A stretch of 64,000 nucleotides of DNA from the NCBI GenBank assembly GCA_019057385.1, contig JAHQJS010000004.1, forward strand, positions 64,001-128,000, in the 5' to 3' direction. The notes beneath the pieces were generated by a model that worked only from the letters and a program-made list of their open reading frames with translations, did not search any database and had not been told where the DNA came from. Source of the stretch: Candidatus Borrarchaeum weybense. GTDB taxonomy: Archaea; Asgardarchaeota; Sifarchaeia; Borrarchaeales; Borrarchaeaceae. Position numbers and translations under genes: made by a program. This document shows, piece after piece, positions 1 through 64,000 of the stretch (position 1 is the stretch's first letter; each line of letters opens with the position of its first letter).

Positions 1-789
1 CAGTTTTCGACTGAGCTTGTGATGAAAGTCCTTGCGCTGATTACGTATTTTTCGGTGTACCCGTGCCACCTTCATGTTCTGTTTGTGACGGTTACATGAG
101 CCCTTAACTTTCCTGTCTTTCTTTCGCTGTTCAATGGCTAGTTTCTTCTCCGAGTGTCTCAACCAACGGGGGTTGTCTATTGTGTCTCCATTATTTAACG
201 TTAACAAACTCTTCAGGCCAACATCCACACCTACTGCCTTCTGTATGTCTCTTTGAGACTCAGGATCAGGATTAGGGAGTGCTACTGAAAAACAGGCATA
301 CCAGTGGTCGACATCGCGGTTAATGGTACAGGTCTTGATCTCACCTTCAGCAGGTATAGGTCGGTGGAGTATGATGGTAATACATCCGATTTTCGAGAGT
401 CGGAGTTTCTTCTTTTGGTAATCGAGGACGAACCCACTTTGCGGGTAAGTGAAGGAATCATACCGATATTTCCCTTTAAAGCGTGGATATCCTGCCTTTT
501 CACCCTTTTTAATGCGCCGAAAAAAGTTCTTGAAGATCTTATCCAGTCGTCTCAGCACATCTTGAAGTACTTGTGAGTGAACCGTTTTTAACAATGGATT
601 GGCCTTTTTAGCGTCTTTTAGCTGGCTTGTTTGCTCACCATACGTAACTGATCGTTTCTGAGTTTCCCAGGCCTCTTTTCGCTCGGCAAGCGCGGTATTA
701 TACAATAGACGACAGCTAATCAGCCATTGGGTGAAGGTCGCCTGTTGTGATGCAGTGGGATACAGGCGAAATTTGTAGGTGCGTTTCAT
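1..789 (-). CDS. tnpB: TnpB RNA-guided nuclease, 5' part (runs off the window; absent from the ORF track)
   Basis: Manual translation is open from ATG 789 to base 1: MKRTYKFRLYPT...GYPRFKGK...AVGVDVGLK...RNQRKDFHHKLSRKL; close paralog of 49453-50619. Confidence 0.93.
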   Translation of the reverse strand, partial: MKRTYKFRLYPTASQQATFTQWLISCRLLYNTALAERKEAWETQKRSVTYGEQTSQLKDAKKANPLLKTVHSQVLQDVLRRLDKIFKNFFRRIKKGEKAGYPRFKGKYRYDSFTYPQSGFVLDYQKKKLRLSKIGCITIILHRPIPAEGEIKTCTINRDVDHWYACFSVALPNPDPESQRDIQKAVGVDVGLKSLLTLNNGDTIDNPRWLRHSEKKLAIEQRKKDRKVKGSCNRHKQNMKVARVHRKIRNQRKDFHHKLSRKL

Positions 790-941
790 CACAGGTCTTC
801 CTCTGTTCCCTTGAGCCATATCACTAACTGTAGTATCCGCAAACCGCTATTTAAACTGGGGGACACTGCCGTGAAAGTTAAACTGTAAAACAGCGTAATT
901 CATCCCCCCAACAAGTTGGAGGGTCTTTTTGCGGAGACATT
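1..941 (-). mobile_element. IS200/IS605-family (IS1341-type, tnpB-only) element, truncated by the window edge
   Basis: Left end on the minus strand reads TTTAT|AATGTCTCCGCAAAAAGACCCTCCAACTTGTTGGGGGGATGAATT, near-identical to the left end at 49294; it is followed by tnpB. Confidence 0.9.
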
Positions 942-1104
942 ATAAAATTTTGAGAAGTTAGTAAATGGAAATATACATGATTGTCAATCATTTGACCGCA
1001 AGTATGATGCAAGAGTTAATGCTTTTAGGCAAATGAAGGCACATAGACAAAGATTTTTATTTCTTTAATTGAACTTTCAATGGCACCTAATTAGGTAGAA
1101 GAAA

Positions 1105-2652
1105 ATGCGGACAACGATGCGAATCTATTCTAGGTCATATCGCCAATCAAGTCGAGATGCTTTAATCCTTGTTACCCTATTCATTCTTGCTTTCATTCTC
1201 AGGCAACTTACAATCATCCGTCCATACGCGGATGTATGGGATATTTACTACTACCTAACTTTAGCCAGAAATATGACTACAGGCAATGGCTATACGATTA
1301 TGGGTGAAGATCTTGGGTATTATTTACCTGGCTATCCTGTAATAGTTGCTGTAATCTCATTATTTGTTGGAGACATTGAATTTTCAGCATTATTAATTTC
1401 TACAATAGTAGGAAGTTTGGCAATTCCTCTTACATTCCTGATGATAAAAACAGTAAGTAATGAAAAATTGGCACTAATTTCAAGTTCGCTAGTATTAATT
1501 AATCCCCAACATATAACCCATACGTCTAGAGCAATATCGGAAGCAACAGCGACTCTTTTAGCTGTCGTTTCAATATACTTACTTATCTTAGCAATAAGAG
1601 AAAAGTCAAACATAATGATGTGGCTTTGTGCATTTATTACAGGAGCTTTATTCTTAACGCGATACCCTAGTTTGCTTTTCTTCCCAATTATACTTGTGGT
1701 ATTGCTTCTTATGAGAAAATGGATATCATGGCCAAGTAAGACAATGTTTTTGGCTGTAATGATCGTTTTATTTTGTTTATCCAGCATTTGGTTTTTGCGA
1801 AATTATCTTATCTTTGGTAATCCGTTCCAAAGTGTATATGTTACCCAACAAGAATCTGGTGTTGCGCTTTTAGGAGGATACTTAGGAGTACTTAGGCGGA
1901 ATCTAATCTATTACTCAACTAAAGGCATTCCGTTCTATACACTCACACCTCTCGTGACAATTTTTTTCGTATATGGATTGCTAACATCAATTAGAAACTT
2001 GAAAATCAATGCGGTCTTTTATATTTGGCTAACTTTGGGATCCCTACATTTTATACTATGGGCGGGCAATCCTCAACCGCGATATCTGTGCACACTTGTT
2101 CCTGCGCTTTCTTTATTTACTGGATATGGTGTTTTCAATTTTTATCATTATATTGAAAATAAAACTCGGAATTTTAGATTTACTACTCTTAAAGAGGTTT
2201 TTATTCTAGCATTTATCCTTGGTACTTTCGTCAGTTCATATTACATCACGATTAATCATAATTATTTCTTAGAATTACAATACGATCGAATTGCATTTAG
2301 AAGAGCCGCGATATGGATAAACTCAAACACGCCAAGCGATTCCTTGATAGTTACGACAAAGCCAATGCTTTTTCACTACTATACCAACCGAACATGTGTT
2401 TATACAAGTACGTACTTTGAGCAACCTACTCTTTTTCCAGAAAAGCACATATACTATATTTTTGATAATTTAGATGGCAAAAAATTTGAGAACGAAATCA
2501 ATTGGGAACAATTCGTACGTAAATCTCTAGTAACTTTTGAACGGGTAACAAGAGACAATGTACTATATATTGGAGATTCCTTTCCATTTCTATATTCCAA
2601 ATCTCAAGAATACATACGCGTTGTTATCGTATATGAAATAAGTCTCAGGTGA
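1105..2652 (+). CDS. GT-C fold membrane glycosyltransferase (PMT/ArnT-like, family 39/83)
   Basis: Many TM segments, D..YY..LA...G.G...PGYP luminal motif, W..RN...FGNPF and PRY motifs. Confidence 0.8.
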   Translation: MRTTMRIYSRSYRQSSRDALILVTLFILAFILRQLTIIRPYADVWDIYYYLTLARNMTTGNGYTIMGEDLGYYLPGYPVIVAVISLFVGDIEFSALLISTIVGSLAIPLTFLMIKTVSNEKLALISSSLVLINPQHITHTSRAISEATATLLAVVSIYLLILAIREKSNIMMWLCAFITGALFLTRYPSLLFFPIILVVLLLMRKWISWPSKTMFLAVMIVLFCLSSIWFLRNYLIFGNPFQSVYVTQQESGVALLGGYLGVLRRNLIYYSTKGIPFYTLTPLVTIFFVYGLLTSIRNLKINAVFYIWLTLGSLHFILWAGNPQPRYLCTLVPALSLFTGYGVFNFYHYIENKTRNFRFTTLKEVFILAFILGTFVSSYYITINHNYFLELQYDRIAFRRAAIWINSNTPSDSLIVTTKPMLFHYYTNRTCVYTSTYFEQPTLFPEKHIYYIFDNLDGKKFENEINWEQFVRKSLVTFERVTRDNVLYIGDSFPFLYSKSQEYIRVVIVYEISLR

Positions 2653-2660
2653 AAAGAAAC

Positions 2661-3362
2661 TTAATGACCATGTTCCCCTATTAGAGGCACAAAAGAAACT
2701 CCGCCTCTTTTTTCTTTCGTTATTTTCCCCTCTAAATCTTTAGTCAGAAGTATCAATGTTTGAAAGAAATAAACTCCACCTATAGGTATGACTAGTTTGC
2801 CACCATTCTTCAATTGATCTATTAATGGCTCTGGTATCTTCGGACCTGCAGCCGTGACAAGAATTCTATCATAGGGGGCTTGCTCAGGGTATCCGAGTGT
2901 TCCATCTCCATGAATAACAGTAACTCTATCAGAAAATTTTGCCTGTTCGATATTTTTACGAGCGAATTCACTTAACTTCTTAACTCTCTCTATTGAAAAA
3001 ACATGCCCAGAGGTTTTTTCATCACTTGGAGCAACAATTTCTGCAATTAATGCTGCGTGATATCCTGAACCTGTACCTATTTCTAGTACCTTCATCCCGA
3101 TCTCTAGATCTAAGATTTCAGCCATAATCACACACATGTGAGGCGCTGAAATTGTTTGTCCATTACCAATCGGTAGCGGTGTATCATTATAGGCGTTATC
3201 TCTCAGTGAGTTTGGCAAAAATAATTCTCGAGGAACTTCTTTGAATGCACGAATCACCTTTTCTGTTTTGAGGGTTTTAGACGAAATAAAATGTCGTATA
3301 AGGCGCTCCTTTTTTTCTTCTAAAGTGCGAGTTCTTTTGTCAGTCATTATGCGATCACTCAA
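2661..3362 (-). CDS. pcm: Protein-L-isoaspartate O-methyltransferase
   Basis: GQTISAPHM, VLEIGTGSGY, APYDRILVTAA, FVPL motifs. Confidence 0.95.
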   Translation of the reverse strand: MSDRIMTDKRTRTLEEKKERLIRHFISSKTLKTEKVIRAFKEVPRELFLPNSLRDNAYNDTPLPIGNGQTISAPHMCVIMAEILDLEIGMKVLEIGTGSGYHAALIAEIVAPSDEKTSGHVFSIERVKKLSEFARKNIEQAKFSDRVTVIHGDGTLGYPEQAPYDRILVTAAGPKIPEPLIDQLKNGGKLVIPIGGVYFFQTLILLTKDLEGKITKEKRGGVSFVPLIGEHGH

Positions 3363-3481
3363 AAACCAAATATCTACGTTGGACTATTATACAACCTTAT
3401 ATTTAGACTTTAATATTTAAGAAAAGAACCAAAGAGAGCTCTAATTTTCTACGCAATTAAATAAAATGGGGTTAAATCAGA

Positions 3482-3907
3482 TTGCCACAAGTGATTGAGA
3501 AGATTGTAGCACGAGGTCATAAAAACATTCTTGCAACGCATAAAACCACATTTGAAATAACTCAAGAACAGGAAATCAGTACACGAGCCGATTGTATTAT
3601 TGCGGTTAATGCAAACATAGCCGCAATGGATTTAAAAGAAGATTTTAAGAGGCAAGCTAAAAAAACAGATGCAATTATAGAAGTTCTTATTGAAGTAGGT
3701 GGGTTGGTCGAACATATTACGGGCAAAGGGTCACCACAATTGACTCTTAGTCATTCAACAGATCTCGTAGGAAGAAAAAGTGCTTTTATTTCTGATAGAA
3801 CCTTTTTAATCAATTCTGACAAGGCTGCAATAGATTTAGATCGACGTCTGGTAGAGCAACTCAAAAAACCAGATACGGAAATTATAATCACGTTAAAGGT
3901 GAAATAA
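3482..3907 (+). CDS. DUF371 family archaeal protein
   Basis: ARGHKNILATHKTTFEIT...ADCII...GRKS.F...RT..I..DKAA.DL pattern. Confidence 0.85.
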   Translation: MPQVIEKIVARGHKNILATHKTTFEITQEQEISTRADCIIAVNANIAAMDLKEDFKRQAKKTDAIIEVLIEVGGLVEHITGKGSPQLTLSHSTDLVGRKSAFISDRTFLINSDKAAIDLDRRLVEQLKKPDTEIIITLKVK

Positions 3908-3915
3908 AGTAAAGA

Positions 3916-4983
3916 TCAATTGATTTTTAGATCAATAACCACTTGATAAGTATGGGGCGCAATTGGTCGAACGATTTTTTTTGTAAGTATCTTTTCAACT
4001 TGTCGTGAGAAACCCATTACTTGAGAAATTACGTTTTCTTCCATTGACTGTTCCAGTTCCTCTGATTTAAGAAAATCATAGAAATGAAGAATTCCTCCCT
4101 CTTTTTTGATGGCAGTACAAGCAACATCTACAAATTCATCAGCAGCTACTGGATGATTCATTATTACTCTATCAGCAATTCCGATAAGATTGTTTTTACT
4201 AACAACCTCTCTGGCGTCACCTACATAAGGGACCACTGTTCCCCGAAGTTTATTGAGGTTAATGTTTTTTACGAGATATTCTATAGCATTAGGATTAACA
4301 TCAATTGCATGTACATTTGAAACAACTTTACGAGCAATTAAAATAGAAAATGGCCCAATTCCACAAAACATATCGATTACAGTTTCGTGTGGCTTAACTA
4401 AAGAAGCAACTCTGTTATGTTCTGTGCTTAGGCGTGGACTAAAAAATGCTTTTGTAACATCTATTGCAAACCGACATCCATATTCTCGATGAATCGTTTC
4501 AGTTTGATTTTCTCCAGCAATAACCTCATATTTTCCTACTCGATATAGATCTTGTATAACGTCCTTTTTATCTAAAACGGTTTTAATATGTTTATGAGAC
4601 CTTAGTAATGCTTCTCCTATAGTACGTGAATGTTGTGATAACTCTGGAGGGATATCTAGGATCGCAATATCCCCTATCACATCATAACTATGAGGTACAA
4701 AAATAAGTTCATTTGGTTCCAGGACTCCCTCAAGAGTTTCAAGAAGATTCTTAGGCCCTTGATTTTTAACTTGGAAAACCTTTTCTCCGATAGAGAAATC
4801 TTTCACCAAAGAGGCAATTAATTCCTTCTCGCTATCTGACGGAAGTTTAGCCAAAGGAAAATAGATGTAATTTTCATCTTTTTCGATTTGTAGTTTCGCA
4901 TTGATAAGCGATTGACGTACCAATAGTTTTCTTACAGGTTCGCCCTCGGTTTTATGTATACAGAGATAATATGCTGTAGACAT
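3916..4983 (-). CDS. trm5: tRNA m1G37 methyltransferase Trm5 (Met-10+ family)
   Basis: YDVIGDIAI, FFSPRL.TE, DMFCGIGPF, DRVIMNHP motifs. Confidence 0.88.
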   Translation of the reverse strand: MSTAYYLCIHKTEGEPVRKLLVRQSLINAKLQIEKDENYIYFPLAKLPSDSEKELIASLVKDFSIGEKVFQVKNQGPKNLLETLEGVLEPNELIFVPHSYDVIGDIAILDIPPELSQHSRTIGEALLRSHKHIKTVLDKKDVIQDLYRVGKYEVIAGENQTETIHREYGCRFAIDVTKAFFSPRLSTEHNRVASLVKPHETVIDMFCGIGPFSILIARKVVSNVHAIDVNPNAIEYLVKNINLNKLRGTVVPYVGDAREVVSKNNLIGIADRVIMNHPVAADEFVDVACTAIKKEGGILHFYDFLKSEELEQSMEENVISQVMGFSRQVEKILTKKIVRPIAPHTYQVVIDLKIN

Positions 4984-5025
4984 CAGATAACTCTCATTAA
5001 TTTGTAGTTATTGTGAAATAGAACA

Positions 5026-5919
5026 CTATTTCTTCTTCGCCTGGATGAAACAATTTGGACCAAATTTATTGAGGATTGGCAAAGAGTCAATTACGGAGGC
5101 AATTGCTTTGGCTAACGGATGCGCTTTTCGTATCACGTAACTCGAAGAGAAAAGGATAATCAAACCTAGTCTTTTAATGAAATGTTCAATCTCAATTATA
5201 TTTGACAAGTATACTAAATCATCCTTGTCGCCACAAGCGAAAGCAGGGTCTTTCGAAAGGCGTGGTTTTAAAACTAATGAAAAAGTGTGGTTTTTCAAAA
5301 GATTAAGTTGAAGATACATAATAAGAAACATAATTAGGCGTTTTAATTGATTCTTACTAACTATTGCACTAACAAATGCAATAAAAGCTGTTTTAAGATC
5401 GTTCCTTCCTTTCTCAACTCCCTTTTCTGATACCACAACAAATGGACTTGCAAAATTTGGAGTCTGAATTAGGACAGAACCTTCTCGTTCAGTTACCCTT
5501 GAGAGTTCTGAGATGCACGAACCAGGATTCGGAAGGTGTTCAAGTAATTCTTGACATTCTACGATTGTAAATGCATTATCCTTGAAAGGTAATCGTGTTG
5601 CATCTCCTATAAGAAATTCTACCTTGTGGTCAATTTGTTCAGAGATGGCCATTTTCTTTCCGAGGTAAATACCCGCTCGTGAAATATCTAAGCCAACTGA
5701 AAATATGCCTTCTGTTGCGACTTTTCTTACAATTACGCCACTGCCTGTACCTACGTCAAGAAACATACCATTTTTTGATTTTCTTATTAGAGATTTGAGC
5801 CCCGGGAAAAAGAGTTTACCTACCGTATCTTCTTCCTTTCGATGACGTTCTGCATTTTCAAAATACTTTTCATAGGTGGAATAATAGGTAAACAAACGCC
5901 TTCTCAGAGCTTTAGACAG
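5026..5919 (-). CDS. Class I SAM-dependent methyltransferase (start either CTG 5919 or TTG 5895)
   Basis: LDVGTGSG, GDATRLPF, ELLEHLPNP motifs; GGAGG lies 8 nt upstream of the in-frame CTG. Confidence 0.85.
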   Translation of the reverse strand: MSKALRRRLFTYYSTYEKYFENAERHRKEEDTVGKLFFPGLKSLIRKSKNGMFLDVGTGSGVIVRKVATEGIFSVGLDISRAGIYLGKKMAISEQIDHKVEFLIGDATRLPFKDNAFTIVECQELLEHLPNPGSCISELSRVTEREGSVLIQTPNFASPFVVVSEKGVEKGRNDLKTAFIAFVSAIVSKNQLKRLIMFLIMYLQLNLLKNHTFSLVLKPRLSKDPAFACGDKDDLVYLSNIIEIEHFIKRLGLIILFSSSYVIRKAHPLAKAIASVIDSLPILNKFGPNCFIQAKKK

Positions 5920-6018
5920 CTAATTAACCTCCATTGCATCAAATAACAGAAAGTTACATACAAAACGTTTTTATAATTTTCAGCGATAATCTCCTTTTAT
6001 CTTATTAATTTGATTTAT

Positions 6019-6168
6019 GGGCCCGTAGCTCAGCTAGGTAGATCAACCAGATAGTTGAGGCCGACAGCGTCGGGCTCTTATACCTATTTCAGGTAGAGAC
6101 ACCCGATGGCCACGGGTTCAAATGATCCAACCGCAATGATGGATCTGAAAGTCCCGTCGGGCCCGCCA
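6019..6168 (+). tRNA. tRNA-Lys(CTT) with three introns: 6042-6065 (about 22/23), 6081-6100 (37/38), 6123-6151 (59/60); CCA encoded
   Basis: Removing the three inserts gives a 77-nt cloverleaf GGGCCCG...TCGGG-CTCTTAA-CCCGA...ACGGG-TTCAAAT-CCCGT-CGGGCCC-GCCA; introns 2 and 3 form strict BHB motifs, intron 1 a relaxed one. Confidence 0.92.
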
Positions 6169-6181
6169 TTCTTTCAACAAA

Positions 6182-7366
6182 TTATTTGCGTTTTGGGTTT
6201 TTAGCCAAAACCTTTTCATAAATCTTAATATGCTTTTCAGATATTTTGTCAAGAGCATAAACTTCTTCGATTCTTTTCCTTGAATTCTTTCCAAATTGTT
6301 GAATTATTTCAGGTGATTTGACAAATTTTCTAAGCAGTAAAGACAGTTCTTTATTGTTGTTGGGATTGAATAAATAACCTGTCTCTCTATCAACAAGAAC
6401 CTCTTCGATTCCACCTACTTTAGACCCGATGATTGGTTTTCCACAAGCCATTGCTTCCAAAATTACAGAAGGTGAGGGATCAATTAAACTAGGTAATATA
6501 AGGGCATCACAAGCATTGTAAAACTCGGGCAAGCTTTCATATGGTATGTTTCCTAAAAATATTATAGAATCAGTCAAATTTAATGAGGAAATTAGTGTTT
6601 TCAAACTCCTTTCTTCGCTACCTTTTCCAATAATGAACAACTTAGCATTTAACCCACTTTGTAAAACGTATTTCATGGCATGAACGAGGCAGTGAATGCC
6701 TTTTGATTTTTCTAATCGCCCTACAAAAAGAAATTTGATTTCATCGTCTGAGAGGTATTTATTAAGTGCGTTACTTCTTCGTGGTGTAAAAAGACGAGTA
6801 TCAACCGAATGATAAAGAATATCGATAAACTTAGGTTCTGCACCTTGGTTGATTAAATATTCGCGTGATTTCGTTGTTTGTGCAATATATCTATCACATC
6901 CACGAACCACATTTTTTCCAATGAAGGTATTGGTTAGAGATCGAAGAAGTCTCCAACCAATATTCTCAATTGTATAGCCGTCGTAATGTTCAGTAAGAAT
7001 CATTGGGATACTGGTCCTAGTCCTTGAAAGAAACGAACAATAGAAAGTATTCAACTGATAATCTTCATGGAGATGTAAAATGTCAAAATCCTCAAATGAC
7101 AGCACTTTCGGGATCGATATTGGAAAATATGGTCTTAATTTGAATAGATAAGGCGTATGAATGATTTCTACACCCTCTAAATTCTTTTCATTTTTATGAG
7201 GGCAACAAAAAATTGTAAGTTTACAACCTCTTTCTACAAGCCCTTTACAAAGGGTGTGCGAACTTGGATGATCAAAGTACGGATAGACCATTAGAATCTT
7301 CAAATTTTTTTCACTTCTATTGAGTTTGTAATATTTTCTGAGTTCAGAAGTGAACCTAAAGAACAA
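6182..7366 (-). CDS. GT4 family glycosyltransferase (start uncertain)
   Basis: FVGRLEKSKG, LPS..D....VILEAMACGKPIIGS.VGG motifs. Confidence 0.9.
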   Translation of the reverse strand: MFFRFTSELRKYYKLNRSEKNLKILMVYPYFDHPSSHTLCKGLVERGCKLTIFCCPHKNEKNLEGVEIIHTPYLFKLRPYFPISIPKVLSFEDFDILHLHEDYQLNTFYCSFLSRTRTSIPMILTEHYDGYTIENIGWRLLRSLTNTFIGKNVVRGCDRYIAQTTKSREYLINQGAEPKFIDILYHSVDTRLFTPRRSNALNKYLSDDEIKFLFVGRLEKSKGIHCLVHAMKYVLQSGLNAKLFIIGKGSEERSLKTLISSLNLTDSIIFLGNIPYESLPEFYNACDALILPSLIDPSPSVILEAMACGKPIIGSKVGGIEEVLVDRETGYLFNPNNNKELSLLLRKFVKSPEIIQQFGKNSRKRIEEVYALDKISEKHIKIYEKVLAKNPKRK

Positions 7367-7383
7367 AGTCTACTTACCTTTAT

Positions 7384-8871
7384 TCATTTCATACAATAAA
7401 TATGAATGGAAAAATCACTTTCATAGACTTTATTGAACTGTGTTGATGTATCAATTAATTCTATAGTGCCTTCCTCTAAACCGAAGGATTCCTGAAGCAG
7501 GAGATATGTAGCATTGTGTATTTGAGCACTATTTAGAATGCGAGAAAAATTCGCATCTGTACCTGAAAAAATGGTGTATCTTTTGGAAAGATATTCTACA
7601 TCATCTCTCCAGCCATCATTAAGTAATTTTATTGAATCTAGAGTGTATTGATCAATCCAAATGCAAGCATTTCCAACAATTTCGATATCAGATGACACCG
7701 TGTATGTTTTTTCATATATCGCATAAGTAGATGATGCGCAAATAAGAGAAAATAGAAAAGTAAGTAAATAAATTCTCCAAGAGTAGAGGATATGTGTTTT
7801 TTCACTGAAGAACAGTTTTAAAACGCCAAAAGCAAGGATTCCAGATAAGGCAGGGAGCATTGGCAAACTTAGTCTAATTCCTTGAATTTCCATATGATCG
7901 AGAAGATATACAATTACTATAGCCGTAAAAACAAATACAATTGTCATAAGAACAATATCAGAATCTTGGCGTCTTCGTAAGAGTTCAAAAAGCCCATATA
8001 AAAAAGTCAGGGACATTAAAATAGGCGTAATATACGAAATGATAGAACTATTTCTGCTAAGAACCCAAAAGTATGCTAGCAATCTTTCAGGCTGATTGAA
8101 AAAAATCAGGTATGATCTTTCAATGATAATGACTTCTAAAATATTTCTTTGTGAAGTAGATCCAAATAAGAATGCAGCAGGACCAAACGGGTTTCCATAT
8201 GCAATATATGGTCTTAAATACCAAAGGTTACCGACTAATAAGCCAATGACCATTGTTAAAAGCAAATTAAATACCTTAACATTCTTCTTCCTATAATAAA
8301 GGAAAAAAATAATCAACAGAATGAATGCTATGGTAAAACCAGTAGCTTTCGTGAGGATCGAAAGACCAAAACTCAATCCTGAAAGAATTAACATTTTATG
8401 ATTCTCATCAGATATACCTCTAAGAAAAAGAAAAACACAAAAAATTGTAAGGAACGTGATTGCAGTACTAACGTAACTTATTACACTAAAATACAAATGA
8501 AGGGGGATAATTGCAAGGAAAAACGTAGTGAGTAAAGCTATATCTGTCCTAAATAAATATCTAATAAATACAAATGCAATGAAAAGAGTCATGACCCCAA
8601 AAATGGGTGATAAGAACTTCATGATTAAAGCATTTGATGTAGTCTCATAGAGTTGTGCTGCAATTAAGTGAAAAAGCGGTGGATGCCAAAGGAATGGGTA
8701 GTGACGAAAGGTATCAGCTTGAGGAATATGTCCTAATATAACTATATTTTCTGCAATTGCTAAATGCCATGTAGCATCAGAACTCACTGGATGAATAATT
8801 GCAAAGTAGAATCGTAAAAGAGCGCCAAAAAAAATTATTAACATAAATGTCAGTTTTTCAGTGATTTTCAT
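7384..8871 (-). CDS. GT-C membrane glycosyltransferase (PMT/ArnT-like)
   Basis: Multi-TM; D...H, HPPLFH, WYLR...YGNPF. Confidence 0.8.
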   Translation of the reverse strand: MKITEKLTFMLIIFFGALLRFYFAIIHPVSSDATWHLAIAENIVILGHIPQADTFRHYPFLWHPPLFHLIAAQLYETTSNALIMKFLSPIFGVMTLFIAFVFIRYLFRTDIALLTTFFLAIIPLHLYFSVISYVSTAITFLTIFCVFLFLRGISDENHKMLILSGLSFGLSILTKATGFTIAFILLIIFFLYYRKKNVKVFNLLLTMVIGLLVGNLWYLRPYIAYGNPFGPAAFLFGSTSQRNILEVIIIERSYLIFFNQPERLLAYFWVLSRNSSIISYITPILMSLTFLYGLFELLRRRQDSDIVLMTIVFVFTAIVIVYLLDHMEIQGIRLSLPMLPALSGILAFGVLKLFFSEKTHILYSWRIYLLTFLFSLICASSTYAIYEKTYTVSSDIEIVGNACIWIDQYTLDSIKLLNDGWRDDVEYLSKRYTIFSGTDANFSRILNSAQIHNATYLLLQESFGLEEGTIELIDTSTQFNKVYESDFSIHIYCMK

Positions 8872-8973
8872 TTGGATACGCCCTTTTAAGGATTAGATGT
8901 ATATTGCCATAAAATCTAGTTTCTCGATATACAATCTAGCTGATTTTTTTCAATACTTGTAGTAGTTGATGAA

Positions 8974-10743
8974 TCAAGATTTAACGAAAATATAGACTTC
9001 AGGAATCTCATAAACCTCTATAATTTTTGCTAATGTAATCTCTGGAAATATTTCTACCAGTGAAGCAAAATCTTTGTATTTTTCAGGTGTGTATCTACGA
9101 ATTAAAAAGACGCAAGTATTGTCTTCAATAAGATATCTACTTAATTCAGCGCCATTAAAGTAATCTGCTATATATCCACTACCATAAATACGTGGGTATA
9201 GGTCTTTAGCAATAAATTCAAATCCCCACTTTGGCATGGGGAAAATCACAGTATCGGCAGAATAGTTTTCCTGTTGTAAATACTCTATTGACTCCTGCCA
9301 GCCGTATCCAGACCATCGTGAATCAGTGATCTTCTTGAAATCCGAATGAATTTGAACTTCCCTGGGAGTGAGTATCAAAGCGCAACTAAAGAAAAGAGTA
9401 TATGAAACACAAATTGAAATGATGGCAAGGGAAATTATATTACTTGGAATACTAATCTTTATCCCTTTATCGTTAATTATCTCAGGCACTTTTTCTGAAA
9501 GTAGGGTTAGGCTAACACCCGCAGTTATACAGGCAGGAGGCACTATCGAAAGAATATATCCGGTAGCATGGTTATGAGGCCCCCAACTTGTAAATAATTC
9601 TACCAGAATCCATATGACTGGCAGCAGTTCGATTGTTTTTTTTCTTGAGAGAAGCAGACCTATACCTAAAATGAATAAGACAAAAATCAAAACGGTAAAC
9701 ATGTTTAGGAACCATGCTAATTGGTCTGCTAAGATTGTTGGAATTGTTAACACTCTTGAAATAAGACCAGAACTTGTTTGTGAAGTTGTTACTAAATTGG
9801 TTGCCCTAGTAGCAGCCGTCGTAGATGTGATGGAGATAATTCCAGAAGAAGCTCTATCTTTCATTAAATAAGCGGTATAAAGGCTAAAGTCACGTAGTGC
9901 AGCGAAATAGAGAAATGGATAATGAAAGATGATTGCCAAGATCGATGAGATCCAGAATGGAGCCTTCTTTAGATGTGATCGAATATCTTTTGATAGAAGG
10001 AGGTACAGAATGATTACTATGCCCACCTTTAAGCCTAATTGTTTTGCATCGACAGCTAATCCAAATAACACACCTCCTAGAAGTATTGAGATGATGTTAT
10101 CTTCCTTAAAGCCATAACTATAACAGAGAATCGCACCAGTAATGAAACAACTGACAACTGGATCTTGTAAGGCTAACCGTGAATAATAGATGTCATAAGG
10201 AATAATAGCAAAGATCAATCCAGAAACAAGACCGACTTTGCTTCCAAATAGAAGTTGTCCTAATTTATAGACAAAATAGACTGTAAGAATACCTGATATG
10301 GCGGAAACTACTCTTATTGCAAATAAATTAATACCAAAAAGATTGAATGATAGCGCATAGAGTATTGCAACTAATGCTGGCTTTCCAGCGAATCTGTATG
10401 TAATAAAGAGCCATCGAAAATCATCAAACGCAAATTCATTATATACAGCTTTGCCCCAGATTCCCCATGCGCCTTCATCTACAAAAATTGGAACCCAATT
10501 AGCCAAATTCCAAAGACGAAGAACAGCACCGAGTACTAGTATTAATATTAAACTCCATCTTTCGATTTTTAGAGATTTTAAATCGCTATAAAATTCAATT
10601 ACTGAAGATTTTGAAAGAATTGATTTGAAATCAGAAAAAATGACTCGTCTTTTATAGAATACATATAGACTGCTGACAAAAACAAGTAATGCAAAAATTG
10701 TATAGAGCATCGGCTTAAGAATTTCGCTTGGAATCTGACTCAA
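8974..10743 (-). CDS. GT-C membrane glycosyltransferase (PMT/ArnT-like)
   Basis: Multi-TM; FVDEG, KP.L, YSRLA..D motifs. Confidence 0.8.
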   Translation of the reverse strand: MSQIPSEILKPMLYTIFALLVFVSSLYVFYKRRVIFSDFKSILSKSSVIEFYSDLKSLKIERWSLILILVLGAVLRLWNLANWVPIFVDEGAWGIWGKAVYNEFAFDDFRWLFITYRFAGKPALVAILYALSFNLFGINLFAIRVVSAISGILTVYFVYKLGQLLFGSKVGLVSGLIFAIIPYDIYYSRLALQDPVVSCFITGAILCYSYGFKEDNIISILLGGVLFGLAVDAKQLGLKVGIVIILYLLLSKDIRSHLKKAPFWISSILAIIFHYPFLYFAALRDFSLYTAYLMKDRASSGIISITSTTAATRATNLVTTSQTSSGLISRVLTIPTILADQLAWFLNMFTVLIFVLFILGIGLLLSRKKTIELLPVIWILVELFTSWGPHNHATGYILSIVPPACITAGVSLTLLSEKVPEIINDKGIKISIPSNIISLAIISICVSYTLFFSCALILTPREVQIHSDFKKITDSRWSGYGWQESIEYLQQENYSADTVIFPMPKWGFEFIAKDLYPRIYGSGYIADYFNGAELSRYLIEDNTCVFLIRRYTPEKYKDFASLVEIFPEITLAKIIEVYEIPEVYIFVKS

Positions 10744-10850
10744 ATTTAATCTCCTTTTTTGTAGAATTATATAACCTTCGTTAGTCTTGGCGGATTAAGT
10801 GCTATGATAATGAAGTACGAGTTTTTTAAATTTTTTCAGTTTGTCTCTTT

Positions 10851-12503
10851 TCACTCAACAAAGTAAATTAGAGTTCTTGGATTTTCAACTTTGTAAACTA
10901 ACTTAAAGTTTTCAGGGATGTCCATTTCAAAGTATAACTCTGGAAGGTATTCTCTTGAATCTGATTCCATTGAGTCTAATACAATGTAACTGACATTTGA
11001 TTTCAAAATCGCATTTTCCAAAGTTTGATTTAAATGAAATTTTGGAAATCCTAAAACCTCCAATCTAGAGAAATGATAAAACACTAATGGCTTTCGCGCT
11101 ATTACAACCGCTTCAGAGAGCGCATTATCTTTTAGCCACTCTGCAGCTTTTACATATTCTTCTGTTGCAGGAGAGGGTATAACTCCAAATTCGATTAACT
11201 GAGTTTCAATATTCGAATTGATATTTGTCAAAGGTTCTGATATGTTTAGGGAAAAAGTAGGATTAACAGCAATTAATGAAGAGAGCAAAAGAATACTGTA
11301 AATATTTATGGTAACAATAATGGTTAAAGAAAGTCCCCCTAGAATTCTTGAAAACTTAATTCTCTTTAAAACTAGGAAATCCCAATTTCTTTGTGAATTA
11401 TAAATTCTCGCTATTGATATAGCTGCAAATACTGAAATCAGCGGAATAAGTGGGATAAGATATCTCGGCAATCGCGAAGGAAACCATGCATAAAAGAAAA
11501 GATGCAAGATGAAATACAAGTAAATAAGAGAACTTTTTTCCTTTATACCTAAGAAATAGACACCAGGAATTGCAAAAATCAAGATCGTAATGGGTACTGC
11601 AAAGACAGCTACAACAGAGTAAAAAATCAAGCCCTCAAAAGGTCTTGAAAGAATTTCAAGAGCAGAATGTGTTTGAAAATACTCAAGCATATTAACGTCT
11701 GAATATTGATTTGATACACCACTTGACACTGGATCTCTCCATAATTCAAGAAAACCAAAACCCATAGGTGTACCAAACACAATGGTATTTCGCAAGAACC
11801 ATGGAAAGGTAATAATTAAAAAACCTATAATAACCCAAATAAAAGCGATAAGTAAGTCTCTGGTATATTTTCTTTTTATTATATTGAAAATTAGTATGAG
11901 ACTGTAGGCAAACAGTATTAAGATGCCTGCGTATCGACTTAGGTAAGCCAAACCTATAAACATCCCTCCTAAAAATTGATTTTGGATTTCCTTTTTGAAT
12001 AACAAGAAGTAAAACGCACATAATGTAAAAAATACGAAAATGGTTTCAGTCATTGGAATTCCAGAAAACAACCAAAGTACAGGATTTACTGCAACAAATA
12101 ATGCTGCGATGAGTCCTGAACGGTCATTGGACAATTTCTTGCCAATAAGGTAAACTGGAATCACTGTAAGACTACTTATTATTATCGAAGGAACAATTGC
12201 ACTTTGATAAGTGACTCCTCCAAGTAAATAAGCCCCGCCGATAATTAATGGGTAAATTGGCGGGACTTTTTCTTCTGGATGATCGAATAATGTATAGCCT
12301 AATCCATGGGAAAGATTTTCACCTAGTATCAGAATACGAATTACATCAGGGATAACTAACCCTACTAAAGGGTTCATTCCTAAACACAATATTCGTAAAA
12401 CCAATGCTAAGACAAAAATAATAAGTAAAATCTGAGTATTTCGTTCAAGGAATACTCTCTGAAGTATATCTTTGGTTTTCCTTATAACGGGAGCATACAC
12501 CAT
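10851..12503 (-). CDS. GT-C membrane glycosyltransferase (PMT/ArnT-like)
   Basis: Multi-TM; PPIYP, PWFLRN..FG.P, PRYLIP motifs. Confidence 0.8.
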   Translation of the reverse strand: MVYAPVIRKTKDILQRVFLERNTQILLIIFVLALVLRILCLGMNPLVGLVIPDVIRILILGENLSHGLGYTLFDHPEEKVPPIYPLIIGGAYLLGGVTYQSAIVPSIIISSLTVIPVYLIGKKLSNDRSGLIAALFVAVNPVLWLFSGIPMTETIFVFFTLCAFYFLLFKKEIQNQFLGGMFIGLAYLSRYAGILILFAYSLILIFNIIKRKYTRDLLIAFIWVIIGFLIITFPWFLRNTIVFGTPMGFGFLELWRDPVSSGVSNQYSDVNMLEYFQTHSALEILSRPFEGLIFYSVVAVFAVPITILIFAIPGVYFLGIKEKSSLIYLYFILHLFFYAWFPSRLPRYLIPLIPLISVFAAISIARIYNSQRNWDFLVLKRIKFSRILGGLSLTIIVTINIYSILLLSSLIAVNPTFSLNISEPLTNINSNIETQLIEFGVIPSPATEEYVKAAEWLKDNALSEAVVIARKPLVFYHFSRLEVLGFPKFHLNQTLENAILKSNVSYIVLDSMESDSREYLPELYFEMDIPENFKLVYKVENPRTLIYFVE

Positions 12504-12664
12504 ATCATCACTATCTGTTGCCCATGAGATTTGACAAATAGCTTTAAGTGATTTTCGTATAAAACGTATCTAAATACTAACTGAAGTGAAATAATAGATC
12601 TCCTATTGGAAAATACGCTAACTTCCTACGGTTGTATATATCACAATATACAGAGGTTAAGAAA

Positions 12665-13915
12665 GTGAACATCTGTTTCATCACGTATCGTTTTCCACCA
12701 GATGTCACAGGAGGAGGAGAAATTTCAAATTATATTCTTATAAAAAATCTGGCAAATTTGAACCATAAAATAGTTGTAATCACAAGAAAACTCGATAATT
12801 TGAAGCCTCTAAAACAAGAAGATGGTATAGAAGTACAGCGTATAATCCCCGCGCCTTTTCCAGCTACAGGGTATCCTCTTGAGCCGTACTCTTTACTACT
12901 GGCGAAGAGGATAATATCATGTATAAAGAATAAGGATGTAGAACTAATTCATGCTTTAGATTTTAGAACTACACCTGGAGCAATAATTGCGAGCAAAATA
13001 TTAAGAAAACCCATTTTAGTTACAATAAGAAATTATTGGCCGATCTGCCCACGCCTAACTATGTTTATACCAGATCAAGGAGAATGTGATGAATGTGCTC
13101 CCTCATCTATAATAAAATGCCTACATAAATGGAAAACTGGGCTTCATCATTACATCTTTATGGTTTTGAGACGAATATTTCTCAAAAAGGCTAACAAAAT
13201 AATCTGTGTGAGTAAATATGTGAGAAATATTCTTTTTAAGACATTAAAAATCAACAAGAGTAAATTAGTAACGCTTTATAACATACCTAAATATCATAAA
13301 TTTGAATCATCCAGTAAATCTCAAACAAACCTCAGACAAGAATATGGATTTTCGGAAGAAGATTTCATTGTAGGATATGTAGGTCGAATTACTTTCGAAA
13401 AAGGAATCGAGTATCTCATCAAAGCATTCGCTGATATTGTAAAGATAACGGATCAAATAAAACTTGTGATCGCTGGAGATGGGAATAAAAAAACCGAACT
13501 ACAAGAACTTATGCAAGAATTAAAACTGAATAAATATGTTACTTTCACTGGATTTATCGCGCATGAAGATATCCCTTCATTTTATGAACTTTGTGATGTT
13601 ATTGTACTTCCTTCCATATGGGCTGAACCATTAAGTCGCGTTTTATTAGAGACATTTCATTTTGGTAAACCAGTGATAGCAACAAAAACTGGTGGAACCC
13701 CCGAAATCATAAGAGATGGCGAAAATGGGCTATTAGTAGAGCCAAAAAACTCTGAACAACTAGTAGATAAGATTTTATTTCTCTATAAAAACCCTGACGT
13801 ACTTAAACGGATTCAGGAAAAAGCCAAAAATCATTCAATCAAAAATTTGAATTCAAAAATTATGACAAAGAAATTCGTTAACATGTATGAAACAGTTCTC
13901 AGTAAGCATAGTTGA
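12665..13915 (+). CDS. GT4 family glycosyltransferase (GTG start after GAGG; ORF track starts at 12632)
   Basis: FPP...GGGE, VGRITFEKG, PS.W.EP.SRVLLE....GKPVIAT.TGG. Confidence 0.9.
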   Translation: MNICFITYRFPPDVTGGGEISNYILIKNLANLNHKIVVITRKLDNLKPLKQEDGIEVQRIIPAPFPATGYPLEPYSLLLAKRIISCIKNKDVELIHALDFRTTPGAIIASKILRKPILVTIRNYWPICPRLTMFIPDQGECDECAPSSIIKCLHKWKTGLHHYIFMVLRRIFLKKANKIICVSKYVRNILFKTLKINKSKLVTLYNIPKYHKFESSSKSQTNLRQEYGFSEEDFIVGYVGRITFEKGIEYLIKAFADIVKITDQIKLVIAGDGNKKTELQELMQELKLNKYVTFTGFIAHEDIPSFYELCDVIVLPSIWAEPLSRVLLETFHFGKPVIATKTGGTPEIIRDGENGLLVEPKNSEQLVDKILFLYKNPDVLKRIQEKAKNHSIKNLNSKIMTKKFVNMYETVLSKHS

Positions 13916-13953
13916 TTATTTTCTATGCTTCTGCAGAATATACCATAAAATTG

Positions 13954-14151
13954 TCAGACTTCGACAATTTCACAACGCACACGCTTGAGAATCTCTTCCG
14001 CTACTTCTGGCGCTGCTTTCATAACATAAAGATACTTTGGTGTACGAATTTTTATCTTGACAATGTCTTTTAGTCTCTTAATACGTGCTTCAATGGCATT
14101 TTCGGAAAGTTTTAAGATTTCATCTGGGTCGGTAATTTGTTTTGGCAACAT
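13954..14151 (-). CDS. rpl38e: Ribosomal protein eL38
   Basis: PKQI.D...RIKR....VKIKIRT.KYLY pattern. Confidence 0.88.
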   Translation of the reverse strand: MLPKQITDPDEILKLSENAIEARIKRLKDIVKIKIRTPKYLYVMKAAPEVAEEILKRVRCEIVEV

Positions 14152-14182
14152 TATCTCCTCTTGATTTCTTTATGTCCTTATT

Positions 14183-14320
14183 TGGTGGGCGGGATGAGAT
14201 TTTCAGAAAGAGCAATAATCTCTCTTTTCCTTTGAACTCACGACTTCCAGATCCATACATCAAGTGTATGAATACTCCGCCGCGTGAGGGCGGCGTCATA
14301 GCCAGCTAGACCACCCGCCC
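14183..14320 (-). tRNA. tRNA-Val(CAC) with two non-canonical introns: 14245-14274 (about 45/46, variable loop) and 14200-14230 (59/60, T loop); CCA encoded
   Basis: Spliced 77-nt cloverleaf GGGCGGG...CCGCC-CTCACGC-GGCGG-AGGTC-GTGAG-TTCAAAT-CTCAT-CCCGCCC-ACCA; the T-loop intron has a TTCA/TGAA central helix with 3-nt bulges. Confidence 0.9.
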
Positions 14321-14336
14321 AAAGAATTATTGAATC

Positions 14337-14498
14337 TTATCCGGTTAATTCACGTTTTTTCCATCTAAGGTCCTTTGAACGACATCGCCGACATTTCTTT
14401 GCGCCAATAGGGTTTCTTGCATAGCATTTTCTACAAATCATGTGGTAAAGTAAGTGCTTCCTTGCGATTTCTCTCAGTTCTGGATCAGCTACCGGCAT
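14337..14498 (-). CDS. rpl40e: Ribosomal protein eL40 (53 aa; absent from the ORF track)
   Basis: Manual translation MPVADPELREIARKHLLYHMICRKCYARNPIGAKKCRRCRSKDLRWKKRELTG; GGAG upstream. Confidence 0.95.
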   Translation of the reverse strand: MPVADPELREIARKHLLYHMICRKCYARNPIGAKKCRRCRSKDLRWKKRELTG

Positions 14499-14633
14499 TC
14501 ATTTGTCTCCTTTTCAATAAATTTCAAGTTTATAATTTTTTATGACACAATGCTGTCAAGTTTAGACTTTCATAGCTTTATAATCCTTTCGTTGAAGAAG
14601 TAAAGTCAAAATTTGAACCACAAAGAAGTTGTA

Positions 14634-15026
14634 TTATTCTTTAGGTTCTTTAAATTTAATGGATTCAGCGATTGAATCTATTTTCTCTTCCATAATTGCT
14701 AAATGGCGTACGATTTCGGTGATGTCCCTATCTGTGTTTACTCTTGAGAGATATAGTTCATATGAAGTGAAAAACAAAATTATAACACCTAAAATAAGAG
14801 CTGCATTTAAAGGCAACTCGGTCATAAATATAACACTTAAAAACTCAAACATAAGTGGTTCAAATGAAATGAGGATCATGGAAGCTAAAAGCAAAATCCA
14901 TATAAAGATCCAAAACAGCATTCCTCCAAGTCCAATTCTCTTACGATAAAACTGCCGCAATGTATGTATCACTAAAATGATCGCTGTTATTGCTGCAATT
15001 ATTTGAATACTACGAAAAACAACCAT
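14634..15026 (-). CDS. DUF2304-like membrane protein (GT2-associated)
   Basis: 3 TM segments followed by a Y....R....ITEIVR.LA coiled tail; adjacent to a DPM-synthase-like GT2. Confidence 0.75.
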   Translation of the reverse strand: MVVFRSIQIIAAITAIILVIHTLRQFYRKRIGLGGMLFWIFIWILLLASMILISFEPLMFEFLSVIFMTELPLNAALILGVIILFFTSYELYLSRVNTDRDITEIVRHLAIMEEKIDSIAESIKFKEPKE

Positions 15027-15105
15027 TTAGCAACACCTAAGTTTTATCATGTTCGTTGATGGTTTTCTTAAAAATCTTTTATTAAAAATTCGGTTTAAAA
15101 TTTAG

Positions 15106-15813
15106 TTGGTATTTATGATCCCAAATCCCAATTCTAAATCTTCTCTTTCAATTGTTATTCCAGCGTTCAATGAAGAACAATCCCTTAGAGAAGTACTTGA
15201 TGCGATTTCAGTCGATATTCAACATGAGGTCATAGTTGTAGATGATGGATCCACTGATAATACATTTTCAGTAGCAAAAGAGTATCCTTATGTTAGGTCT
15301 GTACATCATATCCTTAACCGAGGCTATGGCGCTGCTGTTATCACCGGTTTTAGAATTGCGAAAGGTGATATCATCGTTACTATTGATGCTGACGCACAAA
15401 ATGATCCTAAAGAAATCCCTGAAATTATAAAACCAATTATATTGGGTGAAACTGATGTAGTTATAGGTTCTAGATATCTTAATGAATCTAATGATCTTAA
15501 TATCTCTCTAATTAAACGAATTGGAGAAAAATTCATTACTTTTGTACTGAGAAAAAAGTATGGACATAAGATTACTAATTCTCAAAGTGGATTTAGAGCG
15601 TTACGGAAAAATGTGTTAAAAGAAATTTTACCATTAACAGAGGATCGTTTTGGCTTTAATACAGAGTTTTTAACTCGGGTTCTCGGTTCAGGGTTTAAGG
15701 TTTTAGAAGTTCCAAAAAAAGAAGTTGAACGAAAACATGGTAAATCTAAAATAAAAGTATTTAGAGACGGTCTTAGAATTGTATATGCCCTTATTAAGTC
15801 AATTCTTGAATAA
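15106..15813 (+). CDS. GT2 polyprenol-phosphate glycosyltransferase (DPM1-like)
   Basis: IVIPAFNEE, VVDDGSTD, IDADAQ, SQSGFRA, R.HG.SK. Confidence 0.9.
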   Translation: MVFMIPNPNSKSSLSIVIPAFNEEQSLREVLDAISVDIQHEVIVVDDGSTDNTFSVAKEYPYVRSVHHILNRGYGAAVITGFRIAKGDIIVTIDADAQNDPKEIPEIIKPIILGETDVVIGSRYLNESNDLNISLIKRIGEKFITFVLRKKYGHKITNSQSGFRALRKNVLKEILPLTEDRFGFNTEFLTRVLGSGFKVLEVPKKEVERKHGKSKIKVFRDGLRIVYALIKSILE

Positions 15814-15828
15814 AAGAGCTGAATACGC

Positions 15829-17127
15829 GTGAACTTTTTCAAATTTCGTTTTCAAATGAAATACACACTTCTAATTCTGATTCTAATTATTCTACTTGGT
15901 TTAATAATTCGTATGATAAATTTAACCGGTCCGCCTGTCTGGGATGAAGCATATTATATTGTACATTCAGAAGAAATAAAACTAAATCCTTTCAAACATC
16001 CCACTTGGGGAGGACATCCACCATTATACGCTTATCTGCTTTTTTGTGTTCATCTTATCTTTGGCTCGTCAATCATAGCTTATAGAATGTTATCAGTGAT
16101 TCTTGGGACCTTAACCATAATTTTAGTCTTTTATTTTGGAAAAATGCTTTATAATGAAACAATTGGCATATTTGCAGCCTTTATATTGAGTTTATTCCCG
16201 CCACATGTCATAATGAGTCGTCTCATAATGATGGATGTTGTCCTTGCTTTTTTTGGCACTTTAGCGCTATATGGCTATTATGCTGGCGAAATGAATAACT
16301 CTCGTAAATTAATGATTTTGGGGGCATTTTCAAGCATTTGTGCAATCTTGTCAAAGGAGCCAGGGATTTTAATCCCAATGATCTTTGTCATTTGGTGCCT
16401 CATTCAAAGAAGGTTTTCGTTCTACAATGCTCTAACGATTATCCCTCCCTATTTTGTATACGCCATTTGGAAGATTTGGGCGTTGTTAGCCGACTATCGC
16501 TATTCTGCTCACGGCGTGGATTATACAATATTAGATTTGATTACCCAACAGGCTCAATTCGAATCATTACCAATTAGCTATGTTAAAATATTCGGAGAAG
16601 ATTACCTTCTCTTATTTTTTATTATATTATTAATTGCAACATACGCGTTCCGTATCAGAATTCAAAACAGAACTACTTTCAATATTCTGCTTCCCATAAT
16701 CCTCATAGTACTTCTAGGGCTCCCACTTGGATTCTATTTGATACAAGAATTTGTTTCCATTCCTCCCACTACAAGTATTGTAGATCTCATTGCATTATCC
16801 TTGTGCATCTGTTTTTGGGGACTTTTTACTCTTTATAGTTTGCAAGAGAATGGCAACGAAAAATTTTTACTCATTTGGAGTCTTTTCTGGCCAATTGTGT
16901 TTATGCTAAATCCAAAAGTCAGTTGGCAATATCTACTTCCTATCTCTCCTGTCTTAGCTATTCTTATTGGTAAAGAATTGTTATTTTCTTTTACAAAAAA
17001 TTGGAGTTGGAAGTTATTTGGCGTTACAACTCTCTCTGGGAGCATCTATCTATATATTATGTATGCATTTACATCGTATCTTATATTTTCACAAAATGAT
17101 CTTTTGACGTTCCTTTTTGCATTCTAA
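15829..17127 (+). CDS. GT-C membrane glycosyltransferase (PMT/ArnT-like)
   Basis: WDEAYY, HPPLY, SR..MMD, SKE motifs; multi-TM. Confidence 0.82.
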   Translation: MNFFKFRFQMKYTLLILILIILLGLIIRMINLTGPPVWDEAYYIVHSEEIKLNPFKHPTWGGHPPLYAYLLFCVHLIFGSSIIAYRMLSVILGTLTIILVFYFGKMLYNETIGIFAAFILSLFPPHVIMSRLIMMDVVLAFFGTLALYGYYAGEMNNSRKLMILGAFSSICAILSKEPGILIPMIFVIWCLIQRRFSFYNALTIIPPYFVYAIWKIWALLADYRYSAHGVDYTILDLITQQAQFESLPISYVKIFGEDYLLLFFIILLIATYAFRIRIQNRTTFNILLPIILIVLLGLPLGFYLIQEFVSIPPTTSIVDLIALSLCICFWGLFTLYSLQENGNEKFLLIWSLFWPIVFMLNPKVSWQYLLPISPVLAILIGKELLFSFTKNWSWKLFGVTTLSGSIYLYIMYAFTSYLIFSQNDLLTFLFAF

Positions 17128-17176
17128 ATTTGACATCCTCTTTACTCTATAGGATCGGAGATCCACGGCTTTGCAA

Positions 17177-18952
17177 TCAGGTTAAATAGTCTTGTTTAAT
17201 TCTCTTTACGAAATTGTATATCAAATAACACATTGGAAGGCTGAAAATAATATAATAAAATACGGGAACCTGTAAAAAAGAATTATAGTAAAAGAAACCA
17301 GGGATATGAATGCCAATATATCTTAGTGCATCTAGAAAAGGCAAAATTCTCCCTCCCTTGTAAGCATAGTTGAATATATTAGCATATATGTTTGTTAAGA
17401 TAGCTCCTAATCCAGAAACAACTCCAAAGGCTAAACATAAGCCTCTTATTATTTCTAATACTTTTAGATTAACGGAATAATACCTTAGTACTATATAGGT
17501 CATTACTAAAAGAAGTGTAGTTATTGCCAAGTTGTGATTTATTTGATTAAGTTGTGTCCGGTTCATACTTGCTATTAGATCTATACTATCGTATGAGTGA
17601 AAGAGTACTTGTACTAACGTCTTCTCAACATATATCGCATATAAATTTCCACCTACAAGGCCTGCTATAATACCAAGATTTACTTTACGTGTCAATCCTT
17701 CTTTTAAGAGATTTTCAATAAATGCACCACTTGATAAACAAAGAAATGGTATCAATCCCATAAAATATCTAACATTAAAACAATATCCTAGTGGTGAGGA
17801 TGTTACAAGCGATCCCCATCTGTAAGATGATCCATAAAATAAAACAATAATTAAAAATGTGAGTATGAGCATTTTTGATTCTTGTGGTTTCTTTCTATAA
17901 AGATAAACAACACCTGGTAAAGAAAAAACCAAAAAAGGTGACGATTCAATTAAAGAAGAATGAAAAACATGACCCCACGGTGTATCTTTGTAAATATACA
18001 CGATTAACATATTCCATAGAGCGTATGGGAGGTTCTCTACTTCAAATAATGCTAAACTAGATTCATTAACTGGACGCGCAATTCCACTAAAACTATAGGG
18101 GGTTGTAAATGGATTGCCAAATGCCACATAATGATAAACAAAAACAGGAATGCTTGTAATACACGCTGTACTTAAAAATATCATAAGATTTCTAAAATTC
18201 CTTTTTTTTAAATTTTCAGGCATCAATGATATGTACACAGCTATGGGAATACCATAAAGCACTTCATCATACCGTACCATGAAAACAATTCCCAAACTCA
18301 TTGCAGAGATAAACAAATACCGTAATTTTTTGTTTTCTCTGAAGAGGAAGACGGAATATATCGAAAGGGTCACAAAGAATAAGGAAGTTGTGTGATTCCA
18401 TATCTTTACTGCATATTCGATCACAAAAGTTCCAAAAATAAATAATATTGACCCCACACTCGCGGTAAGTTCACTAAACATCTTTCCCAACTTAAAAACC
18501 AAAAAAGCAGTAAGTGCGAAGAAAAGTATGCTTGTAAATTTTATTCCTACTTTTCCTGACCCACCTAATGCTTTAAACAATAGATAAAATGGAACTGCAA
18601 TGAATTGATAGCCTGGTGCGCGTCCGCTGTAACATTGTTGATTATAACATACTGAGCCGAGAAAATATTCATGGGAACTAATCTTTCCTGATTCTGCGAC
18701 TAACATAATAAAAATATAATAGTCCGTATTATCCCAACTGAATTCATACGCCCCATCTGTAACAAATAGCAACCCTAAAATAAGTGAAATCGCAAAAAAA
18801 CTGATTGCCTTTTCATTAGAACTAGTTCTTTCCCAAATGATCTTCAAAATGGTATATATCTTATCTAGGTAATTTAATCTCTGTTTAAAAAACAGAGTAA
18901 GTGGTACCATCAATATTAGCAAAGCAAGGGTAATGTACAGAGGGATTAACAA
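17177..18952 (-). CDS. GT-C-like membrane glycosyltransferase
   Basis: Multi-TM; YSGRAPG, FGNPFTTPY, RYF motifs. Confidence 0.72.
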   Translation of the reverse strand: MLIPLYITLALLILMVPLTLFFKQRLNYLDKIYTILKIIWERTSSNEKAISFFAISLILGLLFVTDGAYEFSWDNTDYYIFIMLVAESGKISSHEYFLGSVCYNQQCYSGRAPGYQFIAVPFYLLFKALGGSGKVGIKFTSILFFALTAFLVFKLGKMFSELTASVGSILFIFGTFVIEYAVKIWNHTTSLFFVTLSIYSVFLFRENKKLRYLFISAMSLGIVFMVRYDEVLYGIPIAVYISLMPENLKKRNFRNLMIFLSTACITSIPVFVYHYVAFGNPFTTPYSFSGIARPVNESSLALFEVENLPYALWNMLIVYIYKDTPWGHVFHSSLIESSPFLVFSLPGVVYLYRKKPQESKMLILTFLIIVLFYGSSYRWGSLVTSSPLGYCFNVRYFMGLIPFLCLSSGAFIENLLKEGLTRKVNLGIIAGLVGGNLYAIYVEKTLVQVLFHSYDSIDLIASMNRTQLNQINHNLAITTLLLVMTYIVLRYYSVNLKVLEIIRGLCLAFGVVSGLGAILTNIYANIFNYAYKGGRILPFLDALRYIGIHIPGFFYYNSFLQVPVFYYIIFSLPMCYLIYNFVKRIKQDYLT

Positions 18953-19060
18953 ATCAATAAAGCCTCCATTAGGGCATCAAAATTCACTGTTTCCATTATA
19001 AATATTTGTGATAGTTGTTACAATTCATTTCTGCAACAAATCTGTTTATAATGATACTCA

Positions 19061-19238
19061 ATCTCTTAGGAGAAAATACGCTAGCACTCTACCAAACAGA
19101 GATTTAAAAATTAAACATCTGTTTTATTAATATCGCTTTCCTCTAGATGTTACGGCAGGAGGAGTACTTTCAGACTATGTCTTTATAAAAAGACCTGCAA
19201 ATTTGAACCACGAAGTAATTGTACTTAAAAAATTGTAA
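19061..19238 (+). pseudogene. Degenerate copy of the upstream region and first ~40 codons of the GT4 gene at 12665
   Basis: Reads NICFI-(1-nt deletion)-YRFPLDVTAGGVLSDYVFIKRPANLNHEVIVLKKL* versus NICFITYRFPPDVTGGGEISNYILIKNLANLNHKIVVITRKL; upstream GAAAATACGCTA is shared. Confidence 0.85.
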
Positions 19239-19289
19239 GTAGTAAATAACTGATTTTCAGTCCCAGGCGCATATCGACGATTTTATGTT

Positions 19290-19806
19290 TCATTCCATAA
19301 TAGTTTCAAGGATAACATGGGCAGAAGTCTTTTTAACTCCTGAAATTGCTGCAAGGTCTTTTAGAAAAGAGTCTAACTTAGCACGTCCAACCTGTGCAAT
19401 CAAATCTAGTTCTGATCCAGTCACCCGAAATAACCGTTGTGCTCTTAACGCCTTAATTTGGTCGTATGCTTCTTTTCGTCGTTCAGGATCGATCTGTATA
19501 AACACGAATGCTTCAGTTACAGATTCGCCAAGGGCTTCCATGGCTTTGTTTGTGAGGTCTATAAAGCCTCTACCAGTGCGGATAAAATCTATGTCTCTTA
19601 GCTTTCTTAGGTGGTTGGATAGGGCCTGACGGGTTATACTTAATTCATCACTCAGTTCATTTTGAGTTAAGACAATGGTGTGAACCTTTACGCTTTTTCA
19701 GGCACCTTAGAGCGGGAAGATCAACTCAAGTGGTGATTCCTGCAGCGTAAAGTTTTTTCAAGATCTGTAATTGTCTATCTGTAATTTTAACAACATTGCT
19801 GGCCAT
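19290..19806 (-). CDS. Lrp/AsnC-type HTH transcription regulator, two exons (19806-19737 and 19696-19290), 158 aa after splicing
   Basis: GGAGG precedes ATG 19806; spliced product MASNVVKITDRQLQILKKLYAAGKSVKVHTIVLTQNELSDELSITRQALSNHLRKLRDIDFIRTGRGFIDLT... followed by an AsnC-type C-terminal domain. Confidence 0.85.
19697..19736 (-). other. 40-nt bulge-helix-bulge intron within mRNA
   Basis: CTTTACGCT-G-CAGG-AA|T-CACC...GGTG-CCTG-AA|A-A-AGCGTAAAG; contains an in-frame TGA; length is not a multiple of 3; removal restores the frame. Confidence 0.82.
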
Positions 19807-20101
19807 GTTATATCCTCCGTTATTCTTGTTTACATGGCATTAAAATGGAATTTACATATTTACACATTTAATTATTTATTTGTAAAAAAAAGCTTACATA
19901 TTAAAAAAGTTGTGCAAGTTTTCAAATCAAAAACTGATTCTGATGTCAATATTATGATTATTTATAAAACCGTGAAATTATTTACGAAATTCCAAGTTTT
20001 ATGATAATCATATATCAATTATAATAAGCATGTAAAAAAAGAAAAAAAGAGAGGTTTGATGTCAATACCAAAGATGCAATGGACACTTTTTTTGAGATTT
20101 G

Positions 20102-20400
20102 GTGACCTACCTCGTGCGAAAGCCTCGAGGCTTCCTGCTTCAACGACAGACTCGATCCCCTTGCGGGTTACGGAGGTCTTATCTCCACAGGCTTAACATC
20201 CCTACGCCCCGTAGGTACTGCTAACGGTCGTGATGCAATCGGAGTATGCACCTTATCTTCAAGTGTGCGCATGATCCCTCCAATTGTTATTGATACCTTT
20301 CTCATACTACAGACCCCTCGATGCACGTGATGAAAGTTAACGCAAATTACCGCAACTCATCACCACGCTGAAGCTGTGGTGATTTCTTGCTTAACTACTC
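20102..20400 (-). mobile_element. Non-autonomous IS200/IS605-type element (299 bp) with an omegaRNA-like right end; inferred target motif TTTAC
   Basis: Left end TTTAC|GAGTAGTTAAGCAAGAAATCACCACAGCTTCAGCGTGGTGATGAGTTGC (hairpin); right end ...GAAGCAGGAAGCCTCGAGGCTTTCGCACGAGGTAGGTCAC; GC-rich relative to the flanks. Confidence 0.8.
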
Positions 20401-20639
20401 GTAAATAATGCGTTTTTTCGTCTTCCTAAACCGCGGTGTATCCTAACGAAATGATAAAAAGGGCGTCATATTCAAAAAGGTAGTAGGATTACGGAAGTGT
20501 TAAAATAACTCCTTCTGGAAAGCTATAGAACTGCGCAACGAGATTCGCATGAGAACCCCCCTTAACAAAAGATTGATAAATAGATTGAACTATACGGGGA
20601 GCAAAGCAAATACAACGAACATGAAATCGAGGTTCGTCA

Positions 20640-20921
20640 ATGCCAGAAAGTAACATCATATACGTCGGTTCCAAACCAGTCATGAACTATGTACTCGCAG
20701 CTATCACTATATTTCACGGCAATATTAAGGAAGTCTTGATTAAAGCAAGAGGACGTGCAATCAGCCGCTCCGTAGATGTTGCAGAGATAATAAAAAACAA
20801 ATTCTTAACGGATATTAAGGTGAAAAGTATAACAACAGGAACAGAAATGTTAAGAACAGAAGATGGGAATGAATTTAATACCTCAACGATCGAGATTATC
20901 TTGGAAAGAGGAGGCGACTAA
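20640..20921 (+). CDS. albA: Chromatin protein Alba
   Basis: [14 protein letters not shown]...[16 protein letters not shown]...STIEI. Confidence 0.95.
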
Positions 20922-20982
20922 TGGATATCTTCGAAATATCCACAAAGAGATATGGACGATTCAGTAGCGGGAGAGAGTTAAC

Positions 20983-21486
20983 ATGAAAGGACCCTTTTGC
21001 AATTTCTGTTTACAGACAGGTATTCTCTGTGGTAAGTGCCAATCTCTTATTGATTCAGGAGAACTTACTAACGTTGATATCAGTGTCGCAATGGCGCTTA
21101 ATAAACTGGAGCAAAGACATAATGAACTAAAAGATATTACATTCTTTCGTGCAGTCGAGGTTGGTTCATTAATCATTGTATTAGTTGGAGAAAATGATTT
21201 GTCAGCAATTCTTGGACATCGTGGGAAAGTCATTAAAGAACTTGAACAAAATCTTAAGAAAAAGATTCGTGTTCTCGAAACTTCATCCTCTACAGGAAAG
21301 TTGGTTGAAGATTTGCTAGCTCCCGCTGAAATAGCAGGTATTAATACTATCTGGCTTCCAGACGGCACAAAAGTAAAAAAAGTTAGAGTGCGTGGACAAC
21401 GTGGAAAACTGCCTGCATCTGTGGATACCCTTGAAGATGTGGTCCAAAAACTAACGAATGAACCTATTCGCATTGTCTTTGAGTGA
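20983..21486 (+). CDS. Archaeal NusA-like KH protein with N-terminal Zn ribbon
   Basis: MK.PFC..C..TGILC.KC, ILG.RGKVIKELE, GINTIWLPDG. Confidence 0.85.
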   Translation: MKGPFCNFCLQTGILCGKCQSLIDSGELTNVDISVAMALNKLEQRHNELKDITFFRAVEVGSLIIVLVGENDLSAILGHRGKVIKELEQNLKKKIRVLETSSSTGKLVEDLLAPAEIAGINTIWLPDGTKVKKVRVRGQRGKLPASVDTLEDVVQKLTNEPIRIVFE

Positions 21487-21812
21487 ACTACCACCTAACA
21501 AGTTAGGTAGCTTCTGCCCTCATAGACTGTTCTGCTTTGCCAACACGGTTGGTAACATTCAGCCTACTCATCGACAGTTCTGGGCTGGTCTACAACAGCC
21601 CCCGTCCCTCAAGGGACACTTGAGGAAACGACAATACCTTCATTGGTACTGTGTCTTGTTTACGCGGTCACGCCAAGCCAGACACCTCAGTGTACTGCAT
21701 ACCAATATTGCATCTACTGCTTTTTAGTTTTTAGGGAGACCTGCGTAAAAGTGAAAACACTATAAATAATTAACTCCCTCATCAAGTTGAGGGATCTTCT
21801 TGCGAGGTTGCA
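21483..21812 (-). mobile_element. Non-autonomous IS200/IS605-type element (330 bp) with the same ends as the tnpB family and a different internal structured RNA
   Basis: Left end TTTAT|TGCAACCTCGCAAGAAGATCCCTCAACTTGATGAGGGAG; right end GAAGCTACCTAACTTGTTAGGTGGTAGTTCAC. Confidence 0.85.
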
Positions 21813-21987
21813 ATAAACGTTACTTTTCTGTTTCATCAAAAGGATTATAAGAAAATTCTATTTTCCATTTTTGTGACTAAGATTTCTTAGAATTTTGAAA
21901 AAATAGATTAGTTGTGCATTTTATTAATGCTGATTTAAATTGGCTAAGAGTTAGTTGGTATCATAAATAGCGATGTGAGGGACTTTC

Positions 21988-23310
21988 ATGGAGATAGACA
22001 AGCTTGAGAATTGGCGACGAACCCATTATAGTGATCAAATCGATCTTGAAACACTTGAAGGAAAAGAAATTATAGTATGCGGGTGGATAAAACAAACTCG
22101 TGATCTTGGAGGCTTAAAATTCGCTATTTTACGTGATAATTTTGGAGAAGTGCAAATCACATTTCCTAAAGCCAAACTTGATGAAAAATTGTTTGATAAG
22201 GCAAATTCTCTTAGAAATGAAATGCCGGTAGCTATTAAAGGTATCGTCAAAATTGATAAACGATCTCCAACTGGTTTCGAACTGATTCCAACTGACCTTA
22301 AACTATTAAATAATGTAACTGCAAATTTACCTTTAGATCCTACCTATAAAGTGAAAGCAGATCTTGATACACGTTTAGATAATCGTATTTTAGACTTACG
22401 TTCTACTCAAGCGCATGCTACCTTTATTATCCGCCATAAAGTTACGACAGCTATACGCCAATTTTTTGTAAACCGACGCTTTATCGAAATCAACACACCT
22501 CGAATAATTGCTACTGCGACTGAAGGCGGAACAGAGCTTTTTCCAATAGCTTATTTCGAGAAAGAGGCGTTTTTAGCCCAGAGCCCCCAGCTGTATAAAG
22601 AACAACTTACTACCGTATTTGATAAGGTTTACGAAATTGCGCCCATATTTAGGGCTGAAGAACACTCAACTACTCGTCATCTCAACGAACTAATGATGGT
22701 CGATATTGAGATGGCGTTCTGCAATTATAATGATGTAATGAATGTACTTGAGAACCTAATTCACTATGTCATTTCTGATGTAAAAAATAACTGTGATAAG
22801 GAATTAAACATCCTGAAAAGTGATTTACAAATTCCAAAACTGCCATTCAAAAGGTATACGTACACGGAAACCTTAGAATTATTGGCAAAAAATGGCTATG
22901 AACTCTCCTGGGGAGATGATATTGGAACTGACGCCAGTCGAAAACTAGGATCAATTATAAGTGGTCCCTATTTTATTACGGAATGGCCTTCTGAAGGAAA
23001 ACCCTTTTACATACAGTCAAGGGCCGATAAACCCGAAATCAGCGAATCTTTTGATCTTATGTATGGTTGGATTGAGTTAGCCTCAGGAGGAACACGTGTT
23101 CACGAAAAAGAAATCTTGATTCAAAGGCTAATTAATCAAGGACTAACTCCAAGTTCATTTGATTTCCATCTCAAGGTTTTCGATTGGGGAATGCCTCCTC
23201 ATGCTGGATGGGGACTTGGTTTAGCTCGTCTCGTCATGGTTTTAACAGGAAAACAAAATATCCGTGAAGTAGTGGTCTTTCCGCGCGATAGAACAAGACT
23301 AACTCCCTAA
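21988..23310 (+). CDS. aspS: Aspartyl-tRNA synthetase (probably non-discriminating: Pro in the anticodon-domain loop SPTG)
   Basis: RDLGG, TRLDNRILDLR, LAQSPQLYK, FRAE, PPHAGWGLG, FPRDRTRL. Confidence 0.95.
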   Translation: MEIDKLENWRRTHYSDQIDLETLEGKEIIVCGWIKQTRDLGGLKFAILRDNFGEVQITFPKAKLDEKLFDKANSLRNEMPVAIKGIVKIDKRSPTGFELIPTDLKLLNNVTANLPLDPTYKVKADLDTRLDNRILDLRSTQAHATFIIRHKVTTAIRQFFVNRRFIEINTPRIIATATEGGTELFPIAYFEKEAFLAQSPQLYKEQLTTVFDKVYEIAPIFRAEEHSTTRHLNELMMVDIEMAFCNYNDVMNVLENLIHYVISDVKNNCDKELNILKSDLQIPKLPFKRYTYTETLELLAKNGYELSWGDDIGTDASRKLGSIISGPYFITEWPSEGKPFYIQSRADKPEISESFDLMYGWIELASGGTRVHEKEILIQRLINQGLTPSSFDFHLKVFDWGMPPHAGWGLGLARLVMVLTGKQNIREVVVFPRDRTRLTP

Positions 23311-24656
23311 TTTTCGTAAATGGGAGTCACCAAATCTGTTTTCATCAACTCACGTAGAAGTACAGTAGCATATGATCCTTTTCCTAATGAAAAAGTTATT
23401 TTTACCATATTTCTATCGTCATTTAAATGATCTTTATTGATTTCTAACACTTGAAAGTCTTTTATTGGCATAACGACGGGGCGATATCCTCCTTTTGAAC
23501 TTGCTTCTGGGTAAGATTTTATGCGAAACATTGATGGTTGAATTTCTTCCTCTTCAAGAATTTCGTTAAATAAATCACCAACAATTCCTGCAGGAAATAA
23601 AGAAAGTTCATAGCCTATTAATGGGGCAACAAAAGTGGTGTTCATGTTATCTTGATTTTCTTTGAAAAGGTCTACGCTCCCATTTAAAGTTTGAACTATA
23701 TCCCCAGTTATAGGTTTTAAGGAAAGCCCTTTTTCTATACGTAGACTAAGAAATTTGTTAAAAATGTAAGATTGAAAAGCATGAATAAACATTAGACGGA
23801 GTCCCTTTGATATCTTTCTAAAAGCATTGATAAAATCATTGGGGTGCCTCACTAAATGATTCATCATTGCTAACTCTGGCTTATACCCTTTTGGAAAATT
23901 CTTTAGAGCGTTTCTGTAGTTTTTTGTTTCATTAAGTTCCATTCTAGCAAGGATAGCTTCCTTTGATTCTAAAGGAGACGTTGTTGTTAGATAAATCTCC
24001 GCTGCTTTTTTGAAATTTCCTTGAATGAATGCTTTACCTACAAGATGTGTAATTGGGCGGAGAGTTCCAAAACGTTGATGTCCAAAAAAATTAGGTAACC
24101 CACCCATCATTTTAACAACTTCTTGAAATTGCGCAATGGATTGCTCAATTTTCATTTTTGACTCTCTTATATCTCGTATGATGATTGTGAAGTTATTTCC
24201 CCATAAATCACCGAGTTTAACAGGTTTGTTGGCATAGACTGGATTCAAGATTTTCACGTCCTTGATGCGAAGCTTCAGCAATTGTTCTGGAGGAATTTTC
24301 CATGCACTCATTCGTTGAATTGTCACAGCCCGTCTATCCTTGGTTCCTGCTAAAGAAAATCGTTTCCTGCTGGTTTTGAGACGCCGAGAAAGAATTCGAA
24401 TTAGGCGATGATTATCCCAATCATATTTTTGAAGGGAAAATATAGTATAATCACCATTTTGATCATCGTTCTCTATCCCTTGTTGAGCATCGATCGGAAG
24501 TAAAATACCCTCAGGTGTAATTTCTCGTACGACAAAATCTTCCACTAATTGTTTAATTCTTCCTCCAATTCCAGGTTGAGGTGTCACATAGTACTTCAAT
24601 CCAGTGGCTCTTTCAGAATTGAATTCTACCAGTTCGGCCAATTTCTTTCCCTTCAA
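23307..24656 (-). CDS. truD: tRNA pseudouridine(13) synthase
   Basis: EDFVV.E, AGTKDRRAVT.Q, GDLWGNNF, PNFFG.QRFG, GSYAT.LLRE. Confidence 0.95.
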   Translation of the reverse strand: MKGKKLAELVEFNSERATGLKYYVTPQPGIGGRIKQLVEDFVVREITPEGILLPIDAQQGIENDDQNGDYTIFSLQKYDWDNHRLIRILSRRLKTSRKRFSLAGTKDRRAVTIQRMSAWKIPPEQLLKLRIKDVKILNPVYANKPVKLGDLWGNNFTIIIRDIRESKMKIEQSIAQFQEVVKMMGGLPNFFGHQRFGTLRPITHLVGKAFIQGNFKKAAEIYLTTTSPLESKEAILARMELNETKNYRNALKNFPKGYKPELAMMNHLVRHPNDFINAFRKISKGLRLMFIHAFQSYIFNKFLSLRIEKGLSLKPITGDIVQTLNGSVDLFKENQDNMNTTFVAPLIGYELSLFPAGIVGDLFNEILEEEEIQPSMFRIKSYPEASSKGGYRPVVMPIKDFQVLEINKDHLNDDRNMVKITFSLGKGSYATVLLRELMKTDLVTPIYEN

Positions 24657-24747
24657 AAAAATAGGTGTTTCTTTCCCTCAAACTGATTTTCTGTAACTCA
24701 TTCACTAAAAGAATAGTTTAAATCGGTTAGATTAGTATCGTCTTATT

Positions 24748-25125
24748 CTAAATAAGCTGAAGTTGACCTGTTATTTTGTCAATAATTTCTGATTTGTCAG
24801 GGCCAATACCTAACGCAGTAGTAGTCCCTGGCGGTAACTCTGTGAGCCCAGCATCTTTAATGAGTGCACAAGAAACCTTAAGTTGAAGTGTGTTATTGTA
24901 AAGTTCTAAGAGTTCTTCAAGTGATTCAACGCGAAGTGCTACTTTTTTCGAGCTACCATTTTTCCATTTCTTCCATATTTCTCTATTTTCTCTTTTTGCA
25001 ACTTCAGAGGACTCTACAGCTGCATGACACGCTTGAACAATCATTTTTCCTTTACTCATTTTGAGATCAGTCCTTATAACCATGACCATTTTGTATTCGT
25101 ATGCTTTTGAAGTCGCTGATGTCAT
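24748..25125 (-). CDS. pth2: Peptidyl-tRNA hydrolase Pth2
   Basis: R.DLKMSKGK..VQACHA, DAGLTE..PG..TALGIGP. Confidence 0.95.
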   Translation of the reverse strand: MTSATSKAYEYKMVMVIRTDLKMSKGKMIVQACHAAVESSEVAKRENREIWKKWKNGSSKKVALRVESLEELLELYNNTLQLKVSCALIKDAGLTELPPGTTTALGIGPDKSEIIDKITGQLQLI

Positions 25126-25449
25126 TTCATTCCACTTCTCAATTTTGTTAATATGAATTCTTCTTATACTATGAGAGTTTTTCCTGAAAAGCGCATCGAT
25201 TTTAGGATTCTTAATCTGTCAAGTACCTTTACTTCTAAGTAGCTTAAAGTCGAATATTTTAGTTATAGGTTTTATTCAGGAAATTTGTTAGTACGAAAAG
25301 AATTTAAAAGAAAGGACTTGTAGGATTTCCTATTACAATTACCTTTACTTATCTTATGCATTATCTAATTGAGGTATATCTTTTACATGCTTAAAATCTT
25401 GAGATATACATGGAAATAGCATATCCTCAAATTTTATGCGTTTTAGGAG

Positions 25450-25638
25450 GTGATGGCTATCAGCCAAATCGAAATGCCGAAGTGTTCATGCTGTGGGCAT
25501 CTTATATCGCCCGAAGATATTGGTAGCGTACGTTTCTCATGCCCAAATTGTGGGGACATAACAATTTTCAGATGCATGCGTTGCCGTAGTTTTGGTAGAA
25601 ACTATCGATGTCCTAAATGCGGCTTTGAAGGACCATAA
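25450..25638 (+). CDS. Double zinc-ribbon protein (DUF1610-like) upstream of EF-1beta
   Basis: CSCCG...F.CPNCG...I.RC..CR.....Y.CPKCGFEGP. Confidence 0.88.
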   Translation: MMAISQIEMPKCSCCGHLISPEDIGSVRFSCPNCGDITIFRCMRCRSFGRNYRCPKCGFEGP

Positions 25639-25722
25639 AGTACTATAAGTGAACGTAATGAAGGACCATAAGCAATTTCAAGCAGCTGTCCTGTTTGATG
25701 TAAACTAATGGAGGTAAATTTC

Positions 25723-25989
25723 ATGGGTAAAGTTCTAGCATTGCTGAAAGTAATGCCTGCGAGTGTGGATATAAATTTAGAAAATCTTAAAAATGAATTA
25801 GGAAATGTAATGCCCCCTGAAGCAACCCTTCGTGGAGTTAAGGAGGAACCAATAGCTTTCGGCCTTGTTGCACTAAAAGTATCTATCGTGATGGACGATG
25901 TTGCTGGGGGCACCGATGCAATTGAGAACGCCTTTTTAGCCTTAGAAGATGTTTCAGAGGTACAAGTGGAAGCGGTTTCTTTATTATAA
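25723..25989 (+). CDS. ef1b: Elongation factor 1-beta
   Basis: KVMP.S, EEPIAFGLVAL, GGTD.IE. Confidence 0.93.
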   Translation: MGKVLALLKVMPASVDINLENLKNELGNVMPPEATLRGVKEEPIAFGLVALKVSIVMDDVAGGTDAIENAFLALEDVSEVQVEAVSLL

Positions 25990-26120
25990 GCAAGAATATC
26001 CACTTCTCCTTTCCTATATTTTTGATTTTTATTGTAATGACTTACTATAAATGAGGCAAAACTGTTTTATATTGTCATCTACTTTCCCAAGAATATAAAA
26101 CTTATGTTGAGGCAAAGTAC

Positions 26121-26828
26121 ATGAAGGCAGTGGTTTTAGCTGGAGGGTTAGGGACACGACTACGTCCGTTAACTTACGTCATGCCAAAAGCTATGCTTCC
26201 AGTTGGTGATAAACCAATTATTGAACATATAATCGTCTATCTCGCCTCTTTCCAAATGATCGACGAGATCATTATAGCAACGGCATATCTAGGACGATAC
26301 ATCGAGGATTATCTGAATGAAGGTGAAGATTGGGATATTTCAATTAAGTATGCGCGAGGTAAACGTCCGCTTGGAACTGCGGGACAACTTAAAACGGCTG
26401 AATCTTTTATTGATGACACCTTTGTGCTGATTAATGGAGATATTTTAATCGAAGTCGTCATTTCAGACATGATTAAGTTTCATAAGAGCAAGGGAGGAAC
26501 AGGTACGATTGCATTGAAGCCCTATTTCCTCCCCGTTAAATATGGTGTGATTGATACTGATGCTGACAATTTAATATTAAACTGGCGAGAGAAACCAAAT
26601 ATCCCGCTTACAATGAACATTGGACTTTATGTGCTCGAACCAAAAATCTTTGACTATATTCCACCTGACAGGGCTATGAGTCTTGAGAGAGAAGTTTTTC
26701 CAAAGATCATTGCCTCAGGAGAAAAACTCTATGGCTTTAAGACAGAAACCAATTACCTCGATATTGGAGACTTAGAGAGCTTAGATAAAGCACATCAGGA
26801 ATTTCTATCCAAATTCACACTATTGTGA
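26121..26828 (+). CDS. Sugar-phosphate nucleotidyltransferase (mannose-1-P guanylyltransferase-like)
   Basis: AVVLAGGLGTRLRPLT...PKAMLP, PLGTAG, NGD, LDIG. Confidence 0.88.
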   Translation: MKAVVLAGGLGTRLRPLTYVMPKAMLPVGDKPIIEHIIVYLASFQMIDEIIIATAYLGRYIEDYLNEGEDWDISIKYARGKRPLGTAGQLKTAESFIDDTFVLINGDILIEVVISDMIKFHKSKGGTGTIALKPYFLPVKYGVIDTDADNLILNWREKPNIPLTMNIGLYVLEPKIFDYIPPDRAMSLEREVFPKIIASGEKLYGFKTETNYLDIGDLESLDKAHQEFLSKFTLL

Positions 26829-27073
26829 TAGATTTTCAATTGTCTCTCGAAATGAGATTTTTCGCTGATTTGATTGGAAATATATGTCTTTTTCAAATTA
26901 TCGTTCAATTTTAGTCTAGCAGTTACGTGTATATTCCAGACTTTAAAACTTTATAATGTAGAAAAAACATATGTCAGGTAGTTCAAAAAATAGTTCTGCA
27001 CAATCCTTTAGTACTAAGTTCTTCTTATAGTATATTTTATGTTGTACAATGCACAAAATTGTGCTCTCTTTGG

Positions 27074-27631
27074 GTGAACAGATTGAAATTATTTGAACTT
27101 GCAAAGCATGCAATTGAAATTATAAAGTCCGCAGGAGAAGAAGGCATCATCAATCTTGCATTAGCTAAAGAATTAGACATGGCTAGACGTCGAATTTATG
27201 ATATTATCGCGATCTTGAAAGCCGCAAAATTAGTTAAAACAACACGTGAGAAAAAAGGCACCATGGTTACTTGGATTGGTTCTTCTTCAGATTTACCTAA
27301 AATTGCACCATTATCTCAGACATCTTTTATTTCTGAAGAACCAAATGAATTGATTAATGATCCTTATTCCTTCAAACAAACTTCAGAGTTTCATAATGCG
27401 AATGCAGTTCTATCAAAATCCTTAAATTATCCCTTAAATAGAGTCATGATCGATTCTCCTTGCCTTAAAATACGTACGACTTCAAAGATCACACGAATTA
27501 AGCCAATAGGCATTATGGAATTACTTGTTGAATGCGAAGAAGATGATAGTCCAGGATTTATTATCGAAGCGCCCCAAGATGAGAATCGCAAAGTAAAAGA
27601 AGCAGAACGTGCACTTGTAGATGTGCGCTAG
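27074..27631 (+). CDS. E2F/DP-like winged-helix DNA-binding protein (start uncertain, 27059 or 27074)
   Basis: LAKELDMARRRIYDIIAILKAAKLV...VTWIG matches the E2F/DP RRIYD..N.L....L......I.W.G signature. Confidence 0.75.
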   Translation: MNRLKLFELAKHAIEIIKSAGEEGIINLALAKELDMARRRIYDIIAILKAAKLVKTTREKKGTMVTWIGSSSDLPKIAPLSQTSFISEEPNELINDPYSFKQTSEFHNANAVLSKSLNYPLNRVMIDSPCLKIRTTSKITRIKPIGIMELLVECEEDDSPGFIIEAPQDENRKVKEAERALVDVR

Positions 27632-27698
27632 TTAGCAATTCAAAACTGAAAATAAATCTTTTTGATTGTCTGTATTAAAGACTTGGTTTTTTGTTTAT

Positions 27699-27745
27699 CA
27701 CTCCTCCGCAAGAACCCCCCTCAAATTTGTAGGGTGGTAGTTCAC
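27699..27745 (+). mobile_element. 47-bp minimal IS200/IS605 derivative (left-end half fused to right-end half)
   Basis: TTTAT|CACTCCTCCGCAAGAACCCCCCTCAAATTTGTAGGGTGGTAGTTCAC. Confidence 0.78.
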
Positions 27746-27822
27746 TCAATACAAAAGTATAATGAAATCGTGATTTAGTTTTCTAAACGTAGAACGTAAG
27801 AAAGCTAATTTCAAAAATTCCA

Positions 27823-28200
27823 TTACTCTTTTTTCCTGATTGTAATATCCGTCCTACCAGTTTTGACATCCTTAAAATAGTCTAATCCCTCTAATATCTT
27901 GCCTACAATGTTTACCGGACTATATGGCTCAATCTTATCATAATAGACACATATACTTTTTCCTAAGGGCCAATAAGCAATGTCGCCCTTATCAATTTCT
28001 TTTGTTGATTTCTCTAATCCTATTGTGCCAGGTATTCGAATAGCTGTCTGTGCATTTTTGTATACAGATGCTTTTTCTGTGTGAGGAAGAATGTCTAATA
28101 TCGCTGCGTAAGTAAGAGGTGCCTTAATACGATGTAATTCACCGATAGCAGAGTTCTCTCCAATTTCAAAAACTATTTGCACCTTTGAAATCTCGCTCAT
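27823..28200 (-). CDS. Cyclophilin-like fold protein (TM1367/DUF369-like)
   Basis: AP.T...I...LP, GDIAYWPLG.SICVYY, PYSPVNIVGKI. Confidence 0.8.
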   Translation of the reverse strand: MSEISKVQIVFEIGENSAIGELHRIKAPLTYAAILDILPHTEKASVYKNAQTAIRIPGTIGLEKSTKEIDKGDIAYWPLGKSICVYYDKIEPYSPVNIVGKILEGLDYFKDVKTGRTDITIRKKE

Positions 28201-28327
28201 CTAAACACCGCACTTCACTTATCATAAAAATGCTATTTTGTAATTTAAATAATAAGATCAAATTTTTCTGAGTAGAAATTCAAAAAGAAAAAACAAATGT
28301 TAGAATTGAGGGAGTCAATGGATAGAT

Positions 28328-29005
28328 CTAATCAACAAATAATTCACGAACTCTGTCTGTTAGACCGGTTGTATGGGCTTCTCTCTCTATCTTTCTAATG
28401 GCGCGGATAACTTGAATCTCATCCCCAGCCTTCTGACCTAAAATCCATATCCTGCCATTCTGACCAACAGCAATTCTTGCTTGAGTTTGCTCTTTAATCA
28501 TGTTGATCATAGATCCTTTACGTCCAATCAGTCGAGGTATCTTTGATGGAGGTATTTCAATTATTGTGCCACCTCTCAATTTTCCAAGGTCTCGACCTTT
28601 TACTGTTAGGGCAGGATCTTGGAGGCGATCAAATGCGATTATTTTTGCGACAATGATATCTCCTATGTCAAATATCTCCCTAAGGTCAGATTTTGATGCA
28701 TTGAATGGTCGTCTTATGACATTTGAAATATGAAGAATGCCAGCGTAAGGTGAACAGATGTCCACATGCCACGAAGTGAGAGAAATATTATACACTTTCC
28801 CAATTACGATGTCATCTATATAGGGTATATACGATCCTGCCAAAGCAGTAACATAAATCGTTTTTCCTTTGAGTGCTGCTAATCCGATTAGGGATGCAAT
28901 AATCTTACCATTTTCTCGATATGCCCCCTCGCCAGCATTAAAATCGCCTTCAGCGAGTAATTCACCTGGTACTACTAATTGCCGATTTTCAAAAAGTACT
29001 GACAT
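28328..29005 (-). CDS. rrp4: Exosome cap subunit Rrp4
   Basis: VVPGELL, YIP...D.VIG, S1+KH, PRLIGRKGSMI, VGQNGRIW. Confidence 0.93.
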   Translation of the reverse strand: MSVLFENRQLVVPGELLAEGDFNAGEGAYRENGKIIASLIGLAALKGKTIYVTALAGSYIPYIDDIVIGKVYNISLTSWHVDICSPYAGILHISNVIRRPFNASKSDLREIFDIGDIIVAKIIAFDRLQDPALTVKGRDLGKLRGGTIIEIPPSKIPRLIGRKGSMINMIKEQTQARIAVGQNGRIWILGQKAGDEIQVIRAIRKIEREAHTTGLTDRVRELFVD

Positions 29006-29022
29006 AATTTAAAGACCTTCTC

Positions 29023-29751
29023 TTATTTTTTATCCTCTACTATTTTTATTTGAGCCCGACCTTTCGTAAGATGGTTGATTTCATCTTTAAGTGCGCTCTG
29101 AAGTCCCGCTGGGATATCAATAATCGCAACCCAACTCCCGTCATTTTGCCATTCATCTTTTTTGATAGTTCCAAATCGAGATACAATACCGTAACCCTTT
29201 CCTGTGAACTCAGCAGGAATTTTAACTGCAACTTGAAGTTTTTCCATACGAATCGGGATCTGTGCCGAGATTTCTTTAACGATTCTTTTTGCTTGAGCTT
29301 CAACTTCCTGAAATGGATCTATTGATACTTTTGCCTCATCTATAGCACGTTCGATTCGTGAAGGAGGATGTGGAAGTTTAGTTTGCGGATTTATACTGTT
29401 TCTGACGATATAATCTATAACTTGGATCCTTTTCTCTTCTAGCATCCGTTTTCGTTGCTCTGAAGTTAGATGGATTTCACCGTCAGCTAAAACAGTTCTT
29501 GCAATTTCGAAAGGATCATTAGTTTCAAATATTTCCTGCAATTTTTCTTCAGATGCCTTTAGCCCTTTATGAACGTCTTCGAAAATAATATCTCCCTCAA
29601 GGATTTCACGAATGTCTATGTCCTTTCCTGATCTATAATCCTGAGCTAAATCAGGATCTACTAATATTTCAAATCGTTCTCCATGAGTTATTAGTCGTGC
29701 TACAACTAAGTCTCCCCATTCAGGAATACGTGTATCTCCGCGAAGTCCCAT
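29023..29751 (-). CDS. Ribosome maturation factor SBDS/Sdo1
   Basis: [24 protein letters not shown]; located between psmA and rrp4. Confidence 0.93.
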
Positions 29752-29760
29752 AAAAACAGC

Positions 29761-30480
29761 CTACATACGCTCTATATATTTGGTAATCTCCTCGTCAGAA
29801 ACCTTCTGTAGTTTCTTATCAACTTCATTAATTATAGAAATTTCAACCTTGGTTGAATCTAGTTCAGCTTCAATAACCTGTTTTAACGCATTTAATGCTA
29901 ATAATATCATACCATCCATATCTAAAGTAGATTCATATCCTTGTTCCAAAACTTCTGTAACTGTTTGTGCGCCTGCTCCAATCACTGCAGCTCGATGTCC
30001 CCAATAAGTCCCTGACGGATCAGTCATAAATAGATGCGATCCTGTATCATCACAACCAGCAATAAGCAATTTTACACCAAATGGTCTCACACCTGCGTGT
30101 TGTGTGTAAAGTTGTTTTAAATCACCGATTTTCCTTGTTAACACTTCAACAGTAATTGGTTCGTCATAAGTAAGCTTATTAATTTGAGAGTTAATTCGCG
30201 CTTGATTGATTAAGATCCGTGCATCCGCTGTCAGGCCAGCTATAGCAGCACCAATATGCTCATCGATTTTAAAAATTTTTTCTATGCTATTTGCTTCTAC
30301 AAGTTTACTGAGAATGCGTTTTTCAACGGCTAAAACAACACCTACTCCATCCACCTTAATTCCAATTGCAGTCGTTCCTCTTCTTACTGCCTCTATTGCA
30401 TATTCAACTTGGAATAATCTTCCATCTGGAGAAAATATTGTGATTGCACGGTCATATCCCAATCCTGGTGCGGCAAACAT
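29761..30480 (-). CDS. psmA: Proteasome alpha subunit
   Basis: GYDRAITIFSPDGRLFQVEYA, RPFGV. Confidence 0.97.
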   Translation of the reverse strand: MFAAPGLGYDRAITIFSPDGRLFQVEYAIEAVRRGTTAIGIKVDGVGVVLAVEKRILSKLVEANSIEKIFKIDEHIGAAIAGLTADARILINQARINSQINKLTYDEPITVEVLTRKIGDLKQLYTQHAGVRPFGVKLLIAGCDDTGSHLFMTDPSGTYWGHRAAVIGAGAQTVTEVLEQGYESTLDMDGMILLALNALKQVIEAELDSTKVEISIINEVDKKLQKVSDEEITKYIERM

Positions 30481-30789
30481 GTTTAAACCTCCATAAGTCA
30501 GAGTGAATCTTTGTTATATATAAAAATGTGTGAAATCAAAACTACAAAGCGTCTTTTATATCTTTCATAAAGCTCCATTAAAAGGCTTTTCATATATCCA
30601 TTAAGATATACTAGATAAAGTAACATAAGTCACTATAAACTAAAACTATATCAACAGATACCTATTCCTTTTGTCTCCTATATGTTTAATGTATCTATCT
30701 TCTAGGAGTTTAATAGTTAATTAGAAAAGTTTAAGAAGCCAGATTGTTTGAACTCCATATATCCCCTGATATTTAGAGGAGGTTATCCA

Positions 30790-31092
30790 ATGGGTAAAGG
30801 ACAAAAGAAAAAACCAATTGCAAAAGCTGATAAGAAGAAATGGGGCGAAAAAACCGCGAAGACAGTAGAAAAAACTAAGCGGAGCATCCACTTTGAAGCT
30901 GATTTAATGAAATCAATAAAGGATGATTTGCCAAAAACAAAATATATTAGCCCAACTCTAGTTGCCGAAAAGTATGGCGTACGAGTAAGTACGGCAAAGC
31001 TTATGCTCGAAGATTTAAGGAACGAACAGTTGATCGAAGAAGTAGCCCATACACCAAGAATTAAAGTTTATAAACCAGTAAGTGCCAGTTAA
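30790..31092 (+). CDS. rps25e: Ribosomal protein eS25
   Basis: KKKWG, KYISP..VAEKY.VR.S.AK..L..L; GGAGG upstream of ATG 30790. Confidence 0.9.
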   Translation: MGKGQKKKPIAKADKKKWGEKTAKTVEKTKRSIHFEADLMKSIKDDLPKTKYISPTLVAEKYGVRVSTAKLMLEDLRNEQLIEEVAHTPRIKVYKPVSAS

Positions 31093-31412
31093 ATCCAGCA
31101 ATAACTTATCCCCTAATTTATTCTTGACTGCTTTTTTGAAGCCTAAAAACAGTTGTAAAAAAGACTTCAAGTTATTAACATCGAGCTGAAACAATAAAAA
31201 CTGAGAATTCGGAAGTTGAACTCACTATCCCCAAAGACAGTTCTGGTGTTCTTAACCTAGAAGGCTACATTTTTTGAGATTTTACCTTTTTTTTGGGCAC
31301 AGTTAGCTTCATTCATTGCTAAGATTGACGTATAATAGATGAAATTGGTTTTATTGGGGCTTTTTCTAACCATTTACTAATATCCTAGAACCAAAAAAAA
31401 CATAAAACAGGG

Positions 31413-32348
31413 ATGAGCCATAAAAAAGGAGGGACTCAATTGCCTAGGGCGAAGAAAAAGAAAAAAAAGACGACCCGAAAAAAGGTGGCTGAAATCTCAG
31501 TAAATGCCAAAGTACTAGAGAAATTAATTGAAGGCGTACAATTAGGCGATTTGCAGCAATTAGTTGAATCATGGGGCTATAACATAAAAGAAAATGAAAA
31601 AATAAAGCAAAATATCGATCTTTTAAATGCATTAAACATAAATGCTTTTTCAAGAAGTCAGTTTGCTGATCTTTGGGCGTTAAAATCCCTTAAAGGCAAA
31701 GTTTGGAAAAAATACAAGGTGATTGATCCTCTTCCTGCCAGATTAGGCATAACAACCTTAAAAAAAGGATTAAAAACTGCGCTTAAGTCAGAAGACGCAG
31801 ATAAAAAATATACACCACAGGTTTTCAAAATAAGTCGTGATCTATTTCATATCGTTTTGGAATTTATTGATAAGCCCTTTCTAGTAGAAAATGGAAGCGC
31901 ATTCTCATATCAACTAATTGAACCTATTAAGCGAATTTCTAGCATTTTAGATCGTAATGAAGAGATAGTTTATATTGAAACCAATGACGGAAAAAATCTA
32001 GTTGATTCCAGAAACTTCGAAATTCTTGAAAATGTCCTGAAAAAAACTCTTAAAACATCGTTTGAACGTGTTAAAGTCAGACCTTTTGAATTAAAAGAAA
32101 TTGCGGATAAAAGCTCAAAAAGTTGGAAAAAAGTTGTTTTTGTTACTCCTAGGGAAATTAGCGGTATTGAAGGAGTGGATCGAATAACGGTCGAAGGCAA
32201 GGATGTAGTCTTTGGTCTCAAAGACATTGCAAGTCGCCACGAGGTCAATCTGGAGAAAGTTGGCGCGTGGTCAATTATTGAAAATGACGAATTACTGTTA
32301 TCGTTAGATGGTAGAGTAAAAAAGTTGTCCTTTTTGAATAAGGAATAA
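31413..32348 (+). CDS. Hypothetical protein with a highly basic N-terminus
   Basis: 311-aa ORF with host-like composition; no family recognised. Confidence 0.7.
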   Translation: MSHKKGGTQLPRAKKKKKKTTRKKVAEISVNAKVLEKLIEGVQLGDLQQLVESWGYNIKENEKIKQNIDLLNALNINAFSRSQFADLWALKSLKGKVWKKYKVIDPLPARLGITTLKKGLKTALKSEDADKKYTPQVFKISRDLFHIVLEFIDKPFLVENGSAFSYQLIEPIKRISSILDRNEEIVYIETNDGKNLVDSRNFEILENVLKKTLKTSFERVKVRPFELKEIADKSSKSWKKVVFVTPREISGIEGVDRITVEGKDVVFGLKDIASRHEVNLEKVGAWSIIENDELLLSLDGRVKKLSFLNKE

Positions 32349-32375
32349 GTAGACGTACATCATTTTTAATTTAAT

Positions 32376-33176
32376 TTACATTATTAATTGAGTTGCAGTT
32401 TTTCTTGCAAAAGTCAAATATCCCGTATGGTGAGATATAAATTTATTTGGACGTGTAGCACCTTCTTTTGTTTTAATTTCTCTAGAAAAGCATTCAAGTG
32501 TCTGTATATCATGGAAATTTTCTTCATCAAGTTTGCTAACGGTTTTTTCTATTTGATTAAACGTTGGACTAAAAGAGACAAAATAACCCCCATCTTTAAG
32601 AGCATGCTTTGCAGTTTGAACAACTAACCAAGGGGTATCAAGATCAATCACAACAGCATCGACGTTTTTTTCCACGATTCCTTCCATTACATCTTGATTA
32701 TATTGAACAACACAATCATACACTTTTGCTTTTGCAATATTCTCACTTGAAATTTCAAAAAAATCTTCTCTTTTTTCATATGTGAATATTTTTCCATTTG
32801 GACGAACATAATATGCCAAAACTGACGTCAGGGCACCGCTACCAGTTCCTGCTTCTACTACACGACTGCCAGGACCTATTCCTGTCATCATCAAAATGAG
32901 TCCAATGTCTTTTGGATACAATACCTGAGTTGGACGCCGAAACTTATGAACATAATCAAAAGGAACAGGTTGGAAGATCCAGCATTGTTTATCTTTTGAG
33001 GTCATAATTGGAGAACCATAGGGCTTTCCAACCACATTTCCGATTTTGATAATTCCAATATGTGTATGAAACTCTTTGTTTTCCTCAACCTTTACAAGCC
33101 AACGTTTTTTCCTTCCATGCATTAGCAAAATGTAATCTCCCAGTTTTATTGTATTCTGTGACACATTTCTCACCAT
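32376..33176 (-). CDS. trmI: tRNA (adenine-N1)-methyltransferase TrmI/Gcd14
   Basis: R.TQVLYPKD, VVEAGTGSGAL, D...PW, HTGYLTFARK. Confidence 0.92.
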   Translation of the reverse strand: MVRNVSQNTIKLGDYILLMHGRKKRWLVKVEENKEFHTHIGIIKIGNVVGKPYGSPIMTSKDKQCWIFQPVPFDYVHKFRRPTQVLYPKDIGLILMMTGIGPGSRVVEAGTGSGALTSVLAYYVRPNGKIFTYEKREDFFEISSENIAKAKVYDCVVQYNQDVMEGIVEKNVDAVVIDLDTPWLVVQTAKHALKDGGYFVSFSPTFNQIEKTVSKLDEENFHDIQTLECFSREIKTKEGATRPNKFISHHTGYLTFARKTATQLIM

Positions 33177-33249
33177 ACTTAATTTATCGTTAAAAGGAAA
33201 TGGTTTTATTAAAAAATAAGAAAAAATCAAATATTATAAATCTAGATGA

Positions 33250-34254
33250 TCACTTAAGTCCGAGTTTATCGAAGATTTGATCATAAAATGGGTAAGCGTC
33301 TACAATCTCTGCTTCTTCCGGTTTTTCTATGCCCTTCGCTACGTTTTGGCGAAAACTAATCCATTTCTCAAATTCTTCACGTTCTGGTAATTGATATCCC
33401 CGCAACCGAATTGCTTCGACCATCGGCATTATGGACATACCAGGCTTTATTGGACCAAATAGTTGAATGTAGCGTCCTTTGATTAGAGAATTGATTGCAT
33501 CATCAGCACGAAGAACGAATTCCACCCAGACGGCATTCTTGTAAGATGTTTCAGCAAGCTTCCATGAATTTTTTGCCGAATTTAAATAACTCTTGATTTC
33601 CTGATCTAAAGATTCAGCTTGATATTCAAGTACTGTAGGTTCCGTAGATTCTGTTTGATACGACGATATAGTCTCAGGTATTCCTGAGATACTTTCTTTA
33701 GCAGGTATTTTCTGTTTTCCGAACCCTTCAGTGAAATAGTTCTTCTCACGAAGTAACAAAAATACAATTATAGCTTTCATAAAGATTAACCCGAACATGG
33801 GTAATGCAATAAGTGTATCTCCTGTTAGAATCACATATATCCCGGTAAGTCCAACAAGTCCAACGGTTTCTAGGATTCCGATAACTAGACCTGCTAAATA
33901 AGCGATTCTAAGTCTTCTACGAGTAAGCAATGACAATACAAGATCTATAACTCCTACAATTACGAGAATTAAGCCCCCCATAATTCCTCCTTCTGCTGCT
34001 AAAAAAATCATTGCTGTAGCGCCGTTTATGAGCATATACGCCGCAAAGAAGAAATACATCAGTATGATAACATTGATACTACGGGGTCTCCCTATTTGCG
34101 GGCTTCTTGCTGGTGTGCTTACGAATTTTCTTTCACTCTTCGGTACATCAAAATAATGCCCACATGATGGACACACTGAGTAATCATATTGCACAAAAGT
34201 CTTGCAGTTTGGGCACTGCTTCACACGTTTTTCTTCTGAAGTCTCATTTTCCAT
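33250..34254 (-). CDS. Zinc-ribbon + 4-TM membrane protein with a helical (HEPN-like) C-terminal domain
   Basis: CPNC...CPSCG, four hydrophobic helices, C-terminal YL..A...W..A...Y......A..AI...IK helix pattern. Confidence 0.65.
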   Translation of the reverse strand: MENETSEEKRVKQCPNCKTFVQYDYSVCPSCGHYFDVPKSERKFVSTPARSPQIGRPRSINVIILMYFFFAAYMLINGATAMIFLAAEGGIMGGLILVIVGVIDLVLSLLTRRRLRIAYLAGLVIGILETVGLVGLTGIYVILTGDTLIALPMFGLIFMKAIIVFLLLREKNYFTEGFGKQKIPAKESISGIPETISSYQTESTEPTVLEYQAESLDQEIKSYLNSAKNSWKLAETSYKNAVWVEFVLRADDAINSLIKGRYIQLFGPIKPGMSIMPMVEAIRLRGYQLPEREEFEKWISFRQNVAKGIEKPEEAEIVDAYPFYDQIFDKLGLK

Positions 34255-34360
34255 GTTTTTCGCCTCTACCGATGCAAAAATTTTCATTTAGTGTAACAAA
34301 ATCAGATATTTAAGTATGTATTGTGAGTCAATTCAACTCTAAAGTTTTTCTCTTAACTTT

Positions 34361-36661
34361 TCATTCTGTATATTCAGAACTAGCGATCTCTCTAATTATT
34401 TCAGCTAATTTTGGACCAATTCCTTTAATTTCTTTTAAATGCTCTTCATCAGAAGTGAATATTCTCTCAATCGTTCCCAGTTCCCATAAAAGCCGTTTTG
34501 CTAACACTGTATCAACACCAGGAATACCTGCAATCACATTTTCTTGAATAGTTGTTATTTGTGGAGTTTCTCTTTTGGTATATGCCTTAATCTCACTTAT
34601 ACCTTTCTTCTTTTCTTCTTTTGAAATCAGTGAAAGAAGTTGAGCAGTTTCCTCTTCGTTTTTTGTCCATTGTATCGGCACGCCCAACGAAATAGAGATT
34701 GCCATCAATGCTCCACGAATAGCCTCAGGATGTAGTGCACGCTTACCGTATAGATCTTCGCCCTCTATAAGAAGTAAAGGCTTCTGGTATTTTGTCTTTA
34801 AATCAATTATCTGATCTAGAAGTCGACCATCAATTAGTGATTGAAGAAAGTCTGTGACTATTTTTCTTTCAACGCCAACTCGCGATGAGAGAATATAATC
34901 TGCAATTTGCAGTTGCTTGAAATGAATCTTAAATCCCATTTTGGAAAGGTTACGAAGAACTTGAGAGGCTCTTTCACGATTATCAACAATGATTTCAATT
35001 AATTCTTTCATTTCCTCTTCTCTTTTCTTCTTGTCCTCAGGAAAGAAAGAATCTAAGGTTTTATTTTTTTGTTTTTCTTTTTCCTCTTTTAGTGATTTTG
35101 AAACGCCCTTTATCTCATTAAGAAGTCGATTCATTTCTCGCTCCTTACTCTGAGCAACCCAATAGTATGCTTCATCGCGCGTGCCCTTTGCCATTAAGAC
35201 AATGACCTTTCCAGCGCTCTTTCTTGCCGTCCTGCCTCTTCTCTGAATATTTCTAATTTCACTTGGCACTGTATCATAAAAAATAACTAAATCACATTCT
35301 GCAATGTCAAGCCCCTCTTCTGCAACGCTTGTGGCGACAAGTACATTATATTCTCCGTGTTTGAATTTCTTTAAAATTTCTGCTTGCTCTTTTTGTGATA
35401 ACCCTTTCTCTCCTTTTCTTTTACTCTGTCCAACAAATCGTACTGCGTTTACTCCTTCAATTTCATCCAGCACTGAAGCTACTAGTTTCGCAGTTATACG
35501 AAATTGAGCAAAGACAAGGATTCGGGAGTTTTGCGATGTTTCAAGTTGCTCCTTAACTATTTTTTTTATTTCTTCAGCTTTTGGGTGATCTTGTCCCTTC
35601 GACAATAACTCTTTGATAAGAAAGATGGCTTTTCTAGTTCTATTATCGGCCATAAACTCCTTCAGTACCCTTGATCCACCCTTTCTCCGTATTTGCTTCT
35701 CAAGTTGTTCAATGTATTTGTTTAAAGCCTTTAGACCTTGAGTTTCTAACAATTCGATGGTGTAGGAGATTCTAATTGCATTTGCTACTAAGGCAATAGC
35801 GCCTAAAAACTGAGGGTCTACAATATCATCATCATCATGTAGTTGATTCTGTATTTCGGCTTGTAGACGGATTAAATCTGTTCGAGAAACTCTTCGTAAG
35901 TCATAAGTGTCTATAAACTCCATTTCTTTGAGTATTTTCAAATGTTCTTTAAGCACGCTTTCTAGAGTAGTTTTAATTTCTCCAAAACCTTTTGGAAGTG
36001 GTATTTTTTTCCACTCTATGCTTAATGGATGAATATATGGTTCGACATCTGGACTCTTATCAGTCCTTATTTCAACATTCTCTATATCCAGTACATTACA
36101 AATTTCTTCAATTTTTTCCTTTTCTGATCCTGGGCTTGCGGTAATTCCTAAAATAAGCGGGTTTTTTGCTTGTTCTCTGTATTTCTCTGCAATGAACGTG
36201 TAAGCATATTTTTTCACAGCTCTATGACATTCATCAAATATGAGTAATGATACATCTTTCAAAGTATATTTCCCTGAAATTAAATCGTTTTCAAGAACTT
36301 GCGGTGTCATAAAAGCAACGCGGCTTTTTTCCCATTGTTCTTTTCGTAATTCTGGCTTGGTAGTTCCCGTAAGAATTGTAAGATCTTCAGAAGCTAATGT
36401 CAAGAACTTTTGAAAACTGTCATAATGTTGGTTGACTAATGGACGAGTGGGGGCGAGAAAGACTACATGTGATTCAGGAAACTTTTCTAAACGATGTACT
36501 GCAAGCATTACTGCGATAACTGTCTTACCTAGGCCGGTTGGAAGTATTACAAGTGTATTTCCCTTAACACAACAACCAAAAATCATCTCCTGATAAAGCC
36601 TGCGCTCTATCATAGGTTTGAGGTATGGGTGATCTATAGTATTCTTTTGATGATTATTCAT
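34361..36661 (-). CDS. hef: Hef/FANCM helicase-nuclease
   Basis: PTGLGKT, DECH, TASPG, QRRGRTAR, plus ERCC4 domain (DNRE, ADY, ERK) and HhH. Confidence 0.95.
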   Translation of the reverse strand: MNNHQKNTIDHPYLKPMIERRLYQEMIFGCCVKGNTLVILPTGLGKTVIAVMLAVHRLEKFPESHVVFLAPTRPLVNQHYDSFQKFLTLASEDLTILTGTTKPELRKEQWEKSRVAFMTPQVLENDLISGKYTLKDVSLLIFDECHRAVKKYAYTFIAEKYREQAKNPLILGITASPGSEKEKIEEICNVLDIENVEIRTDKSPDVEPYIHPLSIEWKKIPLPKGFGEIKTTLESVLKEHLKILKEMEFIDTYDLRRVSRTDLIRLQAEIQNQLHDDDDIVDPQFLGAIALVANAIRISYTIELLETQGLKALNKYIEQLEKQIRRKGGSRVLKEFMADNRTRKAIFLIKELLSKGQDHPKAEEIKKIVKEQLETSQNSRILVFAQFRITAKLVASVLDEIEGVNAVRFVGQSKRKGEKGLSQKEQAEILKKFKHGEYNVLVATSVAEEGLDIAECDLVIFYDTVPSEIRNIQRRGRTARKSAGKVIVLMAKGTRDEAYYWVAQSKEREMNRLLNEIKGVSKSLKEEKEKQKNKTLDSFFPEDKKKREEEMKELIEIIVDNRERASQVLRNLSKMGFKIHFKQLQIADYILSSRVGVERKIVTDFLQSLIDGRLLDQIIDLKTKYQKPLLLIEGEDLYGKRALHPEAIRGALMAISISLGVPIQWTKNEEETAQLLSLISKEEKKKGISEIKAYTKRETPQITTIQENVIAGIPGVDTVLAKRLLWELGTIERIFTSDEEHLKEIKGIGPKLAEIIREIASSEYTE

Positions 36662-37103
36662 GACGAAAACCTTGTCATTTCGCAGTGAATAGGTTTGTCA
36701 ATGTTTGGTTTCCTTGTGCCCTTTATTTTTATCAAAATTTGATTCACTTTATAAAAAGAATTTAGATTTCTAAATTAGATATCTATCTCTTAATTTTTTA
36801 TTAATTCTGTTCTCAGCTCTCAGAATTGTGATCAAAAGAAGAATATTATTTACATGGTACTTATTTTTACCTTCTTCTTGATCTTAGTAGCCAAATTAGT
36901 ATTAAAGCGACCAAAGATGCAAAAGCATAAAGTAATAATGGAGTTATGTTAAATACACTTTGCAAAACTCTGGCCTCACTCTAATTCGGTGGTATGTTAA
37001 TTACGTGAAATTGCTATTTGACGTAATTGATCACATTCTACTAAATTATAAACATAAAATATCTTGAGATCTTCTTGGCATAAAACTCATTTTAAAGAGA
37101 TAC

Positions 37104-38162
37104 TCATTCATCCATACTATTTTCCATTACAAGTTTATCTTCTTCTTCCTCAATATATTCTTCGACTTCCTCTTCGATTTCTCTAAGTTTGGTAATATTT
37201 ATTCCTTCTGTCAGTAGAAGAGGTAATCCTAATGCAAGCATATATATTGATTTTATAACTCTATCAGTTAAAGGCACATGCAGTGCTATACGGGGTGTGA
37301 TGCCAGCAATACTTAAAATGGCTACGAAGACTGCCTCGTATGTCCCTATATTTCCGGGAAGTAGCGGTACAGTGAAGGTTAAAAATCCTATTGATCCAGC
37401 AAGCATCGTAATTGAAAATGGTACATTCATGTTTAATCCTATTATAAGAATGTAAAGCATTGTAGTTTCAATAACCCAGATTACAAATGATAGAAGTGCC
37501 ATAAGAATCAGTTTAACAGGTTTTTTTGAGGCAATTTTGAAACCCGTTTTAAAGGAACTGTGTAGACGAAGTAAATTCTCGTATAATTCTTGTGATATTG
37601 GCTTAGCTAAGCGTGCAACTTTTTTGCCAAAAAAGAGTAGCACAAAAACTAATACAATAAGTCCAATGATCGCTGCTAATGCTAAAACAAGGATAATGAT
37701 TGCATTATCTGGAACGGAGCCTAACTGTAACGTTACAATGAGGCTGAAGCACGAAATGATCAATATTGCAATAAGATCAAAAATATGCTCAATTGCGATT
37801 GCCGCACTATTCGCTCCATACGAAATTCCCTCGTTTTTCTTTGCAGAGTAAAGACGCACCATTTCACCAATTCTTAAGGGTGTTATCCAGTTAACGAACC
37901 ACGCTGCATGCATAGTTTTCCATGTAAATTTTATACTCGTGTCAAATCCTGTTGTGGAGAGTAATTCTTTCCATCTGAATGATCGAAGGAAATAACTGAC
38001 AAACATAATCGCCAGATAAATGAGCACAAATATCAGCGGAAAACCTTTTAAAGCCTGATAATACTCCCTTGGATTGACGTAATATATTATCAACGCAAGA
38101 ACTATGACTGCGAACACTGAGAGGATGACAATCCGTTTTGTAAACTTCTTCATAACACTCAT
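37104..38162 (-). CDS. UPF0104 / lysylphosphatidylglycerol synthase TM (flippase-like) protein
   Basis: LRS.RW, N.ITP.R.GE..R, E.IFD, PG.IG.YE motifs. Confidence 0.85.
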   Translation of the reverse strand: MSVMKKFTKRIVILSVFAVIVLALIIYYVNPREYYQALKGFPLIFVLIYLAIMFVSYFLRSFRWKELLSTTGFDTSIKFTWKTMHAAWFVNWITPLRIGEMVRLYSAKKNEGISYGANSAAIAIEHIFDLIAILIISCFSLIVTLQLGSVPDNAIIILVLALAAIIGLIVLVFVLLFFGKKVARLAKPISQELYENLLRLHSSFKTGFKIASKKPVKLILMALLSFVIWVIETTMLYILIIGLNMNVPFSITMLAGSIGFLTFTVPLLPGNIGTYEAVFVAILSIAGITPRIALHVPLTDRVIKSIYMLALGLPLLLTEGINITKLREIEEEVEEYIEEEEDKLVMENSMDE

Positions 38163-38361
38163 CTGAATAAAAATCAATTAATGGGCATCAGAGAATAGTA
38201 TCTCTTATTAATTTTTTTCTATGAATCTGAGTTACATTCAGACGATTCTTCTTAGTGTATCTATTTTTTCAAAATGGAAGAAAATTTAAGGCACCTTTAC
38301 GTTTTATCAAATAAGTGTCTATAAGAATCTAATTTATGCGTAGAGTAGGAGTACTGTTCTT

Positions 38362-39057
38362 ATGGGATTGACTACATGCATTAGTACCGCTAAAGAGGAA
38401 CTCAATGCAGCAACTACAAAATTGGAATCTGGAAACCTGGACTCAGGAGCACTATATCTTACTAATCTATTTAATACTCTCGAAAACTGCCTTAAAAAAG
38501 CAAAGTTGCTTGGTGATGATGATGAAAAAGAAGAACTTCTTATACGTGTAGATATCTTGGAGCTTTTGTTTAGCGGGTTTACATTGGCAGCAAAATTCGT
38601 TAATGATGAAGAGTTCAATGAATTCTTAATGAGTGAAGAATTAAAAGTTTCCAAAATTAAAAATTCATTTGAGAAAAGTGAATTTGAGACAGGGCAATTG
38701 TATTTAACAAAGCTTATGAAACAGATTTTTCAATTAATGCCCAAAGTAAAAAGTGCTTTGTATCTAGCACAAGAGAAAATAGCGAAAGGGGATTTACTAG
38801 AGGCGTTAGAAAATAAAAACCCACTGCCAGTGTTTAGCGACACCTTACCTTGCCCTCACTCATTCTGTAATTCATTAATGGATGTTGATATGAACATCCA
38901 TCGTTCAAAGCATGGCCAATACTCTCTAAGAATTAGTAAAGAGTGTTATTCTTGCGATTTTAAAGAAAACACAATAATTAGGGTCCCAAAACGAATTATA
39001 GAAGATTTTTATTACGAAAAAAGAAGTAGCAAGACATTAATTGATCTTTTAAGTTAA
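38362..39057 (+). CDS. Hypothetical protein, helical N-terminus and C-terminal Zn-finger-like motif
   Basis: CPHSFC...CYSC; 231-aa ORF. Confidence 0.65.
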   Translation: MGLTTCISTAKEELNAATTKLESGNLDSGALYLTNLFNTLENCLKKAKLLGDDDEKEELLIRVDILELLFSGFTLAAKFVNDEEFNEFLMSEELKVSKIKNSFEKSEFETGQLYLTKLMKQIFQLMPKVKSALYLAQEKIAKGDLLEALENKNPLPVFSDTLPCPHSFCNSLMDVDMNIHRSKHGQYSLRISKECYSCDFKENTIIRVPKRIIEDFYYEKRSSKTLIDLLS

Positions 39058-40488
39058 ATGGATCATATGAAGGATCTTTGCTAACTCTACTGCCAAATTC
39101 TCTCGTTTAAAGATGTTTAAGAGAATTTCCTCATGAATTTTTAGTTGTACGATGGCAATTTTTTCGATATTAGACTGGATTCGTAAATCCTCTATTATTT
39201 TGTCTTTGTCAGTTGAATAGGTGAGCTGAAAGTTCGATTTAAGGTTTTTTGTCAATGAATCAATGTCTAGAATTTCGTTATTATATTCTACGATTAACTC
39301 AGTGCCTTCTTGGGAATGCTCTTGAAGAATAAGAATTAAACATTTGTCGAAACGTTCCAAACACTCTTCAATAACACTCTGCATCCTCTCAATGAAAGAA
39401 TTGCATGCTGTCTCGACATATCTCTTGATCGTTCTTTCGTTTTTATTGAAAGTGTCTAAAATTTTTGGAGACCACATATTCAGCAATGTTTCAATAAGCA
39501 AGTAAGGAAGCTGCTTTTCATCGCTTTGCAAAAAAAATTCTCTCATTAGTTCGTTTGCAAGTCTATTAAGCTCATCTAAAGACGTCTCGAACACATTGTC
39601 AAATAGTTTACTTTGGTATTGTTTTTCCAACGTAGGTGAGTATGTTGTAATAAGCATCGGAATCGTTCCTTCTATGCGTTTTAAAAATAGTTCCTCTTCT
39701 GCAACAACTTTCTGCCATATATCTGCATCTGTGTGCTCAATATATATTACGTCACCAAACGTTAGACGATCGAAAGTCGGTTCTTTTGGGTGTTCTGATA
39801 TCAGATTGGCGCCGCCGACATACGTCACGGCATTGACTTTTAGCCCCCTAAAAGGCGTATCTAACAATTCTACAGAAACATTTTCTTTGTGGTAAAGATA
39901 CCCTTCTCCCTCAATTCTGTCCAATTCAATAAATTTACTTGGTGGAAGATCAAAATATAGTTCTCCTATGACGTCTTCACCTTCTTGAGGCATAATGAAC
40001 GGAAATGATAAACCAGGTGGCCATATGCGTATAAAATCGTCCAATTTAGCACGCAGAAAATGGAATTCTTCTAAAACGTAATGCCTGGAACCTGGCAATC
40101 TTAAGAACGGATACTCTGAGTTTGTAAAGTCCCAGAACGCACTTAAAAATGTCCCGTAGGTAAAAAGATTCATCTCGGGAGATTCTAACAATATTAAATC
40201 GTCTTTAGTTACGTCTAGTACATTTTTTAGCGCCCTGCTTACAAGGATATATTCATTACTATCAAGAACTCTTGCGAAATCAGTCATTTCTTCAATTTCT
40301 GAAAAAATAGCATTATTTATCGAAACAACTCTTACTATAACGGATTTTTCATTATTAGGGTTTCTTAGAAGAACTAAGTTTTGTTCTTTGAGTCTTTCTT
40401 TTGTTTTTTCTCCAATAATGCCGAGCCGCGTAGCTTTTAACCAGTCTGGAAACCATTCTACTTTCAACTTGAGTGATACTTGAACCAC
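39049..40488 (-). CDS. Multidomain protein with a central gamma-glutamylcyclotransferase (AIG2-like) domain
   Basis: LFTYGT, GELY, LDRIEGEGYLY, AVTY motifs. Confidence 0.75.
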   Translation of the reverse strand: MVQVSLKLKVEWFPDWLKATRLGIIGEKTKERLKEQNLVLLRNPNNEKSVIVRVVSINNAIFSEIEEMTDFARVLDSNEYILVSRALKNVLDVTKDDLILLESPEMNLFTYGTFLSAFWDFTNSEYPFLRLPGSRHYVLEEFHFLRAKLDDFIRIWPPGLSFPFIMPQEGEDVIGELYFDLPPSKFIELDRIEGEGYLYHKENVSVELLDTPFRGLKVNAVTYVGGANLISEHPKEPTFDRLTFGDVIYIEHTDADIWQKVVAEEELFLKRIEGTIPMLITTYSPTLEKQYQSKLFDNVFETSLDELNRLANELMREFFLQSDEKQLPYLLIETLLNMWSPKILDTFNKNERTIKRYVETACNSFIERMQSVIEECLERFDKCLILILQEHSQEGTELIVEYNNEILDIDSLTKNLKSNFQLTYSTDKDKIIEDLRIQSNIEKIAIVQLKIHEEILLNIFKRENLAVELAKILHMIHLT

Positions 40489-40541
40489 TCTCTTCCCTGT
40501 AACTTAAAACTGAGTTTTTCACAATAAAAAAAGATATTAGT

Positions 40542-40775
40542 CTATGATATCTGCGCAATCATCGTGGTTGTAGTTTTAATTGCTTTTAAAGCCCTTATTT
40601 TTTCAGAAATGACTCTCTTAATGGTTTCCATATCCGCGGCTTCTATCTTGGCGACTATGTCGTAGACCCCATACGCCAAGTAAGCCTCTTTTACTTCCTC
40701 GATATTTTTTAATGTTGTAACAACGCTCTCTTCAGCACCTATCTCAGTATTGATTAAAACAAAGGCTAATGCCAC
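40542..40775 (-). CDS. Stand-alone Lrp/AsnC ligand-binding domain protein (GTG start likely; ORF track extends to 40823)
   Basis: AFVLIN.E.G.E, YGVYDIVAKIE, IR....I..T.TMI. Confidence 0.85.
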   Translation of the reverse strand: MALAFVLINTEIGAEESVVTTLKNIEEVKEAYLAYGVYDIVAKIEAADMETIKRVISEKIRALKAIKTTTTMIAQIS

Positions 40776-40930
40776 TCCATATTCCTCCTTATGGCCTGGA
40801 ATAACTTCTCCTTCTTTTTCCATAATTTAAACGAAAGATAGTTAAAGTCATTCAAATAAAGTAGTTAAAGTCAGTCACGTATTTAAAACTATATGGAAAA
40901 AACTGTAATCTGTTACATCTGAAACAAATC

Positions 40931-41803
40931 TTAGGTTGCTGCTCGTTTTTCTTTAGAAGTGAGAATCGAAAGTATTTTTTTAGTCACTTTTTCGAATTCT
41001 TTGGCGGTTGAACTATCGAGATAATTTAATACAAATGGTTTTCCTTCCCTTACAGAGCGAGAGACATTGGGATCAAACGGTAATTTTCCTAAGAAAGGTA
41101 CATCAAATTTATTTGCCATTTCTTCCCCAATACTCTCTCCAAATGGCTCGATCTCTTCCCCGCAGTGTGGGCATTTCATATAACTCATGTTTTCTATAAT
41201 GCCTAAAATCTCGACTTTGAGCAGTTTTCCAAAATTTATAGCTTTTTTTACATCCATTTCGCTGAGAGGGTCAGGCGCAGTGACTATAACTATTCCATCT
41301 AATGGCGTATCCTGTATGAATGTGAGAATCTCATCGCCAGTGCCTGGGGGACAATCAGCAATCAGTAGGTCACGCCTTCCCCAGTCCGTTGCTTGAAGAA
41401 TGCTATTGATATAACTCGTTTTCAGTGGTCCTCTCAGTACGATAGGATCCTCATCTTTGGCCATGTATGACATGGACATTACGGCTAATCTTGGGAAAAC
41501 CACGGCTGGATAGATCACGTTTTTCTCTTCATCCACTCGTGGTGCTACATTTGAAAGACCTAGAGCTTTTGGAACATTTGGTCCGTGAATGTCAACGTCT
41601 AGTAATGCGACATCCATACCATAAAATGCCACAAACGCAGCTGCCAAATTTACAGCCACTGTAGTCTTACCAACTCCTCCCTTGTTGCTGAGTATCGCAA
41701 TTTTGTGATCAACAAACTTTAATTTGTTTTTAATTTCTTCTTTGACCTTCTCAAAAGCGGATTCGAGTTGTTCTTCATTCTCTTTACTCATAGGAGTCAC
41801 CAA
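40931..41803 (-). CDS. Mrp/NBP35 Fe-S cluster carrier ATPase
   Basis: KGGVGKT, D.D.HGP, D.PPGTGD, ENMS...CPHC. Confidence 0.93.
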   Translation of the reverse strand: MVTPMSKENEEQLESAFEKVKEEIKNKLKFVDHKIAILSNKGGVGKTTVAVNLAAAFVAFYGMDVALLDVDIHGPNVPKALGLSNVAPRVDEEKNVIYPAVVFPRLAVMSMSYMAKDEDPIVLRGPLKTSYINSILQATDWGRRDLLIADCPPGTGDEILTFIQDTPLDGIVIVTAPDPLSEMDVKKAINFGKLLKVEILGIIENMSYMKCPHCGEEIEPFGESIGEEMANKFDVPFLGKLPFDPNVSRSVREGKPFVLNYLDSSTAKEFEKVTKKILSILTSKEKRAAT

Positions 41804-41916
41804 TTAGCATCAATTCTTTTTTAGTATTGAGATGTATAGAATATTAAAATTCGCTTTCAACATGAAACCTTTTCATGGAAAACAATTTCTGTTTCACAAT
41901 CAGATATAACATGGGC

Positions 41917-42729
41917 TTAATCGTCCATAGGAAGTGCTGTTTCTATCGGTTTGCTATTTTCCCAGAGATATGTGGCGAATTCGTGCCATAACTCGCTAAA
42001 ATTTTTGTTATCTGACCACATGGCAACCATTCCTAATCCAATTTCTTTCGAGAGAATTGCATATGTCCCTTGAAGCACCTCACCATTGGCAACTAGAAAT
42101 ATCGTACCGAGACGCCCTTCGCGTTCTAGTAATTTAACTTCCACTTCTTTCATATCAATGAGTTCCCTTAAAACGTCTTTCTCATATTTATCGTCAATTC
42201 CATGAGCATAAGTAATGATCTTGACCTTTATTTCGCGGTTCCTAATCGCTTCAACAACTCTGGCTACTTTAAGATCGTACAGCGTATCTGTAGCCAATAT
42301 AATTTCTCCATGTGCTTTAGCATTTAATATCATCTCTACCATTTTTGTGTATACTGTTGGTGTTCCTCTAAGGACCCAAATTGATTTTGACTGGTGTTGT
42401 TCTGAGCTTCTCTCGAATAGAGGGATTAAAAAGTCTCTTGCGGCACCTGTGGCGTTGTTATATTTTATCCGCATTTCACGTATGAAGAAATCAGGATTAT
42501 TTGGGCGGTATATATTTGCACCCTTACCAGATCCTCCTACGAACACTAAACCATCTTCTTCTAGCTCCTTTAATACAGAATACACTTTGTTTTGTGGCAC
42601 CTTTGATGCCATACTAATCTCGGAGGCCGATGCTGAGCCGTATCCAACAAGTGCAATGAATACTTTCGCTTGATATTCTGATAATCCTAAAGCTTTCAAA
42701 GCCTCTACAATCTCTGGATTTATCGCCAT
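41917..42729 (-). CDS. TrmB family transcription regulator
   Basis: LGLSEYQAKV..AL, S.VPQ.KVY.VL..L. Confidence 0.9.
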   Translation of the reverse strand: MAINPEIVEALKALGLSEYQAKVFIALVGYGSASASEISMASKVPQNKVYSVLKELEEDGLVFVGGSGKGANIYRPNNPDFFIREMRIKYNNATGAARDFLIPLFERSSEQHQSKSIWVLRGTPTVYTKMVEMILNAKAHGEIILATDTLYDLKVARVVEAIRNREIKVKIITYAHGIDDKYEKDVLRELIDMKEVEVKLLEREGRLGTIFLVANGEVLQGTYAILSKEIGLGMVAMWSDNKNFSELWHEFATYLWENSKPIETALPMDD

Positions 42730-43033
42730 TTTAATTCACTTCGCAAAAACTCCAAAAAACTGTCACGACTATGGTCTATATTATCATTGGGACATTGGTA
42801 GTTAAATGACTTTCTCTGAAAGTAACTCAAGTTATATAGTTTAAGACATGATTTTATTCCAGTATCATAACTCCTTTTTGCTAAATATGTTCAATAAAAC
42901 TCAATAAAAAGAAAATAAGCATTAATATGGTCTAAAAAGATGTTATAGACGAAATTATTGACGTTAGTTTTTATTGCGGAGGATTTTACCATATACTATA
43001 TATATGAGGAGTCGTAATATAGTACTCAAGTGG

Positions 43034-43108
43034 TGGTACTATAAATTTCCAACTTAAATGGTACTATAAATCAATCATTAAAAACATTCAAAATCTTAAA
43101 TCAATCAT
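43034..43108 (+). repeat. Direct repeats in the trmB/tfb divergent promoter: TGGTACTATAAAT x2 (43034, 43059) and TAAATCAATCAT x2 (43067, 43097)
   Basis: Exact repeats read from the sequence. Confidence 0.7.
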
Positions 43109-43173
43109 CAAGAGTGCCTGAAAGTTGATAATTAAAAACAAATACCACCAAAAAATGTTGAGGTTCAACCTGA

Positions 43174-44106
43174 ATGAATGTAAATGAAATGTATTCGGAA
43201 ATTCCTGGTCTTATTACGATACAGACCTGCCCAGAATGCAATAACACTCATATCATCAGTGATTATGCAACAGGCAATCTTGTATGTGCCACATGTGGGC
43301 TAGTTTTATCCGACAATTACGTTTTAGACGAACAACCCGAGTGGAGAGCCTTTTCTAAGGAAGAATATAACAAAAAAAGCCGTGTTGGGGATCCTTTGTC
43401 TCCTTTAAAGATTGATTACGGGCTTGGTACAACGATAGATAAAAGAAATCAAGATGGATATGGAAATTTGCTTACACCTCGTTGTGCACATCGAATTAAT
43501 CGTCTTCGTTGGTTACATGATAGAAATCATCGATCTGTTACAAGGAATCTTTCAAAGGCTTTAGCGGAATTAAAGCGACTTTCATCTCAATTAGGTCTCC
43601 CAATGTCGGTTCGAAATGAGGCCGCTATCATCTACCGAAAGGCATTACGCAAAAGATTAATTCGTGGTCGTTCAATTGATGGAATGGTAGCAGCTTCACT
43701 GTATTTAGTAAGCAGAAGTCATGGGCTACCCCGTACCTTGAGAGAAATTGCATCCACTTCACGTTTGGACAAAAAAGAGATCGCTCGTTGCTATCGTGTG
43801 CTGTGCAATGAACTTAACTTGAAATTGCCGCCGACGGACGCGACTAGCATGGTACCAAGACTTGCAAATGACTTAGGGCTTTCTAGTTCCGTACAATGTA
43901 GAGCAATTGAAATTCTTAAGGAGGCTGAACGTTTAAAACTCAGTATTGGAAAGAATCCAATGAGTCTTGCAGCAGCCGCACTCTATATATCTGCAATCGA
44001 ATTTGGGGAAAGAAGAACACAACAAGAAGTTGCAGAAGTCGCACAAACAACTGAAGTTACACTGCGGAATCGTTACAAGGAAATTAAACGCGAACTGAGA
44101 CTCTAA
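43174..44106 (+). CDS. tfb: Transcription initiation factor TFB
   Basis: CPEC...C..CG Zn ribbon, PEWRAF, RGRS, GKNP, TEVTLRNRYKE. Confidence 0.95.
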   Translation: MNVNEMYSEIPGLITIQTCPECNNTHIISDYATGNLVCATCGLVLSDNYVLDEQPEWRAFSKEEYNKKSRVGDPLSPLKIDYGLGTTIDKRNQDGYGNLLTPRCAHRINRLRWLHDRNHRSVTRNLSKALAELKRLSSQLGLPMSVRNEAAIIYRKALRKRLIRGRSIDGMVAASLYLVSRSHGLPRTLREIASTSRLDKKEIARCYRVLCNELNLKLPPTDATSMVPRLANDLGLSSSVQCRAIEILKEAERLKLSIGKNPMSLAAAALYISAIEFGERRTQQEVAEVAQTTEVTLRNRYKEIKRELRL

Positions 44107-44131
44107 CACTTAAACTGTTACTCACAATACT

Positions 44132-44374
44132 TTGGTGAAATTAAAGATGGAAGAAGACCTGTATGCATTCTACATTTGTCGGAAATGCAAAAGAAAAGAC
44201 TGGGTACCTTTCACACAAGAAGACATAAATGCCGCCAGAAAATGTGGCGGTCTGTTTACAAAGGTTTTAGATCATGGTGATCATATAATCACACTGAAAA
44301 TTGATGCTAACGGAGCTGTACGTCGTGAATACAGCTCTGAAGACATTCTAAATATTCAACCAGGCGTTTCTTAA
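44132..44374 (+). CDS. Small Cys/His protein downstream of tfb
   Basis: CRKC...GGL....DHGDH....IDANGAVR; 80 aa. Confidence 0.7.
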   Translation: MVKLKMEEDLYAFYICRKCKRKDWVPFTQEDINAARKCGGLFTKVLDHGDHIITLKIDANGAVRREYSSEDILNIQPGVS

Positions 44375-44599
44375 AGTGAGCTTTTTACACTTTAATTCCT
44401 TTTTTTGTTTCAAATTGTGAATTGTTAGAATCCGTCTAAAATCACAAAGATCTTGTTTTTAATAATTGAGACTCTACAACAGCATAAGCATTCGTCATTA
44501 TAACTGTGACTTACAAAACTTTCATGAATTAACATCGCTAACGGAGCACAACCTTGTACATAATGATTATTTATGCTCTTTTGAACTGGTGAGAACGGA

Positions 44600-45103
44600 A
44601 TGATCAATTTGCATTGCAAACTTCTTATTATCACATTTGACGAAATTGATATTTTGCAGAAAATAAAACGTCGCGTTAAAGAATATCTTGGATGCGATAG
44701 TGTTGATAATAAAACCAGTAGTTATCCAAAAGCAAGAATGAGATTTATTCAATTAAACGCGTCAGATTTCTTACCTACTCTTGTTTCCTTAAAAAACGGC
44801 TATGATTTTGTTTTGGGGATTGTTAAAGCAGATCTGTATTTACCTCACTTGAATTTCGTATTAGGAGTAGCGCATCCTCAAGAATCAGTGTGTATTATCT
44901 CATTAGCCCGTTTGCGATCTTCCGATAGACAGCAATATATCGGTCGTGCTGTGAAAGAGGCAATACATGAGTTAGGACATCTTTTTGGCTTAGACCATTG
45001 TAATGATCCTAAATGCGTAATGCGCTTTTCTAACACGGTAACTGAGACAGATTTTAAAGACGACAAATATTGTGAGAAATGCTTGCAGTTATTGCAAAAA
45101 TAA
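44600..45103 (+). CDS. Archaemetzincin (peptidase M54)
   Basis: HELGHLFGLDHC...CVM.FSN...D.K...C..C. Confidence 0.92.
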   Translation: MINLHCKLLIITFDEIDILQKIKRRVKEYLGCDSVDNKTSSYPKARMRFIQLNASDFLPTLVSLKNGYDFVLGIVKADLYLPHLNFVLGVAHPQESVCIISLARLRSSDRQQYIGRAVKEAIHELGHLFGLDHCNDPKCVMRFSNTVTETDFKDDKYCEKCLQLLQK

Positions 45104-45271
45104 GCACCTCTTTGTTGCTTTAAATGCAAAACAAGTTTTGAAAGATCTTTTTGTTTCTTATAATGTTTAAGATGATTTTTGCGCGTTTTTTGATAAATAA
45201 ATTGTAACAATAACGTTTCAAATACAAAAAATATAATAACAATAACTACAACTTTAACTAGGAGGTTTTTT

Positions 45272-45841
45272 ATGACACAACAACTAAAGGTTAAACTTCC
45301 TGGGACATTATATTTCATAGATCTGACCATGAATCCTGCAACAAATACTGGAAAGGTTACTTTAGAACGAAAAGCAGTTGAAGCTCAAAAAACTCTTTCG
45401 GATTTAAACCCACGTTCAATTCAAGGTGTTTTATTAGACTTATTAGATGCCAAAGGATTAAACCCTAATCCTAGGCTAATTTCACGCTTGCTTGAAGATC
45501 TTACAGAACCTGAGGTGGCAGAAGTAGTTGAAACAGTTGAAGAACCTAAAGTAATTAAGGAAGTAAAACCCGTTCCTATAATAACTGCCCGGGAAACAGT
45601 CCCTGAAATGCCTCCTCCTGTTGTTGAAATGAAAGCAGAACCCCCTGCAAAAGTTGATATAGCAGTTAATTCTCCTCTATTGAAATTCAAAGATGTTCTT
45701 GCAGCTGCAACTTTTCAAATGTCACAACTTGATTCACTTCTGAAAGAATCCACAAATACTGAAGTTGAATCCGCGATGAAATCACTTCAAAATTTGCTGA
45801 CGCAAGCTAAAAGCATCATTGACGAAATAATAACTAGATAA
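45272..45841 (+). CDS. Hypothetical protein with a Pro/Glu linker and helical tail
   Basis: GGAGG upstream; 189-aa ORF. Confidence 0.7.
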   Translation: MTQQLKVKLPGTLYFIDLTMNPATNTGKVTLERKAVEAQKTLSDLNPRSIQGVLLDLLDAKGLNPNPRLISRLLEDLTEPEVAEVVETVEEPKVIKEVKPVPIITARETVPEMPPPVVEMKAEPPAKVDIAVNSPLLKFKDVLAAATFQMSQLDSLLKESTNTEVESAMKSLQNLLTQAKSIIDEIITR

Positions 45842-45878
45842 AGCAAGCTGCTATCTAGTTGCTCGGTAAAAAACAGAG

Positions 45879-46544
45879 CTAAACAATTCTTTTTAATAAT
45901 CGCTCAGGCATCGTTTCTATTGCTTCACGCGCTTGCTGCTTAGAAAGACCTGCGCCAACAGCTATTTTCCAAGCAACTTCCTGGTTAATTAAATCGCCTG
46001 GTTCGTGTGCATCTGTACAAACAACGAGCTTTACCCCATTTTCTATGGCAAGTTTGGCAACAATACCATTTGTGAGAGCATGCCCTCTACGCGAAGTTAA
46101 TTCAAAAATAACATCATTATTTGAGGCAACTTGGCAGATCTCATCTGTAATTAGCCCGGGATGCGCTAAGATATCGATGTCTGCATTAACAGCGGCCAAA
46201 TTTGTACCTTCTTCGACAGGTTCAGCCAGCGTCTCACCATGAACTAAGATTAATTTTGCCCCATATTCACGTGATTTCTTTGCTAATTCAGAAATACTTT
46301 TAGCCGGTACCATAGTTAACTCGGCACCAGGAATCACGGTGATATCCCAGTATTTCATTAATTCTTCCGAGACTTGAACAATACGGGGTATTACATGATC
46401 TAAAGTGGATATATCCACATGATCGGTAATGGCAATCGCACTGTAGTTCATAACTTTAGCCATGCGAACCAATTCGCTCGGTAATAAAACCCCGTCTGAG
46501 AAAATGGTATGAGCGTGAAATTCTATACGTCTTCCATTATCCAT
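45879..46544 (-). CDS. PHP-domain phosphoesterase (histidinol-phosphatase-like)
   Basis: FHAHT..SDG, ITDH, LAHPG, TDAH. Confidence 0.9.
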   Translation of the reverse strand: MDNGRRIEFHAHTIFSDGVLLPSELVRMAKVMNYSAIAITDHVDISTLDHVIPRIVQVSEELMKYWDITVIPGAELTMVPAKSISELAKKSREYGAKLILVHGETLAEPVEEGTNLAAVNADIDILAHPGLITDEICQVASNNDVIFELTSRRGHALTNGIVAKLAIENGVKLVVCTDAHEPGDLINQEVAWKIAVGAGLSKQQAREAIETMPERLLKRIV

Positions 46545-46612
46545 TGAGTATCCTCCTTGATTTATTTTGATTGGAATGCCCTAATTTTTTAGAGCCTTTA
46601 GCCCATGATATC

Positions 46613-47734
46613 TCAATCTATTGCCATATCAATGATATCCATCACGTCGAGGAGCTTAATATTGTAATTTCGAATAACTTTGTCAAAATTAAATTCACAA
46701 GTGGGACAGATCGTGACTAAGTACTCCGCTCCCGTTTCTTCGGCCTCTTTAAGGCGGCTATCTGTGAGATTAGCTACCAAATCATAATCGACTGCCATAA
46801 GTCCACCGCCTCCGCCACAGCAATGTGATTGATACCCAATGTGCGGCATCTCGATTAGTTCAATACCTGGAATTGCGTTTAGTATTGTACGAGGTTCTTC
46901 GATAATACCGGCAAGTCTCCCTAGATGACAGGGATCATGGTATGTGACTTTCATATTTACTGGTTTTTTGAAGGTAATTTTTCCGCTCTCAATTTCTTTG
47001 GCAATGATCTGGATAACATGTAGGACTTCAAAATCAAATTTCTCATAAAATTTTGGATATTTGTCTCTGAAAGTTCTCAGGCAGCCTGGGCAATGAGTTA
47101 CAATGGTCTTAACACCGGCTTCTCTGAATAATTTTTCTGTCTTCTCTATTTGCGCTCGAAATTTATTCCAATGTCCTGTTGTATGCATGAGTTCTCCACA
47201 GCATGGCTCATCCGAGCCCAAGTAGTTCATTTCAATCCCAAGTTTTTTTAGGATCCTCACCGTTTTTTCTAAGCGTTCTGGATAAAAAAGTGAATCTGTA
47301 CATCCTGCGTAAAAGAGGATTGGAGACTGTTTGTTGAATTCAATACCTTCTGCCCAGTCCGTTTTATCCTCGCGATCTAATTGAAACGGATTTTCTTTTT
47401 CGAGGATGGAATTAATTCCAATGAGATGATTTTCATCGGTAAATCCTTTTTTGACTAGATCTGCTCGGAGTGCTTCTAGGATTTCGTCATTATCAAGTGC
47501 ACAATTAGCGGCACAGGAACCACAAACACTACAGGTGTTGACAATTTTGGCAATTTCTTCGTACTCGTTTTCTGGAATAATTCCTTCGAGCATGCCTCGG
47601 GCAATAAGCATTTTTCCACGACATGCATACGTTTCTAGTTTTTTCTCTTTAAAAACTGGACATTCTTCACGACAGAAACCACACCGTGTACGATTACAGG
47701 TGTAAATTGCATCTTTGTATTTTTCTAACTCCAT
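46613..47734 (-). CDS. Fe-S oxidoreductase (GlcF/HdrD-like, CCG domains)
   Basis: Two 4Fe-4S motifs, CCG x2, YHDPCHLGR. Confidence 0.9.
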   Translation of the reverse strand: MELEKYKDAIYTCNRTRCGFCREECPVFKEKKLETYACRGKMLIARGMLEGIIPENEYEEIAKIVNTCSVCGSCAANCALDNDEILEALRADLVKKGFTDENHLIGINSILEKENPFQLDREDKTDWAEGIEFNKQSPILFYAGCTDSLFYPERLEKTVRILKKLGIEMNYLGSDEPCCGELMHTTGHWNKFRAQIEKTEKLFREAGVKTIVTHCPGCLRTFRDKYPKFYEKFDFEVLHVIQIIAKEIESGKITFKKPVNMKVTYHDPCHLGRLAGIIEEPRTILNAIPGIELIEMPHIGYQSHCCGGGGGLMAVDYDLVANLTDSRLKEAEETGAEYLVTICPTCEFNFDKVIRNYNIKLLDVMDIIDMAID

Positions 47735-47744
47735 TTTTATTCCT

Positions 47745-49241
47745 CTAGTTTTTCTCGATTTTAACGGTAATTTTGTTAATTTCATCAACGGAAAACTTCT
47801 TCCCTGGATTCATTATATTATTTGGATCGAAGATCTTCTTTATTTGCATCATCACGTCAAGGCTGTCACCGTGTTCATAACGATTATAGCCGATGCGAAA
47901 TTCACCGTCCCCCCAATAGGTGCTCATTGTTCCTTCGAGGTCAACTGCCATATAGCTCATTTCTTTGACGTAATTCCACCAGCCTCGCACGTTTTCTGGA
48001 TCTTTATCATCCACCCATACTGCAAATGAAATAGAAGGGCTTATACAACTCGCCTTCTCATTGTAAACACACATACCTAAGATTTCAAGCCCATTTTTTT
48101 CCGCTATTTCTAAATATCTTTGGTATCCTTCCTCAATACGTCCTACTGGAAGTCCGAGATCTGCAGCACCAAATTTCTTTTCCCGTTGGCTATCTGGCCA
48201 TTTTTGCCTAAACGGAATGAAACTGCCAGTATGTTTAGAGTTCCACCACGACTCGACCATAGCCTCCTCCTTAAGTAACTCACCATCTGTTTCTTCTACG
48301 AGTTTTAGCGCATATTCCTTTGAAAAATCTACAACCTTGCTGTCGCCATTAAATGATACAAACAGTACCGCATCCGTCCATTCTGGAATGTCTGGGTCAC
48401 GATTATGCTTCAATCGGAATGAATGTGTGTAAAAATTAAGTCGCCTTCCACAATTTACATGGGCAGATTCTACACTTAGTCCAGCTTGCAATAATCTTTG
48501 AAGTGAATTTATTGCGTCAGTAATTGATCTAAATAGTAAGCCTAAGACTGCACGTGCTTTAGGTAGAGGGTATATTCGAAGTGTTGCCTCACATACTAAG
48601 CCTAAGGTTCCTTCTGATCCGATAAATAGGGGCATTAAATTAAGTCCTGTGCTACTCACGAGAGCCTTTCGATGACCAATTCGTAAAATTTGGCCAGTTC
48701 CAGTTACAACAACTGTGTTCAACAAGAAGTCAGGGGTGCGTCCATATTTAATCGCGAAGGTTCCATCGTTATTACAGGCGATAGCAGAGCCCACAGTTGA
48801 GGCCGGTTTGCTTTCTGGGTCATGCGGAAACCATAGTCCATATTCTGCTAAAATTTCATTTAATCGAAGAATCGTGATACCGACGCCACAGGTTACGGTC
48901 ATATTTTTTACGTCAACTTCTTTAACTTTGTCTAAACCCTTCATATCTACAGATATTCCGCCATAGATTGGCACACTTGCCCCGCTCATCCCTGTCCCAC
49001 CTGCATAAGGTATGACGGGAATTTTGTACTCATTAGCTATTTTCACCATTTTCGAGGCTTCTTCGATTGAAAAAGGTCTAACAACGATATCTGGTAAATA
49101 TGCCTCCTTCGCATCACGAGGAGACCAGTCTCTTGAGTATGCCATTCTATGAAATGTTTGTGTGAACACTTTGCCTTCGCCGAGTGTCTCTCTAAGTTTT
49201 TGAGCAATTTCTTCATAATCTTGATCTTTCAAATTTGACAC
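47745..49241 (-). CDS. FAD-binding oxidoreductase (GlcD/D-lactate dehydrogenase family)
   Basis: AGGTGM.G, PHDP.S, IGSEGTLG, FDPNNIMNPGK. Confidence 0.9.
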   Translation of the reverse strand: MSNLKDQDYEEIAQKLRETLGEGKVFTQTFHRMAYSRDWSPRDAKEAYLPDIVVRPFSIEEASKMVKIANEYKIPVIPYAGGTGMSGASVPIYGGISVDMKGLDKVKEVDVKNMTVTCGVGITILRLNEILAEYGLWFPHDPESKPASTVGSAIACNNDGTFAIKYGRTPDFLLNTVVVTGTGQILRIGHRKALVSSTGLNLMPLFIGSEGTLGLVCEATLRIYPLPKARAVLGLLFRSITDAINSLQRLLQAGLSVESAHVNCGRRLNFYTHSFRLKHNRDPDIPEWTDAVLFVSFNGDSKVVDFSKEYALKLVEETDGELLKEEAMVESWWNSKHTGSFIPFRQKWPDSQREKKFGAADLGLPVGRIEEGYQRYLEIAEKNGLEILGMCVYNEKASCISPSISFAVWVDDKDPENVRGWWNYVKEMSYMAVDLEGTMSTYWGDGEFRIGYNRYEHGDSLDVMMQIKKIFDPNNIMNPGKKFSVDEINKITVKIEKN

Positions 49242-49452
49242 CTTAAAATGATTAAACGCGAAACTGGCTTCGCTTATTGTTTATATGCTTTATGAAGTCT
49301 TCGCAAGAAGACCCCCCAACGTGTTGGGGGGATGAATTGCGTTTTTTTACTGGTTTCACTTTCATGGTAGTGTCCCTCAGTTTAAATAGCAGTTTGCGGA
49401 TACTAACTATCGTGAGTGACATGATGCTCAGGGGAACAGAGGAAGAAATGCG

Positions 49453-50619
49453 ATGAAACGCACGTACAAATTTCGCCTGTATCCCACCACACCACAACAG
49501 GCTACTTTGAGGCAATGGCTGACTATCTGTCGTCTGTTGTATAATAACGCGCTGGCGGAGCGAAAAGAGGCCAGGGACGGGCAGCAACAGGCAGTCAGCT
49601 ATTATGAGCAAGCCAACCACTTGAAAGCAGCAAAACAGACCAATCCATTTTTGCAAGCGGTGCATTCGCAGGTACTGCAAGACGTGCTGAAACGACTGGA
49701 TAAGACCTTCAAGAACTTCTTTCGACGCATTAAAAAGGGTGAAAAAGCAGGATACCCACGATTTAAAGGGAAATACCGCTATGATTCCTTCACGTACCCG
49801 CAAAGTGGGTTCGCCCTCGATTACCACCACCAGAAACTTCGCCTCTCGAAAATCGGAGTTATTACCATCAAACTCCACCGACCTATCCCATCTGAAGGCG
49901 AGGTTAAGACCTGTACCATTAAACGTGATGTCGACCACTGGTATGCCTGTTTTGTAGTCGCACTGCCTGACTCCACTCCTGAGTCTCAGAAAAGAGACAT
50001 ACAGCAGGCGATAGGGGTGGATGTCGGGCTGAAGAGTTTACTGACGTTCAATAACGGAGACACCATAGACAACCCGCGCTGGTTAAGACACTCGGAGCAG
50101 AAACTCGCTAAAGAACAGCGAAGGAAAGACAGGAAGGTTAAGAGCTCACGTAACCGTCACAAGCAGAACAGGAAGGTGGCACGGGTACACCGGAAGATAC
50201 GCAACCAGCGCAAGGACTTTCATCACAAGCTCAGCCGGAAACTGGTCGATAACTATGACCTGATTGTGTATGAGCAGCTTAGCATCACCAACATGGTGAA
50301 GAACCATCGTCTCGCCAAGTCGATTAGTGACGCCGGCTGGGGGCAACTCATGTGTTTTACCGAGTACAAAGCGGAGGAAGCTGGTACGCTGGTAGAGTAT
50401 GTGAGTGCCTATCACACCACACAACGGTGTAGTCGGTGTGGGAAGTTGGTGCCGAAAACCCTGGCAACACGAATCCACCGCTGTCCGTACTGTGGATTGG
50501 TGTTAGCGAGAGACCATAATTCCGCCATTATGGTGTTACAGCGATCCACTCACTATGTAAAAGCACGATCATCATCATTATCATCATCAGGGCAGGAACT
50601 GCCCGTAGAGCCTGGTTGA
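49453..50619 (+). CDS. tnpB: TnpB RNA-guided nuclease with an intact RuvC D-E-D triad
   Basis: GVDVG, IVYEQL, CSRCG/CPYCG Zn finger, RDHNSA. Confidence 0.95.
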   Translation: MKRTYKFRLYPTTPQQATLRQWLTICRLLYNNALAERKEARDGQQQAVSYYEQANHLKAAKQTNPFLQAVHSQVLQDVLKRLDKTFKNFFRRIKKGEKAGYPRFKGKYRYDSFTYPQSGFALDYHHQKLRLSKIGVITIKLHRPIPSEGEVKTCTIKRDVDHWYACFVVALPDSTPESQKRDIQQAIGVDVGLKSLLTFNNGDTIDNPRWLRHSEQKLAKEQRRKDRKVKSSRNRHKQNRKVARVHRKIRNQRKDFHHKLSRKLVDNYDLIVYEQLSITNMVKNHRLAKSISDAGWGQLMCFTEYKAEEAGTLVEYVSAYHTTQRCSRCGKLVPKTLATRIHRCPYCGLVLARDHNSAIMVLQRSTHYVKARSSSLSSSGQELPVEPG

Positions 50620-50680
50620 CATGTCCCGCTGGGGAATGGATGACCCAGGAAGCCAGCCTACTTGTAGGGTGGTAGTTCAC
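50588..50680 (+). ncRNA. omegaRNA (reRNA) scaffold, about 93 nt; the guide would be the flank from 50681 (GAAGCTCAAAACTGC...)
   Basis: Boundary set by an 86/93-identical copy at 55663-55755; overlaps the tnpB 3' end, as known for TnpB reRNAs. Confidence 0.75.
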
Positions 50681-50878
50681 GAAGCTCAAAACTGCTAATA
50701 GGGCATCTCCGTATTATAATTAAACACATTTTGTATATCTTTGTTTATTTGTGCAAAGGTATTGGTGAAAGAAATTAGTTAAATTTTATGGAGGAGTAAC
50801 TATTTATCTACCAAACCACGTAAGGTAACGTACGATTTACTCTCTTTAAAGAAACGACAATATAGGAGATGAAAATGC

Positions 50879-51703
50879 ATGAGTAAACTTACTTTTACTT
50901 TGACACCTTCAGAATCAAAAAGATTAATTGGAAAAGGCGTTGCAGCTCTTCCAGAAGTTAAAAATGCATTATCTAGCGGGAAAATAATCATTATAGGCGG
51001 AAGTACAAATGGATATGTCGCCGAAGAAATATTACAAAAGAAGATTGATCGCCAATACTTTGCAGCAGGAATGATAAAACCACGTGGCACATGTCTTACT
51101 AAGACAGACGAACGTATACCTCCAATTGTGATTGAACAAGGAAAACAAGTCGAGATGAAGTATGCAGATGCACTTGATGAATTGAAATCAGAGGATGTAG
51201 TAATTAAGGGGGCTAATGCCCTTTATTCAACCTTCGAAAATGGGCATTACACGTGGTATCCGGCAATTATGTTGGGGCATCCAATAGGAGGTACTACAGG
51301 CGCGTTTATAGGTCCTGTAAGCGCTAGAGGAGCACACTTGATCATGCCTGTAGGTTTAGAGAAACTTATTCCTTTGCCTATCGCAGAACTAGCAGCTTTA
51401 GATTTAGGTATCAAGAAGTTTGATTATCCATTAGGTCTTCATTATGGAATACTTCCAGTAATTGGAGGCAAGGTCATCACAGAAGTCGAAGCTTGTAAAG
51501 AACTATTCGACCTTTCAGTTTATCCCGTCGGAGCTGGAGGTGTAAATGGCGCAGAAGGTGCTATAACTCTTTTCTCAGAAGGCGACGATGAAAAAATACA
51601 GAATGCATTACAACTAGTACAGAGTATTAAAGGCGAACCGCCTACACAGTTAAATGCAACTGAATGCAAGGGTTGTACTGTACCCTGTCTTAACGCCGAA
51701 TAA
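50879..51703 (+). CDS. Conserved hypothetical protein (paralog of 52208-53032)
   Basis: SKRLI.KGV, KG.NA, GGT.G, PVGLEK, GG..GAEG shared with the paralog; C-terminal CxxCxxxC. Confidence 0.8.
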   Translation: MSKLTFTLTPSESKRLIGKGVAALPEVKNALSSGKIIIIGGSTNGYVAEEILQKKIDRQYFAAGMIKPRGTCLTKTDERIPPIVIEQGKQVEMKYADALDELKSEDVVIKGANALYSTFENGHYTWYPAIMLGHPIGGTTGAFIGPVSARGAHLIMPVGLEKLIPLPIAELAALDLGIKKFDYPLGLHYGILPVIGGKVITEVEACKELFDLSVYPVGAGGVNGAEGAITLFSEGDDEKIQNALQLVQSIKGEPPTQLNATECKGCTVPCLNAE

Positions 51704-51811
51704 GCCTTTAAATGGGCACGAGCAGTTATGTCACAATCATATAGATTTTAAGTCATTTATCATAATAGTTGATTACAGTTTGAGCAAGAGCTCGAAAGGT
51801 TGTGAACTCTT

Positions 51812-52066
51812 ATGGAAATGTCGCCAGAAGAAATGGAAAAAAGAAAGCAAATGGTACTTTCAATGTGCATCTGCAAGAGTTGCCCTACATTTGTTGAAGG
51901 TGCCGAGCCTATTGGCTATTGCTTCGCAACAATCGGCAAGAATCCAAAAATAACTGCAGAGAAAGGCTGCATCTGTCCCACATGCCCAGTCTTCTCAAAT
52001 ATGTCCCTCACTAAAGACTACTACTGCATTAAAGGATCAGAACCAGAACAAAGGGGTATGATGTGA
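51812..52066 (+). CDS. DUF2769-like Cys-rich protein
   Basis: CIC..CPT...YC...G.....I..EKGCICP.CPV.....L...YYC..G. Confidence 0.82.
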   Translation: MEMSPEEMEKRKQMVLSMCICKSCPTFVEGAEPIGYCFATIGKNPKITAEKGCICPTCPVFSNMSLTKDYYCIKGSEPEQRGMM

Positions 52067-52207
52067 TCCTTTTTTACTCATACAATTAAAAGTGCTAATC
52101 TTTCTTTTTTTCTCATGAAAGCGGATTTCTTCTTATGAATTCTTTTTGTTAAAAATAGAAACGAAAAGAAAGAAATTGTGTATTTATTGTGTTTTAGAAA
52201 TCTTTAT

Positions 52208-53032
52208 CTAATAGGGACGTTCCGTACCTTTCCAAGGACACGTAGGCCAATCGCATGTAGGACAAGTTCGTACAGGGACATTAAGGGGCGGTTCACCTTT
52301 AATATTCTTTATGATTTCAATAAGTTCATTGACCCCATCATCATCTCCAGAGATTTGTAAAACTATTGACCCTTCTGCTCCAATTACTCCACCCGAAGCT
52401 ATGTGTTGAATTGCTTCAATGTCCTCGTTGGTCAACAGTTCTAATGCTTGAATTTCGGTAATTGTCGTCCCTGTTGTGACGGGAAAAAAGCCACAGGGCA
52501 TACCTGTTGAATAATTCACTCTAGTAATTCCTGCTAAAGATGCAACTTCATCAACTGGCGTCATGATGAGCTTTTCAAGTCCAACGGGGCAGATTAACTC
52601 AACTCCTTTAGCGATGATTTGTCCTATTGAATTACCGATTGTTCCTCCATGAGATGCCCCGATTAGAATCCCACTATTCCCAAATAGATCCACAGCATTT
52701 CCGCCTTTGATAAATACATCGCCGGCTTTCATTTCTTTTACAATTTCGTTAGTTTTTATTTCTTGTAGTTCACCATTCACAAAGGCTACTTCTGATTTTA
52801 TCTTAGAAAAATCAATTAAACAAAGCCTGTCAGGCGCAATGGCTCCTGCAACAAAATTTTCTTTATCAATAGGCTTGCCAAGCAATTCCTCATAGCAGTA
52901 AGCATCGGTAGTTCCTCTTGCAATGGCAACAATGCCATTTTCAAGGGCATTTTTAACGGAATCCAGTTGGGCAACTCCTTTTGCAATAAGTCTTTTACTT
53001 TCCCAGGGTGTCAAAACAATTTGTGCTATCAT
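52208..53032 (-). CDS. Conserved hypothetical protein (paralog of 50879-51703)
   Basis: Same motifs as the paralog; GGAGG upstream of ATG 53032. Confidence 0.8.
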   Translation of the reverse strand: MIAQIVLTPWESKRLIAKGVAQLDSVKNALENGIVAIARGTTDAYCYEELLGKPIDKENFVAGAIAPDRLCLIDFSKIKSEVAFVNGELQEIKTNEIVKEMKAGDVFIKGGNAVDLFGNSGILIGASHGGTIGNSIGQIIAKGVELICPVGLEKLIMTPVDEVASLAGITRVNYSTGMPCGFFPVTTGTTITEIQALELLTNEDIEAIQHIASGGVIGAEGSIVLQISGDDDGVNELIEIIKNIKGEPPLNVPVRTCPTCDWPTCPWKGTERPY

Positions 53033-53103
53033 AAGAAAACCTCCTAATGCCAAAAATGAAGAAGTGTTAGTTCAAGAACAAACATAAGTAAGGATGAAAC
53101 TAC

Positions 53104-54669
53104 TTAAATAATATTTAGGTTGTCGGTGATCTTGCAGTCCTCGCAAATCATCATTTTTGGATTTAGCAGATTCTTTGGGTCAAAAATGACCTTGACGTCT
53201 TTCATGTAATTATAAATTGTACTTCCATATTCCTTTTCAAGGTACATTGTCCTGTTTCTTCCCATTCCATGTTCGCTAGTTATTGTTCCTCCGTATGTAA
53301 ACAGTAAGTCATACACATCATCCACTAGATGAGGTATCATCTCAATGTGTTTTGGATCCTTCAAATTAATTAGAGGACGTAGATGAATTGTACCCGTTCC
53401 AACATGCCCATACATTCCAACTATTAAATTGTATTTTTGGAAGATTTTAGTGGCTTCTCTTATAAATGGAGCAAGATACTGAATTTTTAAGCCAATATCC
53501 TCAATAAGTGCGTGGGCTTTTAAGTCAGTTCCTTTAGTAAATTTCATGAGGGTCGGTAAAATGGCGTGACGTACTGCCCATAGTTTATGTTGTTTCTCTT
53601 CATCTAGTTCAGTCATAACCTCGTTGTAAATATCGTATCCTTTTTCAACGATCATTCTTTCAAGTTTTTCTATCTGATCAAACCGTTCTAGGCCCTGAAA
53701 TTCAATGAGCAACATATGAACCTCCTCTTCAGGTATACCTAGTTTCGGGTTTTCTTTCCTGACTAACTTCAGACTCTCGTAATTCAATAACTCTATAGCT
53801 ACAGCACCGATCTCTTTGATACCTTTAACAGAATCCATTGCTTCGTCAAGCTGTCTGAAATAAATTAAACTTGTGGCTACACCTTCTGGAATTTCTTCGA
53901 TCCTAAGCTTAATCTTTGTGAAAACGCCCAAAGTTCCTACGGAAGAGACAAGTATATGCGCAAGAAAATCTCCAATTTTACTATAACGTATAAGTGCAGG
54001 TAAATTGTATCCACTCGAAGACTTAACTCCTTCGCGTTTTTTGTAAAAGTTTAATGTCTCGTCATCAGCAGAAATTTTCTCTTTTAATCGTAGCAATCTA
54101 TATTGTATATTTTCAGGAATTGTTTCTTCATTAGATGTGTTGACAAGAATTCCATCGATCGTTATGAATTCCAATATTTCAACATAGTCATCAAAAGTAC
54201 CATACCGAACTGAATGCGCACCGCTTGATTTAGTAGCAACATTTCCTCCGATACAGCAGATTGGGGCACTCGACGGATCAGGAGGCAAGAAATAACCTTT
54301 TACTTTAATGAACTCTTGTAATGCTTTGTGATTAACTCCAGGCTGACAAATTACATAATGCTGTCCGTCTTCTTCGACAAAATCTAAAATTTGGTTCATG
54401 TATTTTTTAAAATCAATAATTATGCCAGTATTCAGAGAAGCTCCCGCTAAACTTGTTCCTCCAGACCGGGGAGTCACAGGACAAGCATATTTTCTGGCGA
54501 TTCTTATAATGTTTATAACATCTGCATCATCTTTAGGAAACGTTACTAGCATGGGTTTCACTCTATACATGCTTTGATTGGTAGAATACGCTTTTAGGGT
54601 TTCCTTATCCCATTGAACGTCTCCCTGAACTATTTCTTTAATTTCTTTTCCTAAGATTTCACTTGCCAT
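53104..54669 (-). CDS. FAD-binding oxidoreductase (GlcD-like)
   Basis: RSGGTSLAG, PPDPSS, GGNV, EHGMG, FDP..LLNP. Confidence 0.9.
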   Translation of the reverse strand: MASEILGKEIKEIVQGDVQWDKETLKAYSTNQSMYRVKPMLVTFPKDDADVINIIRIARKYACPVTPRSGGTSLAGASLNTGIIIDFKKYMNQILDFVEEDGQHYVICQPGVNHKALQEFIKVKGYFLPPDPSSAPICCIGGNVATKSSGAHSVRYGTFDDYVEILEFITIDGILVNTSNEETIPENIQYRLLRLKEKISADDETLNFYKKREGVKSSSGYNLPALIRYSKIGDFLAHILVSSVGTLGVFTKIKLRIEEIPEGVATSLIYFRQLDEAMDSVKGIKEIGAVAIELLNYESLKLVRKENPKLGIPEEEVHMLLIEFQGLERFDQIEKLERMIVEKGYDIYNEVMTELDEEKQHKLWAVRHAILPTLMKFTKGTDLKAHALIEDIGLKIQYLAPFIREATKIFQKYNLIVGMYGHVGTGTIHLRPLINLKDPKHIEMIPHLVDDVYDLLFTYGGTITSEHGMGRNRTMYLEKEYGSTIYNYMKDVKVIFDPKNLLNPKMMICEDCKITDNLNII

Positions 54670-54706
54670 GTTCTTAACACCTCTTAGCTCATAAAGCTAT
54701 TATTCA

Positions 54707-55486
54707 CTAAAGTAAAGGAAAAGTAATATTAAATTTACAATGAGAATGACCTGTTCCATAGCATTCGATCTCTTCAACTTTACACGATTTCTTGAATTTT
54801 GTTTCGAAAACTGCTTCAAGAATGCCCTCGTCTTGAGCGCACAGGCATTTTCCAACGTTGGGAAACCGGCTACACTCATAACATTCAGTGACTACTAAAG
54901 TGATTGGGGCTTTTGAAACAACCTTTACGTGTCCTAGTTTATGCATTTCCCAGAACTTTGAAAGATCTTTTAGAATTTCATCTAGATTTTCACCTAGAAG
55001 TGTTGAAGCAATTTCTTTTCCTATTGTCCTTCCGATTTCGCGGAGGACAGGTGACAGGTTAAAGTTGGTGAGACCCTCTATACCAAATCTAACGGCACAA
55101 AAAAGTCCGTTAGCAAAAGTCAATGGATCTCCAATGGATTCCTGAATTATCACCGAAAGTTGTTCGCTCACTTCGGCCATAGGCATTTCAGTCGTTCCAA
55201 CAAATTTAGAGTTTAAAATAAACAATTTTCTTCTCTTATCATCGGGATGTGCCCTTTCGATGACAAGTTTCTTGTCAATAAGTATCTTCAAATGCTCCCA
55301 GAGTGTGCTTTTAGACTTTCTCTGTCCACTGTTTTCAAAAAGTAGGTAAATATCTTTTAATTCAAGCCCTTCACCGTAATTCTCTTGTAACATTTCTAAT
55401 ATTTTCATGCGCACAGGGTTTGAAACTTGTCTTAGACCATCTTCTGAGAAATAGACTTCAAAACTGGCCCGTTTTGAAGGAGTCAT
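54707..55486 (-). CDS. ArsR-HTH + V4R regulator (MsvR-like)
   Basis: NPVR..IL, KSTL..HL, CYEC, C..DEG, EIECYG.GH.HC.F. Confidence 0.85.
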   Translation of the reverse strand: MTPSKRASFEVYFSEDGLRQVSNPVRMKILEMLQENYGEGLELKDIYLLFENSGQRKSKSTLWEHLKILIDKKLVIERAHPDDKRRKLFILNSKFVGTTEMPMAEVSEQLSVIIQESIGDPLTFANGLFCAVRFGIEGLTNFNLSPVLREIGRTIGKEIASTLLGENLDEILKDLSKFWEMHKLGHVKVVSKAPITLVVTECYECSRFPNVGKCLCAQDEGILEAVFETKFKKSCKVEEIECYGTGHSHCKFNITFPLL

Positions 55487-55662
55487 AGTTTGTATGTTTG
55501 CTCTAGCATTATTTATATACATTCGGAAATAGGCGAACAATATCACTTTTGTTAGTATTACTAATCATCAATGGTTGCTACCAATTTTACTGGATTATAA
55601 CAATATTATCCAATATTCGTTTCTAATGGCATATTTTAGCACAAAATATGTAGATTCTCAAC

Positions 55663-55920
55663 GTGAACTACCACCCTACAAGTAGGCTGGCTTCCTGAAT
55701 CATCCATTCCCCAACGGGATATGTCAAACAGGCTCGACGGGCAGTCCCTGCCCTGAACTTTATGTGAATGTGAGAACTGGCGAGTGTTACCTCAGCTCAA
55801 TTCTACTTAGAATCGCTGCAAAACCGTATTTAAAGATTAGGGGGTATCGTGAAAGTGAAACAAGTAACACACGCAATTCATCCCCCCAACACGTTGAGGG
55901 GGTCTTCTTGCGGAGACATG
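55663..55920 (-). mobile_element. 258-bp non-autonomous derivative of the tnpB element: left end + TATA-like box + complete omegaRNA scaffold, tnpB absent
   Basis: TTTAT|CATGTCTCCGCAAGAAGACCCCCTCAACGTGTTGGGGGG...; 55663-55755 is 86/93 identical to 50588-50680. Confidence 0.9.
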
Positions 55921-56268
55921 ATAAAACAATCAGTTAATTCAATGTATATGACCGATAAGCAAATTTCCTATTAAATCAATCTTTTCATAAATGAATGATA
56001 TATTGCGAAGGTTACATATATTTTTTAGAAATATTCTGGATTATTTCATTCTAACCCATTTTTTTTGTAATTTTTGAAATTTAATATTACGAATTCTACC
56101 AAAATAAATATGAATGTGTATTTCACTAATCAGTATGCTACAAAGAAGGTGTTATATAAACGTTTTAAATTGCTTAAATTAAACTGGATTTATTAAAACA
56201 CCGTTCTTATGTTTAGATATTTTATGAAATCAAAAGAAAATGATGAACGAAATATGAGAGTGTAGAAA

Positions 56269-57618
56269 ATGGGAATGTTTGATAGATTAAGGGAAAAGTT
56301 GAGAAAAAGGCAAGTTATTGAAATCCCTGCGGAAGGAGTTGTATTCGGAAAAAATGTAAGAACTGGCTTCGCTTATCGAAGAACTACAGAAGGTATGTCC
56401 GCTTTTGACTTGGCTAAAGATGCCGCAGCTGAAGCATTGAAAAAAGTCGGTCAGGAAGATTTTAGTATAGCTATGGTTTACTCTGCGTACGAATTTCCTC
56501 CTAAAGAGGTAGCTGCAGGTGTAAGTGCAGCCATTCCAGGTCCTTGGATTGGATGCACTACTGTAGGAGAAATCACTTCAGCAGGATTGTTTGAAGATAG
56601 TATTGTGGTTGCTGTGATCAGTTCTCCACACATAAAGGTTGGTGTAGGCGTTGGCCAATCAATTAGTGAAGATGACGAAGCAGCCGGTCGGATAGCTATC
56701 GAAATGGCCTTGGAATCCTTAAAGAATAAGGGCAAAACAATGAAAGAAGGAGAGAATTTTGTGCTTGTACATGGCTCCGTTGGTGGAGAAGAAGGAGTTA
56801 TCAGGGGACTTCAAGAGGTAGTCGGAAATATTCCAGTGGTAGGTGGTACCGCTGGAAATGCATTAACAGAAAACCCTGCATATGTGTTCGCGAATGGTAA
56901 AGCGTATACGAATGCAGCTGTCGTGGGACTTGTATCTTCAAAAGTGGTTACTGCAATTGATAGCGGTCACGGATGGAAACCTACCGGTAAAATAGGATTG
57001 GTGACCAAGACTGATCCGCCAGAAATACGGAGAACAACAGGAACCCATATAGTTTACACAATTGACAATCGTCCAGCGGCTGAGTGGTATGCTGAAAAAA
57101 TAAGTGAACTAAAGGGTAGTGAAATCACTGTAGAAACGCTAAAACAGTATTATCCTTTCGTTACATTTGGAGGCGCATCTGGGCTCGGAGGAACAGGTAA
57201 CCCATGCGGCGTGAAAGATCCTCAAGGACGAATATGGGCAAGAGATATTCATGGCATAAACGCCGATGGCTCTATTGACTTCTGGAGTTACATTCCAGAA
57301 GGGACAGGCATTGAGGTGTTAACAGGTACACCCGAAACCCTAATTGACAGATCAGAAGCCAGTGTAAAAGAGTTATTCAATAAATACAAGAAATTTAACC
57401 CGGTCATTATGTTCGATTATAACTGTTGTGGAAGAAAAATGTACTTAGGCAAGGTCAATAAGCTCGAAGAAGAGTACAGCAAAATACGAAAATACACAAA
57501 AGAGAAGCCACTAGTTGGTTTTTATTCCATGGGAGAGCAGGCATGTTATGCGGGTCTCAATTTTCATTGCAATTTGACCACCACGCGCTTATTGATAACT
57601 GATACCTTGACTACATGA
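56269..57618 (+). CDS. FIST sensory-domain protein (copy 1)
   Basis: GCTT.GEI, PVVGGTAG, GHGW.P, ID.RPA, C.GR, GFYS.GEQ. Confidence 0.88.
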   Translation: MGMFDRLREKLRKRQVIEIPAEGVVFGKNVRTGFAYRRTTEGMSAFDLAKDAAAEALKKVGQEDFSIAMVYSAYEFPPKEVAAGVSAAIPGPWIGCTTVGEITSAGLFEDSIVVAVISSPHIKVGVGVGQSISEDDEAAGRIAIEMALESLKNKGKTMKEGENFVLVHGSVGGEEGVIRGLQEVVGNIPVVGGTAGNALTENPAYVFANGKAYTNAAVVGLVSSKVVTAIDSGHGWKPTGKIGLVTKTDPPEIRRTTGTHIVYTIDNRPAAEWYAEKISELKGSEITVETLKQYYPFVTFGGASGLGGTGNPCGVKDPQGRIWARDIHGINADGSIDFWSYIPEGTGIEVLTGTPETLIDRSEASVKELFNKYKKFNPVIMFDYNCCGRKMYLGKVNKLEEEYSKIRKYTKEKPLVGFYSMGEQACYAGLNFHCNLTTTRLLITDTLTT

Positions 57619-58108
57619 TAAATTCGCTCCCAGTGTTTCTAAATAAGTCTTTACAATTCCCTTTTTTTCCTCTTCTAAATAACTCGATATAAACTCCTTT
57701 GCACTCTAAGTGACTTAAACGATATTATCTGAGTTATATCTCCTTTCCTATGAAAATAAGAAATGATTTATGCGGCTTATACGATTAAAATTTTACGCTC
57801 TTCATCCTTAGTCCTCTATCTCTTCAATAAATATTGATGTGCTGTGGCTTTTGTATAAACTGGTGGATATATTTTGATTTTTCTTAAAGCAACTTCTTCT
57901 ATTCATATGATTTTTTGAGAATTTTACAAATATACCAAAATAAATATAGGTTGGTTTTCTGATAATTAATATAGAGTAACACTGCGAAGGAGGTGTAAAA
58001 TAAGAGCCAAAGGTTAACTAAAATAAACCAGATTGACTTTGGCTTTGTTCTAACACTATTCTATTATTATAGAAAATAAAAAATAAGGAAAAAAGGGAAG
58101 TGTAAGTG

Positions 58109-59464
58109 ATGGGAATGTTTGAAAGAATAAGGAAATTCTTCAGATCGAGAGAAATTAAGGAAACTCCTGAGGCCGCTGAAGGAGCTATAGCTGGAGCGAA
58201 TGTACAAGCAGGATTCGCTTATCGAAGAACTACAGAAGATATGTCCGCTTTTGACTTGGCTAAAGATGCCGCAGCTGAAGCATTAAACCGTGTAGGCTCT
58301 GAAAATTTTAGTGTAGCGCTTGTCTATTCTGCGTATGAACATAATCCAAAAGATGTCGCTGCAGGTGTAAGTGCAGCCATTCCAGGTCCTTGGCTTGGTT
58401 GTACAACTTCTGGAGAAATTACTTCTGCTGGAATATTCGAGGATAGTATCGTGGTTGCAGCAATAAGTAGTCCTCGTATAAAATTTGGAGTTGGAGTAAG
58501 TTCAGGTGTGTGTCAAGATGATGAAGGTGCCGGAAAAACCGCTATTAATATGGCTTTGGAGTCTTTAATAGCAAAAGGAGGAGCCATGAAAGAAGGTGCA
58601 AATTATATTATTATGCACGGCTCGACAGGAGGCGAAGAAGGAGTTATCCGAGGACTTCAACAAGAAGTTGGTAACATACCGGTCGTCGGAGGCACAGCTG
58701 GCAACGCGTTAACGGAAAACCCACCATATGTATTTGCAAATGGTAAAGCATATACAGATGCCGTTGTTCTAGGATTAATGTCTTCAGATATGGTTACAGT
58801 TGTTGATTCTGGACATGGTTGGAAATCAACAGGCAAAGTTGGATTAGTGACTAAAGCGAATCCACCAGAGGAACGAAAGACTACACTATGGCATAAAGTC
58901 TACACTATCGATAATAGACCTGCAGCCGAGTGGTATGCAGAACAAATATCATCCTTAAAAGGAAGTGAGGTATCGGTAGATACTTTAAAGCAATATTATC
59001 CATTTGTAACTTTTGGTGGTTCATCTGGGATCGGAGGAACAGGTTATCCAACAGGAATCAAAGACCCACAAGGACGTATATGGACACGAGACGTCCACAG
59101 TGTAGAGGACGATCTAGGCTTAACATTTTGGGCTTATGTACCCGAAGGGACAGGCCTTGAAGTTTTGGAAGGTACACCTGATACCTTAACTGATAGATCA
59201 AAAGCTGCAGCTAAAGACCTGTTTAGCAAGTACTCGAAATTTAAGCCTGTTATGATGTTCGACTTTAACTGTGTAGGCCGGAAAATCTATCTATCGAAAG
59301 TAAACAAACTTGATGGAGAATATGAAGAGATTAAGAAAATAATGAAGGGCACGCCTGTGGTAGGATTTTACACCCACGGTGAACAAGCGTGTTACGGAGG
59401 CTTAAATCAGCACTGTAATTTAACAATTACAAGGCTACTAATAACAGATACATTGGCAACATAA
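58109..59464 (+). CDS. FIST sensory-domain protein (copy 2, tandem paralog)
   Basis: Same motifs; aligns end to end with copy 1. Confidence 0.88.
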   Translation: MGMFERIRKFFRSREIKETPEAAEGAIAGANVQAGFAYRRTTEDMSAFDLAKDAAAEALNRVGSENFSVALVYSAYEHNPKDVAAGVSAAIPGPWLGCTTSGEITSAGIFEDSIVVAAISSPRIKFGVGVSSGVCQDDEGAGKTAINMALESLIAKGGAMKEGANYIIMHGSTGGEEGVIRGLQQEVGNIPVVGGTAGNALTENPPYVFANGKAYTDAVVLGLMSSDMVTVVDSGHGWKSTGKVGLVTKANPPEERKTTLWHKVYTIDNRPAAEWYAEQISSLKGSEVSVDTLKQYYPFVTFGGSSGIGGTGYPTGIKDPQGRIWTRDVHSVEDDLGLTFWAYVPEGTGLEVLEGTPDTLTDRSKAAAKDLFSKYSKFKPVMMFDFNCVGRKIYLSKVNKLDGEYEEIKKIMKGTPVVGFYTHGEQACYGGLNQHCNLTITRLLITDTLAT

Positions 59465-59559
59465 AACAACTAAAAAGCAGCCTCCAACTCTTTTTTTGTT
59501 CGACTACTTTTTTCTAATTCCTTTCATCTTAAAAGATACAGTCTCTTGTATACAAATTC

Positions 59560-60084
59560 TTAATCACGTTGAATTCCTGTAATTGTCCTTAGCGTTTCAG
59601 CTAGTTTAGATGCAAAATTTTTGAATTTCAGATCAAGTATTTCAACTGAATCTTCCAATTCTTTCATTTTTTCAAGAAGACCTGAAAACGAATCGGTGTT
59701 TGCAGAATAGGTATTACTCAATTGCGTTTTTATCTCATTGAGGGATCTCTCCAGCAATTCAATAGAGGTAGACTGTTCTGTAAATAATTCTCTAAAAGAC
59801 ATTAAATCCTTTTGGATGGTTTCAAGAACCTCTTTTGTTAGGTTTTCAACTTCTTGTTTAATTAGAACTCCCATTTGTTGTAATATTGTATCACGTAAAG
59901 TCTGAATCGAGTCGGCAGTTTCTACTTTGAAATATTCTATTAATGCCTCAAGAACATTATGAATTCCAGAGGCTGTAGGAATTTTACCCTTTGGTGTATT
60001 TATTGTCTCAAGTGTTAATTTCAGTTTATTAGATGTCATGATTTTCTTAATCTCCTCATTGTCTTTATTCTCTGAGAGACCCAT
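59560..60084 (-). CDS. Hypothetical coiled-coil protein
   Basis: Heptad-rich 174-aa ORF divergent from the RING gene. Confidence 0.7.
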   Translation of the reverse strand: MGLSENKDNEEIKKIMTSNKLKLTLETINTPKGKIPTASGIHNVLEALIEYFKVETADSIQTLRDTILQQMGVLIKQEVENLTKEVLETIQKDLMSFRELFTEQSTSIELLERSLNEIKTQLSNTYSANTDSFSGLLEKMKELEDSVEILDLKFKNFASKLAETLRTITGIQRD

Positions 60085-60200
60085 TAAAAAGTAGCAAGAT
60101 TAATGATTGTAATTACTCATTAATTATTAAGAATTCCTGCATTATAAGTTATGCTGAAATGTTATTTTCTGCTTAATATCTAATGAAAGAGAGATAGAAA

Positions 60201-60584
60201 ATGGTAGAGTCTCATTACATTGAACTAATAATAACCGAGAAGCCTGAAGATGACGAAGAAGATTTTCAAGGTGATGGTCTTTACATTACAACAACATTTG
60301 ACACGATCTCAAACAATATCGACCATTCAACGAGTGTTTTTGACGGTAATTATTTAATCTTAGAAACAAAATTTGTAGGGTCTTACGATTGGACCGAAGA
60401 AGAATTTTGCATGGTCTGTAAATTACCTATAAAGCGTTCAGATAACGCAGAGATTGTTAAATGCCCTTATTGTGGAACTAAAGCTCATAAAAAGCATTTA
60501 TTTGAATGGCTGAAAATAAGAAACGCTTGTCCCTTTTGTCGTCGTGAATTATCAAAAAGATCTGTTCTGTATATGGAGTCATAG
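60201..60584 (+). CDS. RING-finger protein (putative E3 ligase)
   Basis: CMVC...CPYC...H..H..EW.....CPFC; directly upstream of ubiquitin. Confidence 0.85.
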   Translation: MVESHYIELIITEKPEDDEEDFQGDGLYITTTFDTISNNIDHSTSVFDGNYLILETKFVGSYDWTEEEFCMVCKLPIKRSDNAEIVKCPYCGTKAHKKHLFEWLKIRNACPFCRRELSKRSVLYMES

Positions 60585-60663
60585 ATGAACGAAAGAAAAA
60601 ATAAGGATGTGGCTCATATTTCTCATGAAATACATTTTGGTTGAATGGAGGTATCGCAAAAAT

Positions 60664-60903
60664 ATGATTGTTCGAGTAGTAAGCGCTATCGGTGGTGGAG
60701 TGGTAGACGTAGATGTGCCCGAAACGTCAACTGTAAACGATGTAAAAAGCATTGTATCAAAAGAAAAGAAAATTCCTGCATCTACTGTACTGCTGGTTTT
60801 CAGAGGCAGGCAATTGCAGGATAATGAAGTTCTTGCTGAAGCAGGTGTAGGAGCGTACGATAAAGTGTACCTCATTACACGTACTGAGGGTGGAAACATT
60901 TAG
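60664..60903 (+). CDS. Ubiquitin-like protein with a GG-NI C-terminal propeptide
   Basis: Aligns to ubiquitin: VNDVK..V.....IP...LVFRGRQLQD...L......KVYLITRTEGG; GGAGG upstream of ATG 60664. Confidence 0.9.
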   Translation: MIVRVVSAIGGGVVDVDVPETSTVNDVKSIVSKEKKIPASTVLLVFRGRQLQDNEVLAEAGVGAYDKVYLITRTEGGNI

Positions 60904-61009
60904 TGTAATATTTCCTGTTTTTTATTGACCAAATAACTAGAGATTGTTTTCAATGAATTGTAGTAACCTTTAATGAGTAAAAAACTGCAAATGTCAATAG
61001 GGATTAAAG

Positions 61010-61432
61010 ATGATCATAAAGATCTCTGATAGCACGCTCTGTAAGGCAATAAGGCGAACTTCTGAAGTTTCAACTGAATCAGGTGGAATACTTGTAGGAA
61101 AAATGAAAGACGAAGAACTTCTCATTAATGGATTAGAAACTGGTCAACAGAGCGCCACACATGTTCATGTGACTTTACATGATGAGTTCTTAGTCGAAAC
61201 AGCAACTAAGTATGCTGAAAGAGACGAAAAAATCGTAGGTTGGTATCACTCTCACCCGAAAATGGGGTGTTTTATGTCTAGCACAGATATTGACACTCAA
61301 CGGAGATACCAAGCATTATTTCCCAATGCAGTAGCATTAGTTATAGATCCACAACGCCCAATTTTTCGATTTTATCAGGTAGAGGACTCAAGCTACACAT
61401 CTGTTGAATATGATGTTTTAGAAAACATTTAG
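61010..61432 (+). CDS. JAB1/MPN+ (JAMM) deubiquitinase, Rpn11/AMSH-like
   Basis: E.GGILVG, VGWYHSHP....FMSSTD..TQ, ALVIDP. Confidence 0.92.
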   Translation: MIIKISDSTLCKAIRRTSEVSTESGGILVGKMKDEELLINGLETGQQSATHVHVTLHDEFLVETATKYAERDEKIVGWYHSHPKMGCFMSSTDIDTQRRYQALFPNAVALVIDPQRPIFRFYQVEDSSYTSVEYDVLENI

Positions 61433-61518
61433 CAATTTGATATGTCATAACACATCTGACTTTTCTCTTCTAAATGGAAAAAATAGCTTTTCCTATCAGA
61501 GAATATGGAAATAAGCTA

Positions 61519-62535
61519 TTATTGGCTTTCTTCTTTGTCTTCCCAATCTTTATAGGCATCTGTCTCGGCGACAAAGGCATCAAAAAACTTCTTTACACTG
61601 CCTAAAGTAGACTCAACGGCACGAAGCTCGTGAATATCTTCTCTCATTTTTGCAATTTCTTCATAAAGACCTTTCAAAAGCGATAAGAGTTCTTCTCTAG
61701 ATTTAGTTAAAGCTTCTTTTTCGCCTAAAGAACTTTCTACAAATTTTCTTATTTCTTCGACTGTTGGTTGCATATCCATCAGACTAACGCCCGTTTGAAG
61801 AAGATCCGTCGCTCTTTCAATTTCGATTCTTGCTTTTTCATCTCTTTCATAAAGATCTTGTTTATCAGTTTCAAGTAGTTCCCTTACGTCGCTCTGAAGG
61901 TTTCCAAAGGTTTCTGGGAGGGTTGCAGCGAATTCAGCAAACTCATCCAGTCGATTGAGACGAGACTCAACATTTTGCATAGTCTCATTTATTTTAGAGA
62001 GATTATCATCAATTTTATTAGAAATGGTTGTTGTTATCGTTTCTATTTCATCAAAACCTGTTGCTTTTTTTATGCCTTCACGAATTTCTTTGATGATTTC
62101 ATTTCCTGGAAATTTCATGAGTTCAAGATGTATAGCTTCTACAGTCTCTTGTCGCGCAAATCCCTCCATTTTTTCTGATAATGGGCTGATATCAGGTGAT
62201 TGGACATCTGTTCGATTAGCAAAAGACTCTAAAGCCGTTTTAATCTCATTAATGACTTCTGAAGAAATACCGCTTGATTCTGCTTGAGTTGGTACATTAA
62301 CACTTTCAATTTTTTCAAGGATTTCAATAAGCGTATTTTCATGTGCCATTTCAGCACCCAGAGTGTTAATTAACTCTTTAATAGGCTCGATATCTAATTT
62401 TGCTTTTATTTCTTGCTTAGGGGCATTGCCTAAGAGCTGTACAAGATTAAATTTTATTTCTTCCAAAGAATCATTGATTGAATTAAGTTGTTCATTAATT
62501 TCATCGTCTTTTTTCTTTTTTGACAAGATTGACAC
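61519..62535 (-). CDS. Hypothetical acidic coiled-coil protein
   Basis: 338-aa heptad-rich ORF inside the ubiquitin-ESCRT locus. Confidence 0.72.
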   Translation of the reverse strand: MSILSKKKKDDEINEQLNSINDSLEEIKFNLVQLLGNAPKQEIKAKLDIEPIKELINTLGAEMAHENTLIEILEKIESVNVPTQAESSGISSEVINEIKTALESFANRTDVQSPDISPLSEKMEGFARQETVEAIHLELMKFPGNEIIKEIREGIKKATGFDEIETITTTISNKIDDNLSKINETMQNVESRLNRLDEFAEFAATLPETFGNLQSDVRELLETDKQDLYERDEKARIEIERATDLLQTGVSLMDMQPTVEEIRKFVESSLGEKEALTKSREELLSLLKGLYEEIAKMREDIHELRAVESTLGSVKKFFDAFVAETDAYKDWEDKEESQ

Positions 62536-62829
62536 CCTGTTTTTTCGTGAAGTTACATTAACGTGATTTATTCTGAAAACAAATTTGCTTTAGTAAGTAT
62601 TGACACTATGATAAATAAAATTATTTCTCCTTTAGATTTTGTTAGGGGGATTTAATATGCATCAAAGCATTATTCTATGGTTAAAAAACTGCAAAATTGA
62701 CAAACGCCAATTTATTCCATGAAACAGATTGTTGGAAAGATAACATTAATGTAGTATTGGGTGAATTAATAATATGAAACCTTATTAATCATCGTAAAAC
62801 TTCTGAAATTTCGTTAGGAGGTTAACTTA

Positions 62830-63567
62830 GTGATTAACGCTGATTTTATACTCGCTCGCGAAACACAGTTGATGTATCAACGTGCAAAAGAGTTTAACCC
62901 AGTTAATGGTAACCTAAGACATTGGAGAGGTTTTCTGCCTGGCCGTGGATCGTATATTGGCTCAAAATTTGAAATTGATATTTATATCCCTTATGAGTTT
63001 CCGAGAAAACCTCCAGACGTCTGGATAAGGAATGTGAAGCATCCCAACGTAGATGCGCAAGGAAAATTGCATATGAAGATACTGGAACACGGTTGGCGTG
63101 GTGATTTTCATATTTATCACGTGGTCAATTCATTCAAAGGTTTATTTGCTAGAGCTCCCCTTGTTCCGGTAGGCGTAAAACCACCCCCGCCTTCTACTAA
63201 ACTTGTAGAAGAAACAGAAAAATTCAAACGACAGTCAGATGTCCTAGAAAGTGAGGTCGAACGACTTCAGGGAGTTATAATGAACAAAGATGATGAACTT
63301 GTACGATTAAAAGCAAGAATGACCGTTCATAACCTTCCTGAAACTGGAGAAGTTCGTAAAGAAGAAGTAATTCATACCTCAGCAACTACCGAAACTCTGC
63401 AGATGGACTTAGAGAGCGAAAAGATTGCAGTTGTTGATCTTATTGAAAATTTGGAGGAGAAGTTCAGAGAAGGAGAAATTGCGGCAGTTGAATATAGCAA
63501 ACTCTATAAGCGGTATTCCAAAGAGCTCTATCTCCTTAACAAGAAAATAGAGGAATCAAAAAAATAG
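62830..63567 (+). CDS. ESCRT-I Vps23/TSG101-like protein (UEV + coiled coil + steadiness-box-like C-terminus)
   Basis: UBC fold (FP..PP.V....HPNVD..G.L) with His in place of the catalytic Cys, Pro-rich linker, coiled coil, LEEKF..GEI....Y.KLY....ELY. Confidence 0.82.
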   Translation: MINADFILARETQLMYQRAKEFNPVNGNLRHWRGFLPGRGSYIGSKFEIDIYIPYEFPRKPPDVWIRNVKHPNVDAQGKLHMKILEHGWRGDFHIYHVVNSFKGLFARAPLVPVGVKPPPPSTKLVEETEKFKRQSDVLESEVERLQGVIMNKDDELVRLKARMTVHNLPETGEVRKEEVIHTSATTETLQMDLESEKIAVVDLIENLEEKFREGEIAAVEYSKLYKRYSKELYLLNKKIEESKK

Positions 63568-63603
63568 AATATGACATGAGCGAAATCTAATGGAGGATTC
63601 TGC

Positions 63604-64000
63604 ATGGCACGCGAAAAAGATCAGGTAGAACTTGAAGCCGAACTATTTGCAACAATTGCAACGTTAGATACACTCACCAAAAGTCTCATTGAGGGAGATT
63701 TAGATCCCACCCTCTATAAACGCCAACTGAGATCTCTGATGAGAGACGCATTTAAAGCACGTATAAAATTGGACACACTGAATTTCAGTCTGGACACATT
63801 CATAAAAAAGGAGCAGATTATTGAAAAATTCCCTTATGGAGCAGAACGTTTACGTGTTGCTGAGGGCGATATACCTTCTATGCCGGCCACTGGTAAAGGT
63901 TCCATCGACACAATAGGTCCTTCTTTCGTCTCTGTTTCCAACATAGCTGCTAAGACAGCAGATGTAGTAGCCGATATGATTGAACTGATTGATCTTGCAA
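63604..64000 (+). CDS. ESCRT-I Vps28-like protein, partial (runs off the window; absent from the ORF track)
   Basis: Manual translation MAREKDQVELEAELFATIATLDTLTKSLIEGDL...Y.RQL..L...F...ERL...KTADVVADMIELIDLA resembles Vps28; follows the Vps23-like gene; GGAGG upstream. Confidence 0.78.
   Translation, partial: MAREKDQVELEAELFATIATLDTLTKSLIEGDLDPTLYKRQLRSLMRDAFKARIKLDTLNFSLDTFIKKEQIIEKFPYGAERLRVAEGDIPSMPATGKGSIDTIGPSFVSVSNIAAKTADVVADMIELIDLA

Follow-up and report, generated by a model that had tools for sequence, protein, structure and literature searches.

Evidence for a recently gained, probably spliced bulge-helix-bulge intron in the mRNA of an Asgard archaeal transcription regulator

How can a transcription regulator be made from a gene whose reading frame is broken a short distance behind its start codon? 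Such a gene lies in the window analyzed here, a 64,000-nt stretch of the genome of the Asgard archaeon Candidatus Borrarchaeum weybense. Read directly from the sequence, the gene encodes a 158-aa winged helix-turn-helix (HTH), Lrp-like regulator on the minus strand (19290-19806) and is split by 40 nt (19697-19736). Exon 1 (19737-19806) consists of the ATG start codon (19806-19804), which lies 8 nt downstream of a Shine-Dalgarno-like GGAGG (19814-19818) that is kept in congeners, followed by 23 codons and one additional nucleotide. Exon 2 (19290-19696) encodes the remainder of the winged HTH and a RAM/AsnC-like C-terminal domain, in a frame that is open from 19696 to the stop codon (19290-19292). 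If the 40 nt are left in place, the ATG frame is only a 26-aa ORF, closed by a TGA within the insert, which also puts a TAA and a TGA into the exon 2 frame; the sole other ORF listed in the gene is an 83-aa C-terminal piece (19290-19541). Removal of the insert by cuts at 19737/19736 and 19697/19696 joins ...GCAGGAA to AAAGCGUAAAG and yields a single 158-aa frame that reads ...LYAAG-K-SVKVHT... across the predicted junction. The sequence statements made in the original prediction for this locus, the bulge-helix-bulge (BHB) fold described below included, all hold. From the comparisons reported here, we consider it highly probable that the insert is a real and recently gained BHB intron, almost certainly spliced from the mRNA of the regulator.

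The N-terminal part of the protein matches the Pfam HTH families MarR_2, HTH_Crp_2, HTH_24, and HTH_5 at or above their cut-offs, and the MarR_2 match begins at residue 8 of an intron-less ortholog, so that the helix with which the DNA-binding domain opens falls in exon 1. The AsnC_trans_reg family scores 20-23 bits, below its 25-bit cut-off, and the regulator passes no NCBIfam model; the ortholog profile matches the Pyrococcus feast/famine regulator PH1519/FL11 over positions 37-154 (E = 1.5e-9). Judged by these matches, the regulator is a distant Lrp/AsnC (FFRP) relative; its own family, which is separate and widely conserved in archaea, has the motif RTGRGFID. In the ca. 45 nt 5' of the GGAGG (19826-19868, minus strand), TGTAAA occurs three times; all congeners keep these copies whether or not they carry the intron, and they may be a putative operator or promoter element, perhaps one for autoregulation. 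Just upstream of the gene is a repeat element of ca. 305 nt (20102-20405), of which the genome holds ca. 40 full or partial copies with 80-97% identity. In one sediment metagenome run the depth of this repeat is ca. 1200x, compared with ca. 14x in its flanks, and contigs of several runs break at its ends. It also shows a weak, sub-threshold match to RAGATH-18 at 20132-20191.

The distribution of the insert was examined in a set of 176 homologous loci from 40 related genomes and from public genome and metagenome contigs. The 40-nt insert occupies one and the same position in four haplotypes: that of this genome, the Candidatus Borrarchaeum yapensis type (four further contigs), one metagenome contig, and the DZ3M.366 MAG. 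Because these four diverged haplotypes come from independent assemblies, MAGs as well as metagenome contigs, and because a contig from a separate DNA run (19272-19764) also contains the 40 nt, an assembly artefact, a risk raised with the original prediction, is rejected. The nearest relatives of the organism are Candidatus Borrarchaeum yapensis, a 'Promethearchaeota' MAG, and Candidatus Sifarchaeum, which places it among Asgard archaea in the Borrarchaeaceae/Sifarchaeia group. The gene is uninterrupted in two lineages within the genus or close to it, at 86-90% protein identity (89% for same-genus orthologs), in Candidatus Sifarchaeum subterraneum, and in all distant homologs, which include those of Freyarchaeia, Baldrarchaeia, Thermococci, Methanomethylicia, Bathyarchaeia, and others. 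Every homologous locus outside the Borrarchaeum-like group lacks an interruption at the site; of the 176 loci, 164 are clean in this respect and three more were judged so by eye. Aligned to intron-less orthologs, the spliced protein is gap-free across the junction (LYAAGKSVKVHT versus LYNSGKSVKVHT), as had been anticipated, and the intron corresponds to a gap of exactly 40 nt. The simplest history would be a single gain inside one genus of Borrarchaeum/Sifarchaeum-like Asgard archaea. A BLAST search of the genome revealed no further copies of the intron (the next-best match spans 20 nt, with E = 0.045); the intron is neither a repeat nor a mobile element. An extra Ser codon near 19394-19396, the S in GSELDL of the C-terminal domain, is present in all intron-bearing alleles and in no intron-less ortholog, and provides a second marker of the clade.

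The minimum free energy fold of the RNA from 19680-19760 (minus strand) is a BHB, with -24.1 kcal/mol and z = -3.3 relative to shuffled sequences. Its outer, exonic helix has 9 bp, eight of which are invariant, and is formed by CUUUACGCU (19744-19752) and AGCGUAAAG (19686-19694), the latter coding for Ser-Val-Lys. An unpaired G at 19743 stands opposite the A at 19695, and this G.A mismatch in the outer helix adjoins the 3' bulge, so that the motif is not perfectly strict. In the 4-bp central helix, CAGG within exon 1 (19739-19742) pairs with CCUG in the intron (19699-19702), and the pairing is complete in all four haplotypes. The central helix lies between two 3-nt bulges, AAU on the 5' side (19736-19738) and AAA on the 3' side (19696-19698), each of which contains one of the two predicted cut sites of the splicing endonuclease EndA. 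Beyond it, a 4-bp inner helix of CACC with GGUG (19703-19706) closes a small hairpin; the 3' strands of the central and inner helices are assigned from both the fold and the pair counts. The element thereby combines a central helix and two 3-nt bulges with flanking helices in exon and intron, and with cuts that restore the frame. Among the four haplotypes, 6 of the 40 intron sites vary; five of these are unpaired, and the sixth is a C-G pair of the inner helix that is U.G in one haplotype, with pairing retained. No pair is broken, standard pairs account for 96% of the pair cells, and no variation occurs in either bulge, in the central helix, or in the small hairpin. The four haplotypes are too alike for covariation to be claimed, and no compensatory double substitution was found among them.

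Intron-less congeners already contain part of this motif: AGCGUAAA (Ser-Val-Lys) pre-exists in them, and GUAAAG finds its complement in their CUUUAC (Leu-Tyr). The two codons that flank the insertion are Asn-Ser in intron-less and Ala-Ala in intron-bearing alleles (AAT TCG to GCT GCA), accompanied by a change of TAT to TAC, and the Asn-to-Ala change gives the outer helix 9 bp instead of 6. In the codons beside the insertion, 5 of 9 nt differ from the intron-less alleles, compared with 18% divergence overall (post hoc P of ca. 0.012). Given the pre-existing Leu-Tyr/Val-Lys complementarity and the helix-lengthening codon change, the intron appears to have landed where a BHB could form, and the exon seems to have adapted to the intron.

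To put a number on the likelihood of such a structure, both strands of the 4.18-Mb genome were scanned for BHBs with intron lengths of 14-150 nt, which produced 158,501 loose candidates. BHBs were counted as good as that of the regulator when the central helix was free of G.U and the inner and outer helices measured at least 4 and at least 9 bp, respectively; across the whole genome there are 32 of these per 1.15e9 site-and-length pairs, or ca. 3e-8 each. The end of exon 1 and the end of the intron share GAA, so that four registers give an identical product, and the BHB rule selects one of them. The resulting cuts coincide exactly with the boundaries set independently by the alignment of intron-less orthologs. 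Thus, from the rarity of such BHBs, with the boundaries fixed independently and four registers equivalent, the chance that a BHB coincides with the insertion boundaries is ca. 1e-7.

A genome-wide search for further BHB-interrupted genes was suggested along with the original prediction. By the same cutting rule, BHB introns were verified in cbf5, rrp41, and a tRNA-Lys gene. A census of ORFs joined by BHBs, in which canonical cuts were compared with cuts offset by 1-2 nt, showed no genome-wide excess at any stringency. Introns in mRNA are few, and because the genuine ones are lost among junctions of neighboring genes, the census can neither count nor vouch for them. Inspection of the 280 strongest BHBs produced none that was convincing besides the regulator intron. 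One candidate, at 11995-12055, was rejected since its unspliced frame runs through a membrane protein, and a 30-nt candidate in secY was rejected as false. With the strict motif, no intron was detected in secY or rfcS.

The enzymes needed for splicing of this kind are encoded in the genome. Two EndA paralogs (C4:663429-664052 and C5:195818-196489), 29% identical to each other, both have N- and C-terminal endonuclease domains; one has the Tyr/His/Lys catalytic residues (alpha-type), and the other, which is beta-like, is without the His. Presumably the pair is of the broad-specificity (alpha-beta)2 type. RtcB is also encoded. The EndA cutting rule was checked at three other sites in the same genome. 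The first is the tRNA-Lys(CTT) gene in the window (6046-6170, plus strand), which ARAGORN recovers only after removal of two strict BHB introns of 20 nt (6081-6100) and 29 nt (6123-6151). ARAGORN and Rfam scans of the unspliced window identified no tRNA or RNA family; the tRNAs were missed because they are laden with introns. Elsewhere in the genome, ARAGORN called a tRNA-Pyl with anticodon CTA (C7:143743-143811), and contig C1 contains a tight cluster of seven intron-less tRNA genes together with a second RtcB-like gene (e.g., 19435-19896 and 13917-15008). This contig is unlike the remaining genome and may be contamination, which is estimated at 7% for the genome.

The other two sites are in protein-coding genes. 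The cbf5 intron (C5:277852-277886) is a strict BHB of 35 nt that splits the codon for the catalytic Asp, the same codon that is disrupted by the crenarchaeal cbf5 intron. Its removal restores the catalytic motif GGTLDP, and the unspliced gene gives a TruB_N match that begins only at profile position 17. Two congeners and one complete Freyarchaeia genome show the same truncation of this match; cbf5 of Candidatus Sifarchaeum subterraneum is uninterrupted. In the exosome subunit gene rrp41, splicing of a 31-nt BHB intron (C3:140668-140698) unites the two halves of the RNase_PH match (profile positions 1-64 and 59-130). Like the regulator intron, that of rrp41 has a mismatch beside the 3' bulge.

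Purifying selection acts strongly on both exons of the regulator, each in its own frame: dN/dS is 0-0.07 across the four intron-bearing haplotypes, whose dS reaches 0.32. The four sites that vary in exon 1 are without exception synonymous when read in the ATG frame, and non-synonymous in either alternative frame. The HTH is encoded by codons 25-74, which lie directly behind the TGA without a start codon of their own; their dN/dS is ca. 0.03, and the most distant pair of haplotypes differs there by 9 synonymous and 1 non-synonymous changes. The C-terminal domain is under purifying selection similar to that of the HTH part. If the 40-nt insertion had simply inactivated the gene, leaving a pseudogene that is never spliced, the end of the unspliced frame after 26 codons would be accounted for, as would the fact that the junction is seen in no RNA read. 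Such a pseudogene should not, however, have kept its insert in four haplotypes at this level of synonymous divergence while both halves remained constrained in their own frames, and a BHB placed exactly on the insertion boundaries would be the ca. 1e-7 coincidence calculated above. Nor was a decaying pseudogene, which the original prediction had allowed for, seen in the relatives, where the BHB pairing is intact. The same selection bears on the idea that translation starts only at the internal ATG at 19541, giving a stand-alone RAM-domain protein of 83 aa and leaving the HTH part dead. An ORF with an ATG does exist, and stand-alone RAM-domain proteins are known, such as the 92-aa chain 2djw, but exon 1 and codons 25-74 are under purifying selection as strong as that on the RAM part. 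Because both exons are constrained, we dismiss the pseudogene as very improbable and regard use of the 83-aa protein alone as just as difficult to sustain.

Selection on both frames would also be expected if the frames were joined in translation rather than at the RNA level, with ribosomes either shifting frame in a programmed manner or bypassing the 40 nt. The regulator has a stop codon shortly behind a GGA codon, an arrangement also seen where ribosomes take off in phage T4 gene 60. The frame of exon 1 runs into its stop at intron nucleotides 10-12, and that of exon 2 stays blocked up to a TGA whose final base is the last nucleotide of the intron; because these open frames never overlap, a +1 or -1 shift cannot work. 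Against bypassing, there is no GGA-matching landing codon near the 3' end of the insert, and the BHB geometry would be left unexplained. Joining in translation is therefore scarcely credible, and since neither frameshifting nor bypassing fits, removal of the 40 nt from the RNA is the sole remaining reading that uses both exons.

Parts of the region are held in 20 public sequencing runs, two of which are recorded as RNA and two of which are labelled metatranscriptomic but flagged as probably DNA. Three of those four runs were examined together with one DNA run. The RNA contigs reach none of 19444-20100, and the RNA-recorded run X20 contributed one contig that covers 19268-19443 only. The mechanism that we propose for RNA splicing begins with the pre-mRNA, in which exon 1 (CUUUACGCU plus CAGG) would pair with exon 2 (AGCGUAAAG) and with CCUG of the intron, displaying two 3-nt bulges with a 4-bp helix between them. 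Heteromeric EndA (alpha plus beta) would cut after the second nucleotide of each bulge, and RtcB would ligate the exons and probably also close the intron into a circle. Only the spliced mRNA would then give the 158-aa protein, the unspliced mRNA being limited to the 26-aa peptide. The structure, its exact boundaries, its conservation, the selection on both exons, and the presence of the enzymes are direct observations, from which we infer cleavage and ligation in vivo. We accordingly predict an intact and expressed regulator, with a winged HTH and a RAM/AsnC-like domain, that is interrupted by a BHB intron. The central proposal made for this locus, that an EndA-type BHB intron makes expression of an Asgard regulator dependent on the tRNA-splicing machinery, is strongly supported by the comparative, selection, and enzyme evidence, with splicing itself as the predicted step.

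Splicing of the regulator mRNA might in addition be regulated and so serve as an on/off switch, which would extend the explanation given here rather than compete with it. The model for such a switch is HAC1/XBP1, in which a spliceosome-independent, protein-only cleavage takes place at RNA stem-loops and a tRNA ligase, RtcB in metazoa, joins the products. There the frame change turns the transcription factor on, the endonuclease is the stress sensor IRE1, and regulation is central. Protein-only splicing and a frame change would be shared by the two systems, but the tRNA endonuclease would act here in place of IRE1, and the likeness is one of analogy only. In favor of a switch, synthesis of the protein would be wholly dependent on splicing, and the G.A mismatch lies beside the bulge at the 3' site. 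However, because the rrp41 intron is mismatched beside its 3' bulge as well, a permissive EndA may just tolerate such mismatches, and that of the regulator is more likely tolerated than regulatory. Similar introns in housekeeping genes likewise argue for constitutive splicing. We thus view a regulatory switch as unlikely.

At least three BHB introns in protein-coding genes, those of the regulator, cbf5, and rrp41, are verified in this genome. A plausible but still tentative reading is that EndA-dependent introns are spreading from tRNA into protein-coding genes in Borrarchaeum-like Asgard archaea, and that the regulator intron has been caught soon after its gain. If so, these close relatives of eukaryotes would need tRNA-splicing enzymes to express regulators and genes of core information processing, and such expression could be tuned through those enzymes. 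What is new here is the host gene, a transcription regulator, and the phylum, Asgard. With a dated gain and both kinds of allele in one genus, the effects of intron gain on a coding sequence become visible, including the exon changes that make the motif. Gene callers truncate such genes, of which only the 83-aa ORF was listed here, and Asgard proteomes, core genes included, will be mis-annotated until calling is BHB-aware.

In the literature searched, protein-spliced introns in archaeal coding sequences are confirmed only for crenarchaeal cbf5, to which a 5' UTR case in Haloferax can be added; other archaeal mRNA BHB introns are only predicted (PMC2738675, PMC7714728). Our search, whose coverage was incomplete and which leaves novelty unproven, brought up no earlier description of BHB introns in protein-coding genes of Asgard archaea. 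Asgard tRNA genes have multiple non-canonical introns (PMC11291895; bioRxiv 10.64898/2026.10.13.758758), reported at ca. 2.1 intervening sequences per tRNA gene in the Borrarchaeaceae (bioRxiv 10.64898/2026.10.13.758758), and introns in protein-coding genes are mentioned in neither of these two sources. The tRNA introns resemble the regulator intron in motif, size range, machinery, and lineages, whereas the host here is an mRNA. The BHB intron in the 5' UTR of the Haloferax volcanii HVO_1309 mRNA, demonstrated in vivo and in vitro (Schwarz 2020, PMC7714728), is likewise an EndA mRNA substrate outside tRNA and rRNA; unlike that leader intron, the regulator intron, with its predicted splicing, breaks a reading frame. 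The closest parallel is the crenarchaeal cbf5 pre-mRNA, whose coding region contains a BHB intron of 16-44 nt that is cut by the tRNA splicing endonuclease (Watanabe 2002; Yokobori 2009, PMC2738675), is often frame-shifting, and has been gained or lost by lineage (PMC2738675). The description of the regulator intron as a "second class of archaeal mRNA intron" was therefore an overstatement, as it is of the same class as that of crenarchaeal cbf5, and this genome also has BHB introns in cbf5 and rrp41. Like the crenarchaeal intron, that of the regulator is a short BHB intron in a coding region with lineage-specific gain. In contrast to the crenarchaeal case, the splicing proposed here would act on the mRNA of a transcription regulator rather than an RNA-modification enzyme, in the Asgard phylum, and on an intron gained far more recently, within one genus in which intron-less sister alleles are extant.
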